Positions 1 to 64,000 of a stretch of 64,000 bases of DNA are shown piece by piece (position 1 is the first letter of the stretch; the number at the start of each line of letters is the position of its first letter). Origin of the DNA: Actinomyces sp. (GTDB taxonomy: Bacteria > Actinomycetota > Actinomycetes > Actinomycetales > Actinomycetaceae). The DNA lies in contig NZ_JAUMUL010000001.1 in the NCBI RefSeq assembly GCF_030530635.1, positions 72,548 through 136,547 on the forward strand. Reading direction: 5' to 3'. The position numbers and the translations under genes were made by a program. The notes below the pieces were generated by a model, which saw nothing but the letters and a program-made list of their open reading frames with translations, was not told the origin of the DNA and did not search any database.

Positions 1-212
1 GAGCCGGTGGGAGTGGCAGCGATGACGTGCCGACCGGACAGGATCTGACTCAGGGCCTCATCCTGATGCGGGTACAGCGGCCGCCCGGTGGACTCCGCCC
101 ACTCGGCGAAGGCCACATAAACCTCCTCCGGCTCCGGTACGCGCTCCGGGTCGTCGGCGGGGATGAGGGCGTCGAGCATGACGTTGAGCGCGGGCGCGGT
201 AGAGGCGGGCAT
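1..212 (-). CDS. DEAD/DEAH-box helicase, N-terminal fragment. The start codon is the complement of 210-212 and the gene continues beyond the window start.
   Basis: The reverse-complement translation starts MPASTAPALNV and reaches a ...LYPHQDEALSQILSGRHVIAATPTGS... helicase motif I (Walker A, truncated at the window edge). It is not in the ORF track because it runs off the edge. Confidence 0.45.
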   Translation of the reverse strand, partial: MPASTAPALNVMLDALIPADDPERVPEPEEVYVAFAEWAESTGRPLYPHQDEALSQILSGRHVIAATPTG

Positions 213-348
213 GCGGCCATCGTCTCACGGTGCCCCGCCGGTTCCGGGACGGCCGGTCCGATCGATACTGGTGCTCGCCTGAGGAGACCCGGCAGCGTAC
301 GTATGTGGCAGGCTAAAGAGCCGCTGTTGTCTCAAGACAGGACCGGAG

Positions 349-1587
349 ATGGACCCCCGCAGCCGAGTAGAAGCCTTTCTGGCGGACTATGCCGCAGCCC
401 ACGCGCAGGTCAAGCCGCTGTTCTTTCCGCCGGATGACGAGGGCGCGTCCGCGGGTGGGCACTCTGCCGTCTTTAGCGGACCCCGCAAGCGGAGGAAGAA
501 CAAGGATGATTCAGGCCCCGATCCTTTCGATGCCTGGAGTCAGGCGATGCATGCAGTTGATGTGGCCCACAGGACCGAGAGGTCCTGGGCGGAGCGCCGG
601 TACGGATTCTCCTCGGAATGCTATTACGGCCCGCAGAGCTGCAAGGTGGAGCGGGTCGAGGAATACGGGAACTGGGCCCGGGTGCGGGTGGCGCGCACCG
701 GCGGCCAGGGCAGGCCCATTATCGAATTCGTCCTGCGCAACGACTCCGGGGACTGGTTAATCGATCGGCTAGACGAGTATCACGACGAGCCGGGACTGCC
801 CCTGGTGCCCGAGGGCAGGCGCGGCAAGTGGCTCCAGGCACCGGATGGGATGGCGCCCTATGAGGACATTCTCCTCAACCCCGAAGTGGACAGCCCAAAC
901 CCCGGTGCGCTGTTTCACGACGGCTGGGCACGCGATCCCGTGGACGAATTCGAGCTGGCGCGGCAGGTCGATGAGACCGAAGGACCCCAGTGGCAGCGGG
1001 CGCTCGCCGAGGCCCAGCGGCGCTCACCGGTCCGACGAGTCAGGGTGCAGACGATTGGCTCCTTCCCACACGGCGGCCTACTCGCTGTGGGCGACGCTGG
1101 CTCGGAGACGACCATGATGTACTCCTGCGCGCTGCGCGTGCCGCCGGGGGATGCCACCGCCCAGGCCCTGCTGGCGACCATCGAGACCAAGCAGGGCCCC
1201 TATGAGCGGGTTGCCGCGGTGCGGGCGGTTCTCGCCGCCGGCGAGCCCGTGCGCTGGCACGCCGCCTCGCTCTTCCCAGGGCGCGGGACCGCTGTGGGCG
1301 TGGACTCGGGCACCGCCGCGATTGTCGACGCCGCCGCATACGTGAGTATGACGCAACGGGAGTGGTGGACCGCCTGGAATACCTTCCCGGAGCGCCGCTG
1401 GGAGAATATGGTCATGTTCGACTGCGGCACCGGGCCCATCGGGGTAATGACCAGCTCCGGATGGGGTGACGGCATCTATGCCGTCTATTGGGGCTTCGAC
1501 GGCGGCGATTGCCCCGTGCAGCTCATGATCGACTACGGAGTCGTCCAGGAGGCGGTGGCACCGCCCCTCGGGCACCTGCGCCCCTGA
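349..1587 (+). CDS. Hypothetical protein. The C-terminal SGWGDGIYAVYWGFDGGD motif is reminiscent of DUF4241-like proteins.
   Basis: 412-aa ORF with high GC3 codon usage and no antisense alternative of comparable quality. Family assignment rests on a motif recalled from memory only. Confidence 0.45.
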   Translation: MDPRSRVEAFLADYAAAHAQVKPLFFPPDDEGASAGGHSAVFSGPRKRRKNKDDSGPDPFDAWSQAMHAVDVAHRTERSWAERRYGFSSECYYGPQSCKVERVEEYGNWARVRVARTGGQGRPIIEFVLRNDSGDWLIDRLDEYHDEPGLPLVPEGRRGKWLQAPDGMAPYEDILLNPEVDSPNPGALFHDGWARDPVDEFELARQVDETEGPQWQRALAEAQRRSPVRRVRVQTIGSFPHGGLLAVGDAGSETTMMYSCALRVPPGDATAQALLATIETKQGPYERVAAVRAVLAAGEPVRWHAASLFPGRGTAVGVDSGTAAIVDAAAYVSMTQREWWTAWNTFPERRWENMVMFDCGTGPIGVMTSSGWGDGIYAVYWGFDGGDCPVQLMIDYGVVQEAVAPPLGHLRP

Positions 1588-1694
1588 GCCCTGGGCAGAC
1601 GGCCCAACCGCCCTGGCAATACCGACTGCGTATGAATATGCGGACGGATGCCGGGTCGCGGCTCGGATTGTGACATGATGCCGCGCGTTCCCGT

Positions 1695-3182
1695 ATGCCC
1701 ACGTGGAAGGCCCGCATAATCATGGATGCTCTCGCCGCCAACCTGCTTTCGGTCGCCGACTGGATCACTGCGCACATCACCATGTGGGTGCTGGTCGGCA
1801 CCGGGCTGTTCCTGACGATCCGCACCCGCGGCGTGCAGGTGCGGCATCTTCCCAACATGCTCCGGGCGGTGACCTCCTCACGCTCCGGCGCTGGCGGCGG
1901 GATCTCCTCCTTCCAGGCCTTCGCCATTTCGCTCGCCGCGCGCGTGGGTGTGGGCAATATCTTCGGGGTGGCCGCCGCCCTGCTCATGGGCGGACCCGGC
2001 GCCGTGTTCTGGATGTGGGTGGTGGCCCTGGTGGGCATGGCCACCGCCTTCTTCGAGGCGACCCTCGCCCAGATCTTCAAGGTCCGTGCCGCCGACGGCT
2101 CCTTCCGCGGCGGCCCCGCCTACTACATGCGCGCCGGTGTGAAAAGCCCGGTGCTGGCCGGTGTATACGCCGTCATCACCCTGGTCACCTGCGGCTTCAT
2201 CATCACCTCCGTGCAGTCCAACGCCGTGGCCGGCACCCTCCTGGGCGCCATCGGCGATAGCGGCTCCGCCATTGAGGGCTTCGGCGGCCTGTCCGCCGCC
2301 CAGCTGGTCATCGCCGCCCTGGTATTCGTATTCACCGCCATGGTCATCTTCGGCGGCATCCGCGCCGTCGCCCGGGTGACCGAGTGGATGGCCCCGATCA
2401 TGGCGGGCATCTACATCGTGCTGGTGTTCATCATCTGCGTGATGCACCTGGGCCGCTTCGCCGAGGTCCTCTGGCTGATCATCTCCTCCGCCTTCGCCCC
2501 CCAGCCGCTGGTGGGCGGCCTGGGCGGCGGCATCCTCGCCGCCGTCGTCAACGGCACCAAGCGCGGCCTGTTCTCCAACGAGGCCGGCCAGGGCACCGCC
2601 CCCAACGCGGCCGCCACCGCCACCGTCGCCCACCCGGTACAGCAGGGCCTGATCCAGTCCCTGGGCGTGTTCATCGACACGATCGTGGTGTGCACCGCCA
2701 CCGCCTTCGTCATCCTCATCGCCGGTCCCGAGGTCTGGGGAGCCGACGGCGCCAACCCCTCCAACCTGACGATCATGGCCGTCTCCCACGAACTCGGCAG
2801 TTGGACCATCCTGCCCATCGCAATACTCATCTTCGTGCTCGCCTACTCCTCGATCATCGCCGCCTACGTCTACTCCGACACCAACGTGTCCTTCCTGACC
2901 GGTGGCAAGACCTGGGCCACCTGGGCGGTGCGCGTGGTCTCCGTCGTGTCCGCCACCGCCGGCGCCGTGCTGTCGCTCGACGTCGTATGGAACGCGGTCG
3001 ACATCGCCATGGCAGTGATGACCGTCACCAACCTGGCCGCCCTCATCCTGCTGTCCAAGTGGGGCGTGGGCGCCCTGCGTGACTGGGAGACCCAGCGCCG
3101 CGCCGGGGTCGAAGAGCCCGTCTTCGTTGGACACGACAACCCCCACCTGCCCGCCGACGTCCCCGGCGATGTCTGGAATTGA
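1695..3182 (+). CDS. Alanine/glycine:cation symporter (AGCS family, TC 2.A.25), paralog 1.
   Basis: Carries the AGCS hallmarks LTIRTRGVQVRH, GGISSFQAF, GPGAVFWMWVVAL and RGLFSNEAG, is multi-TM, and ends GNPHLPADVPGDVWN. An alternative start lies at MDALAANLL (1725). Confidence 0.85.
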   Translation: MPTWKARIIMDALAANLLSVADWITAHITMWVLVGTGLFLTIRTRGVQVRHLPNMLRAVTSSRSGAGGGISSFQAFAISLAARVGVGNIFGVAAALLMGGPGAVFWMWVVALVGMATAFFEATLAQIFKVRAADGSFRGGPAYYMRAGVKSPVLAGVYAVITLVTCGFIITSVQSNAVAGTLLGAIGDSGSAIEGFGGLSAAQLVIAALVFVFTAMVIFGGIRAVARVTEWMAPIMAGIYIVLVFIICVMHLGRFAEVLWLIISSAFAPQPLVGGLGGGILAAVVNGTKRGLFSNEAGQGTAPNAAATATVAHPVQQGLIQSLGVFIDTIVVCTATAFVILIAGPEVWGADGANPSNLTIMAVSHELGSWTILPIAILIFVLAYSSIIAAYVYSDTNVSFLTGGKTWATWAVRVVSVVSATAGAVLSLDVVWNAVDIAMAVMTVTNLAALILLSKWGVGALRDWETQRRAGVEEPVFVGHDNPHLPADVPGDVWN

Positions 3183-3223
3183 CTCCGGCAAGTCCCTCCA
3201 AGCCCCACCAGTAAGGAGCCCCG

Positions 3224-4735
3224 ATGCCCCAACCCGCCTTGAACCTCACCGACGTGGAGGACGTCCTCAACCAGGTTGACGACCTCTTCTACACCTATTT
3301 CCTGGCGGTGCTGCTGATCGCCGTCGGCATCTACGTGACCATACGCACCCGGGGGGTGCAAGTGCGGCATTTCGGTTCCATGCTGCGCGCGGTAGCCACC
3401 TCCCGCTCCGGTGCCGCCGGCGGCATCTCCTCCTTCCAGGCCTTCGCCGTGGGGCTGGCCGCCCGTGTGGGTATCGGCAACATCGCCGGGGTGGCGCTGG
3501 CCGTGGTCGCCGGCGGCCCCGGCGCCCTGTTCTGGATGTGGGTGGTGGCTCTGATCGGCATGGCCACCAGCTTCACCGAGTCGACCCTGGCGCAGATATT
3601 CAAGGAACGCGGCCGTGACTTCACCTTCCGTGGCGGCCCCGCCTACTACATCAAGAACGGCCTCGGCTCGAGGCTGTGGGGCGCCATCTTCGCAGGCATG
3701 TGCATAGTCAGCGTCGGGGTCACCGTGGTCATGGTCCAGACCAACTCCCTGGCCGGTGTAATCAATGCCACACTCCCCGAGGTGGCCCCGTGGATGGTCG
3801 GGGTCGCCCTCGTCCTGCTTACCGGCCCCGTGGTACTGGGCGGGCTCAAGTCCGTCGCCCGCGTCACCGAGGTGGTCGCCCCCTTCATGGCCCTGGTATA
3901 CGTGCTGGTCACCATTGTGGTCATCATCATGAACCTCGGCGAGATTCCCACCGTCTTCGGGCAGATCATCCGGGGCGCCTTCGGTGTGGACCAGGCCCTG
4001 TTCGGCACCGCGGGCGGCATCCTGGCGGCCGTCCTCAACGGTGTGCGGCGTGGCCTGTTTTCCAATGAGGCGGGGCTGGGCACCGTTCCCAACGCGGCGG
4101 GGACCGCCACCACCACCCACCCGGTCCGTCAGGGCCTGATTCAGGCCTTCGGCGTATTCGTCGACACCGGTCTGGTATGCACCGCCACCGGCCTGCTCAT
4201 CCTGTTGGCCACCGATACCTATCAACCTGGAAATGAGGGCTTGGTGGGTGCCGTCCTCACCCAGCAGGCGGTCGCCGAACACCTGGGGGAGTGGACCACC
4301 TGGCCGATCGTCGTGCTGATCTTCGTGCTCGTGTTCTCCACGGTGCTGGGCTGCTACTCCTACTCCCAGGTGAACGTCAACTACCTGGGCGGGGAGAGGC
4401 GTGCCGAGCAGGTATTCGGCGTTGTGCTGACCGCCGCCGCCTTCGCCGGCACCGTGCTCACCCTGCCGGTAGTGTGGGCGCTGACGGACATCGCCCTGGG
4501 ACTGCTCGGCGTGCTCAACCTGGTGGTGATCGTGCGGCTGTTCCCCTGGGTGCGCGGCACCCTGCGCGACTGGGAGGCCCAGCGCGCGGTCGGCGCCCAG
4601 CCGGTCTTCATCGGCCACGGCAACCCCGAGCTGCCCGGTGACGTCCTGCCCGGCGTGTGGGAGCCGCCCGTCGACCCCGCCGCCCCCTACACCCTCGACC
4701 CGGCAGACTCCGTGCCGGAGAACCTGGACTCCTGA
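3224..4735 (+). CDS. Alanine/glycine:cation symporter (AGCS), paralog 2.
   Basis: Shares the same motif set (GGISSFQAF, GPGALFWMWVVAL, RGLFSNEAG). It starts 42 nt after paralog 1. Confidence 0.85.
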   Translation: MPQPALNLTDVEDVLNQVDDLFYTYFLAVLLIAVGIYVTIRTRGVQVRHFGSMLRAVATSRSGAAGGISSFQAFAVGLAARVGIGNIAGVALAVVAGGPGALFWMWVVALIGMATSFTESTLAQIFKERGRDFTFRGGPAYYIKNGLGSRLWGAIFAGMCIVSVGVTVVMVQTNSLAGVINATLPEVAPWMVGVALVLLTGPVVLGGLKSVARVTEVVAPFMALVYVLVTIVVIIMNLGEIPTVFGQIIRGAFGVDQALFGTAGGILAAVLNGVRRGLFSNEAGLGTVPNAAGTATTTHPVRQGLIQAFGVFVDTGLVCTATGLLILLATDTYQPGNEGLVGAVLTQQAVAEHLGEWTTWPIVVLIFVLVFSTVLGCYSYSQVNVNYLGGERRAEQVFGVVLTAAAFAGTVLTLPVVWALTDIALGLLGVLNLVVIVRLFPWVRGTLRDWEAQRAVGAQPVFIGHGNPELPGDVLPGVWEPPVDPAAPYTLDPADSVPENLDS

Positions 4736-4738
4736 GCC

Positions 4739-6220
4739 ATGGACATCCTGAACGAATTGCTCTCAGACGCCTCCAACCTGCTGTTCGGCACCATCCTGAT
4801 CTGGCTGCTATTGGGAGCGGGCGCCTGGTTCACCATCCGCACCCGCGGCCTGCAACTGCGTCACCTCGGCTCCATGATGCGCTCGGTCGCCGGCTCCCGG
4901 TCCGGCGCTCGCGGCGGCATCTCCTCCTTCCAGGCCTTCGCCGTGGGACTGGCCTGCCGCGTGGGCACCGGCAACATCGTCGGCGTGGCGCTCGCCCTGG
5001 TGCTGGGCGGACCCGGGGCCGTGTTCTGGATGTGGGTGGTGGCCCTGCTCGGCACCGCCACCGCCTTCGTGGAGGCCTCTCTGGGGCAGCTGTTCAAAGT
5101 GCGCCGCGGAGACGGCACCTACCGGGGCGGCCCCGCCTACTACATGGCTCGCGGCATGCGCCTGCCGGTGCTCGGCGGCGTGTTCGCCGTCGTCTTCATG
5201 GTGGCCAACGGCCTGGCCATGCCCATGGTGCAGGCCAACGCCATGACCGCCGCGCTGGGCGCCTCCACCAGCCTCAATCCCTGGTGGGGTGCGGCCATCG
5301 TCACCGTGCTGGTCGCCCCCGTGCTGCTGGGCGGGCTGCGTTCGGTGGTACGGGTTACCGAGTGGCTGGCCCCGATCATGGCTACCCTGTACCTGCTGCT
5401 GGTGCTGGTCATCATCGTTACCCATCCGCTGCAGGCAGCCGAGGCGATAGGTGACATCTTCGCCGCCGCCTTCAACCTGCGCGCCGGCCTGGCCGGCACC
5501 GCAGGCGGCATCACGGCGGCACTGCTCAACGGCGTGCGCCGCGGCCTGTTCTCCAACGAGGCGGGCCTGGGCGGGGCGGCCTGCGCCGCCGGATCGGCCA
5601 CCGTGCGCCACCCGGCTCAGCAGGGTTTCGTGCAGGTCTTCGGCGTGCTGGTCGACACCCTGTTCGTGTGCACCGCCACCGCCCTGGCCATCCTGATCGC
5701 GGGCCGCTCCGACGGCGCCGTCTACACTCCCGGCATCACCGGCGACGGAGACCCGGACGTCTCCGGCACCCTGACCCAGACCGCGATTGGGGCTATGCTG
5801 GGGGACTGGACCAGCTGGCCGATGACGCTTCTGGTGTTCGTGCTGGCCTACTCGACCATCCTGGGCGCCTTCTCCTATGCGGAGGTGTGCCTGGACTACC
5901 TCACCCGCACGCCCTGGGTGACGAAGGCGCTGCGCGCGGCCGCTGTCGTCTGCGCCTTCATCGGCGGTGGTGCGGCCCTGGCCACGGTATGGACGCTGGC
6001 CGACGTGCTGCTCGGCATCGGTGCCGTCCTGAACCTGATCGCCCTGGCGGTACTGACCCCGTGGGCGGTCGGTGTGCTGCGCGACTGGGAGGATCAGCGC
6101 GCCCGGGTCACCGCCGGGGTCTGTAGTGCCGCGGACATCCGCTTCGTCGCCGCAGGCAACCCCCACCTGCCGGCCCGACTCCCGGGCGACGTCTGGGACG
6201 AGGATCCCGAATCGGTGTGA
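4739..6220 (+). CDS. Alanine/glycine:cation symporter (AGCS), paralog 3.
   Basis: Shares the same motif set. It starts 4 nt after paralog 2. Confidence 0.85.
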   Translation: MDILNELLSDASNLLFGTILIWLLLGAGAWFTIRTRGLQLRHLGSMMRSVAGSRSGARGGISSFQAFAVGLACRVGTGNIVGVALALVLGGPGAVFWMWVVALLGTATAFVEASLGQLFKVRRGDGTYRGGPAYYMARGMRLPVLGGVFAVVFMVANGLAMPMVQANAMTAALGASTSLNPWWGAAIVTVLVAPVLLGGLRSVVRVTEWLAPIMATLYLLLVLVIIVTHPLQAAEAIGDIFAAAFNLRAGLAGTAGGITAALLNGVRRGLFSNEAGLGGAACAAGSATVRHPAQQGFVQVFGVLVDTLFVCTATALAILIAGRSDGAVYTPGITGDGDPDVSGTLTQTAIGAMLGDWTSWPMTLLVFVLAYSTILGAFSYAEVCLDYLTRTPWVTKALRAAAVVCAFIGGGAALATVWTLADVLLGIGAVLNLIALAVLTPWAVGVLRDWEDQRARVTAGVCSAADIRFVAAGNPHLPARLPGDVWDEDPESV

Positions 6221-6396
6221 CGCGGATGGTCGGCGCCGGAGCAGTGAGATAGCAGACACTGTATATGGCTGGGACATCGAATTGAAATAAAATGCTCATA
6301 CCCTGTACTGGCTGTCGGCTTCGGCGCCGACTACACCAAGTCGGCCCGTTACCGACCGATCGGGGCCCCGTTTCTTGACAGGCCCCGTGCGCCCGC

Positions 6397-7944
6397 GTGG
6401 CGCGTCCCGACTACGTCCGGAGAGTTATGAATCCCACACTCCAGCCGACTGCCGGCTTCTTCGACGGTCCCGCCGCCGCGCTCGAGACCATCTCCGACCA
6501 CCTCTACGGCGAGCTGTTGGCCTGGCTGCTGATCGCGGCCGGCCTGTACTTCACCTGGTGCACGCGCGCTCTGCAGCTGCGTCTGTTCACCCAGATGTTG
6601 CGGGCCATCACCTCCTCCCGCGGAGATGTCGGGGAGGGCATGTCCTCCTTCCAGGCCTTCACTGTGGGGCTGGCCTCCCGTGTGGGTACTGGCAACATCG
6701 TCGGCGTCGCCATCGCCATCACGATGGGCGGTCCGGGAGCCGTGTTCTGGATGTGGATCGTGGCCCTGGTGGGGATGGCCACCGGCTTCGTGGAGTCCAC
6801 GCTCGCTCAGTTGTTCAAGGTGGCTCATCCCGACGGCACCTTCCGCGGCGGCCCCGCCTACTACATCCATCAGGGTCTGGGATCTAAGACGGTGGCCAAC
6901 ATATTCGCGGTCGTGATCACCTTCGTATTCGGCTTCGCCTACGAGGCCACGCAGGCCAACGCCATCTCCAACGTGTTCAAGGGCACCTTTGGTATTGAGC
7001 CCTGGATCACCGCCGTCGTGCTGGTACTCATCACCACGCCGGTGGTCTTCAAGGGCATAAGGCGGGTAGCCGCGATCACCGAGTGGCTGGCTCCGCTGAT
7101 GGCTCTGATCTATGTGGTGATCGCCCTGGTCATACTCGTGCTCAATATCGGTGCCATTCCCGCCGCCCTGGCCTCCGTGGTCAAGGGGGCCTTCGGCGTG
7201 GACCAGGCCCTGTGGGGGTTGGGCGGGGGCTTCCTGGCCGCGGCTCTCAACGGCATCAAGCGGGGCCTGTTCTCCAATGAGGCGGGCGAGGGCTCCGTCC
7301 CCAACGCCGCCGCCACCGCCACCGTGCACCACCCGGTGCAGCAGGGCTTCATTCAGTCCATGGGCGTATTCGTGGACACGATTGTGGTGTGCACCGCGAC
7401 CGCCCTGATCATCCTGCTGTCCGGTGTCTACGACCCCGCCACCGCCGACATCGACGCCGCCGGCACCCTGACCGTTACCTCCGTCAGCGCCGTGCTCGGA
7501 CCCTGGGCAAAGTACCTGATGGCGGTTGTGGTGTTCGTGTTCGCCTACTCCTCCTTGCTGGGCAATTACGCCTATGCGGAGGTGAATATGGACTTCCTGC
7601 GCGGCATGGGCCGCAGCCACTACGGCGTGCGCGCCATGATCGTGGTTGCTGCCGCACTAGGCGCGGTGGCGTCCCTGTCCTTCGTGTGGAACCTGTCCGA
7701 CGTCGCCATGGGAGTCATGGCGATCATCAACATCGTCTCGGTGGTGCTCCTGGGGCGGTGGGCCTTCGGCGCCCTGCGCGACTGGGAGCAACAGCAGCGT
7801 GAGATCAACGCGGGGCTGCGGGACAAGATCTACTTCGTGTCAACCGGTAACCCCTATCTACCGGCGGAATTGCCGGGCGAGATCTGGACCGAGGAGGCCG
7901 AGGCGCGCCGTGAGTCCCAGCCGACCGAACTCAGGGCCGACTGA
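6397..7944 (+). CDS. Alanine/glycine:cation symporter (AGCS), paralog 4.
   Basis: Has the same motifs (MSSFQAF, GPGAVFWMWIVAL, RGLFSNEAG). A 177-bp spacer with an AT-rich stretch precedes it. An alternative start lies at MNPTLQ (6427). Confidence 0.85.
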   Translation: MARPDYVRRVMNPTLQPTAGFFDGPAAALETISDHLYGELLAWLLIAAGLYFTWCTRALQLRLFTQMLRAITSSRGDVGEGMSSFQAFTVGLASRVGTGNIVGVAIAITMGGPGAVFWMWIVALVGMATGFVESTLAQLFKVAHPDGTFRGGPAYYIHQGLGSKTVANIFAVVITFVFGFAYEATQANAISNVFKGTFGIEPWITAVVLVLITTPVVFKGIRRVAAITEWLAPLMALIYVVIALVILVLNIGAIPAALASVVKGAFGVDQALWGLGGGFLAAALNGIKRGLFSNEAGEGSVPNAAATATVHHPVQQGFIQSMGVFVDTIVVCTATALIILLSGVYDPATADIDAAGTLTVTSVSAVLGPWAKYLMAVVVFVFAYSSLLGNYAYAEVNMDFLRGMGRSHYGVRAMIVVAAALGAVASLSFVWNLSDVAMGVMAIINIVSVVLLGRWAFGALRDWEQQQREINAGLRDKIYFVSTGNPYLPAELPGEIWTEEAEARRESQPTELRAD

Positions 7945-8000
7945 TATTCGACGCCGCCCGAGCCTGCGCCCGGCAGCGGGCGATCATCTAGGGTCGGGTC

Positions 8001-8828
8001 ATGAAGATCGCACGCTTCTCCACCGGAGACGAACTCCGATACGGCATTGTCGACGGCCTTCCCGTTGCTGAGCCCACGCCCTCCGGAGAATCCCCCGGAC
8101 GCCTGCTGGTGCTCAGAGGCGACCCGCTGTACACCTCCCCCGAGGCAACGGGGGAGGTGATACCGCTGGACGAGGTGCGTCTCCTCTCCCCGGTGATTCC
8201 CCGGTCCAAGGTGGTGGGTATAGGTAAGAACTACGCCGCTCACGCCGCGGAAATGGGCGCAGTCGCTCCCGCCGAACCCATCGTCTTCCTCAAGCCCAAC
8301 ACGGCGGTCATTGGCCCCGACACTCCGATCGTGCTGCCCGACTGGTCCGGAGAAGTGCATTACGAGGCCGAACTCGCCGTCGTCATCAAGTCCGTGGTCA
8401 AGGACGCCTCTCCGCAGCAGGCGGCTGCCGCCGTCCTCGGCTATACGGTTGCCAATGACGTGTCTGCGCGTGATTGCCAACGCGCCGACGAGACCTGGAC
8501 GCGGGCCAAGGCCTTCGACACCTCCTGCCCACTCGGCCCCTGGATTGAGATCCCTGAGACGTCCGCGGATCACTCGGACTTCGATCCCGCCGACGCCGTG
8601 GTACGCGCCCGCGTCGACGGGCGGGTGGTGCAGGAGGGGACCACCGCAGACATGATCCGCCCCGTGCCCGAACTGATCGCCTATGTCTCACGTATATTCA
8701 CCTTGCTCCCCGGCGACGTTGTACTGACCGGCACGCCCGCCGGCGTCGGTGAAATCCGCGCCGGCCAGCGCGTCGAGGTCGAGGTAGAGGGCATCGGCTC
8801 CTTCGGAAACCCGGTTGTGGGCAGCTGA
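8001..8828 (+). CDS. Fumarylacetoacetate hydrolase (FAH) family protein (2-keto-4-pentenoate hydratase/HpcE-like).
   Basis: 275 aa with FAH-fold motifs VVGIGKNYAAHAAEMG and HYEAELAVVI. Confidence 0.75.
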   Translation: MKIARFSTGDELRYGIVDGLPVAEPTPSGESPGRLLVLRGDPLYTSPEATGEVIPLDEVRLLSPVIPRSKVVGIGKNYAAHAAEMGAVAPAEPIVFLKPNTAVIGPDTPIVLPDWSGEVHYEAELAVVIKSVVKDASPQQAAAAVLGYTVANDVSARDCQRADETWTRAKAFDTSCPLGPWIEIPETSADHSDFDPADAVVRARVDGRVVQEGTTADMIRPVPELIAYVSRIFTLLPGDVVLTGTPAGVGEIRAGQRVEVEVEGIGSFGNPVVGS

Positions 8829-8932
8829 GCCGCGGTCGTGGACCAGGCCCCGCCGATCTCGGCTCGCAAGAGGTTCGGCCGGCCGAGCACGGCACTGAAC
8901 CGCGCCGCCTCGGTGTCGGCCGCTCGACTGCT

Positions 8933-10204
8933 TCAGCCGTGCAGGCGGGCGACGGCGTCAAGCAGGCGCTGCCCGATCTGTTCCGCAATGCCCCGACCCG
9001 TGGCCAGATTCAGGCGGCAGTAGGACTCGTAACCGACGCCGAAGGCCGCGCCGTCGTTCATGGCCACTCCGGGCTCGCGGCGGAAGAAGTCCGCCGGGCC
9101 GACACCCTTGTGCAGGGGCAGTTCCGAACAGTTCAGCCAGGCCAGGTAGGTGGCGGATGGCGCCGTCATCTCCACGCCTTCCACCTCGGTCAGCAGCTGT
9201 GCCATGAACTGCGCATTGGCGTGCACGTACCGGTTCACGCAGGCATTCCACTCTCGCCCGTCCTGCAGTGCGGCGACGGTGGCTTGCGCGCCGAGAAGCG
9301 ACGCCTCATACATCAGGTAGTGGGACAGCGGGTTGGCGTCCCAGGCCTTCCGCGCCCCCGCGGAGGCGATCAGTTGAGCACATTTGAGCCCGGGCATGTT
9401 CCAGCCCTTGGAGGCGGCGGTGGCGGTGAAGGTCAGGTCGGGGTCGGTGCCGGCGCGGGAGGCGTAGGGTGTGTGTACCGCGTTCGGGTCCAGCACCAGA
9501 CTGGCGTGGATCTCGTCGGCGAAGACGGGCACCCGGTAACGCCGGGACAGGGCGGCAACAGCATCCAGTTCGGCGGCGGGCAGCACCCGCCCCACCGGAT
9601 TCCACGGGTTGCACAGCACCAGCAGGCCGGCACCGGCGGCCATGGCAGTCTCGATGCGATCCAGATCCAGCGCCCAGGTCACCGCACCTGACGTGTCGGC
9701 CCCGGACAGCGCGGGCACCTGTATGCACTCGCGCCCGTACATGCCGGGAAATGAGAGGAACGGCATGTACGCGGGCGTGGGCACGATGACGGGGCTGTCC
9801 GGGCGGGTGTGATGGGCGATTACGGCTCCCAGGGCAGAGAGCACATCCGGCAGCAGGCTCACATCCTGCGTCTGAACCGACCAGCCGAAGGCCTCGCGCT
9901 GGAAGCGGGCCGTCTCCTCCCGCACCGCCTGGCCGACCTGTGGGGGCAGGTAGCCGTAGGAGCCGTCGGTCACCGCACGCTGGAGTGCAGCCGTGACCGA
10001 CGGCGCCGTTCCCAAGTCCATTTCCGCCACCCAGGCGCCGATCACATCGCCGGGGTAGGCGGTCCACTTCAATGAGCCGCGCTGCCGCATCATGTCTGGG
10101 GTGAGGGCATCGAAGGTCGCGGTAATGGCGGCCTCCCGGGCGGGCTCCGGAATGGCGGACGCGGCAGCCTTCTCAGGCTCGGGCGCACAGGTCGAGTCGA
10201 TCAT
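8933..10204 (-). CDS. PLP-dependent MalY/PatB-family C-S lyase (cystathionine beta-lyase-like aminotransferase class I/II).
   Basis: 423 aa with PatB/MalY-like segments NPWNPVGRV and ASKGWNMPGLKCAQLI; the Lys in SKGWN is probably the PLP lysine. Confidence 0.75.
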   Translation of the reverse strand: MIDSTCAPEPEKAAASAIPEPAREAAITATFDALTPDMMRQRGSLKWTAYPGDVIGAWVAEMDLGTAPSVTAALQRAVTDGSYGYLPPQVGQAVREETARFQREAFGWSVQTQDVSLLPDVLSALGAVIAHHTRPDSPVIVPTPAYMPFLSFPGMYGRECIQVPALSGADTSGAVTWALDLDRIETAMAAGAGLLVLCNPWNPVGRVLPAAELDAVAALSRRYRVPVFADEIHASLVLDPNAVHTPYASRAGTDPDLTFTATAASKGWNMPGLKCAQLIASAGARKAWDANPLSHYLMYEASLLGAQATVAALQDGREWNACVNRYVHANAQFMAQLLTEVEGVEMTAPSATYLAWLNCSELPLHKGVGPADFFRREPGVAMNDGAAFGVGYESYCRLNLATGRGIAEQIGQRLLDAVARLHG

Positions 10205-10235
10205 GCGCCCAGTCTATGAAGCGCCGCGCATGCCA

Positions 10236-10263
10236 TGGCGCCCCGCACCGGAGTGCGGGGCGC
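10236..10263. terminator. Perfect 12-bp inverted repeat GGCGCCCCGCAC-cgga-GTGCGGGGCGCC. It is a likely terminator for the lipoprotein gene at 10316-11191 on the minus strand.
   Basis: Read directly in the sequence. It sits 50 nt downstream of the lipoprotein stop, between that gene and the patB-like start. Confidence 0.4.
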
Positions 10264-10315
10264 CTAACCGTATACGGCCGGTTTCAGATCATGTCGTCCT
10301 TGCCGCTGGAGGGTT

Positions 10316-11191
10316 TCACGGAGGGGGCGTCAGACGACTGTCCGGCACACCGTCCTTCATTTTGTCCGGGCCCGGGTTGACGATGCGCGTGTCGGACATC
10401 ATTCCCTCAAGCTCGGTCTCGTCGATGGCGTCGGCCGCGCAGGTGTAGTTCAGCGACATCCTGACGGGTGTCGCCACTGTGGTGAACACGCGTACCCAGG
10501 TGATCGCCTTGTACTCCTTCCCGCCTGCGCGGTACTCGGCCTCGACCTTGATCATCTCCACCGGGTTGCCCGACCAGTCGGTGACGGTGGTGTCGGTCTT
10601 CTGCGTGGAGTCGACATCGCTGTACTCGCGCTCAAGGTACTCCACCCAGGAGTCGGCCTGGAACTGGGTCTCCTTGACATCACCGGAGTTCGAGCCTACA
10701 TACAGGTCCTGACCGCTCTCATACAGGCACTTGCCGTCGGTGCGGTCCATTTGGTTACGCCCGTCCTCATCGAATCTCTCCAAGCGCCACCCGTTGACCA
10801 TGACGGGGAAGGACCAGTAGGGCGCGTCGTCGCCGGCATCTGTGGCCGGGGCGTCGGTGGACCGGCTCTGCGGGCTGGGTCCGGCGTCCGGGGCAGCGGC
10901 CGTTGCGGACGGGTCAGGATCGGGCGAGTCACCGGTGGGCTTGGACTGCTCGGTCTCAGGAGCCACGGTCACTGGAGCCTCGTCGTCGCAGGCGCCTATG
11001 CCGGGGAGTGCTAGGCCAAGAGCCAGCAGCGCCACCGCACCGCGGCGGGTGAGGTGTGCTTTCCGAAGGGTTGTTGTAATCATGGAGTGCTCCTGGGTGT
11101 AGGTTACGGGGATGTCACTTACGTTAGTGGGAGCCGGTGGCGAGCGCGATGGGGAGCGCTCCCCGGCCTCCGGGGCGGTGGGTGGCGTCAC
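10316..11191 (-). CDS. Secreted lipoprotein, hypothetical.
   Basis: Signal peptide plus lipobox (LALPGIGAC), a Pro/Ala/Ser-rich linker, then an acidic C-terminal domain. Confidence 0.55.
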   Translation of the reverse strand: MTPPTAPEAGERSPSRSPPAPTNVSDIPVTYTQEHSMITTTLRKAHLTRRGAVALLALGLALPGIGACDDEAPVTVAPETEQSKPTGDSPDPDPSATAAAPDAGPSPQSRSTDAPATDAGDDAPYWSFPVMVNGWRLERFDEDGRNQMDRTDGKCLYESGQDLYVGSNSGDVKETQFQADSWVEYLEREYSDVDSTQKTDTTVTDWSGNPVEMIKVEAEYRAGGKEYKAITWVRVFTTVATPVRMSLNYTCAADAIDETELEGMMSDTRIVNPGPDKMKDGVPDSRLTPPP

Positions 11192-11262
11192 CGGCCCGTA
11201 TGGAAGTGCGCCACCGGGGCCGGTGCGGGACTGGGGGCGTGGGCGGCTAGGGTTGGCCCATC

Positions 11263-12837
11263 ATGAGTGACGACACCACCATCCCCCCGGCCTTCAACCT
11301 GCCCGCGTCCGGCTCCGCGCCGATCCGCGTTCGTTTCTGCCCCTCACCCACCGGCACTCCCCACGTCGGCATGGTGCGCACCTGCCTGTTCAACTGGGCG
11401 TATGCGCGTCACACCGGCGGCACCTTCGTGCTGCGCATTGAAGACACCGACGCCGCCCGCGACTCCGAGGACTCCTTCGAGGCGATTCTCGACTCGCTGC
11501 GCTGGCTCGGCCTGGACTGGGACGAGGGGGTGGCCAAGGGCGGCCCTCACGCCCCCTACCGCCAGTCCCAGCGCACCGAGCTGTATCGGCAGGTCGCCGC
11601 TGAGCTGATCCAAGCCGGCTACCTGTACGAGTCCTTCTCCACCCCCGCCGAGATCGAGGCGCGCCATCGCGCCAGGGGTGAGGATCCCAAGCTGGGCTAT
11701 GACGGCTATGACCGCGCCCTCACCGAGGAGCAGAAGGCCGCCTTCCGCGCCGAGGGCCGCCGGCCCGTGCTGCGCATGCGCATGCCGGACGAGGACATCA
11801 CCTTCCACGACCTGGTGCGTGGTCCGGTCACCTTCAAGGCCGGCTCCGTGCCCGACTACGTGGTCGTGCGCGCCGGTGGTGACCCGCTCTACACGCTCGT
11901 CAACCCCGTCGACGACGCCGCCATGGGCATCACTCACGTGCTGCGCGGGGAGGACCTGCTGTCCTCCACGCCTCGGCAGGTGGCGCTGTACCGGGCCCTG
12001 ATGGAGATCGGCCGGGCGCACAGGGTGCCCGAGTTCGCCCACTTGCCCTACGTGATGGGGGAGGGGAACAGGAAACTGTCCAAGCGCGATCCGGAATCGA
12101 ATCTGCTGATCCACCGCTTCCGCGGGATGGCGCCGGAGGGGCTGCTGAACTACCTGGCCCTGCTGGGCTGGTCCCTGTCCAAGGACGAGGACGTGTTCAC
12201 TCCAGACCAGTTGGTGGCCGCCTTCGACATCGCTGATGTCAACCCCAATCCGGCGCGCTTCGACCCCAAGAAGTGCGAGGCCATCAACGCCGAGCACCTG
12301 CGTCAGTTGGACGGCGATGACTTCCGTGACCGGCTGGTGCCATATCTCGCCGACGTCTACCCCGACCCGGCCGACCCCGACTGGGCGGCGCGCCCCCTGG
12401 TGAGCGCCACCGCATTCGCCGATCTCACGGAACGTGAGCAGGAGGTCCTCTCCGCGGGGGCTCCGCTGATCCAGACCCGCATCCAACTGCTGCGCGAGTC
12501 GCGCGACATGCTCGGCTTCCTGCTGGTGGACGATGCCGCGCTCGAGATCGACGAGCGGGCCGTGTCCCGGCTGAAGGACTCCGCCCCGCAGGTGCTCGAC
12601 ACCGCCATTGCCACGTTGGAGGATCTGCCCGTGCCGTGGCGCACCGAGGTGCTGGAGGAGGCCCTGCGCGCGGCCATTGTTGACGGCATGGGGATCAAGC
12701 CGCGCCTGGCCTTCGGGCCGTTGCGCGTGGCCGTGACCGGGAGGCAGGTGTCCCCGCCGTTGTTCGAGTCCATGGAGATCCTGGGGGCCGAGTCCTCCCT
12801 GGCGCGTCTGCGTGCGCTGCGCACGCGCCTGGGCTGA
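11263..12837 (+). CDS. gltX: Glutamate--tRNA ligase.
   Basis: Class I aaRS HIGH region ([22 protein letters not shown]), KLSKR motif and 524 aa. It is probably non-discriminating, because tRNA-Gln is adjacent, as in other actinobacteria. Confidence 0.9.
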
Positions 12838-13092
12838 CGCCTGGCGTGAACTTGTGTGCACGAGTGCGAACTCGTGTACATCACGTGAATCCGTGTGCCA
12901 GGCGCCTATTCGCGTGGGCGGGGGCCTCAGACCCACACAGCCCGGTCGACCGGCACGGTTAGCGCCCGACGTACACCACCGAATGCCGAGTTACGCCTCG
13001 CCGGCGTCCACAGGTGCGGTTCGTGCACCCTCAATCCACAGGGCTCGCCGTCTTCACTGGCGCTGGGTGACGTCGAAGTTCAGGATCGGCGC

Positions 13093-14142
13093 ATGGATGC
13101 CTACCCGACTCCGCCGTCACTGCCGCCGGTCATCTTGTCGGCGGCCAGCAACCTGCACCACCTGCCGCGCCGGCCTGAACTCATCCGCCTGATGCGCGGC
13201 GTGTACTACCGCCCCTCCGAGGCAACGGAAGTCTGGCAACAGAAACTTGAGGCCAGCCTTGCGCGCTGCCGAGGTGCCTGGGAGACGCGTCGCAGCACAA
13301 TCGCCTTGACCCACGAATCCGCCGCCCTGCTGCATGGCCTGTGGGTCCGTGATCCCGAGCCGGATGTGTGGACCGCGCTGCCGCGACGCCCGTCGTCGAC
13401 CATCCTGGCCCTGCCCGGTCTGCAGTTCCGGCGCGGGTATCCGCCCCGCCCGCAGGAGGAGGGAACAGGTAGACGGTTCATACGGCTGCGGCGACGGAGA
13501 CTGGTCATTCCTGACGAGCAGCTTGTCACGATTCAGGGCATCGTTGTGACCGATCTCCTGAGAACCGCGGTCGATTGTGCCTTCGATCTGCCAGCGTGCC
13601 GATCCATCACTGTCGTCGACTCGGCCATGCGCGCTCTGGTTCGCCCGGACCGTCGTGAGCCCGCCGAGTCGCGACGTCGGTGGAGGGAGGTTCGCGCCAG
13701 GCTCCTGCAGGCCGTCATGGATCAGGGCCCGCGTAAAGGAGCGGTCCGGGCGCGAGCCGTGGCGCAGATCGCCAGCCCCTTCTCCGAATCGCCGGGGGAG
13801 AGCGTTGTGCGCTGGCAGGTTGAGGCCTTCGGGCTGCCCTCCGCGGTGCTGCAGCAGCGCATCGACATTCCCAGTCAGTCACGCAGCTTCTTCCTGGATA
13901 TGGCCTGGCCGGCGCTGCGAATCGCGGCGGAGTACGACGGTCGCGGCAAGTATCTGGTTACGGGCACTACCTGGGATGAGAAGGTCCGCCAGGATCTCAT
14001 CCAGGAGTCATCCGGTTGGACCTTCAAACGGTTCACCTCCGAGCACCTGCGCGACCCGGCTCGGCTCGGTCAGGATGTCCTGGCGATGTTTCCGGCGACC
14101 GTCGTCGCCAAGGCCCGACGGCGGCGGGCGCTGTGGGACTGA
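13093..14142 (+). CDS. DUF559 domain protein (Vsr-like endonuclease fold) of unknown function.
   Basis: C-terminal IDIPSQSRSFFLDMAWPALRIAAEYDGRGKY matches the DUF559 signature D..w.....EyDG. The ATG at 13093 is preferred over the track start at 12895. Confidence 0.55.
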   Translation: MDAYPTPPSLPPVILSAASNLHHLPRRPELIRLMRGVYYRPSEATEVWQQKLEASLARCRGAWETRRSTIALTHESAALLHGLWVRDPEPDVWTALPRRPSSTILALPGLQFRRGYPPRPQEEGTGRRFIRLRRRRLVIPDEQLVTIQGIVVTDLLRTAVDCAFDLPACRSITVVDSAMRALVRPDRREPAESRRRWREVRARLLQAVMDQGPRKGAVRARAVAQIASPFSESPGESVVRWQVEAFGLPSAVLQQRIDIPSQSRSFFLDMAWPALRIAAEYDGRGKYLVTGTTWDEKVRQDLIQESSGWTFKRFTSEHLRDPARLGQDVLAMFPATVVAKARRRRALWD

Positions 14143-14531
14143 GGCCCCGTGCGCACGACTTGGCGCCATGGGGACCAGGTAGAGGTAGGCCTCCTCCAGG
14201 GAGGCCCCGCGCGCACGAGTTCGCCCCGAATACACGAGTTCACGTCGGGCGCACGATTTTTTGGAGGTTTGCGAGTGTTTAAACCGTGCAGAACTCCAAA
14301 ACTCGTGCGTCTGGAGGCAAAGGCGTGTTACCGGGGCGAATGCGTGTGCATGTTAGAGGACGCATCGCCCGCCCGTGTATCCGCAGCGTCCGCGGTCCGC
14401 GCCGTGAGGCCCCCGCGAGTCGGCTGAGGCCGTTGCTCCTTCCGCTCCCGTTCACCGCACGCGCAGGGTGTCAACGGGTCGCCCGTCGGGGTGGTGCCTG
14501 CGCGTATCCCGCGCGCCGCGCGAGCACGGCG

Positions 14532-15332
14532 TCAGTCGTCCATCTTGCCTGCCTTCAGCCCCTCAATGCGGATACCCGACAGGATCGTGTGCCACTGACT
14601 CGCGGAGACGTTGTTTCCGCTGGAGCAGATGATCTCAACGCTGAAGTCGAGCCCGGCCTCGCCGACGGCGCGGGCGAACTTGTAACCCTCCACGGACTCC
14701 GACGTGCCGTCGTCGTAGTTGAATGTGCCGGTCCAGGTCACCGAGTAGCCCTCCATGGTGCCGCCATCATCGCGCACCAGGTCCAGGGTCTCCCGGCCGG
14801 TCTCGTTATAGTCGGAGATCACGGAGTCGCTCACGGCAACCAGCAGCGAACTCATGGTGTCGTCATCCAGGCCCAGGTAGTGGATGCGCTCGGAGATGTC
14901 CCGGGTCTCATAGCCGATGCAGGCGTGGTCCCAGGTCCTGAAGCCCTCAATGTTGCCCTTGTCGGAGACCGAGTCGGTATTGACCACGGAGTCATCCTGG
15001 TACCAGACGGAGGTGTCCTCGTTGTAGAACTTCAACGACGGCGCGCTCCAGGCCTCCTTGGTCTGCTTGTGGTCGGGCGCAGCGGCAGTTGGTGATTCGG
15101 GTCCGCGGCTTCTCATGCCGTTATCAGGGGTCGGACTCGGCGTGGCCGCAATCGTAGGGATGGGGACGGGGCTTGAATTGGCCACGTACTGACTTGATCT
15201 GCTTGGTGCAGTGGTGGCTGCTTCGCCGGAGCTGGAGCCGCATGCCCCCAGGGTGAGGCCGGATGCCAGGCAGAGGGAAGCGGCCAGGACCTGTACGGTC
15301 CGGTGGCGCGGGAAGCGAAGAGAAGTCATCAT
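14532..15332 (-). CDS. Secreted lipoprotein, hypothetical.
   Basis: Signal peptide plus lipobox (LTLGACGSS), a Pro/Ser/Thr-rich linker and an acidic C-terminal domain. The overlapping + ORF 14286-15095 is Arg-rich junk. Confidence 0.55.
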   Translation of the reverse strand: MMTSLRFPRHRTVQVLAASLCLASGLTLGACGSSSGEAATTAPSRSSQYVANSSPVPIPTIAATPSPTPDNGMRSRGPESPTAAAPDHKQTKEAWSAPSLKFYNEDTSVWYQDDSVVNTDSVSDKGNIEGFRTWDHACIGYETRDISERIHYLGLDDDTMSSLLVAVSDSVISDYNETGRETLDLVRDDGGTMEGYSVTWTGTFNYDDGTSESVEGYKFARAVGEAGLDFSVEIICSSGNNVSASQWHTILSGIRIEGLKAGKMDD

Positions 15333-15511
15333 TCCTCCGGGTGGGGAAGTCTTGCACAGCCTTGTAAAGCCTTCTAAGACGCCAGTTTAAGGCGGTCCGT
15401 GTCCGGGCGCAGCGCCTCCGGCCGGGGAGTGCTACCCATGTTCCAGGGCGGGGTGGGCGATCACCGCGGCCCTGACCGGAGTGGGTGTGGCTGCACTCAC
15501 GGCAGTCCGAC

Positions 15512-15540
15512 TTGGCGCCGAGCGGACTGGCGTGTAGATT
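15512..15540 (+). promoter_or_regulatory. Candidate sigma-A promoter for the tRNA operon: TTGGCG, 17-bp spacer, TAGATT.
   Basis: -35 at 15512-15517 and -10 at 15535-15540, about 45 nt upstream of tRNA-Gln. Confidence 0.4.
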
Positions 15541-15585
15541 ACCGATCGCTGCCCGGGCGCCAGCCGCTCAGGCGCACCAATCTCT

Positions 15586-15657
15586 TGGGGTATGGTGTAA
15601 TTGGCAACACAGGTGATTCTGGTTCATCCATTCTAGGTTCGAGTCCTGGTACCCCAG
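15586..15657 (+). tRNA. tRNA-Gln (anticodon CTG).
   Basis: Cloverleaf readable: acceptor TGGGGTA/TACCCCA, anticodon loop TTCTGGT, T-arm GGTTCGAGTCC. Confidence 0.85.
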
Positions 15658-15735
15658 CGGAGAGTGACGGAGTTCGACCGCCATCCTGCGGATGCGGTCA
15701 CCGCGGCCCCGTCGCCCGCCGGCACAACTGCATGA

Positions 15736-15808
15736 GGCCCCGTTCGTCTAGCGGCCCAGGACACCGCCCTCTCACGGCGGCAGCACCGGTTCAAATCCGG
15801 TACGGGGT
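15736..15808 (+). tRNA. tRNA-Glu (anticodon CTC), copy 1.
   Basis: GCCCCGTTCGTCTAGCGG..CCTCTCACGG..GGTTCAAATCC..ACGGGGT, with a G1-U72 acceptor pair. Confidence 0.85.
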
Positions 15809-15842
15809 ACGAGCCACGGTTCCGAATGGAGCCTGTTGGCAG

Positions 15843-15915
15843 GCCCCGTTCGTCTAGCGGCCCAGGACACCGCCCTCTCACGGCGGCAGCACCGGTTCAA
15901 ATCCGGTACGGGGTA
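15843..15915 (+). tRNA. tRNA-Glu (anticodon CTC), copy 2, a tandem duplicate.
   Basis: Identical 73-nt sequence to copy 1, separated from it by a 34-nt spacer. Confidence 0.85.
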
Positions 15916-16115
15916 CTTTCTTATCACTTGCCGTGGTTTGCGCCGTATTCATGTGACGTGGGAATGATTCCTGCGCATGGTGCAAGGCGTCGCTCCTCCT
16001 GTTCGTCCGGTCCCGGGAACTTCCCCGGCGGCCTCCGCCCGGGTGTTCGACCCCCGATCCGGGATCGTTTCGGCAGTCGCGAGTGACTCCCCGATGCCTC
16101 CCCTCGGCCGCGTAA

Positions 16116-17819
16116 GTGGCTACACTCGCCGCCGTGACCAACTTCCCCAAGCTCTCCGCCCCCGGCCCGCTCCCCGACGGAGCGATGCGCGTCGTCCCCC
16201 TGGGAGGCCTCGGCGAGGTCGGGCGCAACATGACCGTGTTCGAAGTCGAGGGCAAACTGCTCATCGTGGACTGCGGTGTGCTCTTCCCCGAGGAGGACCA
16301 GCCTGGCGTCGACCTCATCCTGCCCGACTTCACCTACATCGAGGACCGTCTCGACGACGTGGTCGCGATGGTGCTCACCCACGGTCATGAGGACCACATC
16401 GGCGGCGTGCCCTACCTGCTACGACTGCGCGAAGACATCCCGCTGATCGGTTCCGACCTCACCCTCGCCTTCGTGTCCGCCAAGCTCTCCGAGCATCGCC
16501 TTCACCCGGTTATGCGTGTCGTCTCCGAGCATGAGGAGGTCTCATACGGCCCCTTCGACCTGGAGTTCGTAGCGGTCAACCACTCGATTCCGGACGCCAT
16601 GGCGGTCATGATCCGCACCTCGGCGGGATCGGCGCTCATCACCGGCGACTTCAAGATCGATTCCCTGCCCATCGACGGGCGCATCACCGACCTGCGCTCC
16701 TTCGCTCGCTTCGGCGATGAGGGCGTGGACCTGTTCTGCGTCGACTCCACCAACGCCGAGGTTCCGGGCATGATCGGGCATGAGAACCAGATCGGCCCGG
16801 TCCTGGACGGCGTCTTCGCCGAGTCCGACCAGCAGATCATCGTGGCGTCCTTCGCCAGCCATGTGCACCGGGTGCAGCAGGTGCTCGATGCCGCCGCCCT
16901 TCACGGTCGGCGGGTGGCCTTGATCGGCCGCTCCATGGTGCGCAACATGGGTATCGCGGCGGAACGAGGTTTCCTGAAGGTCCCCGCAGGGGTACTGATC
17001 AACGCTCGGGATTTGACCTCCCTGCCGCCCGAGGAACGAGTCCTGATGGTCACCGGCTCCCAGGGCGAGCCCATGGCGGCCCTGTCGCGCATGGCGCACG
17101 GCGAGCACCGCTCCGTCACAGTGGAACCCGGAGACACGGTCATCTTCGCCTCATCCCTGATTCCCGGAAACGAGAACTCCGTGAACCGGGTTATCAACCA
17201 GCTCATGCGTCTGGGGGCGCGCGTGGTCCACCAGGGCAATGCCAAGGTGCACGTGTCCGGACACGCCTCCTCCGAGGAGCTGCTGCATGTGTACAACATC
17301 GTCGGCCCTCGCAACGTCATGCCGATACACGGTGAGATTCGCCACCTGGTGGCCAATGGGGCGCTAGCGGTCAAGACCGGGGTGGCTCCAAGCCGGGTGA
17401 TGCTGTGCGAGGACGGCGTGGTGGTGGACCTGACCGACGGCCGGGCCCGTATCGCCGGTTCCGTCCCCTGCGGCTACGTGTACGTGGACGGCTCCTCGGT
17501 CGGCGAGATCGACGAGACCGAGCTCAAGGATCGGCGCATCCTCGCAGAGGAGGGCTTCGTCTCCGTGTATGCCGTCGTGGAGACCTCCACCGGCACCATC
17601 CTGGCCGGTCCGGATATTCAGGCCCGGGGCGTGGCCGAGGACGACTCCGTGTTCGACGAGGTCCTGCCGGACGTCACGAAGGCGCTTGCCGACGCTCTGG
17701 ACAAGGGCAATGCCGACGCCCACTCCCTGCAGCAGGCCATGCGCCGCACCCTGGGTCGATGGATCGGCCGCCGCCTGCGCCGTCGTCCCATGATTGTTCC
17801 CGTGGTAATCGAAGCATGA
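16116..17819 (+). CDS. rnj: Ribonuclease J.
   Basis: Metallo-beta-lactamase motif VLTHGHEDHIGG with a beta-CASP/RNA-metabolizing C-terminal region, 567 aa. Confidence 0.9.
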   Translation: MATLAAVTNFPKLSAPGPLPDGAMRVVPLGGLGEVGRNMTVFEVEGKLLIVDCGVLFPEEDQPGVDLILPDFTYIEDRLDDVVAMVLTHGHEDHIGGVPYLLRLREDIPLIGSDLTLAFVSAKLSEHRLHPVMRVVSEHEEVSYGPFDLEFVAVNHSIPDAMAVMIRTSAGSALITGDFKIDSLPIDGRITDLRSFARFGDEGVDLFCVDSTNAEVPGMIGHENQIGPVLDGVFAESDQQIIVASFASHVHRVQQVLDAAALHGRRVALIGRSMVRNMGIAAERGFLKVPAGVLINARDLTSLPPEERVLMVTGSQGEPMAALSRMAHGEHRSVTVEPGDTVIFASSLIPGNENSVNRVINQLMRLGARVVHQGNAKVHVSGHASSEELLHVYNIVGPRNVMPIHGEIRHLVANGALAVKTGVAPSRVMLCEDGVVVDLTDGRARIAGSVPCGYVYVDGSSVGEIDETELKDRRILAEEGFVSVYAVVETSTGTILAGPDIQARGVAEDDSVFDEVLPDVTKALADALDKGNADAHSLQQAMRRTLGRWIGRRLRRRPMIVPVVIEA

Positions 17820-17866
17820 ACGCCCTGCGCAGCACGCTCATCAGTAAGGGGAACGGGCACAGGGCC

Positions 17867-18781
17867 ATGCGTCGCCCCGCCTGCTTCATCTCCACCGGAT
17901 CTGTTCTGATTGACCTGCCTCTGCACGTCGAGCGAGTCCCGGCACCCGGGGGCGCCGTCACCGCCACCTCGGCAGGACCGACCGTGGGTGGCGGCTACAC
18001 CGTCGTATCCGCCGTCGCCCGCCAGGGGCTGCCCGCGGCCCTTGCCGCCACCCTGGGCACCGGGCCCAACTCGGCCCAGGTGCGCGAGACCATGATGCAC
18101 GACGGTGTCGAGTTGCTCGTGGAAGAACTGGTCGGTGACATCGGCACTTGCACGACCCTGATTGAGCCCAGTGGGCGACGCACCTTCATCACCACCGAGG
18201 GTGTGGAGGCCGAGCCCCAGTTGGAGGATCTCCAACGGCTGGAACTTCAGGCGGGAGACTGGGTCTACGCCACTGGTTACGACCTGGTGCACCGCTCCAG
18301 CCGCGATGTGTTGGCCTCCTGGTTGTTGCGGCTGCCCGACGGCGTGGGGCTGGTCGTCGACCTGGGGCCGGTGCAGCCGGAGATCCCCGACCATGTGCTG
18401 CTGCCCATCCTGCGCCGCACCACACTGCTTACGGGCAACCACTTCGAGATCACCCAGCTGACCGCCCGGCTGGGCAGCCCCGAGGCACTGCGCCGCGACT
18501 GCCCCGACGGCCTGCTGGTGCGCCGCACCGGCGTGCACGGCTGTGTCATGTGGCCCGTCGGCGGCGATCGCATTGAAGTGCCCGGCTTCGCCCGCGATGT
18601 GGTGGACACCACCGGCGCCGGCGATACCCACACCGGTGTGCTGGTGGTCGGACTCATGGACGGGCTTGATGTCGTTGCCGCGGCGCGCCGCGCCAACGCC
18701 GCCGCCGCGGAGGCCGTCAGTCGAATCGGACCGGCGCGCGCTCCTCGGCGAGACGAGATAGACGCGTTCCTGAGTGAGTGA
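17867..18781 (+). CDS. PfkB-family carbohydrate kinase (ribokinase-like).
   Basis: N-terminal ISTGSVLIDL and the C-terminal PfkB signature DTTGAGDTHTG. The track ORF starts at 17405, overlapping rnj in another frame. The true start is 17816 (MNALRS) or 17867 (MRRPAC). Confidence 0.7.
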   Translation: MRRPACFISTGSVLIDLPLHVERVPAPGGAVTATSAGPTVGGGYTVVSAVARQGLPAALAATLGTGPNSAQVRETMMHDGVELLVEELVGDIGTCTTLIEPSGRRTFITTEGVEAEPQLEDLQRLELQAGDWVYATGYDLVHRSSRDVLASWLLRLPDGVGLVVDLGPVQPEIPDHVLLPILRRTTLLTGNHFEITQLTARLGSPEALRRDCPDGLLVRRTGVHGCVMWPVGGDRIEVPGFARDVVDTTGAGDTHTGVLVVGLMDGLDVVAAARRANAAAAEAVSRIGPARAPRRDEIDAFLSE

Positions 18782-18787
18782 TTCGGC

Positions 18788-21553
18788 GTGGCAGGCCCGC
18801 CGTCCCGTGGGCACACGGGTAGCGTTGCAAGCATCATGGCCAACCCTCGCACCAAGACCTCGCCGTCCCCCTCCCGACCCTCCGGTGGACGCTACCGCCG
18901 CACCGGCTGGGCCTTCGTCGTGCTGGCACTCGCAGTAGTGATCGGCCTGCGCGAGTGGTTCGGCATCTCCGGCGCCGCCGGCGGCGTGCTGCATCACATC
19001 GCCGCCGGCCCCCTCGGGGTGCTCGGCATAGCCGTGCCCCTGCTGTTAGCGGCCCTGGGCGTGGCGATGTTGCGTGCCCACACCTTCTCCGGCACTCCGG
19101 TACGTGTGGGAGTCGGCTGCCTGGGAGTGCTCACCGGGGTGGCCGGCATCATCCACGTCAGCTCCGGCAACCCCTCCCTCGACTACGGGATCGCTCCTCT
19201 GGAGGAGGCCGGTGGACTGCTGGGATGGGTGGTCGGCTACCCCCTGGCGACCCTGTTCAGCGCGGTGGGCGCCGTCATTCTGTTCATCCTGCTGATCGCC
19301 TTCTCCGCACTGGTCGTCTCCGGCAAGACGGTGGCCGAGATTCGCGAGCTCCTGGCCGAGCGCCGCGGGGCCGGGGACGATGACGCCGCCCCGAACCTCG
19401 CCACCCGCACCCTGGGGCGCGTGCGCCGTGCCGTGGCCGGAACGGATGACGCCCCCACTGTCCGTCTGGAGGCCTACGACGGCGACGAGCCCTTCCGCAC
19501 CGCCCTCGAGACCGATAAGCGCCCCCGGGGCAGCGGCCGTCGCAAGCGGACCCGGAACCACGCCGAACCCACTCCCAGTGACGCGGTTACGAGCGTGCTC
19601 CCGGACCCGCAGGTCGACGTCCCCCTCGACGCCGACGCGCAGGCCGCCCCCGCACGACGTCCCAAGACCTCCAAGACGTCCAATGCCACCAAGGCCGCGA
19701 AGGCCGCGGGCAGGGGCAAGTCGTCGCCGACGCCGGGTGACGCGGCGGCGCCCGCCACTCGCGCGGAGCCCGACGCCGCCACCGAGGAGACTCCCGTCGT
19801 CGCGGACGAGCAGGACTTCGCCGACGCCATCGCCTTGGCGCAGATGGAACTGCCCGACGGGTCCACTTACCGGCTGCCCGAGGAATCGCTGCTGGAGCCC
19901 GGCCACGGTCATGCCACCCGCACTGACGCAAACGACGCCATCGTTAACCGGCTTCAGGACGTGTTCACCGAGTTCGGTGTGGATGCCACCGTCACCGGCT
20001 ACACGCGCGGTCCCCAGGTCACCCGCTACGAGGTGCACCTGGGTCGCGGGGTGAACGTGTCCCGGGTGACCGGCCAGGCCAAGAACATCGCCTACGCGGT
20101 GGGCTCGGATGAGATCCGCCTGCTCACCCCGATCCCCGGCAAGAGCGCCATCGGCGTGGAGATCCCCAACTCCGACCGGGAGATGGTCAAGCTCGGTGAC
20201 GTGCTGCGTTCCCAGGCCGCCAAGAAGCAGGCCCACCCGCTGGTGGTGGGTCTGGGCAAGGACGTCGAGGGCGACTACGTGGTCACTAACCTGGCCAAGA
20301 CGCCCCACCTGCTGGTCGCCGGCCAGACCGGCTCCGGAAAGTCCTCCTTCGTCAACTCCATGATCACCTCCATCATGATGCGGGCCACGCCCGAGGAGGT
20401 CCGCATGGTGCTGGTGGACCCCAAACGGGTGGAACTGACCATCTACGAGGGCATTCCACACCTGATCACCCCCATCATCACCTCCCCGAAGAAGGCCGCC
20501 GAGGCCCTGGAATGGGTGGTGCGGGAGATGGACGCCCGCTACGACGACCTGGCCTCCTTCGGTTTCAAACACATCGACGACTTCAACAGGGCGGTGCGTG
20601 CCGGCGAGGTGCAGCCCCTGCCCGGATCCCAACGCGTGATCGCCCCATACCCCTACCTGTTGGTGGTGGTCGATGAGCTGGCGGACCTGATGATGACCGC
20701 GCCCAAGGACGTCGAGGCCTCCATTCAGCGCATCACCCAGCTGGCCCGCGCAGCCGGCATCCATCTGGTGCTCGCCACGCAGCGGCCGGTCGCGCAGGTG
20801 GTGACTGGGCTGATCAAGTCCAACGTGCCCTCCCGGCTGGCCTTCGCCACCGCCTCGCAGCTGGACTCGCGCGTCATCCTCGACCAGAACGGCGCTGAGA
20901 CTCTCACCGGCCAGGGAGACGCCCTCTACCTGGGCCCCGGTGCCTCCGCCCCCGTGCGCGTGCAGGGCTCCTGGGTCACGGAGTCTGAAATCCGTGCCGT
21001 CGTCGACCACGTCAAGGGCCAGCTGCAGCCCGACTACCGCGAGGACGTGATCGTCCCGGAGGTCAAGAAGCAGATTGATGAGGAGATCGGCGACGACATG
21101 GACCTGCTGCTGCAGGCCGCCGAACTGATCATCACCAGCCAGTTCGGCTCCACCTCCATGCTCCAGCGCAAGCTGCGGGTCGGCTTTGCCAAGGCGGGCC
21201 GGCTCATGGACCTGCTCGAGACCCGGGAGGTCGTCGGCCCCTCTGAGGGGTCCAAGGCCCGTGAGGTGCTGGTTCAGCCGGAGCAGCTGGAGGAGACCCT
21301 CGCCTGGATCAAGGGCGAGGGATCAGCCCCCGGTGCTGAGGATGCCGACGCCGAGCCTGACGAGGGCGGCGTGGACGACACCGCTGCGTCCACGGCCGAC
21401 GCCGTCGCCACGACCACGCTCACCGACCGCTACGGCAACGACCCGTTGGAGGCGGAGCGGGGCTCGGGAGAGTCGGAGTCCTGGGATGATCTGGCCGCCG
21501 AGGAGGACTCCGAGGATGCCTGGAGCCTGACCGGCCGCGGCGCCTCTTGGTGA
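18788..21553 (+). CDS. ftsK: DNA translocase FtsK.
   Basis: N-terminal TM segments, an Ala/Pro-rich linker, a Walker A (GQTGSGKS) motor domain and a C-terminal gamma-domain-like region ([38 protein letters not shown]). Confidence 0.9.
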
Positions 21554-21637
21554 GATGCCGTGCGCGTCGTACCCGGCGCAGGGTCTTGGTGTAGCACGTG
21601 CTGCATGAGCGGGCTCAGGCGAAGTAGGCTTGCCGTG

Positions 21638-22243
21638 ATGACTGCGAAGACTCCCATTGCGCAGGAGCGAAGTGCTCCGCTGCTCAACGTTGCCAACGCG
21701 TTGACGGTGCTGAGGCTCATACTGGTGCCCGTCTTCATCTGGCTGATGCTCCAGAGCGGTGAGCCGGTGCGTCTGGGCGCCACAGTCGTTTTCATCGTGG
21801 CGGCCATAACGGACAAGTTGGATGGACAGCTGGCCCGCTCCCTGGGCTTGATCACCAGTTTCGGTAAGATCGCAGACCCCATCGCCGACAAGGCGCTGAC
21901 ACTGTCCGCCTTCGTACTGCTGTCCTTGGACGGCCACTTGTGGTGGTGGGTGACGATCACCATTATCGTGCGGGAACTGGGCATCACGGTGCTGCGTTTC
22001 TTCATGCTGCGCCGCGCCGTCATGGCCGCCTCCCGGGGTGGCAAGCTCAAGACGGTGCTGCAGATGACGGGGATTATCGGTCTGCTCGTGCCCTGGGCGC
22101 TGTTCCTGCCGGAGCCGGCGGTCGCCGTGCTCATGATGATCGCCTACGCAGCCATTGGAGCCGCCCTGGTGGTCACCGTCGTCACCGGGGTGGACTACGT
22201 GCTCCAAGCACGGCGGATCGCACGCACTAAGGAGACTGCATGA
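21638..22243 (+). CDS. pgsA: CDP-diacylglycerol--glycerol-3-phosphate 3-phosphatidyltransferase.
   Basis: CDP-alcohol phosphotransferase motif DKLDGQLAR...GKIADPIADK. Start taken at MTAKTP (ATG 21638). Confidence 0.8.
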   Translation: MTAKTPIAQERSAPLLNVANALTVLRLILVPVFIWLMLQSGEPVRLGATVVFIVAAITDKLDGQLARSLGLITSFGKIADPIADKALTLSAFVLLSLDGHLWWWVTITIIVRELGITVLRFFMLRRAVMAASRGGKLKTVLQMTGIIGLLVPWALFLPEPAVAVLMMIAYAAIGAALVVTVVTGVDYVLQARRIARTKETA

Positions 22244-22812
22244 CGGCATCGGCGGAGCAGGTCGGGGCCAGGCCGTCCGCGTCGGACGTCGGCCGCAACA
22301 CACTGGTGGAGGCAGCCCGTTTCCTGCTGGCCAAGGCGGAGGAGAGGAACCTCACTCTGGCGGTGGCCGAGTCTCTCACCGGCGGTGAGGTCGCCTCCAC
22401 GCTGGTAAGCGTGCCCGGGGCATCCGCCGTCGTCGTTGGCGCAGTGGTGGCCTACGCCACCCGTGTCAAGAAGCAGGTGCTCGGCGTCGACTCGGAGTGT
22501 CTGGACGCAACCGGCCCGGTCGACGGCGAAGTCGCCAAGCAGATGGCGGCAGGTGTGGTCCGGCTCATGGATGCGGACCTGGGGCTGGCGACTACCGGAG
22601 TGGCCGGTCCGGGTGCGGCCGACGGGCATCAGGCCGGCACCGTGCACGTGGCCGTTGCCTCCCCCTGGGGGACACTGGCCCGTGAACTGCACCTGTCCGG
22701 GGACCGGGATGCCGTGCGTGACGGCGCCACTACGGCGGTGCTGGCTCTCGCCGGTGCCCTGCTTGAGGCCGTACCGGGGCCTGGGGCGGACCCTGAGGCG
22801 GGCTCAGAATGA
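22240..22812 (+). CDS. CinA C-terminal-domain protein (PncC-like NMN deamidase domain).
   Basis: LAVAESLTGGEVAS...VVAYA......LGV signature, 190 aa, translationally coupled to pgsA. Confidence 0.75.
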   Translation: MTASAEQVGARPSASDVGRNTLVEAARFLLAKAEERNLTLAVAESLTGGEVASTLVSVPGASAVVVGAVVAYATRVKKQVLGVDSECLDATGPVDGEVAKQMAAGVVRLMDADLGLATTGVAGPGAADGHQAGTVHVAVASPWGTLARELHLSGDRDAVRDGATTAVLALAGALLEAVPGPGADPEAGSE

Positions 22813-23024
22813 CGTCGGCGGCGACCTGAATTGTCGACTTGGGAGATCCCGACGCGACCTCCAGGTTACTTCCAGACTTCTCCGCAAAGATCTGAACAGT
22901 GCCGCCGGTGGAGGTTCTGCCGGCGGCGGGAATGAAACCGCCGGATGAATGGTTGTGCCACACGATGAACAACGTGACTCACCCCCGCACTACCCGCCCT
23001 GCGCGCCCGGTTGGACGTGCACCG

Positions 23025-23390
23025 ATGCGGCAAGCCTCCGCGGCGGGGCAGGGCGCCGTCGTGGAGGCCAGGGCGAACAAGCATGAGAACATCCTCCTGC
23101 GTCGCGAGATCGGCGAGGTGCTTCGTTCGGTGCGTCAGCACCAGGGGCGCACCCTGCGTGAGGTCTCCGGTCAGGCCAGGGTCTCCCTCGGCTACCTCTC
23201 GGAGGTTGAACGTGGTCAGAAGGAGGCCTCCTCCGAACTGCTGGCCTCCATCTGTCAGGCACTCGACGCCCCCTTGTCGGCGGTACTGCGCGAAGTCTCT
23301 GATCGCATTGCCGTTGCTGAGGGTGTGGCCGTGCCCGATACGATCCCGGACGAGCTCGTCCGCCAGCAGCAGGGCTTGACTCTCCGCTGA
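23025..23390 (+). CDS. clgR: XRE-family helix-turn-helix regulator, ClgR-like.
   Basis: HTH segment [23 protein letters not shown]. Its position between pgsA/cinA and recA matches clgR in Mycobacterium and Corynebacterium. The start is uncertain; the track ORF begins at 22899. Confidence 0.6.
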
Positions 23391-23439
23391 GACACGGCGC
23401 TGGCACTGCTCCTGCCTTTGAATCGAACGCTTCCTAATC

Positions 23440-23481
23440 GTGCCCGGATGTCGACCGCCCCGGTGGCCGACATCCGGGCAC
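23440..23481 (+). terminator. Perfect 14-bp-arm hairpin GTGCCCGGATGTCG-N14-CGACATCCGGGCAC, downstream of the clgR-like gene.
   Basis: Read directly in the sequence. There is no U-tract, as is common in high-GC actinobacteria. Confidence 0.4.
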
Positions 23482-23635
23482 GGTTGTGCCGCGGAGGGGA
23501 GCGGAGCCATACTTCCCGACCGCACGCACCGGCCGGACCGGTTCCAGGACGTGCGCCCGAGGTCACGTCGGAGCGTCCGCGTCACGCCGGCGGCTCAAGC
23601 GTCCTCTGCCGTCTGTTACTACCGTGAGGATTCTC

Positions 23636-23872
23636 ATGAAGCACTCGGAGTTTTGGCGCGCCGTCGACACGGTGTTCGGCTCCACCTACGGCCGCTCGTT
23701 GGCGCAGGATCTGGTCCTTACCGGCATTGGTCGCACCAGTGTCGAGGCATTGGACGCGGGCGTGCCGCCGCGTGAGGTTTGGCATGCCCTGTGTGATGAC
23801 ACCGACCGCAGTGAAGCGGACCGCTGGGTGTTCCGCGATGACCTGCGCGGGCGCCGTCGCGACACGCGTTGA
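23636..23872 (+). CDS. DUF3046-family small protein, the conserved recA-upstream gene of actinobacteria.
   Basis: MKHSEFWRAVDTVFGSTYGRSLAQDLVL...GRTSVEALDAGVPPREVWHALC, with an RBS (GAGGA) 7 nt upstream of the ATG at 23636. Confidence 0.65.
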   Translation: MKHSEFWRAVDTVFGSTYGRSLAQDLVLTGIGRTSVEALDAGVPPREVWHALCDDTDRSEADRWVFRDDLRGRRRDTR

Positions 23873-23885
23873 ACACCGCTCGCAT

Positions 23886-23900
23886 TCGAACAGTTGTTCG
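23886..23900. promoter_or_regulatory. LexA (SOS) box TCGAACAGTTGTTCG upstream of recA.
   Basis: Matches the actinobacterial/Gram-positive Cheo-box core GAAC-N4-GTTC exactly, about 180 nt upstream of the recA start. Confidence 0.6.
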
Positions 23901-24078
23901 CCTACTGTGGTCCACAGGCGACGCTCGTGCACCCCTCATCCACAGGGATGGTCAAGGGATCGTGAAACATGTCAGTGGTCCGGCATAACGTCGCTCGTGA
24001 GCCCCGGAGAGGGACGCTCACTACAGGACCAGCCGTATCCACCGCGGCGGCGAGCCGCATGAGAACAGAGGAACAACA

Positions 24079-25254
24079 ATGCCCACCGCAACCCAGACGC
24101 AGGACCGTTCCAAGGCCCTGGCCACCGCTCTCGCCCAGATCGACAAGTCCTTCGGCAAGGGTTCGGTCATGCGGCTCGGCGAGGATGTCAGACCGCCTGT
24201 CTCGGTCATTCCCACCGGCTCCGTTGCGCTCGACGTCGCCCTCGGGGTGGGCGGCCTGCCCCGCGGCCGCATCGTGGAGATCTACGGGCCCGAGTCCTCC
24301 GGCAAGACCACGGTTGCCCTGCATGCGGTCGCCAGTGCTCAGAAGGCCGGTGGCAATGCCGCCTTCATCGATGCCGAACATGCCCTCGACCCTGTCTACG
24401 CCAAGGCCCTGGGGGTGGACACCGACAATCTGCTGGTCTCCCAGCCGGATACCGGAGAGCAGGCCCTGGAGATCGCCGACATGCTCATCCGCTCCGGTGG
24501 GCTGGACATCATCGTTATTGACTCCGTTGCGGCCCTCGTGCCTAAGGCGGAGATCGAAGGGGAGATGGGAGATTCGCACGTCGGTCTGCAGGCCCGGCTG
24601 ATGAGTCAGGCGTTGCGCAAGATCACCGGCGCACTGTCCTCAACCGGCACCACCGCCATCTTCATCAACCAACTGCGCGAGAAGATCGGCGTCTTCTTCG
24701 GCAATCCCGAGACCACCACCGGCGGCAAGGCTCTGAAGTTCTATGCATCGGTGCGCATTGACGTGCGTCGGATCCAGACCCTCAAGGACGGCGATCAGCC
24801 GGTCGGCAACCGCACCCGCGCCAAGGTCGTCAAGAACAAGATGGCTCCTCCCTTCAAGCAGGCCGAGTTCGACATCCTGTACGGCCGCGGGATCTCCCGC
24901 GAGGGGGGCATTATCGATCTGGGCGTGGAGAACGGCATTGTGCGCAAGTCCGGCGCCTGGTTCACCTACGGCACCGACCAGCTCGGTCAGGGCAAGGAGA
25001 ACGCCCGGGCGTTCCTCAAGGACAACCCCGAGCTGGCTGATGAGATCGAGCACAAGATTCTGGCCGCCCTCGGCATCGGCGAACCCGGTCGCGAGGCCCG
25101 TGAGGCCGCGGCGGACAAGGCCGCGGCGGAGAAGGCCGCCCGCCCCACACCGGTGAAGGGCTCTGCCGCGTCCAAGACCGGTGGACGTAAGAAGAAGGCC
25201 CCAGCGGCTGAGGAGGCCGATGCGATGTTCGGTGAGGATGCCGGCGGTTTCTGA
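24079..25254 (+). CDS. recA: Recombinase RecA, with no intein.
   Basis: Walker [11 protein letters not shown]1/L2 regions and a normal length of 391 aa. Confidence 0.95.
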
Positions 25255-25808
25255 TGCCCTGGCTGACCCCTGACGCTCACACCGAGCAGGTTGAGGCGGC
25301 CCGAGACGTCGTGCTGCGCCGCCTCGACCGCTCCGCTGCTCCGCGCGCTGCGCTGGCGCACTTGCTGGAGCGCAAGGAGGTCGATCCGGCTGTCGCCCGG
25401 GAGGTCCTGGATCGCCTGGAAGCGGCGGGAGTGATAGACGACGCCGCTTACGCCGCCCGCCTGGCGCGCACCCGCTTCGCAGAGAAGGGAGCTGCCCGGC
25501 GAGCCATTGCGGATGAACTGCGCCGTAAGGGTCTGGGTGAAGAGCACATCCGGGCCGCGCTGGCGCAGATCGACGGAGAGGACGAGGAGACTGCCGCCTT
25601 GGCGCTGGCCCGTAAACGTCTGGCGGTCGGCCGGGGGCTGGAGACGGCTGTGCGCCGTCGGCGGGCCTTGGCTGCGCTGGGCCGCAAGGGATACTCCGCC
25701 GGTGTCGCCGCCCGCGCCGTCGATCGGGCGCTGGCGGAGGAGGACGTCGGCAACGCCCTTGTCGGCGGGGCTGCGGAGGCTGCGTCGGCAAATGACTGGG
25801 GCGCTTAG
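25254..25808 (+). CDS. recX: Regulatory protein RecX.
   Basis: Overlaps the recA stop, has an Ala/Arg-rich helical repeat architecture and sits at the recA-recX position. Confidence 0.85.
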   Translation: MPWLTPDAHTEQVEAARDVVLRRLDRSAAPRAALAHLLERKEVDPAVAREVLDRLEAAGVIDDAAYAARLARTRFAEKGAARRAIADELRRKGLGEEHIRAALAQIDGEDEETAALALARKRLAVGRGLETAVRRRRALAALGRKGYSAGVAARAVDRALAEEDVGNALVGGAAEAASANDWGA

Positions 25809-25888
25809 CCCGCTCGGTTGTCGCTGAAGCGGCTAGTCGGGCCGGAGAGTCGGCGGTCGGGTGAGCTGAAGCGCCTGCGCGCCTGGCC

Positions 25889-26122
25889 TCAGTCCTGTGG
25901 GATCAGCAGGTCGCGATAGTCGTATACGTCAACTTGGAGCTGAGTAGCAGGCTGTCGGCTTAAGAACTCGCCGGCGATTCTCACATCGGTGGTGAGCAGC
26001 TCTGCAGAGCCGAGTTGAACGATGTTGTTGCTGTCGTCCTGCTTGTTGGTGACGGCGGACAGCGGTGTGCCGTGCCACTGGGAGATGTCGCTGAGCGAGA
26101 ACTCTCCCTCCGCCGAGCTCAT
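25889..26122 (-). CDS. Possible small hypothetical protein (77 aa).
   Basis: The ORF lies in an otherwise gene-free 550-bp stretch. It has moderate GC3 and no recognisable motifs. Confidence 0.2.
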   Translation of the reverse strand: MSSAEGEFSLSDISQWHGTPLSAVTNKQDDSNNIVQLGSAELLTTDVRIAGEFLSRQPATQLQVDVYDYRDLLIPQD

Positions 26123-26364
26123 CGGGGCGGAGCGTGTCTGGTTCGGCTTTAAGGCTGAGCGTGGTGGCGGTTAAACCTGACGCGCCGAGGTCTTGGCCCG
26201 CCAGCGGGGTCTGCGTGCCGTAGGTGGAGCGGCTGGCTGAGGCTTCGGCCTCTGAGGTCGTGGGGGAGGTGTTGCCTCTAAGGCGGTGGGGGTGTGAGGC
26301 GAATCATCGGAAATGATTCCCACGCCGCTTCCTCCTTACATAAGGCAACCCTTACATTTGCGCT

Positions 26365-27864
26365 ATGAGACGTCCCGTCGCCATCATCCTCACCTCCGCC
26401 GGACTTGCCGCAGGTGCCGCGATCGCCCTGACCGCTCGACCGAGGCGCCTGCATGTGCCCCCGGTTCCTCTGGGCGATAGGCGTCACCGTCCGCCCCGTG
26501 TGCTCATTGCCGGCGGCGGTTACGTCGGCTTCATCGCAGCTCGGGAGCTGCGTAAACGGCTGAATACCGATGAGGTGGAGATCGCCGTCGTCGATCCGCG
26601 CCCGTACATGACCTACCAACCCTTCTTGCCTGAGGTCGCCGCCGGTTCCATCCAGCCGCGGCATGTGGTCGCCTCCCACCGTCGCGGCCTGGACGGCATC
26701 ACCATCCTGACCGGTTCAGTCACAGACATCGACCACGCACACCGCAGCGTCACCGTCACGCCCCCCATACCCGAGTCCACCAGAATCACCCCCGAGCCCT
26801 ATCCACTGACCTATGACCACCTAGTGCTCGCCCTGGGTGCCGAGGCACGTACCCTGCCCATTCCCGGTCTGGCCGAGCAGGCCCTGGGCTTCAAGCAGGT
26901 GGAGGAGGCGCTCGCTCTGCGCAACCGAGTGCTCTCCCGCATCGAAGAGGCCGCCTCCACCTGGGATCACGACCGGCGTCGGCGCCTGCTCACGTTCGTA
27001 TTCGTGGGCGGCGGTTTCGCCGGCGTGGAGGCGATCGCCGAGTTGGAGGACATGGCCCGCGCCGCTGTGGCCAAGATCCCAAGCATCGAACAGAGCGATG
27101 TGCACTTCGTGCTGGTAGAAGGCACCCGCCGCATCCTGCCCGAACTCACCGAGGAGCTGTCCGGCTACGGCCTGCAGCAACTGCGGGAGCGCGACATCGA
27201 CGTGCGGCTATCCACCTTCTTGAACTCCTGCGTCGACGGACACGTGGTCCTGTCCGACGGCACCGAGTTCGACGCCGACACCATTGTGTGGACCGCAGGG
27301 GTAAAGGCGGCCCCGGTGCTGGCCGACTCGGACCTGCCCATTGAGGGGCGCGGCCGCGTCACCGCCCTGCCCACATTGCAGGTGGCCCGTGAGGGCGTGG
27401 TCGTGGATGGTGCCTGGGCCGCAGGCGACTGTGCGGCCGTGCCCGACCTGGCCGGCGACGATCCGGAGGCCACCTGTGCACCCACCGCTCAGCACGCGGT
27501 CCGTCAGGCCAAGGTCTTGGCCGACAACCTGGTGAAGACTCTGACGGCCGATGCCGACGGGCAGCCGCAGCTGTCCGTTTACCGGCACGAGAACCTCGGC
27601 ACCGTCGCCTCTCTCGGCATCGGCAAGGGGGTGGCCCGCATCATGGGGCACAACCTGCGTGGCATTCCGGCCTGGACCGCTCACCGCGGCTATCACGTCT
27701 ATGCCATGCCCACTCTCAACCGGAAGGTGCGGATCATGATGGACTGGTTCGCGGCCGTCGTCTTCCGCCGCGACTTGGCCAGCTTCGGATCGGTGGCCGC
27801 ACCCGGTGCCGCCTTCGCCGCTGCCGCGGAGCACGACGCCCGCCTGGCCCAGCGGCGCGGCTGA
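26365..27864 (+). CDS. ndh: Type II NADH:quinone oxidoreductase (NDH-2).
   Basis: Two dinucleotide-binding motifs ([17 protein letters not shown] and [15 protein letters not shown]), 499 aa. Confidence 0.85.
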
Positions 27865-27967
27865 GTCCTCCACTATCCCAGGAGAGGAGATCCGTGGCGC
27901 CGCGACGGCTCTGTGGCTGCCAACACGGACGTCGTTCAGAGCGCTGATCAGGCCTACACTTCGCGGG

Positions 27968-29647
27968 ATGACTACGATCGAGACGATTGGCAGCACCGCC
28001 TCCTCCAACAAACGGTCATGGGGCGCGGACCCTCCCCGCACCTACCACGTGCGCACGCTCGGCTGCCAGATGAATGTTCACGACTCCGAGCATATGGCGG
28101 GCCTGCTGGAGCAGGCGGGATACCGCCGCGCCGAGGACGTTCCCGAGGTGGCGGCGCGTGCTACCGCGGCCGGTGACGGCGGTGCGGACGTCGTCATCAT
28201 CAATACCTGCTCCGTGCGGGAGAACGCCGCCACCCGCCTGTTCGGCAACCTCGGTCAGCTGGCCGCAGTCAAGCGGGAGCGCCCCGGCATGCAGATCGCC
28301 GTGGCCGGCTGCCTGGCCCAGCAGATGGGGGAGGGGATCGTCGAGAAGGCCCCGTGGGTCGACGTCGTCTTCGGCACCCACAACATCGATGTGCTACCCG
28401 CACTGCTGGACCGCGCCCGCCACAACGCCGAGGCCGCCGTCGAGATCGAGGAGTCCCTGAAGGTCTTCCCCTCCACTCTGCCGACCCGGCGTGAGTCGCC
28501 CTACGCCGCCTGGGTGTCCATCGCGGTGGGCTGCAACAACACCTGTACCTTCTGCATCGTCCCCTCCCTGCGCGGCAAGCAGCGCGACCGGCGCCCCGGT
28601 GACATCCTGGCCGAGGTCCAGGCCGTCGCCGCCCAGGGGGCCATCGAGGTCACCCTGCTGGGGCAGAACGTCAACTCCTACGGTGTCGGCTTCGGTGAGC
28701 GTGGCGCCTTCGCCGGCCTGCTGCGCGCGGCCGGGAGCGTGGAGGGCATTGAGCGGGTGCGCTTCACCAGCCCGCACCCGGCGGCCTTCACCGACGACGT
28801 CATCGACGCCATGGCCGACACGCCCGCGGTCATGCCGAGCCTGCACATGCCGCTGCAATCCGGATCGGACCGGGTCCTGCGGGCCATGCGCCGCTCCTAC
28901 CGAACCCGCCGGTTCCTCGACATCCTCGAGCGCGTGCGCGACCGGATGCCGCAGGCCGCCATCACCACCGACCTGATCGTCGGCTTCCCCGGCGAGACCG
29001 AGGCGGATTTCCAGGCGACCCTCGACGTCGTGGAGCAGGCCCGCTTCGCCTCCGCCTTCACCTTCGAGTTCTCCCCACGCCCGGGCACCCCGGCCGCGGG
29101 CATGCCCGACCAGGTGCCGATCGAGGTGGTCAAGGAGCGCTACGCCCGTCTGGACGAACTGGTGCGGCGCATCACCCGGGAGGAGAACGAGCGTCAGGAG
29201 GGGCGCATCGTCGAGATCCTCGTGGCCGAGGGCGAGGGCCGCCGCGACCGGGCCACGGCACGCATCTCCGGGCGCGCCGCCGACAACCGCCTGGTGCACG
29301 CCGCCCTGCCGGTCGGGCTGGCGGCAGACGACTACGCCGCCGGCGCCCCGCGGCCCGGAGACATGCTCATCGTCCGCGTCACGCACGGCGCCCCCCACAA
29401 CCTCATTGCCGATTCCGCCCGCTGCGGCGTCGCGGCCGATGGGGCGGCCGTGGATGGTGCGGGCCGAGGTGCCGGGGACCGCATCTGGCTGGACGGCGGC
29501 CCCGCCCTGTTCGAGGTGCGGCGCACCCGGGCCGGGGATGCCTGGGAGCGCCGTCGCCGTGAATCCCACGCCGAGCCCGAGCCGGATGCGGCGCCCGTGG
29601 CCATTGGTATGCCGACGCTCCGTCCCGGGGCGCATGGCATGAGGTAG
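27968..29647 (+). CDS. miaB: tRNA-i6A37 methylthiotransferase MiaB, with a roughly 80-100-aa Ala/Gly/Arg-rich C-terminal extension.
   Basis: MTTase N domain ([18 protein letters not shown]), a radical-SAM CxxxCxxC ([10 protein letters not shown]) and a TRAM domain. Start taken at ATG 27968; the track ORF from 27806 overlaps ndh. Confidence 0.9.
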
Positions 29648-29796
29648 GTCGTCTGCACCGCTTCGCGATCACGAATAGTGATGCTTTGAGGGCGCGCATC
29701 GTGAGCGACTCGGAGTCGCTGGGTGGACCCGTGGGAGTTGACAGTCAGGCGGTGTACTGACACACTGAGTGTGTTGGTACACTGAGTGAGAGGTCG

Positions 29797-30744
29797 GTGA
29801 TGTCGACATTCGTCGTTTGGGTGCTCGTGGCCGCCGTCGTATTCCAGCTGCCCGCCGCGAGCGCACTCCGGGACGGCTCCGGCCGGGATCAACACACCGA
29901 GGAGTACCTCGCCGGACAGGGGCTCGTGCTGCCGCCCGACCTGCGGCAGCAGCTGCTCTCGCGCCTGCATCTGCGGTCGCATACCGCCGTCGCCTGGGGC
30001 TGGGGCGGCTGGGCAGCGGGTGTCGCGATGGCCGCGGCGGTCCAGGCGTTCGGCGCCGTCCACCTCGTACCGCTCATCACGCTCCTGGCCACTGCTCTTG
30101 GGCATGCGACCGGCGCGATCATCGGCCTGATGCGGGAGGTGGTCGATCCTCTCCCAGCCGCACCCCGGGTGGCCCGCGCCCGGGCCACGACGTGGAGGGA
30201 TTACTGCGACCGCTGGGACCGTCGTGCGGCGCTCCTTGCGGTCCTGTCCACCGCTTTCGCCTGCATCGCCGCCCTGGGCGTGTGGGTGCTGACCCCGCTG
30301 CGCCCGGACGGCGGGTGGCTGGTGCTCGCGGCAGTCATCGGCGCGGGGGCGTGTGTGGGAGTCGCGGATATGCTCTGCCTGCGGCTCGCAGCGGTCCTGG
30401 CCGATCGTCCCCAGCGGGCACACGGCGACCTCGAGCTCGCCTGGGATGATGCGCTGCGCTCGGGCGCCGTCAGGGGAGTGCTCGACGTGGTTGTTGGCAC
30501 CGGGCTCCTGGCGACCCTGATCATTCTCGGGACCTCTGCCACGTGGCTGATCGCCCCGGAGGTGCGTGCCCGGGGCATGGAGCTGACCGCGCTCCTGGGG
30601 CTGGCCGCCCTTCTTGTGGGGCTCGCCTGCTGGGCGGCGATTCTCGTGCCGTGGCAGCGCGGACGGCGGGTGCGCAACCCCTCCCTGGGGCTGTGGCGCG
30701 ACCATGACCTCTCGGGGCCTGCGCAGGAGGGGCGGGCGTGCTGA
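29797..30744 (+). CDS. Integral membrane protein, hypothetical, with 6 or more TM segments.
   Basis: Hydrophobic segments throughout. The stop overlaps the start of the GntR gene (ATGCTGA). Confidence 0.5.
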   Translation: MMSTFVVWVLVAAVVFQLPAASALRDGSGRDQHTEEYLAGQGLVLPPDLRQQLLSRLHLRSHTAVAWGWGGWAAGVAMAAAVQAFGAVHLVPLITLLATALGHATGAIIGLMREVVDPLPAAPRVARARATTWRDYCDRWDRRAALLAVLSTAFACIAALGVWVLTPLRPDGGWLVLAAVIGAGACVGVADMLCLRLAAVLADRPQRAHGDLELAWDDALRSGAVRGVLDVVVGTGLLATLIILGTSATWLIAPEVRARGMELTALLGLAALLVGLACWAAILVPWQRGRRVRNPSLGLWRDHDLSGPAQEGRAC

Positions 30745-31121
30745 CGGTCGACGCCTCCGGGCGGACACCCCCCTTCGAGCAGATCCGGGACCAGTTGAGG
30801 GCGCAGATCGTCGCCGGGGATCTCGACGTCGGGACGAGGCTGCCCTCGGTACGTCGGCTCGCAGCGGACCTCGGGGTCGCTCCGGGGACGGTTGCCCGGG
30901 CCTACCGAGAACTCGAACAGGCCGGCCTGGTCCGCACCAACCGGCGCACCGGCACGATCGTCGCGCCGCCCGCGGCCGTGGGCGGGCGCAGTGCGGCCGA
31001 ACTCGCGGCGTACTGCGTCGCCGGAATGCGGGGGCTCGCGCTCACCGACGAGCAGATCGTGGCGGCCGTGCAGGACTGCCTGCGGCGTGATCCTCGACCG
31101 CCGACCGATTTCGGTACGTAA
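30738..31121 (+). CDS. GntR-family transcriptional regulator (winged-HTH domain only, 127 aa).
   Basis: LPSVRRLAADLGVAPGTVARAYRELEQAGLV is the canonical GntR HTH. Confidence 0.75.
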   Translation: MLTVDASGRTPPFEQIRDQLRAQIVAGDLDVGTRLPSVRRLAADLGVAPGTVARAYRELEQAGLVRTNRRTGTIVAPPAAVGGRSAAELAAYCVAGMRGLALTDEQIVAAVQDCLRRDPRPPTDFGT

Positions 31122-31210
31122 GTTCAACCGATCTCGGCGGGGGGCGGTGAATAGTTCGGCAGGCAGGGTGCGGAAGGCGTGGGGGACGGCCGCCGAGCCG
31201 CCGGTTGTGG
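31100..31210 (-). pseudogene. Fossil 3' end of an apbE paralog, about 110 bp, a degenerate duplicate of 32011-32120.
   Basis: The minus-strand translation GSAAVPHAFRTLPAELFTAPRRDR aligns in frame with the C-terminus of the intact ApbE (GSAAVSRTWHDLPAELFTSSSPRRDR*), with a 6-nt in-frame deletion and loss of the stop codon. Confidence 0.5.
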
Positions 31211-31280
31211 CCGTCGCGTGGCGCCACCAAGTGAAGACACGGCGCCACCACAGCCCTATATGTCAATAGTCCGGTAACTT

Positions 31281-31856
31281 TCAAGCACTGGCAGTCAGAG
31301 CGGCTGCTCCGAATGACACGCTGAAGTCTTCGCACCAGAGGACCACGGACTTCCAGGTCGTCAGGTCGATATCCGAGGGCAAGTCGTACAGCTGGTTGCC
31401 TTTGTTCCCCTTTAGAGTAGAGACGTCGAGGTGATCGTGATCGGCTGCCGTGTGCCATCCGCCCGTACCCTCGACCACGGGTCCTGCGCTTAACCACACG
31501 TGGACATCTGGTCCGTTAGAAGTCATCAGGTCGGCCAACGCAAGTTGGTGGCTCCCGTCCGGCAACCTGTAGATGGTCGCCGTGCCGCTCGTCTCGTGCT
31601 CGTGGGATACGAAGGAGCCGGTAGCCACGACGGTGGGGGCGGCGGGCTGGGACTGCGTTTGCAGACCCGGGTCGGGAGCGTCCGATTGCGGTGTATCTGG
31701 TGCTGTAGCGGCTGCTGGCGGTAGCGCGTCGTTGACGGTCTTGTCAATGAATAGGAGCCAGGGTTTGAAAATGGCTAGAGCGGCGATGAGCAGGATCGCG
31801 GTTATGCCAGCCAGAGGCAGGATGACACGCTTGCTGTGCGGGAAGGCGAGCGACAC
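31281..31856 (-). CDS. DM13-domain protein (predicted electron-transfer domain), N-terminally membrane-anchored.
   Basis: N-terminal TM segment (ILPLAGITAILLIAALAIF), then TGSFVSHEHETSGTATIYRLPDGSHQLALADLMTSNGPDVHVWLS, which is consistent with the DM13 beta-fold consensus. Confidence 0.55.
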   Translation of the reverse strand: MSLAFPHSKRVILPLAGITAILLIAALAIFKPWLLFIDKTVNDALPPAAATAPDTPQSDAPDPGLQTQSQPAAPTVVATGSFVSHEHETSGTATIYRLPDGSHQLALADLMTSNGPDVHVWLSAGPVVEGTGGWHTAADHDHLDVSTLKGNKGNQLYDLPSDIDLTTWKSVVLWCEDFSVSFGAAALTASA

Positions 31857-32040
31857 AAAGGTCTCCTTTCAATGTTTCCTCAATGATAGATATACCTTAT
31901 GTGGCGAGTGCAGCCTTGTCTAATCGCTGTGAATGAACGCTTGGTGGTTGCGCATCGCTGTTAGCGCCGTCGCGTAAGCCGGATGGACGCCCGGCTACTG
32001 ATCTCGGCAGAGGACTGCCACCGATCTCGGTACGTAACGT

Positions 32041-33090
32041 CTACCGATCTCGGCGGGGGGAGGAGGAGGTGAAGAGTTCCGCGGGCAGGTCGTGCCAGGT
32101 GCGGGAGACGGCGGCGGAGCCGTCGGCGCGCAGCAGGGCGAAGTCATAGTCGAAGCCCGCAGCCGCCAGGGCCGCGGGATCGCTCACGAACAGCGCCGTG
32201 GCCAGTCCGTCCGCCTCGGCGCAGCTGCCCGCAACCGCCCAGGTCGCGATGACGGCGTTCATCCCCTGTATCGGCAGGCCCGTGTGCGCATCCAGGATGT
32301 GGTGCAGTCCCGGTCCCCAGGTGCGGCGGGAGACGCCCGAGGCACACACCGCCCCATTGGCAAGCTCGACGACGCCGACCACCTCGCCTTCACCCCCGCT
32401 CGCCGCCCCGGGCCGTTCCAGGCCGATGCGCACCGGCTCGGAGCAGTGCACCAGCAGGTCGCCGTCGGCGTCAATCAAGTACTCGTCGCGGCCATCCTCC
32501 CGCAGCCAGGCGGCCAGCAGGTCGGCCAGGAAACCCTTCCCGGCGGCGCCGACGTCGATCAGCACCGGCTCGTGCAGCACTAGCCTGTCGCCATCGTGGC
32601 GGGCGGTGTCCGCCCAGGTGGGCCGCCCATGGTCGGCCCCGAGCCTGTGGACGGCGCCGTCGCGCACCACGAAGCTGTATTCGGCGTCATAGCCGAGCGC
32701 TACCAGATCTGCGCCGGCAAGAGGGTCGATGCGTCCGTCGGTGGCGCCGTGCAGCCGGTCGTACAGGTCGAGCAGCGCCGCAGATCCGGGTGGCAGCTCA
32801 AGTACGACCTCGCCGTGCCGTCCCCGGACGATTCGCCCGCCGCCCGGCCCGTGACTGACCCGCACGGCAGCCGCACGGCGCATCAACGACCCGGTGCGGA
32901 AGCGCGACCAGACATCTTCGAAGGCGTCCACGCGCGCCGTGACCTTTTCGCGCAGCGTGTCGGGCAGGGGAGAGCGGGTATAGACCACCCACCGGCAGCC
33001 GGTGGCCTCGAAGTGCCAGGCCTGCGTGAGCCCGCCGGGGGCCTCCAGTGCGCACATATCCCCTCCCTGACCTGGATCAATGCAGACCAT
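32041..33090 (-). CDS. apbE: FAD:protein FMN transferase (ApbE family).
   Basis: ApbE-like segments IDVGAAGKGFLADL and GLHHILDAHTGLP, 349 aa. No signal peptide is visible at this start. Confidence 0.7.
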   Translation of the reverse strand: MVCIDPGQGGDMCALEAPGGLTQAWHFEATGCRWVVYTRSPLPDTLREKVTARVDAFEDVWSRFRTGSLMRRAAAVRVSHGPGGGRIVRGRHGEVVLELPPGSAALLDLYDRLHGATDGRIDPLAGADLVALGYDAEYSFVVRDGAVHRLGADHGRPTWADTARHDGDRLVLHEPVLIDVGAAGKGFLADLLAAWLREDGRDEYLIDADGDLLVHCSEPVRIGLERPGAASGGEGEVVGVVELANGAVCASGVSRRTWGPGLHHILDAHTGLPIQGMNAVIATWAVAGSCAEADGLATALFVSDPAALAAAGFDYDFALLRADGSAAVSRTWHDLPAELFTSSSPRRDR

Positions 33091-33235
33091 CCGATCATGA
33101 CTGCCCGTCAGGTCTCGATGCGACCGGTTTTGACGTGACCAAATAAGTGAGCCTACTCTTTTGGATACAGGTCTGCCTTACCTATTCAGAGGGAGCGCCG
33201 GCCGACGCCTACAGCACGTGAAGGAACCCGTCCGC

Positions 33236-34975
33236 ATGTCCCACGCCTCGGTACAGTCCCGCTCCATGCCCCAGCCGGTGCGCGCCGGCGTCGCGCTCGG
33301 AGCGGTATTACTGCTGCTGATGGGAGTGGTCTCCGGGCCCTGGTCGACGGCCCGGGCGGCCGAGTCCGACACGGACTATGACTCCTGGAGCGCCGTGGCG
33401 CAGGCCATCGCCGCGCAGCTCACCGCCGCGTCCGACTCCTACGCCTCGGGCGACACCTCCGGAGCCGCCGCCGCCTTCCAGCGCGCCTACAACTCCGGGT
33501 ACGTCGCCTCCAACCTTCAGGTCGTCACCACCGACAATCTCGGCGCCGACGTCGTCACCCAGCAACGGCAGGCCTTCAACGACCTGCGTCGGGCCGCCTA
33601 CTCCACAGGCAACGCACAGACCATCAGCTCCGGCATCACGGCGCTATCCGACTCCCTTACCGATACCACCGCCCAACTCGATGATCTGGCCGACCTGGCC
33701 GACCCACGTAGCTACGCCGCCAATCAGGCCGCCACCATCGCCACCGAGCGGGCCGAGATCCAGGCCAACAAGACCCGGGTCAATGAGGGACGCGGCGAGC
33801 GCACCTGGACTCAGGTCGCCGCCGAGATGAACGAGCTGATCGACTCCGGCGTGGACAAGGCCGCCTCCGGAGACCGCGAGGGCGGTGCTGCCGACGTCAA
33901 CAGTGCCTACTACGGCTACTACGAGAAGCTCGGCTTTGAGAAGACTGTCATGGCCGCCATCTCCGGCGACCGTGTCTCCGAGGTGGAGAACCAGTTCAAG
34001 ATCGTGCGCAAAGCCATGATTCGAGGCGACGACAGCAGCACGGTCAGCGCCGAGGCCGAGACCCTCAAGAACTACCTGACCGAGGACGCCGCCGCCCTCG
34101 ACGGCGGCGCGGCCGACAACGTCAGCCCCGTCAAGGCCTTCCTGACCGGCTCCTTCGGGCAGGCCTTCCTGATTCTGCTGCGTGAGGGCCTGGAGGCGAT
34201 CCTGGTGGTCGCCGCCGTCATCGCCTACCTGCTCAAGGCCGGTATGCGGGACCGTGTCAAGTACATCTACGCTGGGGTCGCCCTGGGATTGGCGGGCTCA
34301 GGGCTGGTGGCGCTGGCCTTCACCTGGCTGTACGACTCGGCCTCCGCCCATCAGGAGGTCCTTGAGGGCATCGTGGCACTGATAGCCATGGTGATGTTGC
34401 TGTTCACGTCCAACTGGATGCTGTCGAAGTCCTCGGTGGCGTCATGGAACCGCTACATCAAGGACAAGACCGAGGCCTCCATCTCCAACGGCGGCTTCTG
34501 GGCGCTGGCCTCGCTGTCATTCCTGGCGGTCTTCCGTGAGGGCGCCGAGACGGTCATGTTCTACGAGGCGCTGTTCACCATGGACCCCGGTGGCTCGGCC
34601 GGCATATGGCAGGGCTTCGCCGCCGGTGCGGTCGTGCTCGTGGTCATCTTCCTGCTCATCCGCTTCACCAGCGTGAGGATTCCGCTGCGGCCCTTCTTCG
34701 CCATCACGAGTTTCCTCATGGCCGTCCTCGTCGTGATTTTCGCCGGCGGCGGCGCCCACGCCCTCATTGAGGGCGACATCATCCCGGCGACTTACGTCCA
34801 GGGATGGCCCACGTACGACTACCTGGGCCTGTACCCCTACCGGGAGACTCTCCTGTTCCAGGCCTTCATGGCCGTGGTCGTCATCGTCCTGTCCATCGCC
34901 TCCGTTGTGCGCCACCGCCGTGCGGACGCCGTCCGGGCGGCCATGGATGCGGACGCCGAGGCCACGGCCCAATAG
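33236..34975 (+). CDS. FTR1-family iron permease with a large N-terminal extracytoplasmic domain (FetM-like).
   Basis: Signal peptide, a roughly 330-aa soluble domain and a C-terminal 7-TM region with REGLEA (RExxE iron-binding motif). RBS GAAGGAA upstream. Confidence 0.75.
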   Translation: MSHASVQSRSMPQPVRAGVALGAVLLLLMGVVSGPWSTARAAESDTDYDSWSAVAQAIAAQLTAASDSYASGDTSGAAAAFQRAYNSGYVASNLQVVTTDNLGADVVTQQRQAFNDLRRAAYSTGNAQTISSGITALSDSLTDTTAQLDDLADLADPRSYAANQAATIATERAEIQANKTRVNEGRGERTWTQVAAEMNELIDSGVDKAASGDREGGAADVNSAYYGYYEKLGFEKTVMAAISGDRVSEVENQFKIVRKAMIRGDDSSTVSAEAETLKNYLTEDAAALDGGAADNVSPVKAFLTGSFGQAFLILLREGLEAILVVAAVIAYLLKAGMRDRVKYIYAGVALGLAGSGLVALAFTWLYDSASAHQEVLEGIVALIAMVMLLFTSNWMLSKSSVASWNRYIKDKTEASISNGGFWALASLSFLAVFREGAETVMFYEALFTMDPGGSAGIWQGFAAGAVVLVVIFLLIRFTSVRIPLRPFFAITSFLMAVLVVIFAGGGAHALIEGDIIPATYVQGWPTYDYLGLYPYRETLLFQAFMAVVVIVLSIASVVRHRRADAVRAAMDADAEATAQ

Positions 34976-35026
34976 TCCTGGGCGCACCGAATAATCAGCA
35001 CCAACAACCAACGAAGGAAACACCCC

Positions 35027-35656
35027 ATGCGATCCCTCAAGCTCATCAGCGCCACGGGCGCACTCGTCCTGGCCGGGACCCTCGGCCTGGTCGCCTGCTC
35101 TTCCAATAACGCCGACGACGCCTCGTCCGGCGCAGCCACGCAGGCCGCTGCGGACTCCGGTAACGAGGCCGGATTCGAGGAGTTCAGTGTCAACGAATCC
35201 CAGGAGGATCAGGAGGCCGAGGGGCAGATCAGCGTCAACTTGGTCTACTTCCAGCCGGTCGACATGGAGCCCGCAGGGGCCGCCGGCTTGGCGGCTTCGA
35301 ACGCCAGCTTCCACATGGAGGCCGACATCAGCGCCTTGGCCGACAACACCCTCGGTTACGGTGCCGGTGACTTCGTGCCCGGGCTGACCGTGGACTATTC
35401 CATTGCCCGCGCGGACGGATCCGGCGAGCCGGTGGAGGGCACCTTCATGCAGATGAACGCCTCCGACGGCCCCCACTACGGGGCCAACATCGCTCTGAAT
35501 GAGGCCGGCCAGTACAAGGTCACCATCACCATCCACAGCCCGGAGGAGAACGGCTGGGTGCTGCACACCGACCCCGAGACCGGTGTTGAGGGTCGCTTCT
35601 GGAACGAGCCCATCGAACTCACCTGGGACTGGGACTACACCCCCATGGAGTGGTGA
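35027..35656 (+). CDS. P19/FetP-family periplasmic iron-transport lipoprotein.
   Basis: Lipobox (LGLVACSS), 209 aa, His/Met/Glu-rich beta protein. Its position immediately after the FTR1 permease is the conserved FetMP/cFtr1-P19 arrangement. Confidence 0.65.
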   Translation: MRSLKLISATGALVLAGTLGLVACSSNNADDASSGAATQAAADSGNEAGFEEFSVNESQEDQEAEGQISVNLVYFQPVDMEPAGAAGLAASNASFHMEADISALADNTLGYGAGDFVPGLTVDYSIARADGSGEPVEGTFMQMNASDGPHYGANIALNEAGQYKVTITIHSPEENGWVLHTDPETGVEGRFWNEPIELTWDWDYTPMEW

Positions 35657-35833
35657 GCCGCCGGTGCCGCCGCGCGCCCCGGTAGGGGGAGAGGCCGGCG
35701 TCGCCACCGGTTGTCGCCGTATCCCCGACTTCCGCCACTTGGCGGCTCGGCCGGGGATACGGCGACACCGATAGTGTAGGAACAGGAATCATCGCCCCGG
35801 TCACGGGGAGTCACCGACAGGAGCGCACACGGA

Positions 35834-37105
35834 ATGCTGGAACGCTTCGTATCCGTGGTCGGCGGGGCCACCCTGCCCTTTCTGCTGTACGCCGCCCTGA
35901 CCGTGCTACTGGCGCCGCCCGTCGTCGAGGGGTGGTCACGCTCAAGCCGCTGGCGATTGGCCTGCGCACTTCTCGGCACCGGGGCCGCGCTGGTCTTCGC
36001 CGGCCTGCGGGCATTTGCAGTCATCGACCGGCGCACCGTGGTGAATATCCCCACGCTCATCGCGTGCGTGGCCGTCGACGCCGCGCTGATCATCGTGCTC
36101 CTCCTGCACTCGCGCCGTCGCACGTGGGGGGTGGACGGTTCACTCGGCTCGGTGGCGCAGGTGGTTGCCTGCCTGGCGATTGCCTTGGCATTCTTCCGCG
36201 CCGTCCCGGAGATCGTGCTGCAGCTCACGGCCTTCATCGAGCCGGGCGAGGAGATCGTGTCCTCCGAGATGCTGCTGCGCCTACTGGGTTTCATCGGTGG
36301 GTGGGCGGCAGTGGCCCTACTCGCCTTCATCTACTGCCGCACCGCCCGGCGTACTCCGGTGCGGCCCACTCGCCTGACCCTCCTGGCCTTCATCATCGCC
36401 TTCGCTGCGATGCACCTGATACAGCTGGCCCGAGTACTGCAGTCGGCGCACCTGATTCGCCTGGGTGGGACGGCCTTCCGGATCATGACCTGGGCCACCA
36501 ACAACGCCGGCGGTGTCATCCTGCTGATGGCCGCCGCGGTGTGGCTGGTGCCCATGGCAATCACCCTGGTGAGGGTGCTCGGGCCCACTCCGGGGCAGGC
36601 CAATCCGGCGCGCACCCGAGCCCTGCGTGCCGAGCGTCGTCGCTCCCGCCGGTGGGTGCTCGCCTCGGGTCTCGGCTTCGCGGCGTTGGTGACCACTCGC
36701 ACCGTGGCGGTGGCGAAGGTCAATGAGGTCCCCACCCTTTCCGATCCGGAGCCCTATGAGTTGACCGCCGATGCCGCCGTGGTATCCGCGAGCACTCTGG
36801 CCGACGGACACCTGCACCGTTTCGCCTACACGGCCGCCGCCGGCACCGAAATCCGCTTCATCATGATCCTGAAGAACGGCGGCGCCTACGGGGTGGGTCT
36901 GGACGCCTGCGAGTCCTGCGGGCCGGCCGGCTACTTCGAGGCCGACGGCAAGATCATCTGCAAGCGCTGCGACGTCGCCATCAATCCGGCCACCATCGGA
37001 TTCAAGGGTGGCTGTAATCCGATCCCCATTGATTTCACGGTTGCCGACGGCGCCGTCACCGTGCCGCTGTCCACCTTGGAGGAGCGCGCGGAGGTGTTTG
37101 CCTGA
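35834..37105 (+). CDS. Polytopic membrane protein with a C-terminal Cys-rich domain (CESCGPAGYF...CKRCDV); FetA/Cj1660-like, DUF2318-type.
   Basis: N-terminal TM region, then a soluble domain with CxxC...CxxC. It occupies the position equivalent to fetA/cj1660 downstream of P19. Confidence 0.5.
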   Translation: MLERFVSVVGGATLPFLLYAALTVLLAPPVVEGWSRSSRWRLACALLGTGAALVFAGLRAFAVIDRRTVVNIPTLIACVAVDAALIIVLLLHSRRRTWGVDGSLGSVAQVVACLAIALAFFRAVPEIVLQLTAFIEPGEEIVSSEMLLRLLGFIGGWAAVALLAFIYCRTARRTPVRPTRLTLLAFIIAFAAMHLIQLARVLQSAHLIRLGGTAFRIMTWATNNAGGVILLMAAAVWLVPMAITLVRVLGPTPGQANPARTRALRAERRRSRRWVLASGLGFAALVTTRTVAVAKVNEVPTLSDPEPYELTADAAVVSASTLADGHLHRFAYTAAAGTEIRFIMILKNGGAYGVGLDACESCGPAGYFEADGKIICKRCDVAINPATIGFKGGCNPIPIDFTVADGAVTVPLSTLEERAEVFA

Positions 37106-37106
37106 G

Positions 37107-38396
37107 ATGTTCTTCGTCCACCTGCTGCACCGCTCCTTCACGCGCCAGTTGTGGCGGCGGTCTCTGATCGCCCTGACCGTGGCGCTATGCGCGTCGATAT
37201 CTGTGGCTATGCTCGGCGTGGTGCTCGACGTGGGCGATAAGCTGAATGCCGAGCTGACCGCCTACGGCTCCAATATCGTGGTCCGCCCCAAGGCCGACGC
37301 CGTGGTGTCCGGACTGTACGAGACCGAGGAGGACGCCGAGGCGACCGCCTTCATCGATGAGGACGAGGTGCCCGGTATCAAGACGATCTTCTGGGCCTAC
37401 AACATCGTGGACTTCGCCGCCAGGCTCACCGGTCGCGTCGACGTGTCCTCCGATGGCGGCCGCGCCCCCGACCTGGCGGTCACCGGCACCTGGTTCGACA
37501 AGGAGCTGGATCTGTCCACGGGGCAGACCACTACCGCCGGGGTGACCACGTTGCGCTCGTGGTGGACGTTGGAGGGGAGCTGGCCCGACGACGAGGCCGA
37601 CGAGGCGGTCGTCGGCGCCACGCTGGCGGGGCGTCTGGGTGTCACCGCCGGCGACACCCTCACCTTGTCGACCGGAACCGGTGAACGGAGCCTTACCGTC
37701 ACCGGTGTGTACACCTCCGGCGATGATGATGACGGCTCCCTGTACGCCCCGCTGGCAGTCGTCCAGGAGCTCACCGGCCACGTCGGCCAGGTCGATCAGG
37801 TCGAGGTCAAGGCCCTGACCACCCCGGAGAATGACCTGTCGCGCAAGGCCGCCCGTAACCCGAATGTGTTGTCCGCCGCCGAGTGGGAGACCTGGTACTG
37901 CACCGCATACGCTTCCTCCATCACGTACCAGATCGAGGAGGTCATGCCCGGTGCGGTCGCCAAGCAGGTGCGTCAGGTCGCCGCCGTCGAGGGCAAGGTG
38001 CTGGAGAAGACCCAGGCGCTGATGATCCTCATGACCGCTCTCAGTCTGGTGGCCGCGGTCTTGGCGGTCGCCTCCCTGACCAGGGCCTCACTGGTGGAGC
38101 GCACGAGCGAGTTCGCTCTGCTCAAGGCCGTGGGCGCCTCCTCCGCGTCGCTCAACCGACTGATACTGGCCGAGACCGGCGTCATCGGGGTGGTGGGTAC
38201 GGCGGTCGGGGCCTTGGCCGGCTCCGGTATCGCCCAGCTGATCGGGCAGGTGGTATTCGGTTCGGCGATCACCATGCGTCCCATGGTGTATGTGCTGGTG
38301 GCGGTGCTGGTGGCGCTGGTGCTACTGAGCGCCACCGCCTCCTCAATGCGCGCCATCTTGCGGATTCAGCCCGCGACCGCCCTGCACAGGCGGTGA
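37107..38396 (+). CDS. ABC transporter permease, FtsX/MacB-type (FetB-like).
   Basis: N-terminal TM segment, a large extracytoplasmic domain and a C-terminal FtsX 3-TM bundle (LLKAVGASSASLNRLILAE). Confidence 0.7.
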   Translation: MFFVHLLHRSFTRQLWRRSLIALTVALCASISVAMLGVVLDVGDKLNAELTAYGSNIVVRPKADAVVSGLYETEEDAEATAFIDEDEVPGIKTIFWAYNIVDFAARLTGRVDVSSDGGRAPDLAVTGTWFDKELDLSTGQTTTAGVTTLRSWWTLEGSWPDDEADEAVVGATLAGRLGVTAGDTLTLSTGTGERSLTVTGVYTSGDDDDGSLYAPLAVVQELTGHVGQVDQVEVKALTTPENDLSRKAARNPNVLSAAEWETWYCTAYASSITYQIEEVMPGAVAKQVRQVAAVEGKVLEKTQALMILMTALSLVAAVLAVASLTRASLVERTSEFALLKAVGASSASLNRLILAETGVIGVVGTAVGALAGSGIAQLIGQVVFGSAITMRPMVYVLVAVLVALVLLSATASSMRAILRIQPATALHRR

Positions 38397-38402
38397 TCGG
38401 CG

Positions 38403-39758
38403 ATGACTGACCGCTCCCGCGCGAAGCATCCCATGACCAACCGGGGCATGTTCGCCACCATGCTCATCGGCGCCCTGCTCCGACGCCGCTCGCGGGCTCT
38501 TGCCGCGATCGGATCCTCCGTGGTGGGTGCGGCCACCCTGTTCTGCTTGGCGGCCATCTGCCTGGCGGTACCCGCCCAGATGAGCGCGGAGATGCGCCAG
38601 TACGGCGCCAATCTCATAGTGATGCCCGTCGATGCGGGTGCGGGTTCAGTCGCCGGCGGCTCCGCGTCGGTGGACGCCCTCACCGGCTCGGCCCCTGCGG
38701 AGTCCGATGCCGCCGGGACGCGGACCTCACGCATCACCGATGCCGACCTGGGCGTCGTGGACACCGCCGTGGCCGCCGCCACCGGCACCACCGCCGATCG
38801 ACTGGCCACCGCCGCCTACCGCTATGAGACCATTCGCATCAACCGCTCCCCGTATCTGCTGGCCGGAATCGACGTCGACGCCGTGCGCGCCCTGAACGGG
38901 CACTGGGAAATCGAGGGCGACTGGCCCCGTGAGGGGCAGGTACTTGTGGGCATGAACGTGGCCGAGGCCGCCGGCCTGGGGGTGGGCTCAACCGTTAACG
39001 CCGAGTACCTCTCCAGTGACAACCTCGCTCCGGTCGGTGACTTGGACGACGCCGCGGCTGCTGGCACGGCGGTCACCGCCGACCCGGCCAAGGAGGATGA
39101 GGAGGCGGCGGGGCGGGCCCAGTGGCGGGTGTCCGGCCTGGTCGACACCGGCGGCGAGGAGGATGACATCGTCTATGTTCCCAAAGCCGCGATTGAGTCG
39201 CTGACCGGGACCTTAGACGCCGGCTACGACGTGGTGGAGTTCTCCGTGGATACTGCGGTGGCCGGTACGGGCGAGGTCGCCGCGGCCGTCGCCGAGTCCG
39301 AGGCCTCCGAGCGCGTCGTCGCGCGGCCCGTCTCCAAGATCTCCAGCGGCGACACTCGCATCATTACCATGCTCAACACGCTGTTCTGGGTAGTGGCGGT
39401 GGTGGTGCTCGGTCTGACCCTCGTGGGCGTGTCCACCACCATGACCGTGGTCGTCGCCGAGCGGCGTAAAGAGATCGGTCTGCGTAAGGCGCTGGGCGCC
39501 TCCAGCCGGTCCATTGCCGCCGAGTTCTTCGCGGAGGCCGCGCTGCTGGGGCTTATCGGCGGACTGATCGGCACCGCCATCGGTTACGGGCTGGCCGTCG
39601 GTGTCGGCCTGGGCGTATTCGACCGGCCCATAGCCTTCAGCTGGTGGTTGGCTACGGCCTCCGTCGCACTCACGACGCTGGTGGCCGTCATAGCCTCATA
39701 CTCGCCGGTGCGCCGCGCCTCGCGCATCGACCCCGCGCTGGTACTCAGGGAGGAATGA
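38403..39758 (+). CDS. ABC transporter permease, FtsX/MacB-type (FetC-like).
   Basis: Same architecture as the previous permease; GLRKALGASSRSIAAEFFAEA is the FtsX motif. Confidence 0.7.
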   Translation: MTDRSRAKHPMTNRGMFATMLIGALLRRRSRALAAIGSSVVGAATLFCLAAICLAVPAQMSAEMRQYGANLIVMPVDAGAGSVAGGSASVDALTGSAPAESDAAGTRTSRITDADLGVVDTAVAAATGTTADRLATAAYRYETIRINRSPYLLAGIDVDAVRALNGHWEIEGDWPREGQVLVGMNVAEAAGLGVGSTVNAEYLSSDNLAPVGDLDDAAAAGTAVTADPAKEDEEAAGRAQWRVSGLVDTGGEEDDIVYVPKAAIESLTGTLDAGYDVVEFSVDTAVAGTGEVAAAVAESEASERVVARPVSKISSGDTRIITMLNTLFWVVAVVVLGLTLVGVSTTMTVVVAERRKEIGLRKALGASSRSIAAEFFAEAALLGLIGGLIGTAIGYGLAVGVGLGVFDRPIAFSWWLATASVALTTLVAVIASYSPVRRASRIDPALVLREE

Positions 39759-39759
39759 A

Positions 39760-40530
39760 ATGACCGACACGATCGCCGAGCCGCGGACCGGTTCCCCTGC
39801 CGACGTCGACGACGTACTACTCGAACTGCGGCACGTGTCCAAGATCTACGGCGACCTCCACGCCGTCGACGATCTCAGCCTGACGGTGCCGCGTGGGCAG
39901 TGGCTGTCCGTGGTCGGCTCCTCCGGCTCTGGCAAGACCACCTTGATGAACATCATTGGCTGCATGGACACCCCCACCCGCGGTTCGGTGCTCCTGGGCG
40001 GGCGCGAACTGGGTCGGCTCAACGCCGCCCAGCTGACCGACATCCGCAAGCATGTGATCGGCCTGGTCTTTCAACAGTTTCACCTCATTGCGCACCTGAG
40101 CGCCATTGAGAACGTGATGGTCGCCCAGTACTACCACTCCATGACCGACCGGGAGGAGGCGCTGGCGGCCCTGGACAACGTCGGCCTGGCCGACCGCGCC
40201 CACCACCTGCCTTCGCAGCTGTCCGGTGGTGAGCAGCAGCGTGTGTGCATTGCTCGGGCACTGATCAACCATCCTCAACTGGTGCTCGCCGACGAGCCTA
40301 CCGGCAACCTGGACGAGGCCAACGAGCAACTGGTCCTGGATATATTCTCCCGCCTGCACGAGGCCGGCACCACCCTGATCGTGGTCACCCACGACGCCCA
40401 CGTGGCCTCCTGCGGGCAACGGCAGATCCTGCTCAACCACGGACGACTGGTAGGGGAGAAGCTCAACACCCCGGGTGTGGCACACCGGGACCGTGACATG
40501 CTCGACTTCGGGCAGGAGGAACCCGCATGA
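39760..40530 (+). CDS. ABC transporter ATP-binding protein (MacB/LolD-like; FetD-like).
   Basis: Walker A GSSGSGKTT, signature LSGGEQQRV and Walker B LVLADEPTGNLD. Confidence 0.85.
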   Translation: MTDTIAEPRTGSPADVDDVLLELRHVSKIYGDLHAVDDLSLTVPRGQWLSVVGSSGSGKTTLMNIIGCMDTPTRGSVLLGGRELGRLNAAQLTDIRKHVIGLVFQQFHLIAHLSAIENVMVAQYYHSMTDREEALAALDNVGLADRAHHLPSQLSGGEQQRVCIARALINHPQLVLADEPTGNLDEANEQLVLDIFSRLHEAGTTLIVVTHDAHVASCGQRQILLNHGRLVGEKLNTPGVAHRDRDMLDFGQEEPA

Positions 40531-41087
40531 ATCGACTTCAGTCCGTTCCACACCCGCACACGCCGCCGACCACTGCGGCCCGCCGGGCACTGGCGGCCGC
40601 CGGAGCGGTGCTGGCTGTCTCCCCACTGGCGGGCTGCGGCGGCGGAGAGGCTGTGCCCGCTCAGGACGACTACGCCGGACGCGCCCAGACCCACAATCCG
40701 ACGGCCCTGGCCACCGCCTCCGTGGAGGCTCCCGTCGGCTCCGCCACGCCCACCGGCGGGCCGTACGCGGATGGGGAGTACACCGCCAGCGAGTCCTACG
40801 GGGTGGTCGACGGGGTCGTGGAGGAGGACTCCATCGACGTCACCGTTAGTCTCAAGGGCGGCTTCATCACCGACGTGTCGGTTACCGGTCATGCCCTGAC
40901 CGGCACCTCCAAGAACTACATCGCGGGATTCGTGGAGGAGATCGGTGACGCGGTGGTCGGCCGCAGCATTGAGGACGCCCACGTGACCGCCCTGGCCGGT
41001 GCCTCTAAGACCTCGGCGGCCTTCAACGAAGCCGTCGACGCCATCGCTGCGCAGGCCGCCTCTACCTCTCCCACCTCCGCGCCCTGA
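40527..41087 (+). CDS. FMN-binding-domain lipoprotein; a predicted ApbE flavinylation substrate.
   Basis: Lipobox (LAGCGG) and an FMN_bind fold (GEYTASESYG...IDVTVSLKGGFITDVSV...). The covalent-FMN motif position reads VTALAGASKTS, a variant of DxxSGAT. Confidence 0.65.
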   Translation: MNRLQSVPHPHTPPTTAARRALAAAGAVLAVSPLAGCGGGEAVPAQDDYAGRAQTHNPTALATASVEAPVGSATPTGGPYADGEYTASESYGVVDGVVEEDSIDVTVSLKGGFITDVSVTGHALTGTSKNYIAGFVEEIGDAVVGRSIEDAHVTALAGASKTSAAFNEAVDAIAAQAASTSPTSAP

Positions 41088-41174
41088 CCGTGCGGGATCC
41101 GTCAGTGCCGGCGGCCGACTCACTGTCCGTGAAGCGCCATGGGCAAGGGCCGAATCGCCGGTTAGGCTGGGGCC

Positions 41175-41648
41175 ATGCCGCAGTTCGGATCAGCCAGCGC
41201 CGCCGACGCCCCCGCCGCCCCGGCGCCGGTCGACGTCGACCGCATCATGGACTGCGTGCGCCGTCTGGGGCTGCGTTTCTTCCTCGACGATGAGGGCGAT
41301 ATCGGGATCCCTTGGCGCTACGTCACCGTACATGCCATCTTCCAGGGTGAACGCGCCCTGCAGCTGCGTGGTGTCTGGCATCGTATAGCAGACACCGAGC
41401 ATCTGGTCGATCTACGGCGCCTGGCGGAGGACTGGAACTCCACCCGTATCGGACCGAAGGCTTACCTGACGATCGCCGACGGCGGAGTGGTGCGTCTGCA
41501 CGGGGAGGTCACCTACCCGCTGGGTGCCGGTATGACCGACGCCCAGCTGGAGGACTTCATATTCACCGGCTGCCGCCTGATCGTCGCCCTCATGCGGGAG
41601 GCGGAGGACGTCTTCCCCGATCCCATCCGCGGAAGACTCGATCCGTGA
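41175..41648 (+). CDS. YbjN-like domain protein (putative sensory-transduction/T3SS-chaperone-like fold).
   Basis: 157 aa, with weak recalled similarity to the YbjN family. The next gene is a paralog. Confidence 0.4.
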   Translation: MPQFGSASAADAPAAPAPVDVDRIMDCVRRLGLRFFLDDEGDIGIPWRYVTVHAIFQGERALQLRGVWHRIADTEHLVDLRRLAEDWNSTRIGPKAYLTIADGGVVRLHGEVTYPLGAGMTDAQLEDFIFTGCRLIVALMREAEDVFPDPIRGRLDP

Positions 41649-42340
41649 GCCGCCGCCCGGGTCGGCGGTGGACCGATTTCATCGCCCGACTGTTCGCCAA
41701 GTCGTGGGAGCCGCGTGTCCCCGGCGGCCAGGAGGCTTCGGCAGGTGGTGACCAGGCACGAGACGGCGGCCGTCGGCTGCGGCGGCCCAGGCCGGTGGAG
41801 CTGTCAGATTTCGACATCGACTACCCGGAGCGGTCTGTTGCCGATCCGGATTGGGCGGAGTCGATTTCACCGGATGGCGGCCACTTCGCCGCACCCACCC
41901 GCCCGGACGGTGAACTGACCGCTCCGTTGACGCTTGACCGGATTGAGGCCATGCTCACCGGCCCCATGGGCTATGCGGTGCGCCGTCACCGCGATGCGGA
42001 TCACGTCTGCCTGCTGGGCACCTGGGACGGTTACCCATTCGTCATCGAGATCCCCGAGGGGCACGAGGACTGGCTGCTGGTCTCCGGTGATTGGGACAAG
42101 CCGGCTCCCGGAGGTGAGCGTGATGAGCTGGCCGCCTCCGTCAACGACTGGAATCGCGACAAGTACTTCCCGACCGTCGCCCTGGTGGACACCCCGGCCG
42201 GCCCCTTGGTGCGCGCCACCTATCTGGTGGGGATGCGGCCCGGCGTGACCGACGCCCAGTTGCGGCTGCATCTGGATACGGCCCTGTCCGCCTGCACCCA
42301 GGCGCTCAGCCAGATCGGGCCCCTGCTGCCCGAGCTATGA
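41645..42340 (+). CDS. YbjN-like domain protein, with an N-terminal Arg-rich extension.
   Basis: 231 aa, overlapping the previous stop. It shares the ...HVCLLGTWDGYPFVIEIPE.../...RYVTVHAIFQGE... pattern type with its neighbour. Confidence 0.4.
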   Translation: MSRRPGRRWTDFIARLFAKSWEPRVPGGQEASAGGDQARDGGRRLRRPRPVELSDFDIDYPERSVADPDWAESISPDGGHFAAPTRPDGELTAPLTLDRIEAMLTGPMGYAVRRHRDADHVCLLGTWDGYPFVIEIPEGHEDWLLVSGDWDKPAPGGERDELAASVNDWNRDKYFPTVALVDTPAGPLVRATYLVGMRPGVTDAQLRLHLDTALSACTQALSQIGPLLPEL

Positions 42341-42384
42341 GCGCGGCGCAGCAGTTCGGGGGTGTCGGCCCCCGATCCGGGGGG

Positions 42385-43398
42385 ATGAGGACGACACCGG
42401 AGCAGGTCGTATCGCCGTCGGGGAACGGAGTGACCGGGCCGGTGCAGGTGGCCGTGGTCGGTCCCACCGCCGCGGGCAAGTCCGAACTCGCTCTGGACTT
42501 GGCCGACGCCCTGGGCGGCCGGGCCGAAATGGTTAATGCCGACGCCTTCCAGCTATACCGGGGCATGGATATCGGGACCGCCAAGCTCGCCGTCTTGGAG
42601 CGGCGCGGTTACCCCCACCACCAACTCGACGTGCTGGATGTGCACCAGGAGGCGAACGTAGCCTCCTACCAGCACCATGCCCGTGCCGACCTGCGAGCCA
42701 TCGGCTCCCGCGGCAATCGGGCATTCATCGTGGGCGGCTCCGGACTGTACGTACGCGCCGTCACCGACGCCCTGGACTTCCCCGGCACGGATCCAGACCT
42801 GCGCGCCGCCTTGGACTCTCGCGCGCAACGGGAGGGCACTGCCGCACTGTGGGAGGAGTTGCGGCGCGTGGACCCCGTCGCCGCTGAACGCATTGACACC
42901 GCGAACACGCGCCGTATCGTGCGGGCCCTGGAGGTGGTTGAACTCACCGGCCGCCCCTTCTCCGCCTCGCTGCCCCGCTACGCCGACCTGACCCCCACCG
43001 TGCACCTAGCGCTGCGCTGGGACCGCGCCGTCTTGGACGAACGTATCGGGGCTCGCGCCGAGGCCATGTTTGCCTCCGGATTATTGGAGGAGACCGAGTT
43101 GCTCCTGGCTCGCGGCCTGCGGGAGGGGCCAACCGCTCCGCGTGCCATCGGCTATGCCCAGGCCATGGCCGTCCTCGACGGGCGCCTAACGGTGCCGGAG
43201 GCGATTGCCGACACTGCCGCCGCTACCCGCAAACTGGCCTCCCGGCAGCTCAAGTGGTTTCGCCGCGACCCGCGTGTGCACTGGCTCGACGCCGCAGCCT
43301 CCGACTCCGGCTGGGCGCCGGGGGAGCGCCGACGCGTGGTCGAGCAGGCCGCCCGACTGGTGCGGGCGGCCGACCGGCACGGACCAGCGGGACCGTGA
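42385..43398 (+). CDS. miaA: tRNA dimethylallyltransferase.
   Basis: P-loop VAVVGPTAAGKSELALDLA followed by MVNADAFQLYRGMDIGTAK. Start taken at MRTTP; the track ORF begins at 42337. Confidence 0.85.
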   Translation: MRTTPEQVVSPSGNGVTGPVQVAVVGPTAAGKSELALDLADALGGRAEMVNADAFQLYRGMDIGTAKLAVLERRGYPHHQLDVLDVHQEANVASYQHHARADLRAIGSRGNRAFIVGGSGLYVRAVTDALDFPGTDPDLRAALDSRAQREGTAALWEELRRVDPVAAERIDTANTRRIVRALEVVELTGRPFSASLPRYADLTPTVHLALRWDRAVLDERIGARAEAMFASGLLEETELLLARGLREGPTAPRAIGYAQAMAVLDGRLTVPEAIADTAAATRKLASRQLKWFRRDPRVHWLDAAASDSGWAPGERRRVVEQAARLVRAADRHGPAGP

Positions 43399-43446
43399 CC
43401 ACCTCGGTTAGACATCGGCTGGGCGAATAGGCAATAGGGTGGCCCC

Positions 43447-44412
43447 ATGACCATCGCCCCCGGCCTGGCCGGCCGTACCCTCATCAAGGGCCACGCCGCC
43501 GGTAATGACTTTCTGCTGTTGATCGACGCCGAACGGGCCACCGCCGTCACCGCCGGTGAGGTCGCCGCCGTCTGCGACCGGCGTACGGGCCTGGGGGCCG
43601 ATGGCCTGGTGCGATTGACCCGAACCGCCGCTCTGCCCGGCACCGAGCACTTCCGGGCCACCGTCCCCGAGGCCGAGTGGTTCCTGGACTACTACCAGTC
43701 CGACGGCGCCCCGGTAGTCGGCGCGGGTGCGGCCTACGGCGCCGCCTGCCTGGTGCTGGCCGCCGTCCTGGACGCGGAGGGTCTCGAGCCGCTCACCGAC
43801 GGCGCCTCGACCACGATCGGCACACGTGGCGGCGCCCGCACCGTCACCCGCCTGGGTGGACTGTGGGCCGTGGACGTCGGGCGGGCCCGGCGGGCCGAGC
43901 TGGATGGGCCGGCCGCCGATGCGGTCCGCGAGGGTTGGGACACCCTGGTGCGCATCCCCGGGCTTGAGGAGGAGCGGGCGGCTCTCAGCCTGGATCTGCC
44001 CGGTCGGCATGCCGTTGTAGCTCTGGGCCTTAAGGCGGAGTTCGACGCCGCCGAACTGGGACCAGCCGGTGCAGGACGAACCCCTGTCTACACGCCCGCG
44101 CCGAATGCGGAGACGACCCTGGTGCTGACGGTTCCGCTGGGGGAGCACGCCGATACGGTGACCGGTGAGCGGGTGGGCAGGGCGCGAGTGCGAGTACTGG
44201 CGCCCGACAAGGTCCGGGCCGGTGTCGAGGCCTGCTGCGCCGCGGCGGTGGCCCTGCACGAGTGGAGCGGGGCCGGTGCTCCTGCCGACTACCTGCTGAG
44301 CCCGCCCGGAGGCGAGGTCGGCGTGCATGTGGGCGCCGACCCCCTGGCGCAGGGTGGTGCCCTGCTTGCGACCGCCCCGGTGGAACTGGTCGGTCGGATC
44401 ACGCTCATCTGA
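43447..44412 (+). CDS. dapF: Diaminopimelate epimerase.
   Basis: N-terminal KGHAAGNDFLLLID motif, two-domain length (321 aa) and the conserved miaA-dapF adjacency. Confidence 0.8.
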   Translation: MTIAPGLAGRTLIKGHAAGNDFLLLIDAERATAVTAGEVAAVCDRRTGLGADGLVRLTRTAALPGTEHFRATVPEAEWFLDYYQSDGAPVVGAGAAYGAACLVLAAVLDAEGLEPLTDGASTTIGTRGGARTVTRLGGLWAVDVGRARRAELDGPAADAVREGWDTLVRIPGLEEERAALSLDLPGRHAVVALGLKAEFDAAELGPAGAGRTPVYTPAPNAETTLVLTVPLGEHADTVTGERVGRARVRVLAPDKVRAGVEACCAAAVALHEWSGAGAPADYLLSPPGGEVGVHVGADPLAQGGALLATAPVELVGRITLI

Positions 44413-44625
44413 GCGGAGCCGGGTACCGCGGCGGCATGACGCGATAATCCTGACAAATGCCTATAAGGATAGGCTTCAGTCGCTCTGATGCCTATCAACA
44501 GGATTCGCTAGGAAGATTCGTATGGACACACCGTCTCAAAGACTATAGCCGTGGCGGTCTGCGCCCCGTAGGCTGGGGCGGTGTCCGTAGCGTACGGGCA
44601 CACCCGAAAACGGGAGGGAATCCAC

Positions 44626-45918
44626 GTGGCACGCAGCGCCGAGAGCGTCGACCTACTCAAGTGCTCCTTCTGCGGCAAGAGTCAGAAGCAGGTCAAGAAG
44701 CTCATCGCGGGACCCGGGGTCTACATCTGCGATGAGTGCATCGAGCTGTGCAACGAGATCATTGATGAGGAGTTGGGCGCCTCCAGCTCCGGTGTCCCGC
44801 TCGAACTGCCCAAGCCGCAGGAGATATTCGACTTCCTCAACCAGTACGTCATCGGCCAGGAGGAAGCCAAACGGGCCATGAGCGTGGCCGTGTACAACCA
44901 CTACAAGCGCGTGCAGATGCGTGAGCGTGCCGTGGCCGAGGGGGATGGGCTGGAGTTGGGCAAGTCCAACATCCTCCTGCTGGGCCCCACTGGCACCGGT
45001 AAGACCCACCTGGCCCGCACCCTCGCCCGTCTGCTCGACGTACCCTTCGCCATCGTCGACGCCACCGCCCTGACCGAGGCCGGCTATGTGGGCGAGGATG
45101 TGGAGAACATCCTGCTCAAGCTCATTCAGGCCGCCGACGGTGATGTCAAGCGTGCCGAGAAGGGCATCATCTACATCGACGAGATCGACAAGATCGGTCG
45201 CAAGGCCGAGAACCCGTCCATCACCAGGGACGTCTCCGGTGAGGGCGTGCAGCAGGCGCTGCTGAAGATCATTGAGGGCACCACCGCCTCCGTGCCGCCG
45301 GGCGGCGGGCGCAAGCACCCTCATCAGGAGTTCCTGGAGATCGACACCACGAACATCCTGTTCATTGCCGCCGGCGCCTTCTCCGGTATTGAGGAGATTG
45401 TCCGCCAGCGCCGGCGTCGTGAGGCCGGTGCGCAGGTAGTCGGCTTCGGTGCGACCCTGGCCAAGGACCACAACCAGGATGTGTTCGCCACGCCGGTGCG
45501 TCCGGAGGATCTGCACAAGTTCGGGTTGATCCCCGAGTTCATTGGTCGCCTGCCGGTGATCGCCACCGTTCACGACCTGGGTGTGCCCGAGTTGGTACGG
45601 GTGATGACGGAGCCGAAGAACGCCCTGCTCACCCAGTACGAGTACCTGTTCAGCCTCGACGGGGTCGAACTGGTTCTCACCGACGAGGCCATTGAAGCAA
45701 TCGCCTCCCTCGCCCTGGAGCGCAAGACCGGCGCTCGGGGGCTGACCAGCATTGTGGAGGAGGTGCTCGGCCAGGCCATGTTCGAGGTTCCCTCCATGCC
45801 GGAGGTCGGTCGGGTCGTCGTCGACGCCGACGCCGTGCGCGGCAGCGGCAGCCCCCGTTACGAGCACGGCAGCGGCACCCTGTCGGCCACCTCCAAGGGC
45901 AGGACCCGCTCGGCATGA
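44626..45918 (+). CDS. clpX: ATP-dependent Clp protease ATP-binding subunit ClpX.
   Basis: GTG start at 44626 with RBS GGGAGGGAA. C4 zinc-binding domain ([37 protein letters not shown]) and an AAA+ Walker A ([15 protein letters not shown]). There is no adjacent clpP. Confidence 0.9.
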
Positions 45919-46247
45919 GTGCTGCCGACCCTCAGGTCCCGCCACAGCTGGCCGCCTACCGCGCCACCATCGACAACCTCGACGCCGCCCTCATACACCT
46001 ACTGGCCGAGCGCTTCCGCTGCACCCGTCAGGTGGGCCGCCTCAAGGCGGACCTGCGCCTGCCGCCCTCGGACCCGGTGCGTGAGGAGCAGCAGGTGGCC
46101 CGCCTGCGGGCACTGGCCGAGGAGGCCGGCCTGGATCCGGTGTTCGCGGAGAAGTTCTTCGCTTTCATTGTGGCCGAGGTGATCCGCCACCACGAGGCGA
46201 TCCGGGAAGGCGCTATCGAAGATCTACACGCTGATCCGCGCGTTTGA
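45915..46247 (+). CDS. Chorismate mutase, AroQ class (intracellular, about 110 aa).
   Basis: ATG overlaps the clpX stop. The helical CM fold segment [31 protein letters not shown] is recognisable. Confidence 0.7.
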
Positions 46248-46857
46248 TAATCCCGGCGTCGTGGGTAGCGACGAGAATCGCCGCCGATGCGTTGCTCCAC
46301 GCGTCAATAGCGTTGATGACCAGCGATGTCAGTTCTTCATCTGCACCCGCGGTGGGTTCGTCCAGGATGACCAAGCGGGGGTTGTCCATGAGGAGTGTGC
46401 GTGCGAGGGCCACGCGCATCCGTTCCCCGCCGCTGAGTAGGCCTGCGCGGTGACTGACTAGGTGAGTGATTTCGGCCCTGGCCAGGGCCTCGGATGCTCG
46501 TGGCTTGCGTTGACGCCGAGGAATCCCCAGAGCCCACGCCGCGTGCCGGAGTGTGGCGTCTACGGTCCACGAATCCTCTAGTAGGAGCCTCTGGGGCTGA
46601 AGGACGATCGTGGTGCGGTGTGACCGCCTGATGTCGCGCGGCCTCATGTGGGTGGAGGCGACGCCATCGATGGCAACGGTTCCTGTGAAGTCCAGGTCGT
46701 ACAGGCCCAGGCACCAGGCCGCGGTGGTCTTTCCGGAGCCGTTGGGTCCGGTGAGTGCGGTGATGCTCCCTTCTGTGAGGGACAGGTCTAGGCTATCGAT
46801 GAGAATGCGCCCGCCTCTGGCAATGGTTAGACCTTCGACGGTTAGTGTGTCAGCCAT
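46213..46857 (-). CDS. ABC transporter ATP-binding protein on the lower-GC island.
   Basis: Walker A GPNGSGKTT, signature LSGGERMRV and Walker B LVILDEPTAGAD. Its 3' end overlaps the chorismate mutase 3' end convergently by 35 nt. Confidence 0.8.
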   Translation of the reverse strand: MADTLTVEGLTIARGGRILIDSLDLSLTEGSITALTGPNGSGKTTAAWCLGLYDLDFTGTVAIDGVASTHMRPRDIRRSHRTTIVLQPQRLLLEDSWTVDATLRHAAWALGIPRRQRKPRASEALARAEITHLVSHRAGLLSGGERMRVALARTLLMDNPRLVILDEPTAGADEELTSLVINAIDAWSNASAAILVATHDAGIIKRADQRVDLR

Positions 46858-47581
46858 AGTGAGTGGGCCTCCTGCGGCGGGGAGTGACGGGGCGGGTACT
46901 GGTGTGCCGGCTGCCGACGAGGACGGCTACGACGAGTGCGACTGCGCATGCCGCCTGGGTGATGAGTAGCTCATTACTGGGCTGGACCAGAAGGGGCCGG
47001 GCAAGGATGAGCAGGGGCACAGCAACGAGGATCGCTGTGAGACAGTGCTCGGTCAACCGACGCTGACCCAGTAGGCGAGAGATCTCACGCCTGCGCCTGC
47101 GGGACTGTGCCCAGGCGCGTGCCGCGAGTCCCGTGCTGATGACGGCGCCAATGGCCGAGGAGAGAAGGATGAGGACGTGCAGAGCCATCGTCCTGGTCGT
47201 CTGTTCTATAAGAGCAGTATCACCGAATCCCACCGTGTCGAGGCGGGCCACAAGGTCCTCTACCTGATGCTCACGAAGGTATTCGCGCATATCAGTTACG
47301 GATTTTTCGGTGAATACCGCCGCGCCCTGGGTAATAGCGGAAACATAGTTGTCGGGGGAGAAGAAGCCGTCGGGAACGACTGCGATTAGGCAATCATCGC
47401 TCTGGATGCCTTCAGCGCTTAGGAAGTAGCTGACGCCGGGAAGATTGGCTGGCAGTGTGCCACTTATGTCCTCTTGGTTGCGCATGACCGCGGTGATCGC
47501 GTCACCGGTTGCGCCAAGCTGTGCATTGAAGCGCGCCTCTTGTTCGAGTCTGCGGGCATGGACAATGTCTTTTCCTGCCAA
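46850..47581 (-). CDS. FtsX-like permease, C-terminal half (extracytoplasmic domain plus 3 TM); either a separate gene or the distal part of a split permease.
   Basis: Soluble domain followed by 3 TM segments, overlapping the ATPase start by 8 nt. GC is about 57%. Confidence 0.45.
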   Translation of the reverse strand: MAGKDIVHARRLEQEARFNAQLGATGDAITAVMRNQEDISGTLPANLPGVSYFLSAEGIQSDDCLIAVVPDGFFSPDNYVSAITQGAAVFTEKSVTDMREYLREHQVEDLVARLDTVGFGDTALIEQTTRTMALHVLILLSSAIGAVISTGLAARAWAQSRRRRREISRLLGQRRLTEHCLTAILVAVPLLILARPLLVQPSNELLITQAACAVALVVAVLVGSRHTSTRPVTPRRRRPTHYG

Positions 47582-47678
47582 TGCCCTAGGACGGTACAGG
47601 ACGACCTCGCCATCGTTGACGGCAGGCAGTCCGTAATGTAATGCAGCGGTGTTGTTGAGATAGAGGGTGGGTGGACCG

Positions 47679-48839
47679 CTACCATCCGGGGTGGAAGCGA
47701 TCGGGGATCGCCCAGGCGAGAAGCAGGCGGTGCTCTTTCTGTGCTTGCGTGATGAGAGAGGTCAATTGGGGTGTCTTGATGTTAAAAGCATGCTCGCTTA
47801 CGGACCAGAGGCCGAGCGAGGTGGCGTGAGGGAGGGACTGTTGGGCCTGCGCCTGATTTCGCATGGCCTGCGCCTGGAGGGCGTTGTTGATGAGAGTGGT
47901 GCTAGCGGTTGAGAACGACCATGTCATTACGACGGCGAGCACGTAGATGGTGAGGGCGACCCCGTGACGTGGATACGCCGCTCCGCCGGGTCGACGCAGA
48001 GACTCGGCGGAGACAATGGCCCAGCCCGCTAGACTACCCACGAGGGTCATTCCTACACCCAGCACAGCGGACCAGACGATCAGCTCGGCGGTCATGCGAT
48101 GGATGCTTAGAACCACGGAGGAGTAGATGTCGTAAGCCACGATGAGGCCGACCAGTGCGAGGGGTAGCACTAGCCACCGGCATGCCATGAGGAGATTTCG
48201 TCTTAGTAGGTCAAGCGCCAGGTGCAGGTGAGAACTCCCCAGTACCCTAGCGTATCTGTACGATTCCGTCTGATGGGCTGCGACGAGAGCGAGTACAACC
48301 GCAAGGACCACTTGGGCTAGGAATAAACTATGGCCTAGCTCGGAATCGGCGGCGGTTGACAATATCAGGCCTCGATCTAAAATCTTGGATACTCTGACTT
48401 TATCCCCCCAATGGGCTTCCATCCGGTTGATGAACCGGTTGACATTGTCGGCTGAGCCGATGGCGTACCACCCGCCCAAGGCGTCCTGCTGAGTTGTGCT
48501 GCCGCTGTACACGATGGATTCTGGCAGAAAGATTGACCCCAGCGGGGGGCGGATATAGTCATCAGGCTCGTGGCCGATGATCTCGACAGAGGTCGTCGAG
48601 ATTGGGGTTGAGCCGACAAATTCGTCAAACTCGGTGCTGTGGCGTACCTGGGCGACCTCGACTCTCGTCTGCTTGGCGAGCTGTTCGATCTGTTCTGGAT
48701 GGATACCGGTTTCACCAATGATTACGTAGCCGGTGGCTTCAGCGGGGAATTCATAAATTATACTCTGCGGAACTAGAAGGACCATAGCCAGGCAGAGCGC
48801 TAGATTGAGTGCCCAGGTGGCGCGGAGAAGCTTTTTCAT
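47679..48839 (-). CDS. FtsX-like permease, N-terminal half (TM1, about 200-aa extracytoplasmic domain, TM2-4).
   Basis: MKKLLRATWALNLALCLAMVLL leader/TM, a 200-aa soluble domain and three TM segments. A 97-nt gap separates it from the next ORF. Confidence 0.45.
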   Translation of the reverse strand: MKKLLRATWALNLALCLAMVLLVPQSIIYEFPAEATGYVIIGETGIHPEQIEQLAKQTRVEVAQVRHSTEFDEFVGSTPISTTSVEIIGHEPDDYIRPPLGSIFLPESIVYSGSTTQQDALGGWYAIGSADNVNRFINRMEAHWGDKVRVSKILDRGLILSTAADSELGHSLFLAQVVLAVVLALVAAHQTESYRYARVLGSSHLHLALDLLRRNLLMACRWLVLPLALVGLIVAYDIYSSVVLSIHRMTAELIVWSAVLGVGMTLVGSLAGWAIVSAESLRRPGGAAYPRHGVALTIYVLAVVMTWSFSTASTTLINNALQAQAMRNQAQAQQSLPHATSLGLWSVSEHAFNIKTPQLTSLITQAQKEHRLLLAWAIPDRFHPGW

Positions 48840-49004
48840 AGTGTGTTGTGATGTTCTCGGCGGTAGTTTGGTTAGGGAAACCTGATGTTGATTAATCCTA
48901 CCTGGTGTCTGGTGTCTGATGTCTGACCGTCGGTCACGGCATTATTGCGGTTGGGAGTGATTGTCGTGGGAGCAGATGCCGGTACGATCTGTGGTCCTGA
49001 CGCC

Positions 49005-50794
49005 TCACAGCCGCCGATACAGCTCGTCGATCTCCCCCGCGAACCGCTTGGTGACCTCATCGCGCCGCACCTTCAGCGAGGGGGTGAGCAGCCCGTTGTC
49101 AACGGTGAAGTCGCCCGGCAGCACGGTGAAGGTACGGATGGACTCGGCCCGGGAGACAGCCTCGTTGGCACGGGCCACCGCCCGCTCCAGGGCGGCGCGC
49201 ACGCGCGGGTCTCTCGCGGCGTCGATCGGGTCCATGTCCGGCAGGCCGTGGCCTGACAGCCACAGCGGCAGCATCTCCGCATCCAGCGTCACCAGGGCAC
49301 CGATGCAGGGCCGGTTGTCCCCGACCACCAGCACCTGACTGACCAGCGGGTGTCCGCGCAGGCGGTCCTCCAGCACCGCGGGCGCCACGTTCTTGCCACC
49401 CGCGGTGACAATCAGTTCCTTCTTACGGCCGGTGATGTGCAGGAAACCATCGGCGTCCAGAGTGCCGATGTCCCCGGAGCGCAACCATACGGGGCCCTCC
49501 TCGGCCGTGGTGTCGGTGACGAAGACCTCGGCGGTGGCCTCGGGGTTGTTGTGGTAGCCGCGGAAGGTGCCGATGCCGCTGATCAGGATCTCACCGTCGT
49601 CGTCCAGACGGATGGTAGTGCCCGGCAGAGGCACGCCCACCGAGCCGATGCGGCTGGCTGCCGGCAGATTCACCGTGCAGGGTGCGGCGGTCTCCGTGAG
49701 CCCGTAGCCCTCCAGCACCGTCACCCCGGCGCCCCGGTAGAAGTGACCCAGTCGCTCACCCAGCGGGCCGCCGCCGGAGATCACATGGGTCACGCGTCCG
49801 CCGAGCAGGCTGCGCAGGGTGGAGAACACCAGCCGATCGAAGGCCGCCCGCTGGACGCGCAGGCCACGGCTCGGCCCGGCCGGGGTGTCCAGGGCGCGCG
49901 AATAGGCGATCGCCGTCTTGGCGGCCAGGCGGAACACCTTCTGCTTGGCGCCGGTGGCCCGGGCGTCGGCCGCGTTGTAGATCTTCTCAAATACGCGCGG
50001 CACCGCCGGCACGAAGGTCGGTTTGAAGGAGGCCAGGTCGGTGACCAGGTTCTTCACATTGGGTGCGTGCCCCAGCACACCGGCCGAAGAGCACACGATC
50101 GCCACTTCCACGAAACGGCCCAGCACATGCGCCAGCGGCAGGAACAGCAGGGTGCGCGTCTCGGGCGCTTCCAACACCTCCGGCACGTGGGCGCAGGCGT
50201 TGACACACAGGTGAACCAGGTTGCCGTGGGTGAGTTCGGTCCCCTTGGGGCGGCCGGTGGTGCCGGAGGTGTAGACGATGGTGGCCAGGTCGGCGCTGGT
50301 CAGGCGGGCCGTGCGCGCGTCCAACTCGACGGGCCGCACATCCTTACCGACGGTGATCAGCTCGGTGACCGCGTCCCGGGACAGGTTCAGCACTAGCAGA
50401 TCGGCCAGGGCCGGATCAGCCTCCGCCAGGGTAGTGACCATGGTCTCCATGGGCTGATCCTCCACGACCACCAGCCGCACGGAGGCGTCGGTGAGGATCC
50501 AACGGGCCTGCTCCGCGGAGGACGTCTCATAGATGGGGACGACGACGAGGCCCGCCTCCCAGGCGGCAAAGTCCAGCAGCGTCCACTCGTAGCAGGTGTG
50601 AGCCATGATGCCGAGTGCCTCACCGGGCTGCAGGCCGAGGGCGACCAGGCCGGCGGCCACCTCCCGCACCTGGTCACGGAAGGCCTGCGCGGACATGTCG
50701 CGCCAGTGCCCGCCCACGGAGGACTTGCGGGCGATGAGCGCGCCGGAGGGATTGGTACGTGCCCGCTCGGCCAGCGCCCACGGCGCTGTCATGG
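49005..50794 (-). CDS. fadD: Long-chain-fatty-acid--CoA ligase (FadD15-like AMP-forming acyl-CoA synthetase), paralog 1.
   Basis: AMP-binding motifs YTSGTTGRPKG, GYGLTET, WLRSGDIG and ITGRKKELIVTAGGKNV. Start taken at MTAPWALAER (50792-50794); the track ORF extends to 51167, overlapping paralog 2. Confidence 0.8.
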
Positions 50795-50890
50795 CGGCGT
50801 GCAGCGGCACCAGCAGGGGGGTGGACTGCTCGGTCGGGTTCGGGGCCGAAGCCTCCGACTCCTCCGGCGTGGCGGCCGCGTGGCTCTGGT

Positions 50891-52783
50891 TCACTCCTGG
50901 GGCCCCTTCTTGGTGGTGGAGTAGATATCGGCGACAACTTCGGCGTAAGTATCCATCACCAGGCTGCGCTTGACCTTGAGCGATGGGGTGAGCAGCCCAT
51001 TGGCCTCGGTGAAGTCGGCCGTGAGCACCCGATAGGTGCGAATCGATTCGGCGCGGGAGACCGCCCGGTTGGTGCGGGCCACCGCCCGATCCAGCGCCGC
51101 CAGTACCTGCGGATGGGAGGAGGCCTCGACGACGTCCATCTCCGGCAGGTTGTGATTGGTCAGCCACTGCGGGAGCATCTCCCTGTCCAGCGTGACCAGG
51201 GCGGAGATGAAGGGCTCGCCGTCGCCGATCACCAGCACCTGGCTGACCAGTGGGTGTCCGCGCAGACGATCCTCAAGGATGTTGGGGGAGACGTTCTTGC
51301 CGCCGGCGGTTACGATCAGTTCCTTCTTGCGCCCGGTGATCCGTACCCACCCGTCGGCGTCGATGGAGCCGATGTCCCCGGTGCGGAACCAGCCGTCGGC
51401 CGTGAAGGAGGCGGCGGTGGCCTCGGGGTCGTTGTGATATCGGGAGAACACTCCCAGCCCGGCGACCTCCAGCTCGCCGTCTTCGCCGACCCGCACCCGG
51501 TTGCCGCACACAGGCGGGCCGACGGTGCCGATCTTGTTCAGGATGTCCAGATTCACGGAGGTCGGACCGATCGTCTCGGTCAGGCCGTATCCCTCCAGGA
51601 TGATCAGGCCTATGCCCCGGTAGAAGTGGCCGAGCCGCTCGCCGAGCGGCCCGCCGCCGGAGATGGCGTAGCGGGCGTTGGGGCCGAGCAGATCCCGAAT
51701 GGTGCGGTAGACGAGTCGATCTGCCACCGCATGGGCCGCCCGCAGCCTGCGGGAGGGGCCAGCCGGGGTATCCAGGGCGCGAGAGTAGGCGATGGCCACC
51801 TTCGCCGCCCAGCGGAAGGTACGCAGCTTGGCCCCCGAGCCGGCCTTGGCGTCGGCGGCGTTGTAGATCTTCTCCATCACCCGCGGCACCGCCAGCACAT
51901 AGGACGGGGCGAAGGACTTCAGATCGGGCAGGAGGGTCTTGACGTCGGGGGTGTGCCCCAGCACCCCGTTCCCGGCGATGGCCAGGATTTGCAGGAACCG
52001 GGCGTAGGAGTGCGCCAGGGGCAGGAACAGCAGCAGCCGGGTTTGGGGGGAGTTGAGCAGCTCCGGGATCCAGCGCACCCCGTTCCACCCCAGGCCGGCG
52101 GCCTGTCGGTGAGTGATCTCCACACCCTTGGGGCGGCCGGTGGTGCCGGAGGTGTAGATGATCGAGTAGACGTCCTCGCAGGTCAGCGCCGTCGAGCGAG
52201 CCTCGAGTTCATCCCGGTCCACCCCGCGGCCGGTCTCGGTGAGGGTGGCTATGGCGTCATGATCCAGTGAGAGCACCTTTACGCTTGCGCCGATGCGATC
52301 GGCGGCGCCGCGTACCAGTTCAGCGAGGGCCGCGGACTCGGTGACTACGAGTCTGACGTCGGCGTCGGTGATGATCCACTCGACCTGTTCGGCGGAGTCC
52401 GTCTCATAGATCGGCACGGAGACCATTCCGGCGCGAGCGATGGCCATGTCCAACAGGGTCCACTCATACGAGGTATGGGCCATAATGCCCACCGAAGCCC
52501 CGGCCGGTAGGCCCATGCCGATCAGGCCGGAGGCCGCCCGGACGACGTCCTCGCCGAAGGCGCGTGCCGTTACCTTCACCCACGAGTTGCCAAGCTGAGT
52601 CTTGCGTTCGATCAGAGTGGCGTCTGGGGTGCGGCTGATGCGGTCGGCCAGTAGCCAGGGGATGGTCCAGGTCTGCTCGGGCTCCTGTACCACTGGGCTC
52701 ACTGCGGCGCCATCGACGACGGCGGGCGATCCGGCCTCGGAGGGGACACCGGTGGACATGGGGGCGGAGGAAGATGGAGGCAC
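50891..52783 (-). CDS. fadD: Long-chain-fatty-acid--CoA ligase, paralog 2.
   Basis: Same motif set (YTSGTTGRPKG, GYGLTET, FRTGDIG, ITGRKKELIVTAGGKNV). Confidence 0.8.
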   Translation of the reverse strand: MPPSSSAPMSTGVPSEAGSPAVVDGAAVSPVVQEPEQTWTIPWLLADRISRTPDATLIERKTQLGNSWVKVTARAFGEDVVRAASGLIGMGLPAGASVGIMAHTSYEWTLLDMAIARAGMVSVPIYETDSAEQVEWIITDADVRLVVTESAALAELVRGAADRIGASVKVLSLDHDAIATLTETGRGVDRDELEARSTALTCEDVYSIIYTSGTTGRPKGVEITHRQAAGLGWNGVRWIPELLNSPQTRLLLFLPLAHSYARFLQILAIAGNGVLGHTPDVKTLLPDLKSFAPSYVLAVPRVMEKIYNAADAKAGSGAKLRTFRWAAKVAIAYSRALDTPAGPSRRLRAAHAVADRLVYRTIRDLLGPNARYAISGGGPLGERLGHFYRGIGLIILEGYGLTETIGPTSVNLDILNKIGTVGPPVCGNRVRVGEDGELEVAGLGVFSRYHNDPEATAASFTADGWFRTGDIGSIDADGWVRITGRKKELIVTAGGKNVSPNILEDRLRGHPLVSQVLVIGDGEPFISALVTLDREMLPQWLTNHNLPEMDVVEASSHPQVLAALDRAVARTNRAVSRAESIRTYRVLTADFTEANGLLTPSLKVKRSLVMDTYAEVVADIYSTTKKGPQE

Positions 52784-52936
52784 TGCATTATTCTTTCAGG
52801 TAGGGCGCCGGCAATGTGCGGATTGGAACCACGAATCCGGAGCCGGCTCTTGGAGGTTTCCTCTAAGCGGCGGGCGGGAGTTCAGGGCCCAAGCCGCGCG
52901 GACTGTGGGAAACCGGGCGGAGCGTGGCCAGGGGAC

Positions 52937-54886
52937 TCACGCGGTCTGGGCGCCGGCAGGACCGCCGTACAGGTCATCGATATCGGCTGCGAAGCGCTCC
53001 AATGCCGCACCGCGCCGTACCTTTAAAGACGGCGTGAGCAAACCGTTGGCCTCCGTGAAATCGGTGGTCAGCACCCGGATCTTCCGGATCGACTCGGCCC
53101 GGGAGACATGCCCGTTGGCACGTTCCACGGCCCGGTTCAGTGCCGCCAGCACCTGGGGGTGGGAGGCCGCCTCGGAGGCGGACATAGGTTCCAGGCCGTG
53201 GATGCGCAGCCACGACGGCAGCATCTCGGCGTCGAGTGTGATCAGTGCGGACACGAAGGGGCGCCGCTCGCCTACGACCACCACCTGGCTGATCAGCGGG
53301 TGGCCCCGCAAGGCGTCCTCCAGCGGTGCCGGGGAGACGTTCTTGCCGCCGGCGGTGACGATCACATCCTTGGCGCGGCCGGTGATGGTCAGGTAGCCGT
53401 CCCGGTCCAATGAGCCCAGATCCCCGGTGCGGAACCAGCCGTCGTCGGTGAAGGCGGCCGCGGTTGCGGCCGGATCGTTGTGGTAACCCTGGAACACGGA
53501 CGGTCCCCGCAGCAGGATCTCCCCGGCCTGCGAGATGCGCACCGCCATCGGCGGCAGCGGCGGGCCGACGGTGCCGATCTTCGACAGCCGCGGCGTGTTC
53601 ACCGCGATCGGGCCGACCGTTTCGGTCAGCCCGTACCCCTCCAACACGGGGATACCCAGGCCCCGGTAGAAGTGGGCCAGCCGTGGGGACAGCGGTGCGC
53701 CTCCGGAGATAATCCAGTCGGCGTTGTCGCCCACCAGGGTGCGGATGCGCTGGTACACGAGCCGATCGGCCACGACCCGCTGGGCACGCAGAGCGCGGGA
53801 CGGCCCGGTCGGAGTGTCGGAGGCGCGGGAATAGTCCACGGCGACCTTCGCAGCCCAGCGGAAGATCCGCCGGGCGCTGCCACCTGTCGCCCGGGCATCG
53901 GCGGAGTTGTAGATCTTCTCCAGCACCCTGGGTACCACCAGCAGGTAGGAGGGGCGGAATGAGGTCAGATCCGACAGCAGATTCTTGGTGTCCGGCACGT
54001 GCCCCATGAGGCCCTCTCCGGAGATCTGGAAGACCTCCAGGAAGCGGGCGAAGACGTGCGCCAACGGCAGGAACAGCAGCAGGCGCGAGTCCCGGCCCAT
54101 GGCTATCTCCGGCATCCACAGGTGCGCGTTGGAGCATAGGTCGGTGAAGTTCCCGTGGGACAGTACGGTGCCTTTGGGGGAGCCGGTGGTGCCGGAGGTG
54201 TAGACGATGGTGGAGATGGAGGTGATCGTCAGACGGTCGGCGCGTGCGGTCACCTGATCGTGCGGCACGCCCCGGCCGGCCTCGGTGATGCTGTGCAGCG
54301 CGCCGGTGTCCAGGGAGAGCACCTGCGGCTCGTCCCGGTCCAGGGTTCCGGCCGCGGCGCGCACCAGCTCCGCGGTGGTGATGGACTCGGTCACCACCAG
54401 GCGTGCGTCGGCGTCTTCGAGCACGTAGGCGATCTGCTCAGCCGAACTGGTCTCATAGATGGGGACTGGTACCAGCGCCGCCATCCAACAGGCGAAGTCC
54501 AGCAGGGTCCACTCATACCGGGTACGCGACATGATGGCCACCCGGTCCCCGGCCGCGAGTCCCATGCCGATCAGGCCGGCGGCCACCGAGCAGACCTCGT
54601 CGTAGAACTCCTGGGCAGTAATGGTCTGCCAGGCCTGCCCGATCTCCTGCTTGCGGGCGATCAGGGGACGGCCGGCGCTGCGGCGCACCCGATCCCGCAG
54701 CAGCGAGGGGATGGTGGTGTGTTCGTCAATACGTATGAGGGTGGGGGCCTGCCATTCGAGGGCGCCGGCGGTCGGGTGAGAGCCGGCCGAGTTCGCCGGA
54801 CCGGACGGAGTGGCCGGTGGCGGCGCGGGGAAGGCGGTCATAATGCTCTTCTTCCTGGGGCTAACGCGGCGCGACGAGAAAGGCAC
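52937..54886 (-). CDS. fadD: Long-chain-fatty-acid--CoA ligase, paralog 3.
   Basis: Same motif set (YTSGTTGSPKG, GYGLTET, FRTGDLG, ITGRAKDVIVTAGGKNV). Confidence 0.8.
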   Translation of the reverse strand: MPFSSRRVSPRKKSIMTAFPAPPPATPSGPANSAGSHPTAGALEWQAPTLIRIDEHTTIPSLLRDRVRRSAGRPLIARKQEIGQAWQTITAQEFYDEVCSVAAGLIGMGLAAGDRVAIMSRTRYEWTLLDFACWMAALVPVPIYETSSAEQIAYVLEDADARLVVTESITTAELVRAAAGTLDRDEPQVLSLDTGALHSITEAGRGVPHDQVTARADRLTITSISTIVYTSGTTGSPKGTVLSHGNFTDLCSNAHLWMPEIAMGRDSRLLLFLPLAHVFARFLEVFQISGEGLMGHVPDTKNLLSDLTSFRPSYLLVVPRVLEKIYNSADARATGGSARRIFRWAAKVAVDYSRASDTPTGPSRALRAQRVVADRLVYQRIRTLVGDNADWIISGGAPLSPRLAHFYRGLGIPVLEGYGLTETVGPIAVNTPRLSKIGTVGPPLPPMAVRISQAGEILLRGPSVFQGYHNDPAATAAAFTDDGWFRTGDLGSLDRDGYLTITGRAKDVIVTAGGKNVSPAPLEDALRGHPLISQVVVVGERRPFVSALITLDAEMLPSWLRIHGLEPMSASEAASHPQVLAALNRAVERANGHVSRAESIRKIRVLTTDFTEANGLLTPSLKVRRGAALERFAADIDDLYGGPAGAQTA

Positions 54887-54917
54887 CTGAGCGAGCCCGC
54901 TAGACGGGGCGTGTGGT

Positions 54918-57740
54918 TCAGCCGCGCTTGGCGGGCTTGACCGGAGGCTCGCCCAGTTCGAAGGCGGTCACCTGCACCGCCGGACCGTCGGCGCCGCCTG
55001 CCACCGGGACGAGCGCGAGCTCCCCGGTGACCTTGGCCGCCTCGACCAGGTCGGCGCGCACCAGTTCAATGGCGGGTGAGGCCGCCTCCGACGCCGCCAG
55101 CGTCGCCCCCAGGATCGGGGTCTTCTGACTGGTCTTGGCCTCGGACTTGACCTTGCGCAGTGCCGCCAGGGCGGCGCCGGCGTGGGCGATGAGCGCCACC
55201 TCGGCGTCACCGGCCGCCTCACGCAGCGGCGCGGCGACGGGCCAGGGCGCCCGGTGCACGGAGCCGGTGCGGTACCAGCTCCACACCTCCTCGGTGGCGA
55301 AGGGCAGGAAGGGTGCGAACAGGCGCACGAAGGTGTCTACGGCGATGGCCAGCGCGGTGCGCGCACTGCGCACGGCGGCCGGGTCGTGGGTGGCGTCGAA
55401 GTTGTTGGCGCGGTCCTTGACCAGTTCAATGTAATCGTCGCAGAAGGTCCAGAACAGCGACTCGGTCGCCTCCAGCGCGCGGGAGTGCTCAAAGCCCTCG
55501 AAGGCGGTGGTGGCCGCGTCGACCACATCCGCCAGAGCCGCCAGCACGGCCCGGTCGATCGGCTCGGTGACCTGCGCGGCGTCCAGGCTCGGGGCCGGAG
55601 CCGCCGCCTTCGCGGCCGCGTCGGCGCCCCATGGGATCCCCATCGACAGCGCGAACTTGGATGCGTTGAGCAGTTTGATGGCCAGACGGCGACCGATCTT
55701 GATCTGGGTCTCCTCGAAGGCGGCGTCCAGGCCCAGGCGGGCGGAGGCCGCCCAGTAGCGCACGGCGTCGGAGCCGTACTTCTCCAACAGGCCCATGGGG
55801 GTGACCACATTGCCCTTGGACTTGGACATCTTCTTGTGGTCGGAGTCCAGGATCCACCCCGACAGCCCCGCGTTCGTCCACGGCAGGGCGCCGAATTCCA
55901 GGTTTGCGCGCACCACGGAGGTGAACAGCCAGGTGCGGATGATGTCCTGCCCCTGGGGGCGCAGGTCCATGGGGTAGACGCGGCCGAACAGGTCCTCGTC
56001 CGTGAGCCAACCGGATGCCAGCTGGGCGGACAGTGAGGAGGTGGCCCAGGTGTCCATGATGTCCAACTCGCCGACGAATCCGCCCGGCTTGCCGCGCTGG
56101 TCCTCGGTGTAGCCGGCGGGCACGTCGCTGGAGGGATCCACCGGCAGGGCGGACTCCTCGGGGGTGATGACGGCGTCGTAGTCCACTTCGCCGTCCTCGC
56201 CCACCCGGTACCACAGCGGGAAGGGGACGCCGAAGAAGCGCTGCCGGGAGATCAGCCAGTCGTTGTTCAGGCCCCCCACCCAGTTCTCGTAGCGCACCCG
56301 CATGAAGTCGGGATAGAAGTTCAGCTCCTTGCCGCGCTCGAGCAGCTCGTCGGCCAGGTCCTCCCCGGAGGCCGGGTTGGTCCAGGCCTTGCCGCCGTTG
56401 CGGATGTACCACTGGCGGGAGGTGACGATCTCCAGCGGCTTATCGCCCTTCTCGAAGAAGTTCGTCTGTCGCACCGTCTTGGTGGGCTCCCCGCGCATCT
56501 CGCCGGAGGCCGACAACGCCTCCACCATGACCTGGCGGGCCGAGTAGGTGGTCTTGCCCGCCATGTCCGCGTAGGCCCGCCGGCCCGCCTCGGTGGTGAT
56601 CCACTCCGGCGTCTCGGTCTCGATGCGCCCGTCCTTGCGCAGGATCGCGCGTAGCGGCAGGTTCAGGTCCCGCCACCAGTCGATGTCGGTGGTGTCGCCG
56701 AAGGTGCAGCACATGGCGATGCCGGCGCCCTTGTCCATCTCCGCCTCGGGGTGCGGCAGAACCGGTACCTCCACCCCGAAGACGGGGGATGCCACGGTGG
56801 TGCCGAACAGGGGCTGGTAGCGCTCGTCGTCGGGATGGGCGACCAGCGCCACGCAGGCGGCCAGCAGCTCCGGCCGGGTGGTCTCGATGCACACGTCGGC
56901 GGTGCCGCCTGGGCCGGTCTCGATAGGGGCGCCCGCGGCGGCGGCGGTGGCAGCGGCCTGGGGGTCGACGACGTGGAAGGCCAGGCGGTGGTAGAAGCCC
57001 GGATACTCGCGCGACTCGATCTCCGCCTGGGCCACAGCAGTGCCGAAGGTGACGTCCCACAGGCCGGGGGCCTGCGCCTGGTAGGCCTCTCCGCGCGCCA
57101 GGTTGCGCAGGAATGCGGTCTGGGCGATCTTGCGGGCGCGCTTCCCGATGGTCTGGTAGTTCTGCTTCCAGTCCACGCTCAGCCCCAGGTGGCGCCACAG
57201 GGCCTCGAACTGGGCCTCGTCCAGGGCGGTCAGGCGCTCGCACAGCTCCACGAAGTTGCGCCGCGAGATCGGCACCTGGTCGCGGGCCTTAATGGACTTG
57301 CCCTCACCGCCGGTGTGGGGGGGAATGAAGTCCGGGTCATAGGGCAGGGAGGGGTCGCAGCGAACCCCGAAGTAGTTCTGCACCCGCCGCTCGGTGGGCA
57401 GGCCGTTGTCGTCCCAGCCCATGGGGTAGAAGACAGCCTTGCCGCGCATGCGCTGGAAACGGGCGAGGGTATCGGTGTGCGTGTAGGAGAACACGTGGCC
57501 CACGTGCAGGGAGCCGGAGACGGTCGGGGGCGGTGTGTCGATGGAGAAGACCTCCTGACGCTCGGCGCTGCGGTCGAAGGTGTAGATGCCGTGCCTCTCC
57601 CAGCGCTCCTTCCAGGCCTCCTCCAAGCCGTCTGTGCTCACCTTCTCGGGCACGCGGGGGGAGTGGAGCTGGGAGGGCAGAAAACGCACCTGGGCCGGAA
57701 GGGGAGTAGGCGCAGCGGACTGGGCGGCGGACTCAGACAT
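54918..57740 (-). CDS. valS: Valine--tRNA ligase, archaeal-type.
   Basis: HIGH region TPPPTVSGSLHVGHVFSYTHTD...FYPMGWDDNGLPTE resembles the archaeal/actinobacterial ValS type rather than bacterial PPPNVTGSLHMGHA. KMSKSKGN is present and the protein is about 940 aa. Start taken at MSESAAQ. Confidence 0.75.
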   Translation of the reverse strand: MSESAAQSAAPTPLPAQVRFLPSQLHSPRVPEKVSTDGLEEAWKERWERHGIYTFDRSAERQEVFSIDTPPPTVSGSLHVGHVFSYTHTDTLARFQRMRGKAVFYPMGWDDNGLPTERRVQNYFGVRCDPSLPYDPDFIPPHTGGEGKSIKARDQVPISRRNFVELCERLTALDEAQFEALWRHLGLSVDWKQNYQTIGKRARKIAQTAFLRNLARGEAYQAQAPGLWDVTFGTAVAQAEIESREYPGFYHRLAFHVVDPQAAATAAAAGAPIETGPGGTADVCIETTRPELLAACVALVAHPDDERYQPLFGTTVASPVFGVEVPVLPHPEAEMDKGAGIAMCCTFGDTTDIDWWRDLNLPLRAILRKDGRIETETPEWITTEAGRRAYADMAGKTTYSARQVMVEALSASGEMRGEPTKTVRQTNFFEKGDKPLEIVTSRQWYIRNGGKAWTNPASGEDLADELLERGKELNFYPDFMRVRYENWVGGLNNDWLISRQRFFGVPFPLWYRVGEDGEVDYDAVITPEESALPVDPSSDVPAGYTEDQRGKPGGFVGELDIMDTWATSSLSAQLASGWLTDEDLFGRVYPMDLRPQGQDIIRTWLFTSVVRANLEFGALPWTNAGLSGWILDSDHKKMSKSKGNVVTPMGLLEKYGSDAVRYWAASARLGLDAAFEETQIKIGRRLAIKLLNASKFALSMGIPWGADAAAKAAAPAPSLDAAQVTEPIDRAVLAALADVVDAATTAFEGFEHSRALEATESLFWTFCDDYIELVKDRANNFDATHDPAAVRSARTALAIAVDTFVRLFAPFLPFATEEVWSWYRTGSVHRAPWPVAAPLREAAGDAEVALIAHAGAALAALRKVKSEAKTSQKTPILGATLAASEAASPAIELVRADLVEAAKVTGELALVPVAGGADGPAVQVTAFELGEPPVKPAKRG

Positions 57741-57952
57741 GGTCCCGATTCTTCCACGCCCCGGACCGCTGCCCCCGATCCGTGGCATCATCTCGGATGT
57801 GAGGTGGACAACCGGGTGGCCCTCCTCCATTGCGGCAACGCGTCAACACCGACTCAGCACGGCGTCAGACGCCGCTGGAGCGCATGTAGGCGATGCAGGG
57901 GGTGGCAGCATCATCCCGCTGAGCCGGACGGCCCTCCGACCGGCGATATCAA

Positions 57953-58561
57953 TTGACAACAAGACAACGGTCGATCCGAATGGAAAATGGGAAAGGACTG
58001 ATGGGTCCCTACAACATATCGAGCCCGGTCATTGAGGCCGGGGATGAGCAAGCGACTCCGGCGCCCGCACCCGGCACGGAGGCCCGCTATGAGCTGAAGC
58101 TGGACATGACCGCGCGGGTGCGCAGCCGGAACACCTTCAACGTGTTGTGGCCCGGGGGTGAACTGGCCACGCGCCGGGGCCAGGGAGTTGTGATGGAGGC
58201 CGCAGGCCTGCTGCGTCGTCTCGGCGTGGATGTGCGAATCCGCATGAGTCCTGCCGAGGACGACGGCCAATGGGCCGATACGGTGCTGGTACTGGATGAC
58301 GGCGGACGCGAGCCGAAGGCCCTGGAGGCGGATCTGGAGGCAGCGGTGAGCCTGGGAGAACAGACGGTGCTGTGCACCTCCGCCCCCGAGACTCTGGCCA
58401 CTGAACGGCTGTGCGAGTTGAGAACTCAACTGCGGGTACTGTCACCGGTAGATGCCTCACTGCTCGCCGCCGCATGGTTGGCTCTGGCCGAGCACGGCAC
58501 TCGGGGCGACGGTCTGGACGACTCCTCGGTCTGCGGCACCGCAGTCGGCGTGGAGTCTTGA
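57953..58561 (+). CDS. Hypothetical protein.
   Basis: High GC3 and a plausible ORF, but no recognisable motifs. The start could be one of the internal ATGs. Confidence 0.4.
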   Translation: MTTRQRSIRMENGKGLMGPYNISSPVIEAGDEQATPAPAPGTEARYELKLDMTARVRSRNTFNVLWPGGELATRRGQGVVMEAAGLLRRLGVDVRIRMSPAEDDGQWADTVLVLDDGGREPKALEADLEAAVSLGEQTVLCTSAPETLATERLCELRTQLRVLSPVDASLLAAAWLALAEHGTRGDGLDDSSVCGTAVGVES

Positions 58562-58565
58562 CCGG

Positions 58566-59240
58566 TCAGTCAGCAGCGGCGGATTTCGCACTACCAGATT
58601 TGGATCTGGCGGCCGCATGTCGGGTGGGTGCCTCCGCGCGCCGCGGGTCGTGGGGTCGGGAGGTGGCGAGGCCGAAGGCCACCACCAGCCCGACCATCAC
58701 GCCTACGACGGCGCCGGAGGCCGCGTAACGCGCCGTCGACGGCGTCTGGGTGACGGCACCCACCTGCGCCGAACTGAGCAGATTCAGACTGATCGGGTAG
58801 TCGCCACCGGCCATTGCCCCCAGGTCGTCCGACGCGTGTGCGATCACGGCGTCGGCCACCGCGATCGCGTCCTCGCGGGAGGGCGCGGACACCTGGACCT
58901 CGATGGCCGGCGAGTTGGTCACCCTGGTGGCCGTGATCCAGGCGGCGACCTCGGTGGGGGACTGCGACAGACCCAGCTCGTCGATCACCTCCTGTGCCAC
59001 CGCTGGGGAGGTTATGACAGGCAGGAAGCCGTCGGTTGCGGAGCTGGCGACGGTCGCGGCGTAGGAGTAGCCGGCGGCACCCTCCTCCGGATCCACTGCG
59101 ACCTGCACGTAGGCCATCGAACGCGCCGTGTAGGTGGGGGCGGTGGTGGTGGCCAGTACCCCGCCCCCGACGCCTCCGAGGACTCCCAGAGCGATGATCC
59201 AGGCCAAGCCTCGACGCACCAGGGTCATTAGTTCCTGCAT
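58566..59240 (-). CDS. Wzz/CpsC-like polysaccharide chain-length determinant (no kinase domain).
   Basis: 224 aa with a TM segment at each end (LAWIIALGVLGGVGGGVLA and AVVGVMVGLVVAFGLA) flanking a soluble domain. Confidence 0.55.
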   Translation of the reverse strand: MQELMTLVRRGLAWIIALGVLGGVGGGVLATTTAPTYTARSMAYVQVAVDPEEGAAGYSYAATVASSATDGFLPVITSPAVAQEVIDELGLSQSPTEVAAWITATRVTNSPAIEVQVSAPSREDAIAVADAVIAHASDDLGAMAGGDYPISLNLLSSAQVGAVTQTPSTARYAASGAVVGVMVGLVVAFGLATSRPHDPRRAEAPTRHAAARSKSGSAKSAAAD

Positions 59241-59297
59241 TGCTTTCAGATCCTTCGTGTCGGTCGGTGGGTCGGCTGGGGGTGGGCAGCAGACGGC

Positions 59298-60503
59298 CTA
59301 GAACGGCCCCTGCGCCGATGTCGGCCGCAGTGCGGAGGCGAGGGCGGCGCACACCTGCGCAACGTCCGCGTCGCTCAGCGCCAGGTGCAGGGGCAGAGTC
59401 AGTTCACGGGCGTAGAAGGCGTGGGCATTGGGGAAATCGGCGATGTCGAAGCCGAGATCACGGTATGCGGTCAGCAACGGCAGCGGCTTGTAATGCACGT
59501 TGGCAGACACCCCCGCCTCGTACAGGTCCCGGATGATCCGGTTTCGTTCGGTGACCTCGGCCACCGGCAGTGTCGTGATCGCCAGATGCCTGGCTGAGGC
59601 CACGCCTTCGCCGCCGTGATCCAGCAGCTCCACGCCCGTGCCGGCCAGGCCCCGTGCGTAACTGTTGAGCAGTTCGTGACGCCGAGCCATGGTATCGGCA
59701 TAGCGTCCCAGCTGGGACAGGCCTAGTGCCGCCAGCGTGTCGGGCAGATTGCACTTGTAGGCGGGGGCGATCACGTCGTACTCCCAGGAGGCGCCCCGGG
59801 ACTTGGCCAGGGCGTCTTTGGTCTGCCCATGCAGCGAATAGGTGCGCACCCAGTGCGTGAGTTCCTCCTGGTCGACGGGCAGGTCGGCACGCCAAGTCAG
59901 CGCTCCGCCCTCCGCCGTCGTCAGGTTCTTCACGGCGTGGAAGGAGAAGGCAGTCAGGTCCGCCAGGGACCCGCTGGGGCGCCCGTGAAGGGAGGCGCCC
60001 AGCGAGTGCGCGGAGTCGGAGATGAGCACCGGGCGGCCCAGGGCCGCACCCAGGCCCGTGTCGATTCGACCCCGGCCGGCTAGCATGCCCTCCAGTGGCC
60101 GGGAGTCGAAGGGGATCCCCGCCAGATCGACCGTGATCACCGCACGTGTTCGATCGCTGACCGCGGCGGCGATGCGTTCGACACCGGGGAAGGGGGAGCC
60201 CGGCTCGGAGTCGACCATGACGATCCTCGCGCCTACGTGTTCGATCACGGATGCCGACGCCGTGTAGGTGTAGGCGGGCACGATCACCTCGTCGCCTGGT
60301 CCGGCACCGGCCGCGCGCAGGGCCAACTCCAGAGCGGCGGTGGCCGAGCCGAGCGCCACCACGCTGGAGGTGCCTGCCCACTGGGCCAGTTGCTCCTCGA
60401 AGCGGCGACCGACCGGTCCGGAGGTGATCCAGCCGGAGCGCAGCACCTCCACCACCGCGTCGATGTCCTCCTCGGTCAGGGTGGGCGGGGAGAAGGGGAT
60501 CAT
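59298..60503 (-). CDS. DegT/DnrJ/EryC1/StrS-family PLP sugar aminotransferase (PglE/PseC-like).
   Basis: N-terminal IPFSPPTLTEEDIDAVVEVLRSGWITSGP, 401 aa. The likely PLP-Lys is in FSFHAVKNL. Confidence 0.85.
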   Translation of the reverse strand: MIPFSPPTLTEEDIDAVVEVLRSGWITSGPVGRRFEEQLAQWAGTSSVVALGSATAALELALRAAGAGPGDEVIVPAYTYTASASVIEHVGARIVMVDSEPGSPFPGVERIAAAVSDRTRAVITVDLAGIPFDSRPLEGMLAGRGRIDTGLGAALGRPVLISDSAHSLGASLHGRPSGSLADLTAFSFHAVKNLTTAEGGALTWRADLPVDQEELTHWVRTYSLHGQTKDALAKSRGASWEYDVIAPAYKCNLPDTLAALGLSQLGRYADTMARRHELLNSYARGLAGTGVELLDHGGEGVASARHLAITTLPVAEVTERNRIIRDLYEAGVSANVHYKPLPLLTAYRDLGFDIADFPNAHAFYARELTLPLHLALSDADVAQVCAALASALRPTSAQGPF

Positions 60504-62434
60504 TGCAGTGCCTCCGCGGAGTCGGCCACGGCCCCGCCGGCGTCGGGCACGCGTACGGCGGGGGCGACTGCCGTGTCGGGTACTTGTAGGGCGTTGTCGG
60601 CAACCACCTCGCGGGCGTCGCCGTCGGGCGTGGTCTGCGGAGTGTCGGCCAGCGGGTCCTCGCCCACGGCCCAGGCGTGCAGTTCCTCAACCGCATGTGT
60701 CGGCTTCTGCCGCACACGCACGTGGCTGACCAGCGGGTGGAAGGGGCGCTCGCCGCGCTCGGCGTGTCCGACCAGCTCCTCAGACAGCTTCTCGCCGGGG
60801 CGCAGCCCGGTGAACTCGATGGGGATGTCCTTGCCGGACTGTGCGATCAGTCGGCGGGCGACCTCGACGATCTTGACCGGTTCACCCATGTCCAGCACCA
60901 TCGTGTCCCCCGGGCGGCCGAAGGAGCCCGCCTGGAGCACGAGCTCACAGGCCTCCGGGATCGTCATGAAGAAGCGCTCCACATCAGGGTGGGTGACGGT
61001 TACCGGGCCGCCCTCCTCGATCTGCCGTTTGAAGGTCCACAACATGGAGCCGCGCGAACCCAGCACGTTCCCGAAGCGCACCGACACGAAGCGTCTGCCG
61101 CAGCCCAGGGCGGTGGCAGTCGTCATGCGCTCGGCGGCGAGCTTGGTACGTCCCAGCACCGACGTGGGGTCGGCGGCCTTGTCCGTGGAGATGTTCACCA
61201 GGGTCTGCACGTCGTACTTCAGCGCCAGCTCGATCACATTGCGCGATCCCAATGCATTGGTCTTCCAACCCTCCTCCGGATACATCTCCAGCATCGGCAG
61301 GTGCTTGAGCGCAGCGGCGTGGAAGACCACCTGGGGGCGGTGCTCGACGAATACCGCTTCCAGGGCCTCCCGGTCACGGATGTCGCACAGCACCATGTCG
61401 CGGGTGTCGAGCAGCCCCTTGCCGTAGATGTCCAGTTGCACGGAGTGCAGGGCCGATTCGTCGCGATCCAGCAGTACCAGTTCCTTGGGACCGAAGCGGT
61501 GAATCTGACGGGCGAGCTCGGAGCCGATCGATCCACCGGCGCCGGTGACCAGCACGGTGTGGCCGGACAGATAGCCGGCGATCTGAGAGACGTCGGTGTG
61601 GATCTCGCGGCGACCCAGCACCTCGGCCAGGTCGATCTCCCGGATGTCGGAGATCTGCAGGGCGCGGTGGGCCAGTTGGCGCACCGGCACGATCGTCATC
61701 ACCCGAATGCCGTGCTCGGCGCAGGAGGTGGTCACCTGCTTCAGGCGGTCGGCGGGGAAGTCGGCGACGGCGATCACCACCGTGGACGCGGAGGCCTCTG
61801 CGCACACATCGATGAGGTCGTCCACGGTGCCGCGCACGGGCACCCCCAGGATCTGCAGGTTCCGCTTGGCGGGGTCGTCGTCCACCAGCCCCACCGGGGT
61901 GAAGGGGGAGACGGCGTCGAACTTGGTCAGGTGGATGATCTGCTCACCGACCCTGCCGGCACCGACGACGATGATCGGATCCTGGTCGCGAGCCACGCGC
62001 TGGTAGTACTGCGAGGTCTGGTAGGTGCTGACCAGTCGCGCCGCGAAGCGCACGGTCAGCGCCGCCAGCAGCGCCAGCGCGAAGGCGGCCACCAGGGTGA
62101 GGGCACGCAGGGGGGTGTCGGTAGCGGCGGCCCATCCGGCGGCCACCACCAGCATGACCAGGGCGGAGACCCCGAACTGGGAGGCGACGGCGGTGGCCTC
62201 CTCGAAGGAGCCGGCCGGGTAGCGCCGTCGGTAGGTCAGCAGCCACAGGTATCCCAGGCACAGGCTGACAACCCCGGCGACGGCGGCGCAGGTCAATACG
62301 GTCAGCGCGCCGGGGGAGGCGAAGGCGTCACCGTGCAGCCGACAGGCCACGAAGGCCGCGAGCAGCCAGAACACGGTGTCGATTACGGGTAAGAACAGCG
62401 GTTGTCGTTCAGGGGTGGAAGTATTCGGTCGCAT
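60500..62434 (-). CDS. Membrane-anchored UDP-sugar 4,6-dehydratase (PglF/CapD/WbpM family).
   Basis: 4 N-terminal TM segments plus a tandem Rossmann fold (VLVTGAGGSIGSELARQI), 644 aa, overlapping the aminotransferase start. Confidence 0.85.
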   Translation of the reverse strand: MRPNTSTPERQPLFLPVIDTVFWLLAAFVACRLHGDAFASPGALTVLTCAAVAGVVSLCLGYLWLLTYRRRYPAGSFEEATAVASQFGVSALVMLVVAAGWAAATDTPLRALTLVAAFALALLAALTVRFAARLVSTYQTSQYYQRVARDQDPIIVVGAGRVGEQIIHLTKFDAVSPFTPVGLVDDDPAKRNLQILGVPVRGTVDDLIDVCAEASASTVVIAVADFPADRLKQVTTSCAEHGIRVMTIVPVRQLAHRALQISDIREIDLAEVLGRREIHTDVSQIAGYLSGHTVLVTGAGGSIGSELARQIHRFGPKELVLLDRDESALHSVQLDIYGKGLLDTRDMVLCDIRDREALEAVFVEHRPQVVFHAAALKHLPMLEMYPEEGWKTNALGSRNVIELALKYDVQTLVNISTDKAADPTSVLGRTKLAAERMTTATALGCGRRFVSVRFGNVLGSRGSMLWTFKRQIEEGGPVTVTHPDVERFFMTIPEACELVLQAGSFGRPGDTMVLDMGEPVKIVEVARRLIAQSGKDIPIEFTGLRPGEKLSEELVGHAERGERPFHPLVSHVRVRQKPTHAVEELHAWAVGEDPLADTPQTTPDGDAREVVADNALQVPDTAVAPAVRVPDAGGAVADSAEALQ

Positions 62435-62651
62435 GATTGGTCACATACCTCTCGGCTGGGGACCGACCCAAGACTCAGGGCGGCACCCTCGCGACCACGA
62501 TAACGTCGGTACTACGGGGCAAGAGCTTTGCCGCCATGGTGCCGACGTCAGGGAGTGGAACGAGGGCGGTTAACATTTAAGACGCAAAATCGGCGGGGGT
62601 CAAACACAATCCGTTTGACGGGCGCGGTGTCTTGGGGTCAGCATGGGTCAA

Positions 62652-62700
62652 GTCATCGCAGACTAGCGCCCTGAACCCGTCTGCGGCCCGAAGCGATGAC
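62652..62700 (+). promoter_or_regulatory. Two-tier hairpin in the 5' leader of the wzx-like gene: GTCATCGCAGAC ... GTCTGC-bulge-GCGATGAC, ending 5 nt before the RBS.
   Basis: Read directly: 12-bp interrupted stem with a 15-nt loop, adjacent to GAGGAG (62705-62710) and the GTG start at 62719. Confidence 0.3.
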
Positions 62701-62718
62701 ACGTGAGGAGAATCTCCA

Positions 62719-64000
62719 GTGTCCACCGCCTCCCCGACCGGCCGTAACCTGACCCGGGGCCTGCCCTGGGTTCTGGTCGGCAACGTCTTGTACATGGCCT
62801 CTGCGGCTTTGCTCACGCTGGTGCTGCCCCGCATCATCTCCGTGGCCGACTACGGGCTGTGGCAGCTCTATCAGCTGTACGTCATGTATTTCGGTTATGT
62901 GACTTTCGGCTACACCGACGGCGTCTACCTGCGCTTGGGCGGGCGGCGCTGGGAGGACATGCCCGGCCCGCGCCTGTCGGCCGGACTGGTCCGGTTGTTC
63001 GTCATGGAGCTGGTGGCCTGGGCCGGCCTGGTGGCGTGGGTGTGGGCCTCGGCCGCTGAGCAGCAGCGGGCGCTGATTCTGGTGCTGGCGGGGGCCGGTG
63101 CCCTGTTCTATGTGCCGCGCACGCTGGTGACCGTGGTCCTACAGATTGCTGGCCGGGCGCGCGCCTTCGCCCTGGGCACGGTTGCCGAACGACTGGTGAC
63201 CTTCATCGGCGTCGGCGGCGCCCTGCTGGTGGGTGTGCGTGAAGTCATTGTTTTCATCGTCTTCGATGCGGTGGGTAAGGCACTGGGCATGGTGATCGCG
63301 GTGCTCATCGCCCGCGGCGTGTTCCTGGCCCGCCCCGACCTGAGCTGGCAGGCGGCTAAGGAGTTCTTCGCCGACTGCGGGGCGGGCATGTTCGTGCTGG
63401 TGTCCAATCTGGCGGCCGCCCTGATCACCTTTGTGGTGCGCTGGGCGGTGGAGAACCGCTGGGGCATCGAGATGTTCGCACAGGTGTCCTTGGCCTTCCA
63501 GTTCACCACCATGTTCATGGTGCTGGTGAACTCGGTGTCGATCTCGGTGTACCCGCAGTTGAGCAACCTGGACCGCGCCCACTACGCCGACGCCTACGCC
63601 GCCCTGCGCTCGCGGTTCGTTACGCCGCTGGTGCTGATGCTGGGCCTGTATTTCCCGCTGGCTTGGGCTCTGCGGGCATGGCTGCCCAATTATGGGCAGG
63701 CGATCTTCTTCCTGGCGCTGCTGTTCCCCTTGAGCGTGTACGAGACCAAGAGCCGAGGGCTGTCGGTGGTGTTCTTGAAGGTCATGCGCCGGGAGCGGAT
63801 GATGGCGCTGATCAATGTGGCCTGCCTGGGCCTGGCGGTGGTCGGAACCTGGTGGACGGTTTACCGGTTGGGCTCGGCGACGGCGGCGGTGTTCCTCATA
63901 GCCGTGGTCTCGGCGGCCCGCTCGATCGCCTCGGAGATGCTGATAAATCGGTTGGTGCGGGTGCCGATCCTGGTCGATACTCTCACCGAGTTACTGGTGT
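62719..64000 (+). CDS. Wzx-like polysaccharide flippase (MOP superfamily), 5' partial; it runs off the window end.
   Basis: GTG start with RBS GAGGAG. VSTASPTGRNLTRGLPWVLVGNVLYMASAALLTLVLPRII is followed by continuous multi-TM hydrophobic sequence to the window end. It is absent from the ORF track because there is no in-window stop. Confidence 0.6.
   Translation, partial: MSTASPTGRNLTRGLPWVLVGNVLYMASAALLTLVLPRIISVADYGLWQLYQLYVMYFGYVTFGYTDGVYLRLGGRRWEDMPGPRLSAGLVRLFVMELVAWAGLVAWVWASAAEQQRALILVLAGAGALFYVPRTLVTVVLQIAGRARAFALGTVAERLVTFIGVGGALLVGVREVIVFIVFDAVGKALGMVIAVLIARGVFLARPDLSWQAAKEFFADCGAGMFVLVSNLAAALITFVVRWAVENRWGIEMFAQVSLAFQFTTMFMVLVNSVSISVYPQLSNLDRAHYADAYAALRSRFVTPLVLMLGLYFPLAWALRAWLPNYGQAIFFLALLFPLSVYETKSRGLSVVFLKVMRRERMMALINVACLGLAVVGTWWTVYRLGSATAAVFLIAVVSAARSIASEMLINRLVRVPILVDTLTELLV

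Follow-up and report, generated by a model that had tools for sequence, protein, structure and literature searches.

Integrative elements of actinomycetes are typically bounded by direct repeats of about 100 bp that rebuild the 3' end of the target gene. In E. coli, lacZ assays of the single crossover of circular molecules yielded 109–950 bp duplications of the homologous locus, which flank the inserted DNA (PMC3240628). Orphaned 3' gene ends have been ascribed to homology-facilitated illegitimate recombination, a process described in Acinetobacter, S. pneumoniae and P. stutzeri and proposed for Vibrio T6SS effector arrays and Rhs loci (PMC5361080).

Here, we describe a locus in a 64,000-nucleotide stretch of Actinomyces DNA (the window) that resembles each of these systems in part. 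As in Campbell-type integration (PMC3240628), the inserted DNA, which here carries a DM13 gene, has a direct copy of a partial gene end on either side; one copy completes the gene while the other is orphaned, and the ~110–130 bp duplicated in the window fall within the 109–950 bp of the Campbell-type duplications. Unlike the events of the E. coli assay, that of the window is natural, appears old and took place in Actinomyces; its copies have diverged to 80% identity, and neither a circular intermediate nor a donor allele was observed. As in homology-facilitated illegitimate recombination, a variable spot lies beside a conserved gene, the displaced resident 3' end persists as a remnant, and a new cassette is present. 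Unlike the T6SS and Rhs loci, however, the window has one remnant instead of a string, the genes are housekeeping and regulatory instead of toxin–immunity genes, and no microhomology joint was identified. The ~100-bp direct repeats that include the target 3' end, the intact target gene and the lower-GC insert also recall actinomycete attL/attR sites, but the insert is only 0.8 kb long and without recombinase or element genes, and the tandem array within the repeats is host sequence. The locus is a real but ordinary recombination scar and reveals no new kind of system. It provides a clean natural example of a single accessory gene slotted between two convergent genes without damage to either, and the gene tail orphaned in the process is a record of the event. 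The coordinates of its features are collected in Table 1.

Table 1. Features of the apbE/GntR junction, in window coordinates.
Feature	Position	Strand	Details
GntR-family regulator gene (short, YtrA-like)	30738..31121	+	Pfam PF00392, E 1e-16
Tandem array, copy A	31104..31137		two 23-bp repeat units, ACCGATTTCGGTACGTAAGTTCA and ACCGATCTCGG
apbE fossil	31125..31205	-	last 26 codons and former stop codon (TAG -> TTG at 31125-31127); from alignment to copy B and relatives; no start codon
791-bp segment	31206..31996		contains DM13 and the gene's own flanks on both sides; no relative has it at the locus
Predicted hairpin past the DM13 stop codon	31206..31256	-	built on GGCGCCACCA x2; -34.2 kcal/mol, z -1.5
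DM13-domain protein gene	31281..31856	-	191 aa; Pfam PF10517, E 1.5e-28; GC 0.615, GC3 0.72
AT-richer spacer upstream of DM13	31857..31996	-	GC 0.52; RBS AAAGGAG at 31863-31869
Tandem array, copy B	31997..32053		three units: 31997 (degenerate), 32020 and 32043 (coding for the ApbE C-terminus, ..RRDR*)
Functional apbE 3' end matching the fossil	32041..32127	-	private 6-bp (Ser-Ser) insertion
apbE (FAD:protein FMN transferase)	32041..33057	-	338 aa as annotated; Pfam PF02424; P0121 100% identical

The two copies of the duplicated block, copy A (31096–31205) and copy B (32012–32127), are identical at 83 of 104 aligned bases (79.8%) and differ further by one in-frame 6-bp indel. When copy A was compared by blastn with the whole 64-kb window, copy B was found at E = 3.3e-19 and the next best match at E = 0.02. 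The original prediction, that 31100–31210 resembles 32011–32120 at about 80% identity, is thus borne out by the alignment. The minus-strand translations that it gave (GGSAAVPHAFRTLPAELFTAPRRDRL... for copy A and GSAAVSRTWHDLPAELFTSSSPRRDR* for the real ApbE) are correct, as are the loss of the stop codon (TAG at 32041–32043 corresponds to TTG at 31125–31127), the position of the GntR stop TAA (31119–31121) within copy A and the presence of TACGTA in the array spacers. The same path from array B through DM13 and the fossil to GntR was found in an independent Logan assembly (L001), and exact look-ups of the window GntR and DM13 proteins returned, as other matches, only one further assembly of the same organism.

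The window apbE is the first gene of an Ftr-type iron-uptake locus (FTR1, P19, FtrD). Comparison of the junction with related genomes, which the original prediction had proposed, revealed an intact arrangement in three Actinomyces genomes (L034, L002 and L036), in which the GntR gene and apbE converge directly across a 26-bp gap, with no DM13 gene. In these relatives, the final ~85 bp of apbE and the array occur once, and this one copy aligns to both window copies; the window copies therefore bracket the 791-bp insert. Accordingly, the blastn alignments to the left and right flanks overlap by 133 bp in L034 and by 99 bp in L002, and 31206–31996 is left unmatched. Read from these alignments, the comparison shows an ancestral arrangement in which the GntR gene and apbE were convergent, with nothing but a tandem array (2.5 units of 23 bp) between them. 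The claim of a past duplication or recombination that set DM13 next to the iron locus is supported, as the relatives show that the window junction is the rearranged one, with DM13 now between apbE and the GntR/membrane pair. A complete second apbE is nowhere required; only ~85 bp of coding sequence and the array are duplicated.

Of the 78 aligned bases of the fossil, 13 have private substitutions, and 12 of these changes fall where six relatives are invariant. Its differences from copy B are spread over codon positions 1/2/3 as 5/5/6, compared with, for example, 1/2/3 and 1/1/4 between copy B and relatives. In the list of open reading frames, the frame of the fossil opens only at the TTG of 31125–31127, which leaves the remnant upstream of that TTG without a start codon. 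The fossil C-terminus LPAELFTAPRRDR is the same as that of the intact A. ruminis ApbE. Identity to copy B and the relatives is 83–89% in the array part of copy A and 75–77% in the coding remnant. By this pattern of substitution, copy A is a true fossil that evolves without coding constraint and in which the array part alone has been kept, still bearing the GntR stop codon. The recombination event looks old because the private branch of the fossil is ~0.17 substitutions per site. In annotation, 31125–31205 should not be called a gene.

The DM13 gene differs in composition from its surroundings (GC3 of 0.72 compared with 0.82–0.89 in the neighbouring genes). An N-terminal hydrophobic segment suggests a putative membrane anchor of the DM13 protein, and the predicted hairpin behind the gene is probably its terminator; a consensus promoter scan of 31857–31996 found no promoter. 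DM13 is absent from the apbE/GntR locus in eight of eight related genomes, and its nearest homologues are at most 65% identical and lie in unrelated contexts. We rejected the idea that DM13 is a generally mobile cassette, as in A. bovis and A. gaoshouyii the DM13 genes stand alone, have unrelated surroundings and lack flanking repeats. A ~950-bp insert in A. glycerinitolerans was likewise rejected as a decayed DM13, since neither tblastn nor blastn showed similarity, Pfam gave no match and Rfam none that was credible.

Copies of the array motif are present on the plus strand at 31105, 31128, 31998, 32021 and 32044. The two clusters of direct repeats described originally, with two units in copy A and three in copy B, are confirmed, but their spacing is exactly 23 bp and not 21–24 bp. 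Seven genomes of the group have the CCGATCTCGG repeats as a conserved 22–23-bp array at the 3' end of apbE, where they encode the last residues of ApbE and, where present, of GntR; the last GntR codons of the window (PTDFGT*) are encoded by the first unit of copy A, and the GntR stop lies within the array in L034, L002 and L036 as well. By their distribution among the genomes, the repeats predate the duplication event and were not made by it. This third of the duplicated segment is therefore a shared element and not gene debris, so that the description of the whole block as a decayed remnant and not a shared structural element holds for the apbE-derived part and fails for the array.

The repeat units have dyad symmetry (CCGA-TC-TCGG), and adjoining units are predicted to pair on both strands in a hairpin of 6 + 7 bp around a 2x2 internal loop, with weak fold z-scores of +0.7 to -2.7. 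Of the features of an intrinsic terminator, the array has this predicted hairpin on both strands and no T run, and a consensus scan gave no match. Rfam searches of 30800–32300 gave no match at E up to 1. Tandem Repeats Finder called an array of 23 bp x 2.6 in L034 and missed the window arrays, these being too short or degenerate. Across the whole window, the 10-mer has 17 matches with at most one mismatch compared with 11.9 expected, and it is thus not enriched; the two clusters alone stand out. Clusters away from the apbE 3' end were found neither in the window nor in 9.7–13 kb from each of six relatives. A scan with CCGAGRTCGGTRGANNTTACG for a dispersed repeat family gave nine JGI metagenome and three IMG/VR matches, all of them single copies in unrelated lower-GC sequence and attributable to chance. 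A role of the array as GntR operator is unlikely, as separate conserved ACTCAGTGTAC/GTACAC repeats occur in the promoter of the membrane/GntR operon. A GntR 3' remnant in copy B was also rejected: the common 9-mer AGGACTGCC is no better than chance, with the same score reached in 117 of 500 shuffles.

How did the DM13 gene come to lie between two copies of one gene end? We favor, with a probability of about 0.6, a recombination of two DNA molecules, each bearing an apbE end, that would have left DM13 between the two copies, with DM13 more likely the newcomer. The preference for DM13 as the newcomer rests on the uninterrupted GntR/apbE junction of three relatives, the absence of DM13 at this locus from all of them and its atypical GC3. 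One partner molecule would have carried DM13 downstream of the array and the other the GntR/membrane pair, with the apbE end and the array on both. The C at alignment column 128, found in both window copies where six of six relatives have T, points to a common or closely related source of the copies. A circularised fragment may have integrated by one Campbell-type crossover somewhere in the ~130 bp of homology; alternatively, one end may have recombined homologously and the other joined illegitimately. With either route, the homologous stretch would be retained in duplicate. In the window, the copy continuous with the rest of apbE is in frame and functional, and the one beside GntR has decayed. 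The predicted partner allele, in which DM13 would directly follow apbE and the array without a fossil, was found neither in the protein database nor in the contigs of DM13 homologues nor in a metagenome motif scan, in a group that is thinly sampled. GCCGTCG occurs at 31210, 31966 and 32117, the last being the apbE position equivalent to the fossil end, and no clean joint could be reconstructed at 31205/31206.

In this reading, the flanks have since been overwritten by homologous exchange with relatives, in tracts that stop at the insertion. In line with the favored recombination, ancestry changes at the junction: at four-fold sites, the window diverges from AM4 by 0.06–0.10 in the membrane gene and GntR and by 0.31 in apbE, the 3' part of which is closest to L034 (divergence 0.136). 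We considered whether this switch in ancestry proves import; it is not decisive, since exchange tracts from relatives without DM13 must end at the insertion anyway. Later exchange can account for the mosaic of the flanks, and the mosaic gives no date for the event. The interval between apbE and the radical-SAM gene is a small variable spot in one Actinomyces group, with heavy homologous exchange on both sides.

The roles of the two blocks could be reversed, with DM13 originally downstream of apbE in the window lineage and the GntR/membrane block as the newcomer. The donor fragment would then have comprised the radical-SAM gene, the membrane gene, GntR, the array and the last 85 bp of apbE; the radical-SAM gene would have been the homology anchor, the far end would have joined illegitimately just downstream of DM13, and the fossil would be the broken donor end. 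Such a geometry is canonical for homology-facilitated illegitimate recombination, and the radical-SAM gene, with 92–100% DNA identity between species, would make an excellent anchor. The membrane/GntR block is also accessory (missing from L033, L037 and L015) and closest to AM4, whereas its neighbours are closest to L034. The fossil, however, differs from the AM4 apbE end at 17 of 78 positions, compared with 22 of 303 four-fold sites between the adjoining membrane and GntR genes and AM4 (binomial P = 4e-5); it is far more diverged than these genes, so it was not brought in with the AM4-like tract now present. The compositionally foreign piece is, moreover, DM13, which no relative carries at the locus, and a GntR newcomer is, in our judgment, unlikely. 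An insertion in place is rather unlikely as well; here, a foreign 0.8-kb DM13 fragment would have been captured at the join point of either a staggered break or a short duplication in tandem of the array and apbE tail. It would take a single event and no partner allele, the copies would be identical at birth, and the architecture is exactly "S - insert - S". The pre-decay sequences of copies A and B, almost identical and different by private changes alone, are explained equally well in this way, and the two copies share the derived C of column 128. This C lies 7 bp from the array, within an 18-bp block identical in the two copies, and so gene conversion between the copies could have made it. 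The insert occurs once in the window and lacks both terminal inverted repeats and a transposase, and we know of no bacterial insertion mechanism that makes target duplications of ~110–130 bp.

Could the copies instead be the attL and attR of a degraded integrative element or prophage that integrated at the apbE 3' end with a replacement tail, with DM13 as its last cargo? The lower GC of the insert and the dyad symmetry of the repeat units would fit. On the other hand, the 791 bp hold no integrase, excisionase or other element gene, no recombinase lies in or beside the repeats, the flanking genes are housekeeping genes syntenic with those of relatives, and the array is a host sequence found in genomes without the insert. 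The insert had no match in plasmid and phage collections; the array had none in the phage collection and one, at chance level (E 0.5), in the plasmid collection, and viral contigs likewise matched neither. We regard such an origin as very unlikely. Very unlikely too, finally, is that the similarity reflects a functional element (a terminator or protein-binding site) kept at both places and not a gene remnant. The array is conserved across species and predicted to fold, as such an element might be, but its fold scores are weak and without an Rfam counterpart, and the similarity runs ~80 bp past it into the apbE coding sequence of every relative, where the 12 private changes at otherwise invariant sites fall evenly over codon positions. 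A shared functional element is contradicted for 31138–31205 and may hold for the array alone.

Three different inserts border or interrupt the array, namely the GntR/membrane pair, the DM13 gene and the ~950-bp non-coding piece of A. glycerinitolerans. That the 22–23-bp quasi-palindromic array might be an active site of recombination or capture, and not a passive spacer, is a long shot. If true, it may reflect a small site-specific or hairpin-targeted cassette exchange with no recombinase encoded nearby. For annotation, the array should be noted as supplying the last codons of two genes. A similar pair of repeats, in the opposite orientation, was observed in a more distant relative (L050).

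When the whole window was searched by blastn with copy A (the apbE tail and two-unit repeat array beside the GntR gene) as the query, copy B (the functional apbE 3′ end with its three-unit array) was found at E = 3.3e-19, and the second-best match had E = 0.02. The copies, at 31096-31205 and 32012-32127, are identical at 83 of 104 aligned bases (79.8%), with one 6-bp indel. The duplicated stretch claimed in the original prediction is thus real, and its minus-strand translations were reproduced: ..GGSAAVPHAFRTLPAELFTAPRRDR-L.. for copy A, against ..GSAAVSRTWHDLPAELFTSSSPRRDR* for the real ApbE. The proposed loss of the stop codon is also seen, as the apbE TAG (32041-32043) corresponds to TTG (31125-31127) in copy A; the GntR stop lies at 31119-31121. 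Motifs of the CCGATCTCGG type occur at 31105 and 31128 and at 31998, 32021 and 32044, all on the + strand and exactly 23 bp apart inside each cluster.

Eight homologous loci were recovered from other assemblies (L034, L002, L036, L033, L037, L015, L050 and L052), and this comparison with related genomes revealed an uninterrupted GntR/apbE junction. In L034 (a Logan assembly, with the ApbE closest to that of the window, 78%), A. succiniciruminis AM4 (L002) and Actinomyces sp. 594 (L036), apbE and GntR are convergent, their stop codons are exactly 26 bp apart, and no DM13 gene was found between them. In A. ruminis (L033) and A. qiguomingii (L037), the membrane/GntR pair is missing and apbE converges straight on the radical-SAM gene; A. 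glycerinitolerans (L015) carries ~950 bp of uncharacterised sequence where the pair would be. Except in L037, where the blast output contained no separate match to the fossil, both window copies align to one single stretch of the relative, namely, the last ~85 bp of apbE and the repeats behind it. The alignments of the left and right flanks overlap, by 133 bp for L034 and by 99 bp for AM4. An insert of 791 bp (31206-31996) therefore lies between the copies; it occurs once in the window, is missing from all of the relatives' loci, and gave no match in plasmid or phage collections. The path from array B through DM13 and the fossil to GntR was reproduced in an independent assembly of run SRR24915806 (L001). 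Between the copies, GC is 0.52-0.63, compared with ~0.72 outside, and the GC3 of the DM13 gene is 0.72 compared with 0.82-0.89 in every neighbour.

To characterize copy A, the last 26 codons of apbE were aligned in eight sequences (copies A and B and six relatives) and the changes were counted. Of the 78 bases, 13 carry substitutions private to copy A, and 12 of these sites are invariant in copy B and all six relatives. The differences of copy A from copy B number 5/5/6 at codon positions 1/2/3, whereas copy B differs little from the relatives and mostly at third positions (e.g., 1/2/3 against L034 and 1/1/4 against L033), with some changes of its own, including a 6-bp Ser-Ser insertion. Judged by this pattern of substitution, copy A, which lacks a start codon and no longer has its stop codon, is a fossil. 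Its product before decay was LPAELFTAPRRDR, the same as in the intact A. ruminis protein. A C at alignment column 128 is common to both copies and present in none of the six relatives, suggesting that the copies come from the same or a very closely related source, or that gene conversion between them took place later.

The repeats are present in both copies, as originally predicted, but they were not made by the event: one to three tandem units of 22-23 bp occur in all seven genomes of the group, and by this distribution the array is older than the rearrangement and not its product. The unit, in apbE sense, is CCGAGATCGGTAGAAGTTACGTA (2.6 copies with a 94% match by Tandem Repeats Finder in L034), and the array starts within the final codons of apbE. 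Its first unit encodes ..PRRDR*, and its last unit the GntR end (..PTDLGT*) where GntR is present. The ApbE of more distant Actinomyces ends in ..FTA* without the array-encoded extension, and in A. wuliandei (L052) the spacer is 22 bp long and contains no array. On either strand, neighbouring units are predicted to fold into a hairpin of 6 + 7 bp with a 2x2 internal loop, with fold z-scores of +0.7 to -2.7 and no U-tract; no Rfam family matches the array. Our best guess, a weak one, is that this predicted hairpin may end or stabilise both convergent transcripts. Clusters sought in the window and the relatives' loci, and motif scans of metagenome and viral sequences, did not bear out a dispersed repeat. 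Conserved repeats ACTCAGTGTAC..ACACTCAGTGTGTCAGTACAC were observed upstream of the membrane/GntR operon (window ~29700-29790; L034 5780-5830; L002 8365-8400; L036 8385-8430). The operator of the YtrA-like GntR regulator is probably formed by these repeats, and would thus lie in the promoter of the regulator's own operon and not in the array.

How did the junction arise? Its architecture is S - insert - S, S being the apbE tail plus the array, and no transposase or integrase (Pfam) and no terminal inverted repeats were found in the insert. We know of no bacterial insertion mechanism that makes a target duplication of 110-130 bp. A circular DNA carrying S next to DM13 could have integrated by a single crossover; in E. 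coli, such integration left the inserted DNA flanked by duplications of 109-950 bp (PMC3240628). Alternatively, one end could have been joined by homology and the other by an illegitimate join, a combination that has been proposed to explain why variable loci contain orphaned 3′ gene ends (PMC5361080). Both routes would need a partner allele with DM13 directly behind apbE and the array, which was not found in the databases, DM13 contigs or relatives of this thinly sampled group. The junction is a recombination scar in which an orphaned gene tail sits next to an inserted accessory gene, a kind already known, and it belongs to no mobile-element or RNA family among those tested. The original reading of a decayed remnant left by a past rearrangement is upheld, and a second full apbE is not needed.

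DM13 is more likely the newcomer, given its atypical composition, its absence at this locus from all relatives and the GntR/apbE adjacency in the nearest ones. The same three observations weigh against the mirror image, in which DM13 was already resident and a fragment from a GntR-bearing relative, anchored in the radical-SAM gene, was joined immediately downstream of it, although the geometry allows it and the very conserved radical-SAM gene is usable as an anchor. An in-place duplication that captured foreign DNA is also possible, and it is favoured by how nearly identical the copies were before decay. Could the array itself promote cassette exchange at this spot? This is the only reading with some novelty, and it is unlikely because the array fills almost all of the tolerated space between the convergent genes and any surviving insertion must touch it. 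Near both ends of the insert, an exact 10-bp direct repeat, GCCGTCGCGT, was observed (31210-31219 and 31966-31975), one of four exact 10-mers repeated within the 836-bp stretch; GCCGTCG, the core of this repeat, is found again in apbE at 32117-32123, the position equivalent to the end of the fossil. The repeat may have served as microhomology in the rearrangement, or may have arisen by chance.

Genes around the junction (assigned by Pfam) and their similarity to relatives
Feature	Position	Strand	Compared with	DNA identity	Four-fold-site divergence
Pyridine-nucleotide disulphide oxidoreductase	26365-27864	+	L034	~0.84	
MiaB-like radical-SAM enzyme	27806-29647	+	L034		0.109 (whole gene)
Radical-SAM core	28040-29100		L034	0.97-1.00	
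Membrane protein, no family match	29797-30744	+			
Short GntR-family regulator	30738-31121	+			
Membrane gene + GntR			L034	0.91	0.165-0.193
Membrane gene + GntR			AM4	0.96	0.06-0.10
DM13-domain protein	31281-31856	-			
ApbE	32041-33057	-			
apbE 3′ part	32041-32733		L034	0.91-0.95 over most	0.136
apbE 5′ part	32734-33057		L034	0.67-0.78	0.39
FTR1, P19, FtrD-like iron-uptake genes	from 33161	+			
P19			all relatives		0.26-0.31

Comparison of window positions 28040-35700 with L034, L002, L036, L033 and L037 shows that the region is a dense recombination mosaic, implying that these Actinomyces species often exchange DNA by homologous recombination. For P19, the relatives diverge from each other by 0.18-0.24 at four-fold sites. 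The fossil differs from the AM4 apbE end at 17 of 78 bases, compared with 22 of 303 four-fold sites in the adjacent AM4-like genes (P = 4e-5); consequently, the fossil is older than the AM4-like tract now present. At ~0.17 per site, its private branch is similar in length to the baseline synonymous distance of the window lineage from the other species. The simplest reading is that the event is old and that the flanks were then repeatedly replaced through homologous exchange. Because exchange tracts from DM13-less relatives necessarily end at the insertion, the shift in ancestry at the junction does not in itself prove by what route the junction formed.

Other variation was observed in the same neighbourhood. 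The ~950-bp stretch of L015 (7025-7975, GC 0.66) sits within the repeat array, replacing the membrane/GntR pair, and at its far end a repeat-like copy, ACTTCGTGCCGAGGTCCTTC, adjoins the radical-SAM stop codon; visual inspection showed several inverted repeats within the stretch, and no Pfam match, credible Rfam match or similarity to DM13 was found. In the more distant relative L050 (Logan SRR13247031; ApbE 64% identical), the apbE/radical-SAM spacer is 210 bp (5030-5230), a 13-bp tandem repeat, GAGACCGGGAGAT x2, lies right behind the apbE stop codon, and an array-like pair, CGATCTCGAGGTGCGTTAAGTCCCGATCTCGG, adjoins the radical-SAM stop codon in the orientation opposite to the array of the window group. 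These repeats may represent the ends of an old insertion, or a small element that is invertible or mobile. The last ~10 codons of the radical-SAM gene (window 29616-29647 and equivalents) differ between genomes with and without the membrane/GntR pair; thus, the boundary of that indel also cuts the 3′ end of a gene. A four-gene amino-acid ABC transporter cluster, which is another indel, separates the oxidoreductase and radical-SAM genes in A. ruminis and A. qiguomingii and adjoins the radical-SAM gene in Actinomyces sp. 594; in the window and L034, the two genes are directly adjacent. FTR1 and P19 are 95-99% identical between L034 and AM4. The window FTR1 permease gene (33161-34975) encodes 604 aa, but its FTR1 domain begins only at residue 335, and the ~330 residues at the N-terminus match no Pfam family; the A. 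ruminis annotation splits this region into two genes (197 aa and 387 aa).

Follow-up and report, generated by a model that had tools for sequence, protein, structure and literature searches.

The question raised by this locus of Actinomyces sp. is whether an FTR1/P19 iron-uptake cluster can be served by a surface flavoprotein in place of thioredoxins and, if so, where that flavoprotein would receive its FMN. Judged from the sequence of the window (the whole 64,000-nucleotide stretch of DNA that was analysed), the locus probably encodes an Actinomyces version of the FMN-type Fet/P19 iron-uptake system. The absence of an export signal from the flavin-attaching enzyme is its one real puzzle.

All genes listed in an earlier sequence-only reading of this DNA were found by Pfam search where that reading had placed them (Table 1), with DM13, ApbE, FTR1, P19, FtrD-like, FtsX and ABC_tran domains assigned and FMN_bind only just under its gathering cut-off (21.3 vs 22 bits). 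The proposed likeness to FetMP/FetABCD-type clusters (cFtr1-P19-Cj1660-1663) was borne out by domain content and gene order: seven genes with short or overlapping junctions (33236-41087) run from the FetM-like FTR1 permease through P19, the DUF2318/FtrD-like protein, two MacB/FtsX permeases and an ABC ATPase to the FMN_bind-like lipoprotein, with apbE divergent from this operon. As that reading had also held, the lipoprotein gene closes the operon and no thioredoxin gene lies 3' of it, the next genes being ybjN, ybjN, miaA and dapF. No gene of the locus matched the cupredoxin, polyferredoxin, EfeO or EfeB families in Pfam.

Table 1. Features of the locus, in window coordinates
Feature	Position	Strand	Evidence
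DM13 protein, membrane-anchored, extracytoplasmic	31281-31856	-	Pfam DM13, 1.5e-28
apbE, FAD:protein FMN transferase	32041-33090	-	Pfam ApbE, 1.9e-31
Putative -35 hexamer TTGACG	33130-33135		Read from conserved block
Two tandem DtxR/IdeR-like operator boxes, putative	33143-33161, 33167-33185	.	13/19 and 12/19 matches to TTAGGTTAGGCTAACCTAA
Putative -10 hexamer TACTCT	33154-33159		Read from conserved block
fetM-like, N-terminally extended FTR1 permease	33236-34975	+	Pfam FTR1, 5.7e-32; NCBIfam EfeU/Ftr1, 8e-37
P19/FetP-family iron-binding lipoprotein	35027-35656	+	Pfam PF10634 (Iron_transport), 4.3e-53
Cj1660/FetA-like polytopic membrane protein, FtrD-like (formerly DUF2318)	35834-37105	+	Pfam PF10080, 3e-29
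MacB-type ABC permease 1	37107-38396	+	Pfam MacB_PCD + FtsX
FtsX-type ABC permease 2	38403-39758	+	Pfam FtsX, 8.4e-21; predicted topology
ABC ATPase	39760-40530	+	Pfam ABC_tran, 6.5e-34
FMN_bind-like lipoprotein	40527-41087	+	Pfam FMN_bind, E = 4.4e-4; 4 bp overlap with ABC ATPase gene

The predicted start of fetM is ATG 33236, with a conserved ribosome-binding site, and not TTG 33161. In its product the FTR1 match, with REGLE at 34181-34195 and REGAE at 34535-34549, occupies the C-terminal half, which follows about 300 residues predicted to form a signal peptide and an acidic outside domain of ~277 aa. The HMM search upheld the P19 assignment; this protein carries the lipobox LVAC (Cys24), and its relatives in the PDB include 8t7m (6e-41), FetP (3nrp, 4e-37), Tp34 and C. 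jejuni P19 (3lzl). The DUF2318 protein, for which no solved structural relative was found, displays seven hydropathy peaks and an eighth, weaker segment read by eye at ~283-300. Its Arg-rich loop (247-282) places the Cys-rich C-terminal domain (CxxC at 359/362 and 376/379, C394) outside according to the positive-inside rule. For ABC permease 1, the start of which was corrected to 37107, four transmembrane segments and an acidic outside domain of 264 aa are predicted.

The arrangement is conserved across an orthologous set of 21 loci, comprising three related Actinomyces genomes and 18 metagenomic Actinomyces-type contigs, and the suggestion of a cognate ApbE divergently upstream agrees with all 21. 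The order miaB / apbE <-> fetM...FMN_bind / ybjN ybjN miaA is identical in A. slackii, A. qiguomingii and A. ruminis, showing the same FMN_bind-ended locus in each. Among the metagenomic loci, apbE adjoins FTR1 and P19 in 16 of 18, FTR1 alone in one and neither in one short contig. Additionally, an operator box is kept in the three genomes and, among the 18 metagenomic loci, in 17, most of which contain no other match of at least 13/19; in the 64 kb, only three sites match TTAGGTTAGGCTAACCTAA this well. The conserved DtxR/IdeR-like operator between apbE and fetM thus predicts iron control of the locus. The promoter scanner made no call for the hexamers in this gap.

Combined, these features point to the following mechanism. 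Under iron limitation, a DtxR-family repressor would leave the operator and both the apbE and fetM units would be expressed; ApbE would transfer FMN from FAD to the lipoprotein at Ser160. Tethered to the cell surface, the flavoprotein would then stand in for the thioredoxins of the proteobacterial version and deliver reducing equivalents on the outer side of the membrane, with Fe(III) itself, the copper site of P19 or the Cys4 domain as recipient, and P19-bound iron would pass through the FTR1 permease. The electrons of the flavoprotein would come from a source encoded outside the locus. Besides the borderline FMN_bind score, the weak fold matches and the divergent acceptor motif described below, several points count against this reading: no transmembrane electron conduit could be identified in the locus; a predicted cytoplasmic ApbE is matched with a presumed lipoprotein substrate whose family has mostly Sec-type signals; and FTR1 systems characterised elsewhere (Fet3/Ftr1, EfeUOB, FtrABCD) use iron oxidation, not reduction.

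The acceptor is predicted to be Ser160 (codon 41004-41006) within TALAGASKTS of the lipoprotein, which has the lipobox LAGC (Cys37) and AGAS at residues 157-160. The sequence-only reading took AGAS to imply a serine acceptor and regarded it as odd; this oddity did not hold, as the published ApbE acceptor motif is [S/T]GA[S/T] and serine occupies the position in 148 of the 150 best representatives of the subfamily. The predicted serine acceptor is therefore a subfamily signature, not an anomaly. Membership of the FMN_bind family stood in part: the Pfam match of this protein is sub-threshold, and family-level evidence supports the assignment. Many homologues match PF04205, the family profile matches the solved FMN-binding domain 8p2a (E = 0.0022) with its SGAT aligned to AGAS, an AlphaFold2 model has pLDDT ~90 over residues 78-182, and the product is named 'FMN-binding protein' by NCBI.

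In the ApbE, the catalytic His within HHILD (32290-32304) aligns to SHIID in the V. cholerae enzyme (6nxi), AGKGF and ADGLATA motifs occur as well, and the catalytic residues are intact. The lack of a signal peptide, flagged in the sequence-only reading, proved real: topology and hydropathy scans found no signal peptide and no transmembrane or hydrophobic segment over the whole protein, and the search for an upstream in-frame start ended at a stop 30 codons away, the 29 residues between being hydrophilic (the NCBI start is Met12, position 33057). Maximum 12-residue hydropathy does not exceed 1.34 in Fet-linked ApbEs, compared with 2.1-3.0 in the signal peptides of the locus. The predicted lack of an export signal is a clade-wide trait and not a peculiarity of this gene, and no paper on signal-less ApbEs paired with lipoprotein substrates was found in the literature. 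Members of the ApbE and lipoprotein families are also immediate same-strand neighbors in Streptomyces and Rhodococcus, where the apbE is again signal-less.

Where the flavin is attached can be explained in two ways, neither of them favored beyond a tentative level. It is possible that ApbE is truly cytoplasmic and that the lipoprotein precursor is flavinylated before export, with the FMN-bearing chain then translocated, in which case no FAD would be needed outside a cell without a periplasm. The gene allows no signal peptide, none was detected in the 21 Fet-linked clade members, and only 1 of 43 soil clade members has a hydrophobic stretch (maximal ORF L121, probably over-extended). The clade is moreover tightly tied to lipoprotein substrates, with apbE directly beside the lipoprotein FMN_bind homologue in 38 of 39 informative soil-actinobacterial loci. 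Published work also indicates that ApbE still recognises the seven-residue motif when this is presented in an unstructured tag, and that truncated ApbE and truncated substrate yield flavinylation in the E. coli cytosol. However, of 35 signal peptides in the lipoprotein family only 12 have twin arginines and most look Sec-type; a phospho-FMN adduct would therefore need to pass SecYEG, for which no precedent is known. According to a review, cytosolic ApbE failed to complement in Salmonella and the cytosolic ApbEs described so far have cytosolic targets. Export of ApbE by a non-classical route (e.g., SecA2-type or piggy-back), with flavinylation outside as in other bacteria, is an almost equally tentative account. 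Leaderless export is known in Actinobacteria. In all characterised ApbE/lipoprotein pairs, as published, flavinylation takes place outside the cytosol. Against this, some 60 clade members lack a visible export feature of any kind, and extracellular FAD would have to be supplied; the Pfam assignments of the locus include no flavin exporter. It is very unlikely that the lipoprotein is not covalently flavinylated at all, being a divergent FMN_bind-like fold with another role while ApbE serves a different target. The sub-threshold Pfam score would fit such a role, as would T-A-L-A-G-A-S, which departs from D-x-x-[S/T]-G-A-[S/T] by lacking the Asp and the first Ser/Thr, and the weak Foldseek matches (best E-value 8e-3, IscU-like folds scoring alike). 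However, the core G-[AS]-S-x-T is invariant in the family (C37, A157, G158, S160 and T162 in the alignment), the predominance of serine noted above likewise speaks for flavinylation, and the family strictly adjoins apbE across Actinomycetota. A published model protein was still flavinylated, with minor effects, after Asp-to-Ala replacement (review), and a motif scan found no other candidate acceptor in the locus, where xG[AS][ST] occurs in the lipoprotein only, or in the 64 kb window.

With regard to redox direction, the flavoprotein could be an electron acceptor in a ferroxidase-type mechanism, with Fe2+ oxidised en route to FTR1, instead of a ferric reductant. This is unlikely: FTR1 permeases of known mechanism are coupled to iron oxidation, and the Pfam name 'FtrD-like' for DUF2318 follows the proposed electron sink of FtrABCD, but the potential of flavin is too low for a natural Fe2+ oxidant and the replaced gene encodes a reductant of the thioredoxin/TlpA type. 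Reduction is also favored by Liu et al. 2018 (PMC6083913) and Méheust et al. 2021 (PMC8238504). The further proposal that DM13 adds a third, electron-transferring member to a flavin module feeding the importer was not sustained and is most improbable. The domain is real, membrane-anchored and extracytoplasmic, with invariant S-H-E-H and W-C and a model weakly resembling a Cu-SOD/PmoD-like beta-sandwich, features compatible with a metal or redox protein. The gene follows apbE on the same strand after 184 bp in which no terminator is predicted, so co-transcription is possible in this strain. However, none of the 21 orthologous loci (A. slackii, A. qiguomingii, A. ruminis and the 18 metagenomic contigs) carries DM13, and ApbE, FMN_bind, FTR1, P19, DUF2318 and FtsX are absent within 10 kb of all 80 DM13 loci in other Actinomycetota (1.49 Mb), where the neighbors vary and are housekeeping genes (e.g., lysC/asd/mqo, dapD/dapE). 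A. timonensis encodes proteins of both kinds, a Fet-type FMN_bind and a DM13, but no Fet gene lies within 10 kb of its DM13 locus (L013); the GC3 of DM13 here is 0.72 vs 0.85-0.89 in the flanking genes, and no paper tying DM13 to ApbE was found. DM13 was therefore rejected as part of the module and is judged to be a lineage-specific neighbor that came with the GntR-like regulator and 7-TM protein accompanying it between miaB and apbE.

Compared with known systems, the locus shares the order FTR1, P19, DUF2318, two FtsX and ABC ATPase with C. jejuni cFtr1-P19-Cj1660-1665 and E. coli FetMP-FetABCDEF, as well as REXXE motifs and an outside domain at the N-terminus of FTR1; the proteobacterial version is Fur-regulated and ends in TlpA/thioredoxin genes, whereas the Actinomyces locus ends in FMN_bind. 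On E. coli plasmid pEC648_1, fetM is closely preceded by an NqrC-like FMN_bind gene and a further thioredoxin-like gene, so flavin and thiol partners are not strict alternatives; the DUF2318 protein of this plasmid has a YHS domain. FtrABCD (Brucella/Bordetella) and EfeUOB likewise combine an FTR1-family permease with a periplasmic iron-binding partner (FtrA = P19) and a redox accessory, but the accessory set in Actinomyces is DUF2318, a MacB-type ABC transporter and a flavoprotein. In Listeria monocytogenes, as proposed here, an ApbE-family enzyme (FmnB) flavinylates a surface lipoprotein with FMN_bind domains (PplA), which passes electrons to ferric iron and other extracellular acceptors. 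FmnB, however, is an exported lipoprotein supplied with FAD via an ECF transporter, and the Listeria locus encodes a membrane electron path (Ndh2, EetA/B), whereas the Actinomyces ApbE has no export signal and no conduit or flavin exporter lies near its locus. The cytoplasmic ApbE of Klebsiella pneumoniae and the trypanosomatid ApbE-fumarate reductase also lack signal peptides, but their substrates are cytosolic fumarate reductases, while the sole candidate and conserved neighbor in Actinomyces is a lipoprotein.

The closest relatives are the FMN-type P19/FTR1 clusters of Gram-positive bacteria (PMC6083913, PMC8238504), with which the locus shares its six core genes, their order, an FMN-binding seventh gene and the proposal that this protein supplies reductant outside the cytoplasm for iron assimilation. 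Liu et al. 2018 (mBio, PMC6083913) described the seventh-position FMN-binding protein in Actinobacteria, Firmicutes, Spirochaetes and Synergistetes and proposed ferric reduction for such clusters, and Méheust et al. 2021 (eLife, PMC8238504) reported 260 P19 clusters with an FMN-binding protein. Both the FMN_bind-for-thioredoxin layout and the extracytoplasmic reductant idea are thus already published; the flavin-based reductive step put forward in the sequence-only reading agrees with these proposals and would hence not be new. Bifidobacterium-like loci have the FMN_bind gene but, unlike the Actinomyces locus, no apbE within 10 kb. Three features present here are absent from the two papers: the divergent signal-less apbE, an acceptor subfamily with Ser only ([AS]G[SA]S) and the putative DtxR/IdeR-type operator.

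All of the genes that the sequence-only reading had listed for this locus, which lies in a high-GC window (about 0.67), were recovered with Pfam matches, with the FMN_bind match alone falling below threshold. The P19 gene is located directly 3' of the permease gene, which encodes two REXXE motifs (REGLE, residue 316; REGAE, residue 434), and its assignment to the P19 family was confirmed by the PF10634 match as well as by PDB matches to FetP, Tp34 and P19 at 1e-27 to 1e-41. A DUF2318/FtrD-like membrane protein, two FtsX permeases and an ABC ATPase follow in the Fet/P19 order, so that the FetM/P-FetABCD arrangement previously proposed agrees with both the E. coli plasmid archetype and the description of Liu et al. 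2018 (PMC6083913). The seventh gene encodes an FMN_bind-like lipoprotein and overlaps the ATPase gene by 4 bp; no thioredoxin gene was detected by Pfam 3' of the operon, where two ybjN genes, miaA and dapF come next, in agreement with the claim that an FMN_bind lipoprotein ends the locus in place of FetE/F.

Features of the window discussed in the text, with their family assignments
Feature	Position	Strand	Assignment or remark
7-TM ORF	29797-30744		no family match
Small GntR/YtrA-like regulator	30738-31121
DM13	31281-31856	-	Pfam 1.5e-28
ApbE	32041-33090	-	PF02424, 1.9e-31
FTR1 permease (fetM)	33236-34975	+	PF03239, 5.7e-32; ATG start preceded by conserved GAAGGA
P19	35027-35656	+	PF10634, 4.3e-53
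Inverted repeat	35712-35767		arms 35713-35727 and 35752-35766
FtrD-like/DUF2318	35834-37105	+	Pfam 3e-29
FtsX-type permeases (two)	37107-38396, 38403-39758	+	Pfam
ABC ATPase	39760-40530	+	Pfam
FMN_bind lipoprotein	40527-41087	+	Pfam E=4.4e-4, 21.3 bits (gathering cut-off, 22)
DtxR/IdeR-like match, 13/19	26336-26354		directly upstream of the Pyr_redox_2 gene
Pyr_redox_2 flavoprotein	26365-27864		NADH-dehydrogenase/CoA-disulfide-reductase type
DtxR/IdeR-consensus match, 15/19	48867-48885		about 28 bp upstream of the minus-strand operon with ABC ATPase
Operon with ABC ATPase	48839->46213	-	GC 0.625

The 177-bp spacer between the P19 and DUF2318 genes holds a perfect inverted repeat (stem of 16 bp), which has no T-tract and is unique within the window. 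The hairpin looks like an insertion, because the same spacer spans only 87 bp in A. qiguomingii and A. ruminis, and its effect could be to attenuate, or else to stabilise, the fetM-p19 portion of the mRNA.

The identification of the seventh gene product as an FMN_bind protein failed on its own Pfam score and was recovered at the family level. Several homologues carry PF04205 matches and the family profile matched the FMN-binding domain 8p2a in the PDB (E=0.0022, with the SGAT of 8p2a aligned on AGAS); therefore, the sub-threshold score is read as a marginal miss, and the product is accepted, on these matches together with the alignment and the model described next, as a predicted divergent FMN_bind domain. 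The family alignment shows an invariant lipobox cysteine (Cys37, LAGC) and an invariant A-G-(A)-S-x-T block, and the AlphaFold model contains a confident alpha/beta domain over residues 78-182, for which a fold search returned weak matches (3o6u, 8p2a and IscU-like folds) that are not decisive alone. Compared with the published D-x-x-[S/T]-G-A-[S/T], the acceptor segment T-A-L-A-G-A-S keeps G-A-S and lacks the Asp and the first S/T. The sequence-only reading had regarded a serine acceptor as an oddity; however, across the family the consensus reads [AS]G[SA]S and the last Ser hardly varies, being retained in 148 of the top 150 representatives among 2,214 clusters at 50% identity (E<=1e-10), so that AGAS appears to be the signature of a Ser-acceptor subfamily. 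Serine acceptors have also been demonstrated experimentally within the published flavinylation motif, [S/T]GA[S/T]. No other protein of the locus contains an [AST]G[ASN][ST] motif that could serve as a second ApbE acceptor.

The ApbE itself appears catalytically intact, with HHILD aligned on the catalytic His of 6nxi and with the AGKGF and ADGLATA (FAD/Mg) motifs preserved. As had been noted previously, it has no signal peptide: neither of the N-terminal features typical of ApbEs with exported substrates, a signal peptide or a lipoprotein anchor, was found, and hydropathy analysis detected no hydrophobic segment anywhere in the protein. A hidden upstream start or a frameshift was ruled out, since the frame closes with an in-frame stop 30 codons 5' of the ATG, the residues in between are hydrophilic, and the 145-bp spacer to fetM is a conserved non-coding promoter/operator region. 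Signal-less homologues of 287-350 aa, all with a start a few residues ahead of the first conserved strand, were found in Actinomyces, Streptomyces, Amycolatopsis, Rhodococcus, Frankia and Nonomuraea. Ahead of the domain lies a stretch with a median of 29 residues in the 21 Fet-linked members vs. 16 in the 43 soil members of the clade, and its maximum 12-residue hydropathy does not exceed 1.34 in the Fet-linked ApbEs, whereas the signal peptides of P19, FetM, DM13 and the FMN lipoprotein reach 2.1-3.0. One maximal ORF from soil (L121) has a hydropathy of 2.32 and is probably over-extended. Judged from these predicted N termini, the lack of an ApbE signal peptide is general across the actinobacterial clade and not specific to the window. 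A separate apbE group, about 40% identical to that of the window, was observed on human-gut metagenome contigs (L150, L157 and L159-L168), most of which have an FTR1 gene within 4 kb. Its coding start is apparently MDSLTQRMPF..., also signal-less, and the upstream part of the maximal ORF differs between contigs.

A putative partner of this ApbE type was apparent from gene neighborhoods. In all of the Actinomyces loci, the divergent apbE lies 7.4 kb upstream of the FMN_bind gene; in Streptomyces and Rhodococcus, the gene adjoining this apbE type codes for a small lipoprotein with clear homology to the FMN_bind protein of the window. Among the soil-type metagenomic loci for which both flanks were available, an FMN_bind homologue within 400 bp and on the same strand as apbE was found in 38 of 39, and the acceptor block of the apbE-adjacent lipoproteins reads [AGS]-G-[SAN]-S. 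The residual novelty is this clade-wide pairing of a predicted signal-less ApbE with its putative lipoprotein substrate, which on these neighborhoods is general to Actinomycetota. The pairing presents a clean and testable paradox, in that the modifier of a surface lipoprotein looks cytoplasmic across Actinomycetota. Additionally, a Flavodoxin_4 protein (5258-5947 of L088, a Streptomyces phaeochromogenes locus) with a twin-arginine lipoprotein signal (MTGTTRRTFLSLAG...AGC) adjoins a signal-less apbE and an FMN_bind lipoprotein; in 2024, Flavodoxin_4 proteins were shown to form a class of ApbE substrates.

Two explanations for this arrangement were considered. Throughout this large actinobacterial clade, ApbE might act in the cytoplasm and attach FMN to the lipoprotein precursor while it is still unfolded, so that export would follow flavinylation, a tentative proposal that is on balance rather unlikely. 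It is compatible with the acceptance of a 7-residue tag by ApbE and with ApbE activity in the E. coli cytosol, although Tat export of a pre-loaded protein does not serve as its general explanation: the apbE-adjacent lipoproteins mostly carry ordinary lipoprotein signals, with twin arginines in 12 of 35, and while the window lipoprotein has ARRALA ahead of its lipobox, only about half of its Actinomyces homologues have twin arginines. Alternatively, the ApbE enzyme itself may be exported by a non-classical route, an explanation of about the same probability. In the reviews and papers searched, cytosolic ApbEs are described with cytosolic substrates only, and our search found no paper on this signal-less ApbE clade or on a cytoplasmic ApbE in Actinobacteria. 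If flavinylation before export were true, extracytoplasmic flavoproteins could be produced without extracellular FAD, with the Actinomyces Fet/P19 operon among the clients of such a pathway. The site and mode of covalent flavinylation and the source of FAD in periplasm-less bacteria bear on the field of extracytosolic electron transfer, and the gene pair, or its compact two-gene soil versions, would offer a convenient system for the question of where flavinylation occurs.

Regulation of the operon was addressed with consensus scans. The apbE-fetM spacer contains two tandem DtxR/IdeR consensus matches (13/19 and 12/19); across the whole 64 kb, a score of 13/19 or better is attained at three sites only. 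Of the two boxes, the stronger (AGGTnnGnCTnACCT) lies just 3' of a conserved TTGACG-18 nt-TACTCT block, is retained in 3/3 related genomes and in 17 of 18 metagenomic Actinomyces-type loci, and is usually the sole such match in its metagenomic locus. This putative operator predicts iron-dependent repression of the fet operon, and apbE is probably under the same control. A Fur-box scan gave no convincing site near the operon, and promoter and terminator consensus scans of 29.5-33.4 kb yielded nothing useful. The best DtxR/IdeR-consensus match in the window, TTTGGTTAGGGAAACCTGA, precedes a minus-strand operon of lower GC content encoding an ABC ATPase together with proteins of 386 aa and 243 aa that have no Pfam or NCBIfam match; this operon may be a second, putative iron-regulated transporter. 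A further match precedes the Pyr_redox_2 flavoprotein gene and, if real, would mean that an oxidoreductase encoded a few kb away from the fet locus is under iron control.

The sequence-only reading had also included DM13 in the flavin module, a proposal that did not hold. In A. slackii, A. qiguomingii and A. ruminis, the orthologous locus reads miaB / apbE <-> fetM...FMN_bind / ybjN ybjN miaA, without DM13, and no DM13 was found in the 18 metagenomic Actinomyces-type loci (FTR1 and P19 being detected in 16 of these), giving 0/21 orthologous loci overall. Conversely, tblastn and HMM searches of 80 DM13 loci (1.49 Mb) detected no ApbE, FMN_bind, FTR1, P19, DUF2318 or FtsX homologue within 10 kb of DM13 in any locus, and neighbour clustering identified unrelated housekeeping genes instead. 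Therefore, DM13 is concluded from this lack of co-occurrence to be a putative chance neighbour of the flavin/iron module. It belongs to an extra, lineage-specific insertion of 2.3 kb between miaB and apbE (29797-31856) that also contains the 7-TM ORF and the small GntR/YtrA-like regulator and is absent in the three related Actinomyces genomes, and its GC3 (0.72) is below that of its neighbours. Adjacency in a single genome is thus insufficient for calling DM13 an iron or flavin partner, and no papers linking DM13 and ApbE were found.

The DM13 family is membrane-anchored, about 190 aa long and well conserved across Actinomycetota. In the actinobacterial proteins (that of the window and those of the retrieved loci L006-L085), a TM anchor precedes a domain of about 110 aa in which S-H-E-H and W-C are invariant. 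The best PDB neighbours of the confident AF2 beta-sandwich (pLDDT 83) are Cu-only SOD5, Cu,Zn-SOD and PmoD, all weak, and the model hints at a copper-binding surface protein. No described function was found for any bacterial DM13.

Hydropathy and the positive-inside rule placed the FetM N-terminal domain, P19, the C-terminal Cys4 domain of the DUF2318 protein, both MacB-type loops and the FMN lipoprotein on the outward-facing side. The flavoprotein would act there as an extracytoplasmic reductant, passing electrons either to Fe(III) or to the copper site of P19. No membrane electron conduit was recognisable within the locus, suggesting that these electrons must be drawn from a system encoded elsewhere. 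Other FTR1 systems use a ferroxidase-type mechanism, which is less likely here than reduction; a flavin is a poor oxidant of Fe2+ and the FMN protein replaces TlpA/thioredoxin reductants, and for these two reasons the reductive role, as published, is favoured.

Overall, the core of the sequence-only reading, an FMN-binding protein in place of thioredoxin in a P19/FTR1 locus, is correct and is not new, because both Liu et al. 2018 (PMC6083913) and Méheust et al. 2021 (PMC8238504) state the same. Liu et al. compared the operon in 33 species and found the seventh gene to be a thioredoxin in Proteobacteria and an FMN-binding protein in Actinobacteria, Firmicutes, Spirochaetes and Synergistetes, either of which could provide extracytoplasmic reducing power for ferric iron. 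Méheust et al. counted 260 P19 clusters that include an FMN-binding gene, most of them from Gram-positives, and likewise pointed out the parallel to thioredoxin-like genes. For iron biology, little is therefore added beyond one more Actinomyces example and the predicted DtxR-type operator. Searching plasmids by tblastn with the DUF2318 protein recovered the fet locus of E. coli. The copy on pEC648_1 (L170, NZ_CP008715.1 94549-106869) shares all six core genes with the locus studied here, but its seventh gene is TlpA-type rather than an FMN_bind lipoprotein, and a YHS domain is appended to the C terminus of its DUF2318 protein. Directly upstream of its fetM are a gene for a membrane-anchored, NqrC-like FMN_bind protein (PF04205 4.9e-11, with the canonical DGISGATLTS) and a further thioredoxin-like gene; since the pEC648_1 locus holds both, flavin and thiol partners can coexist in one fet locus.
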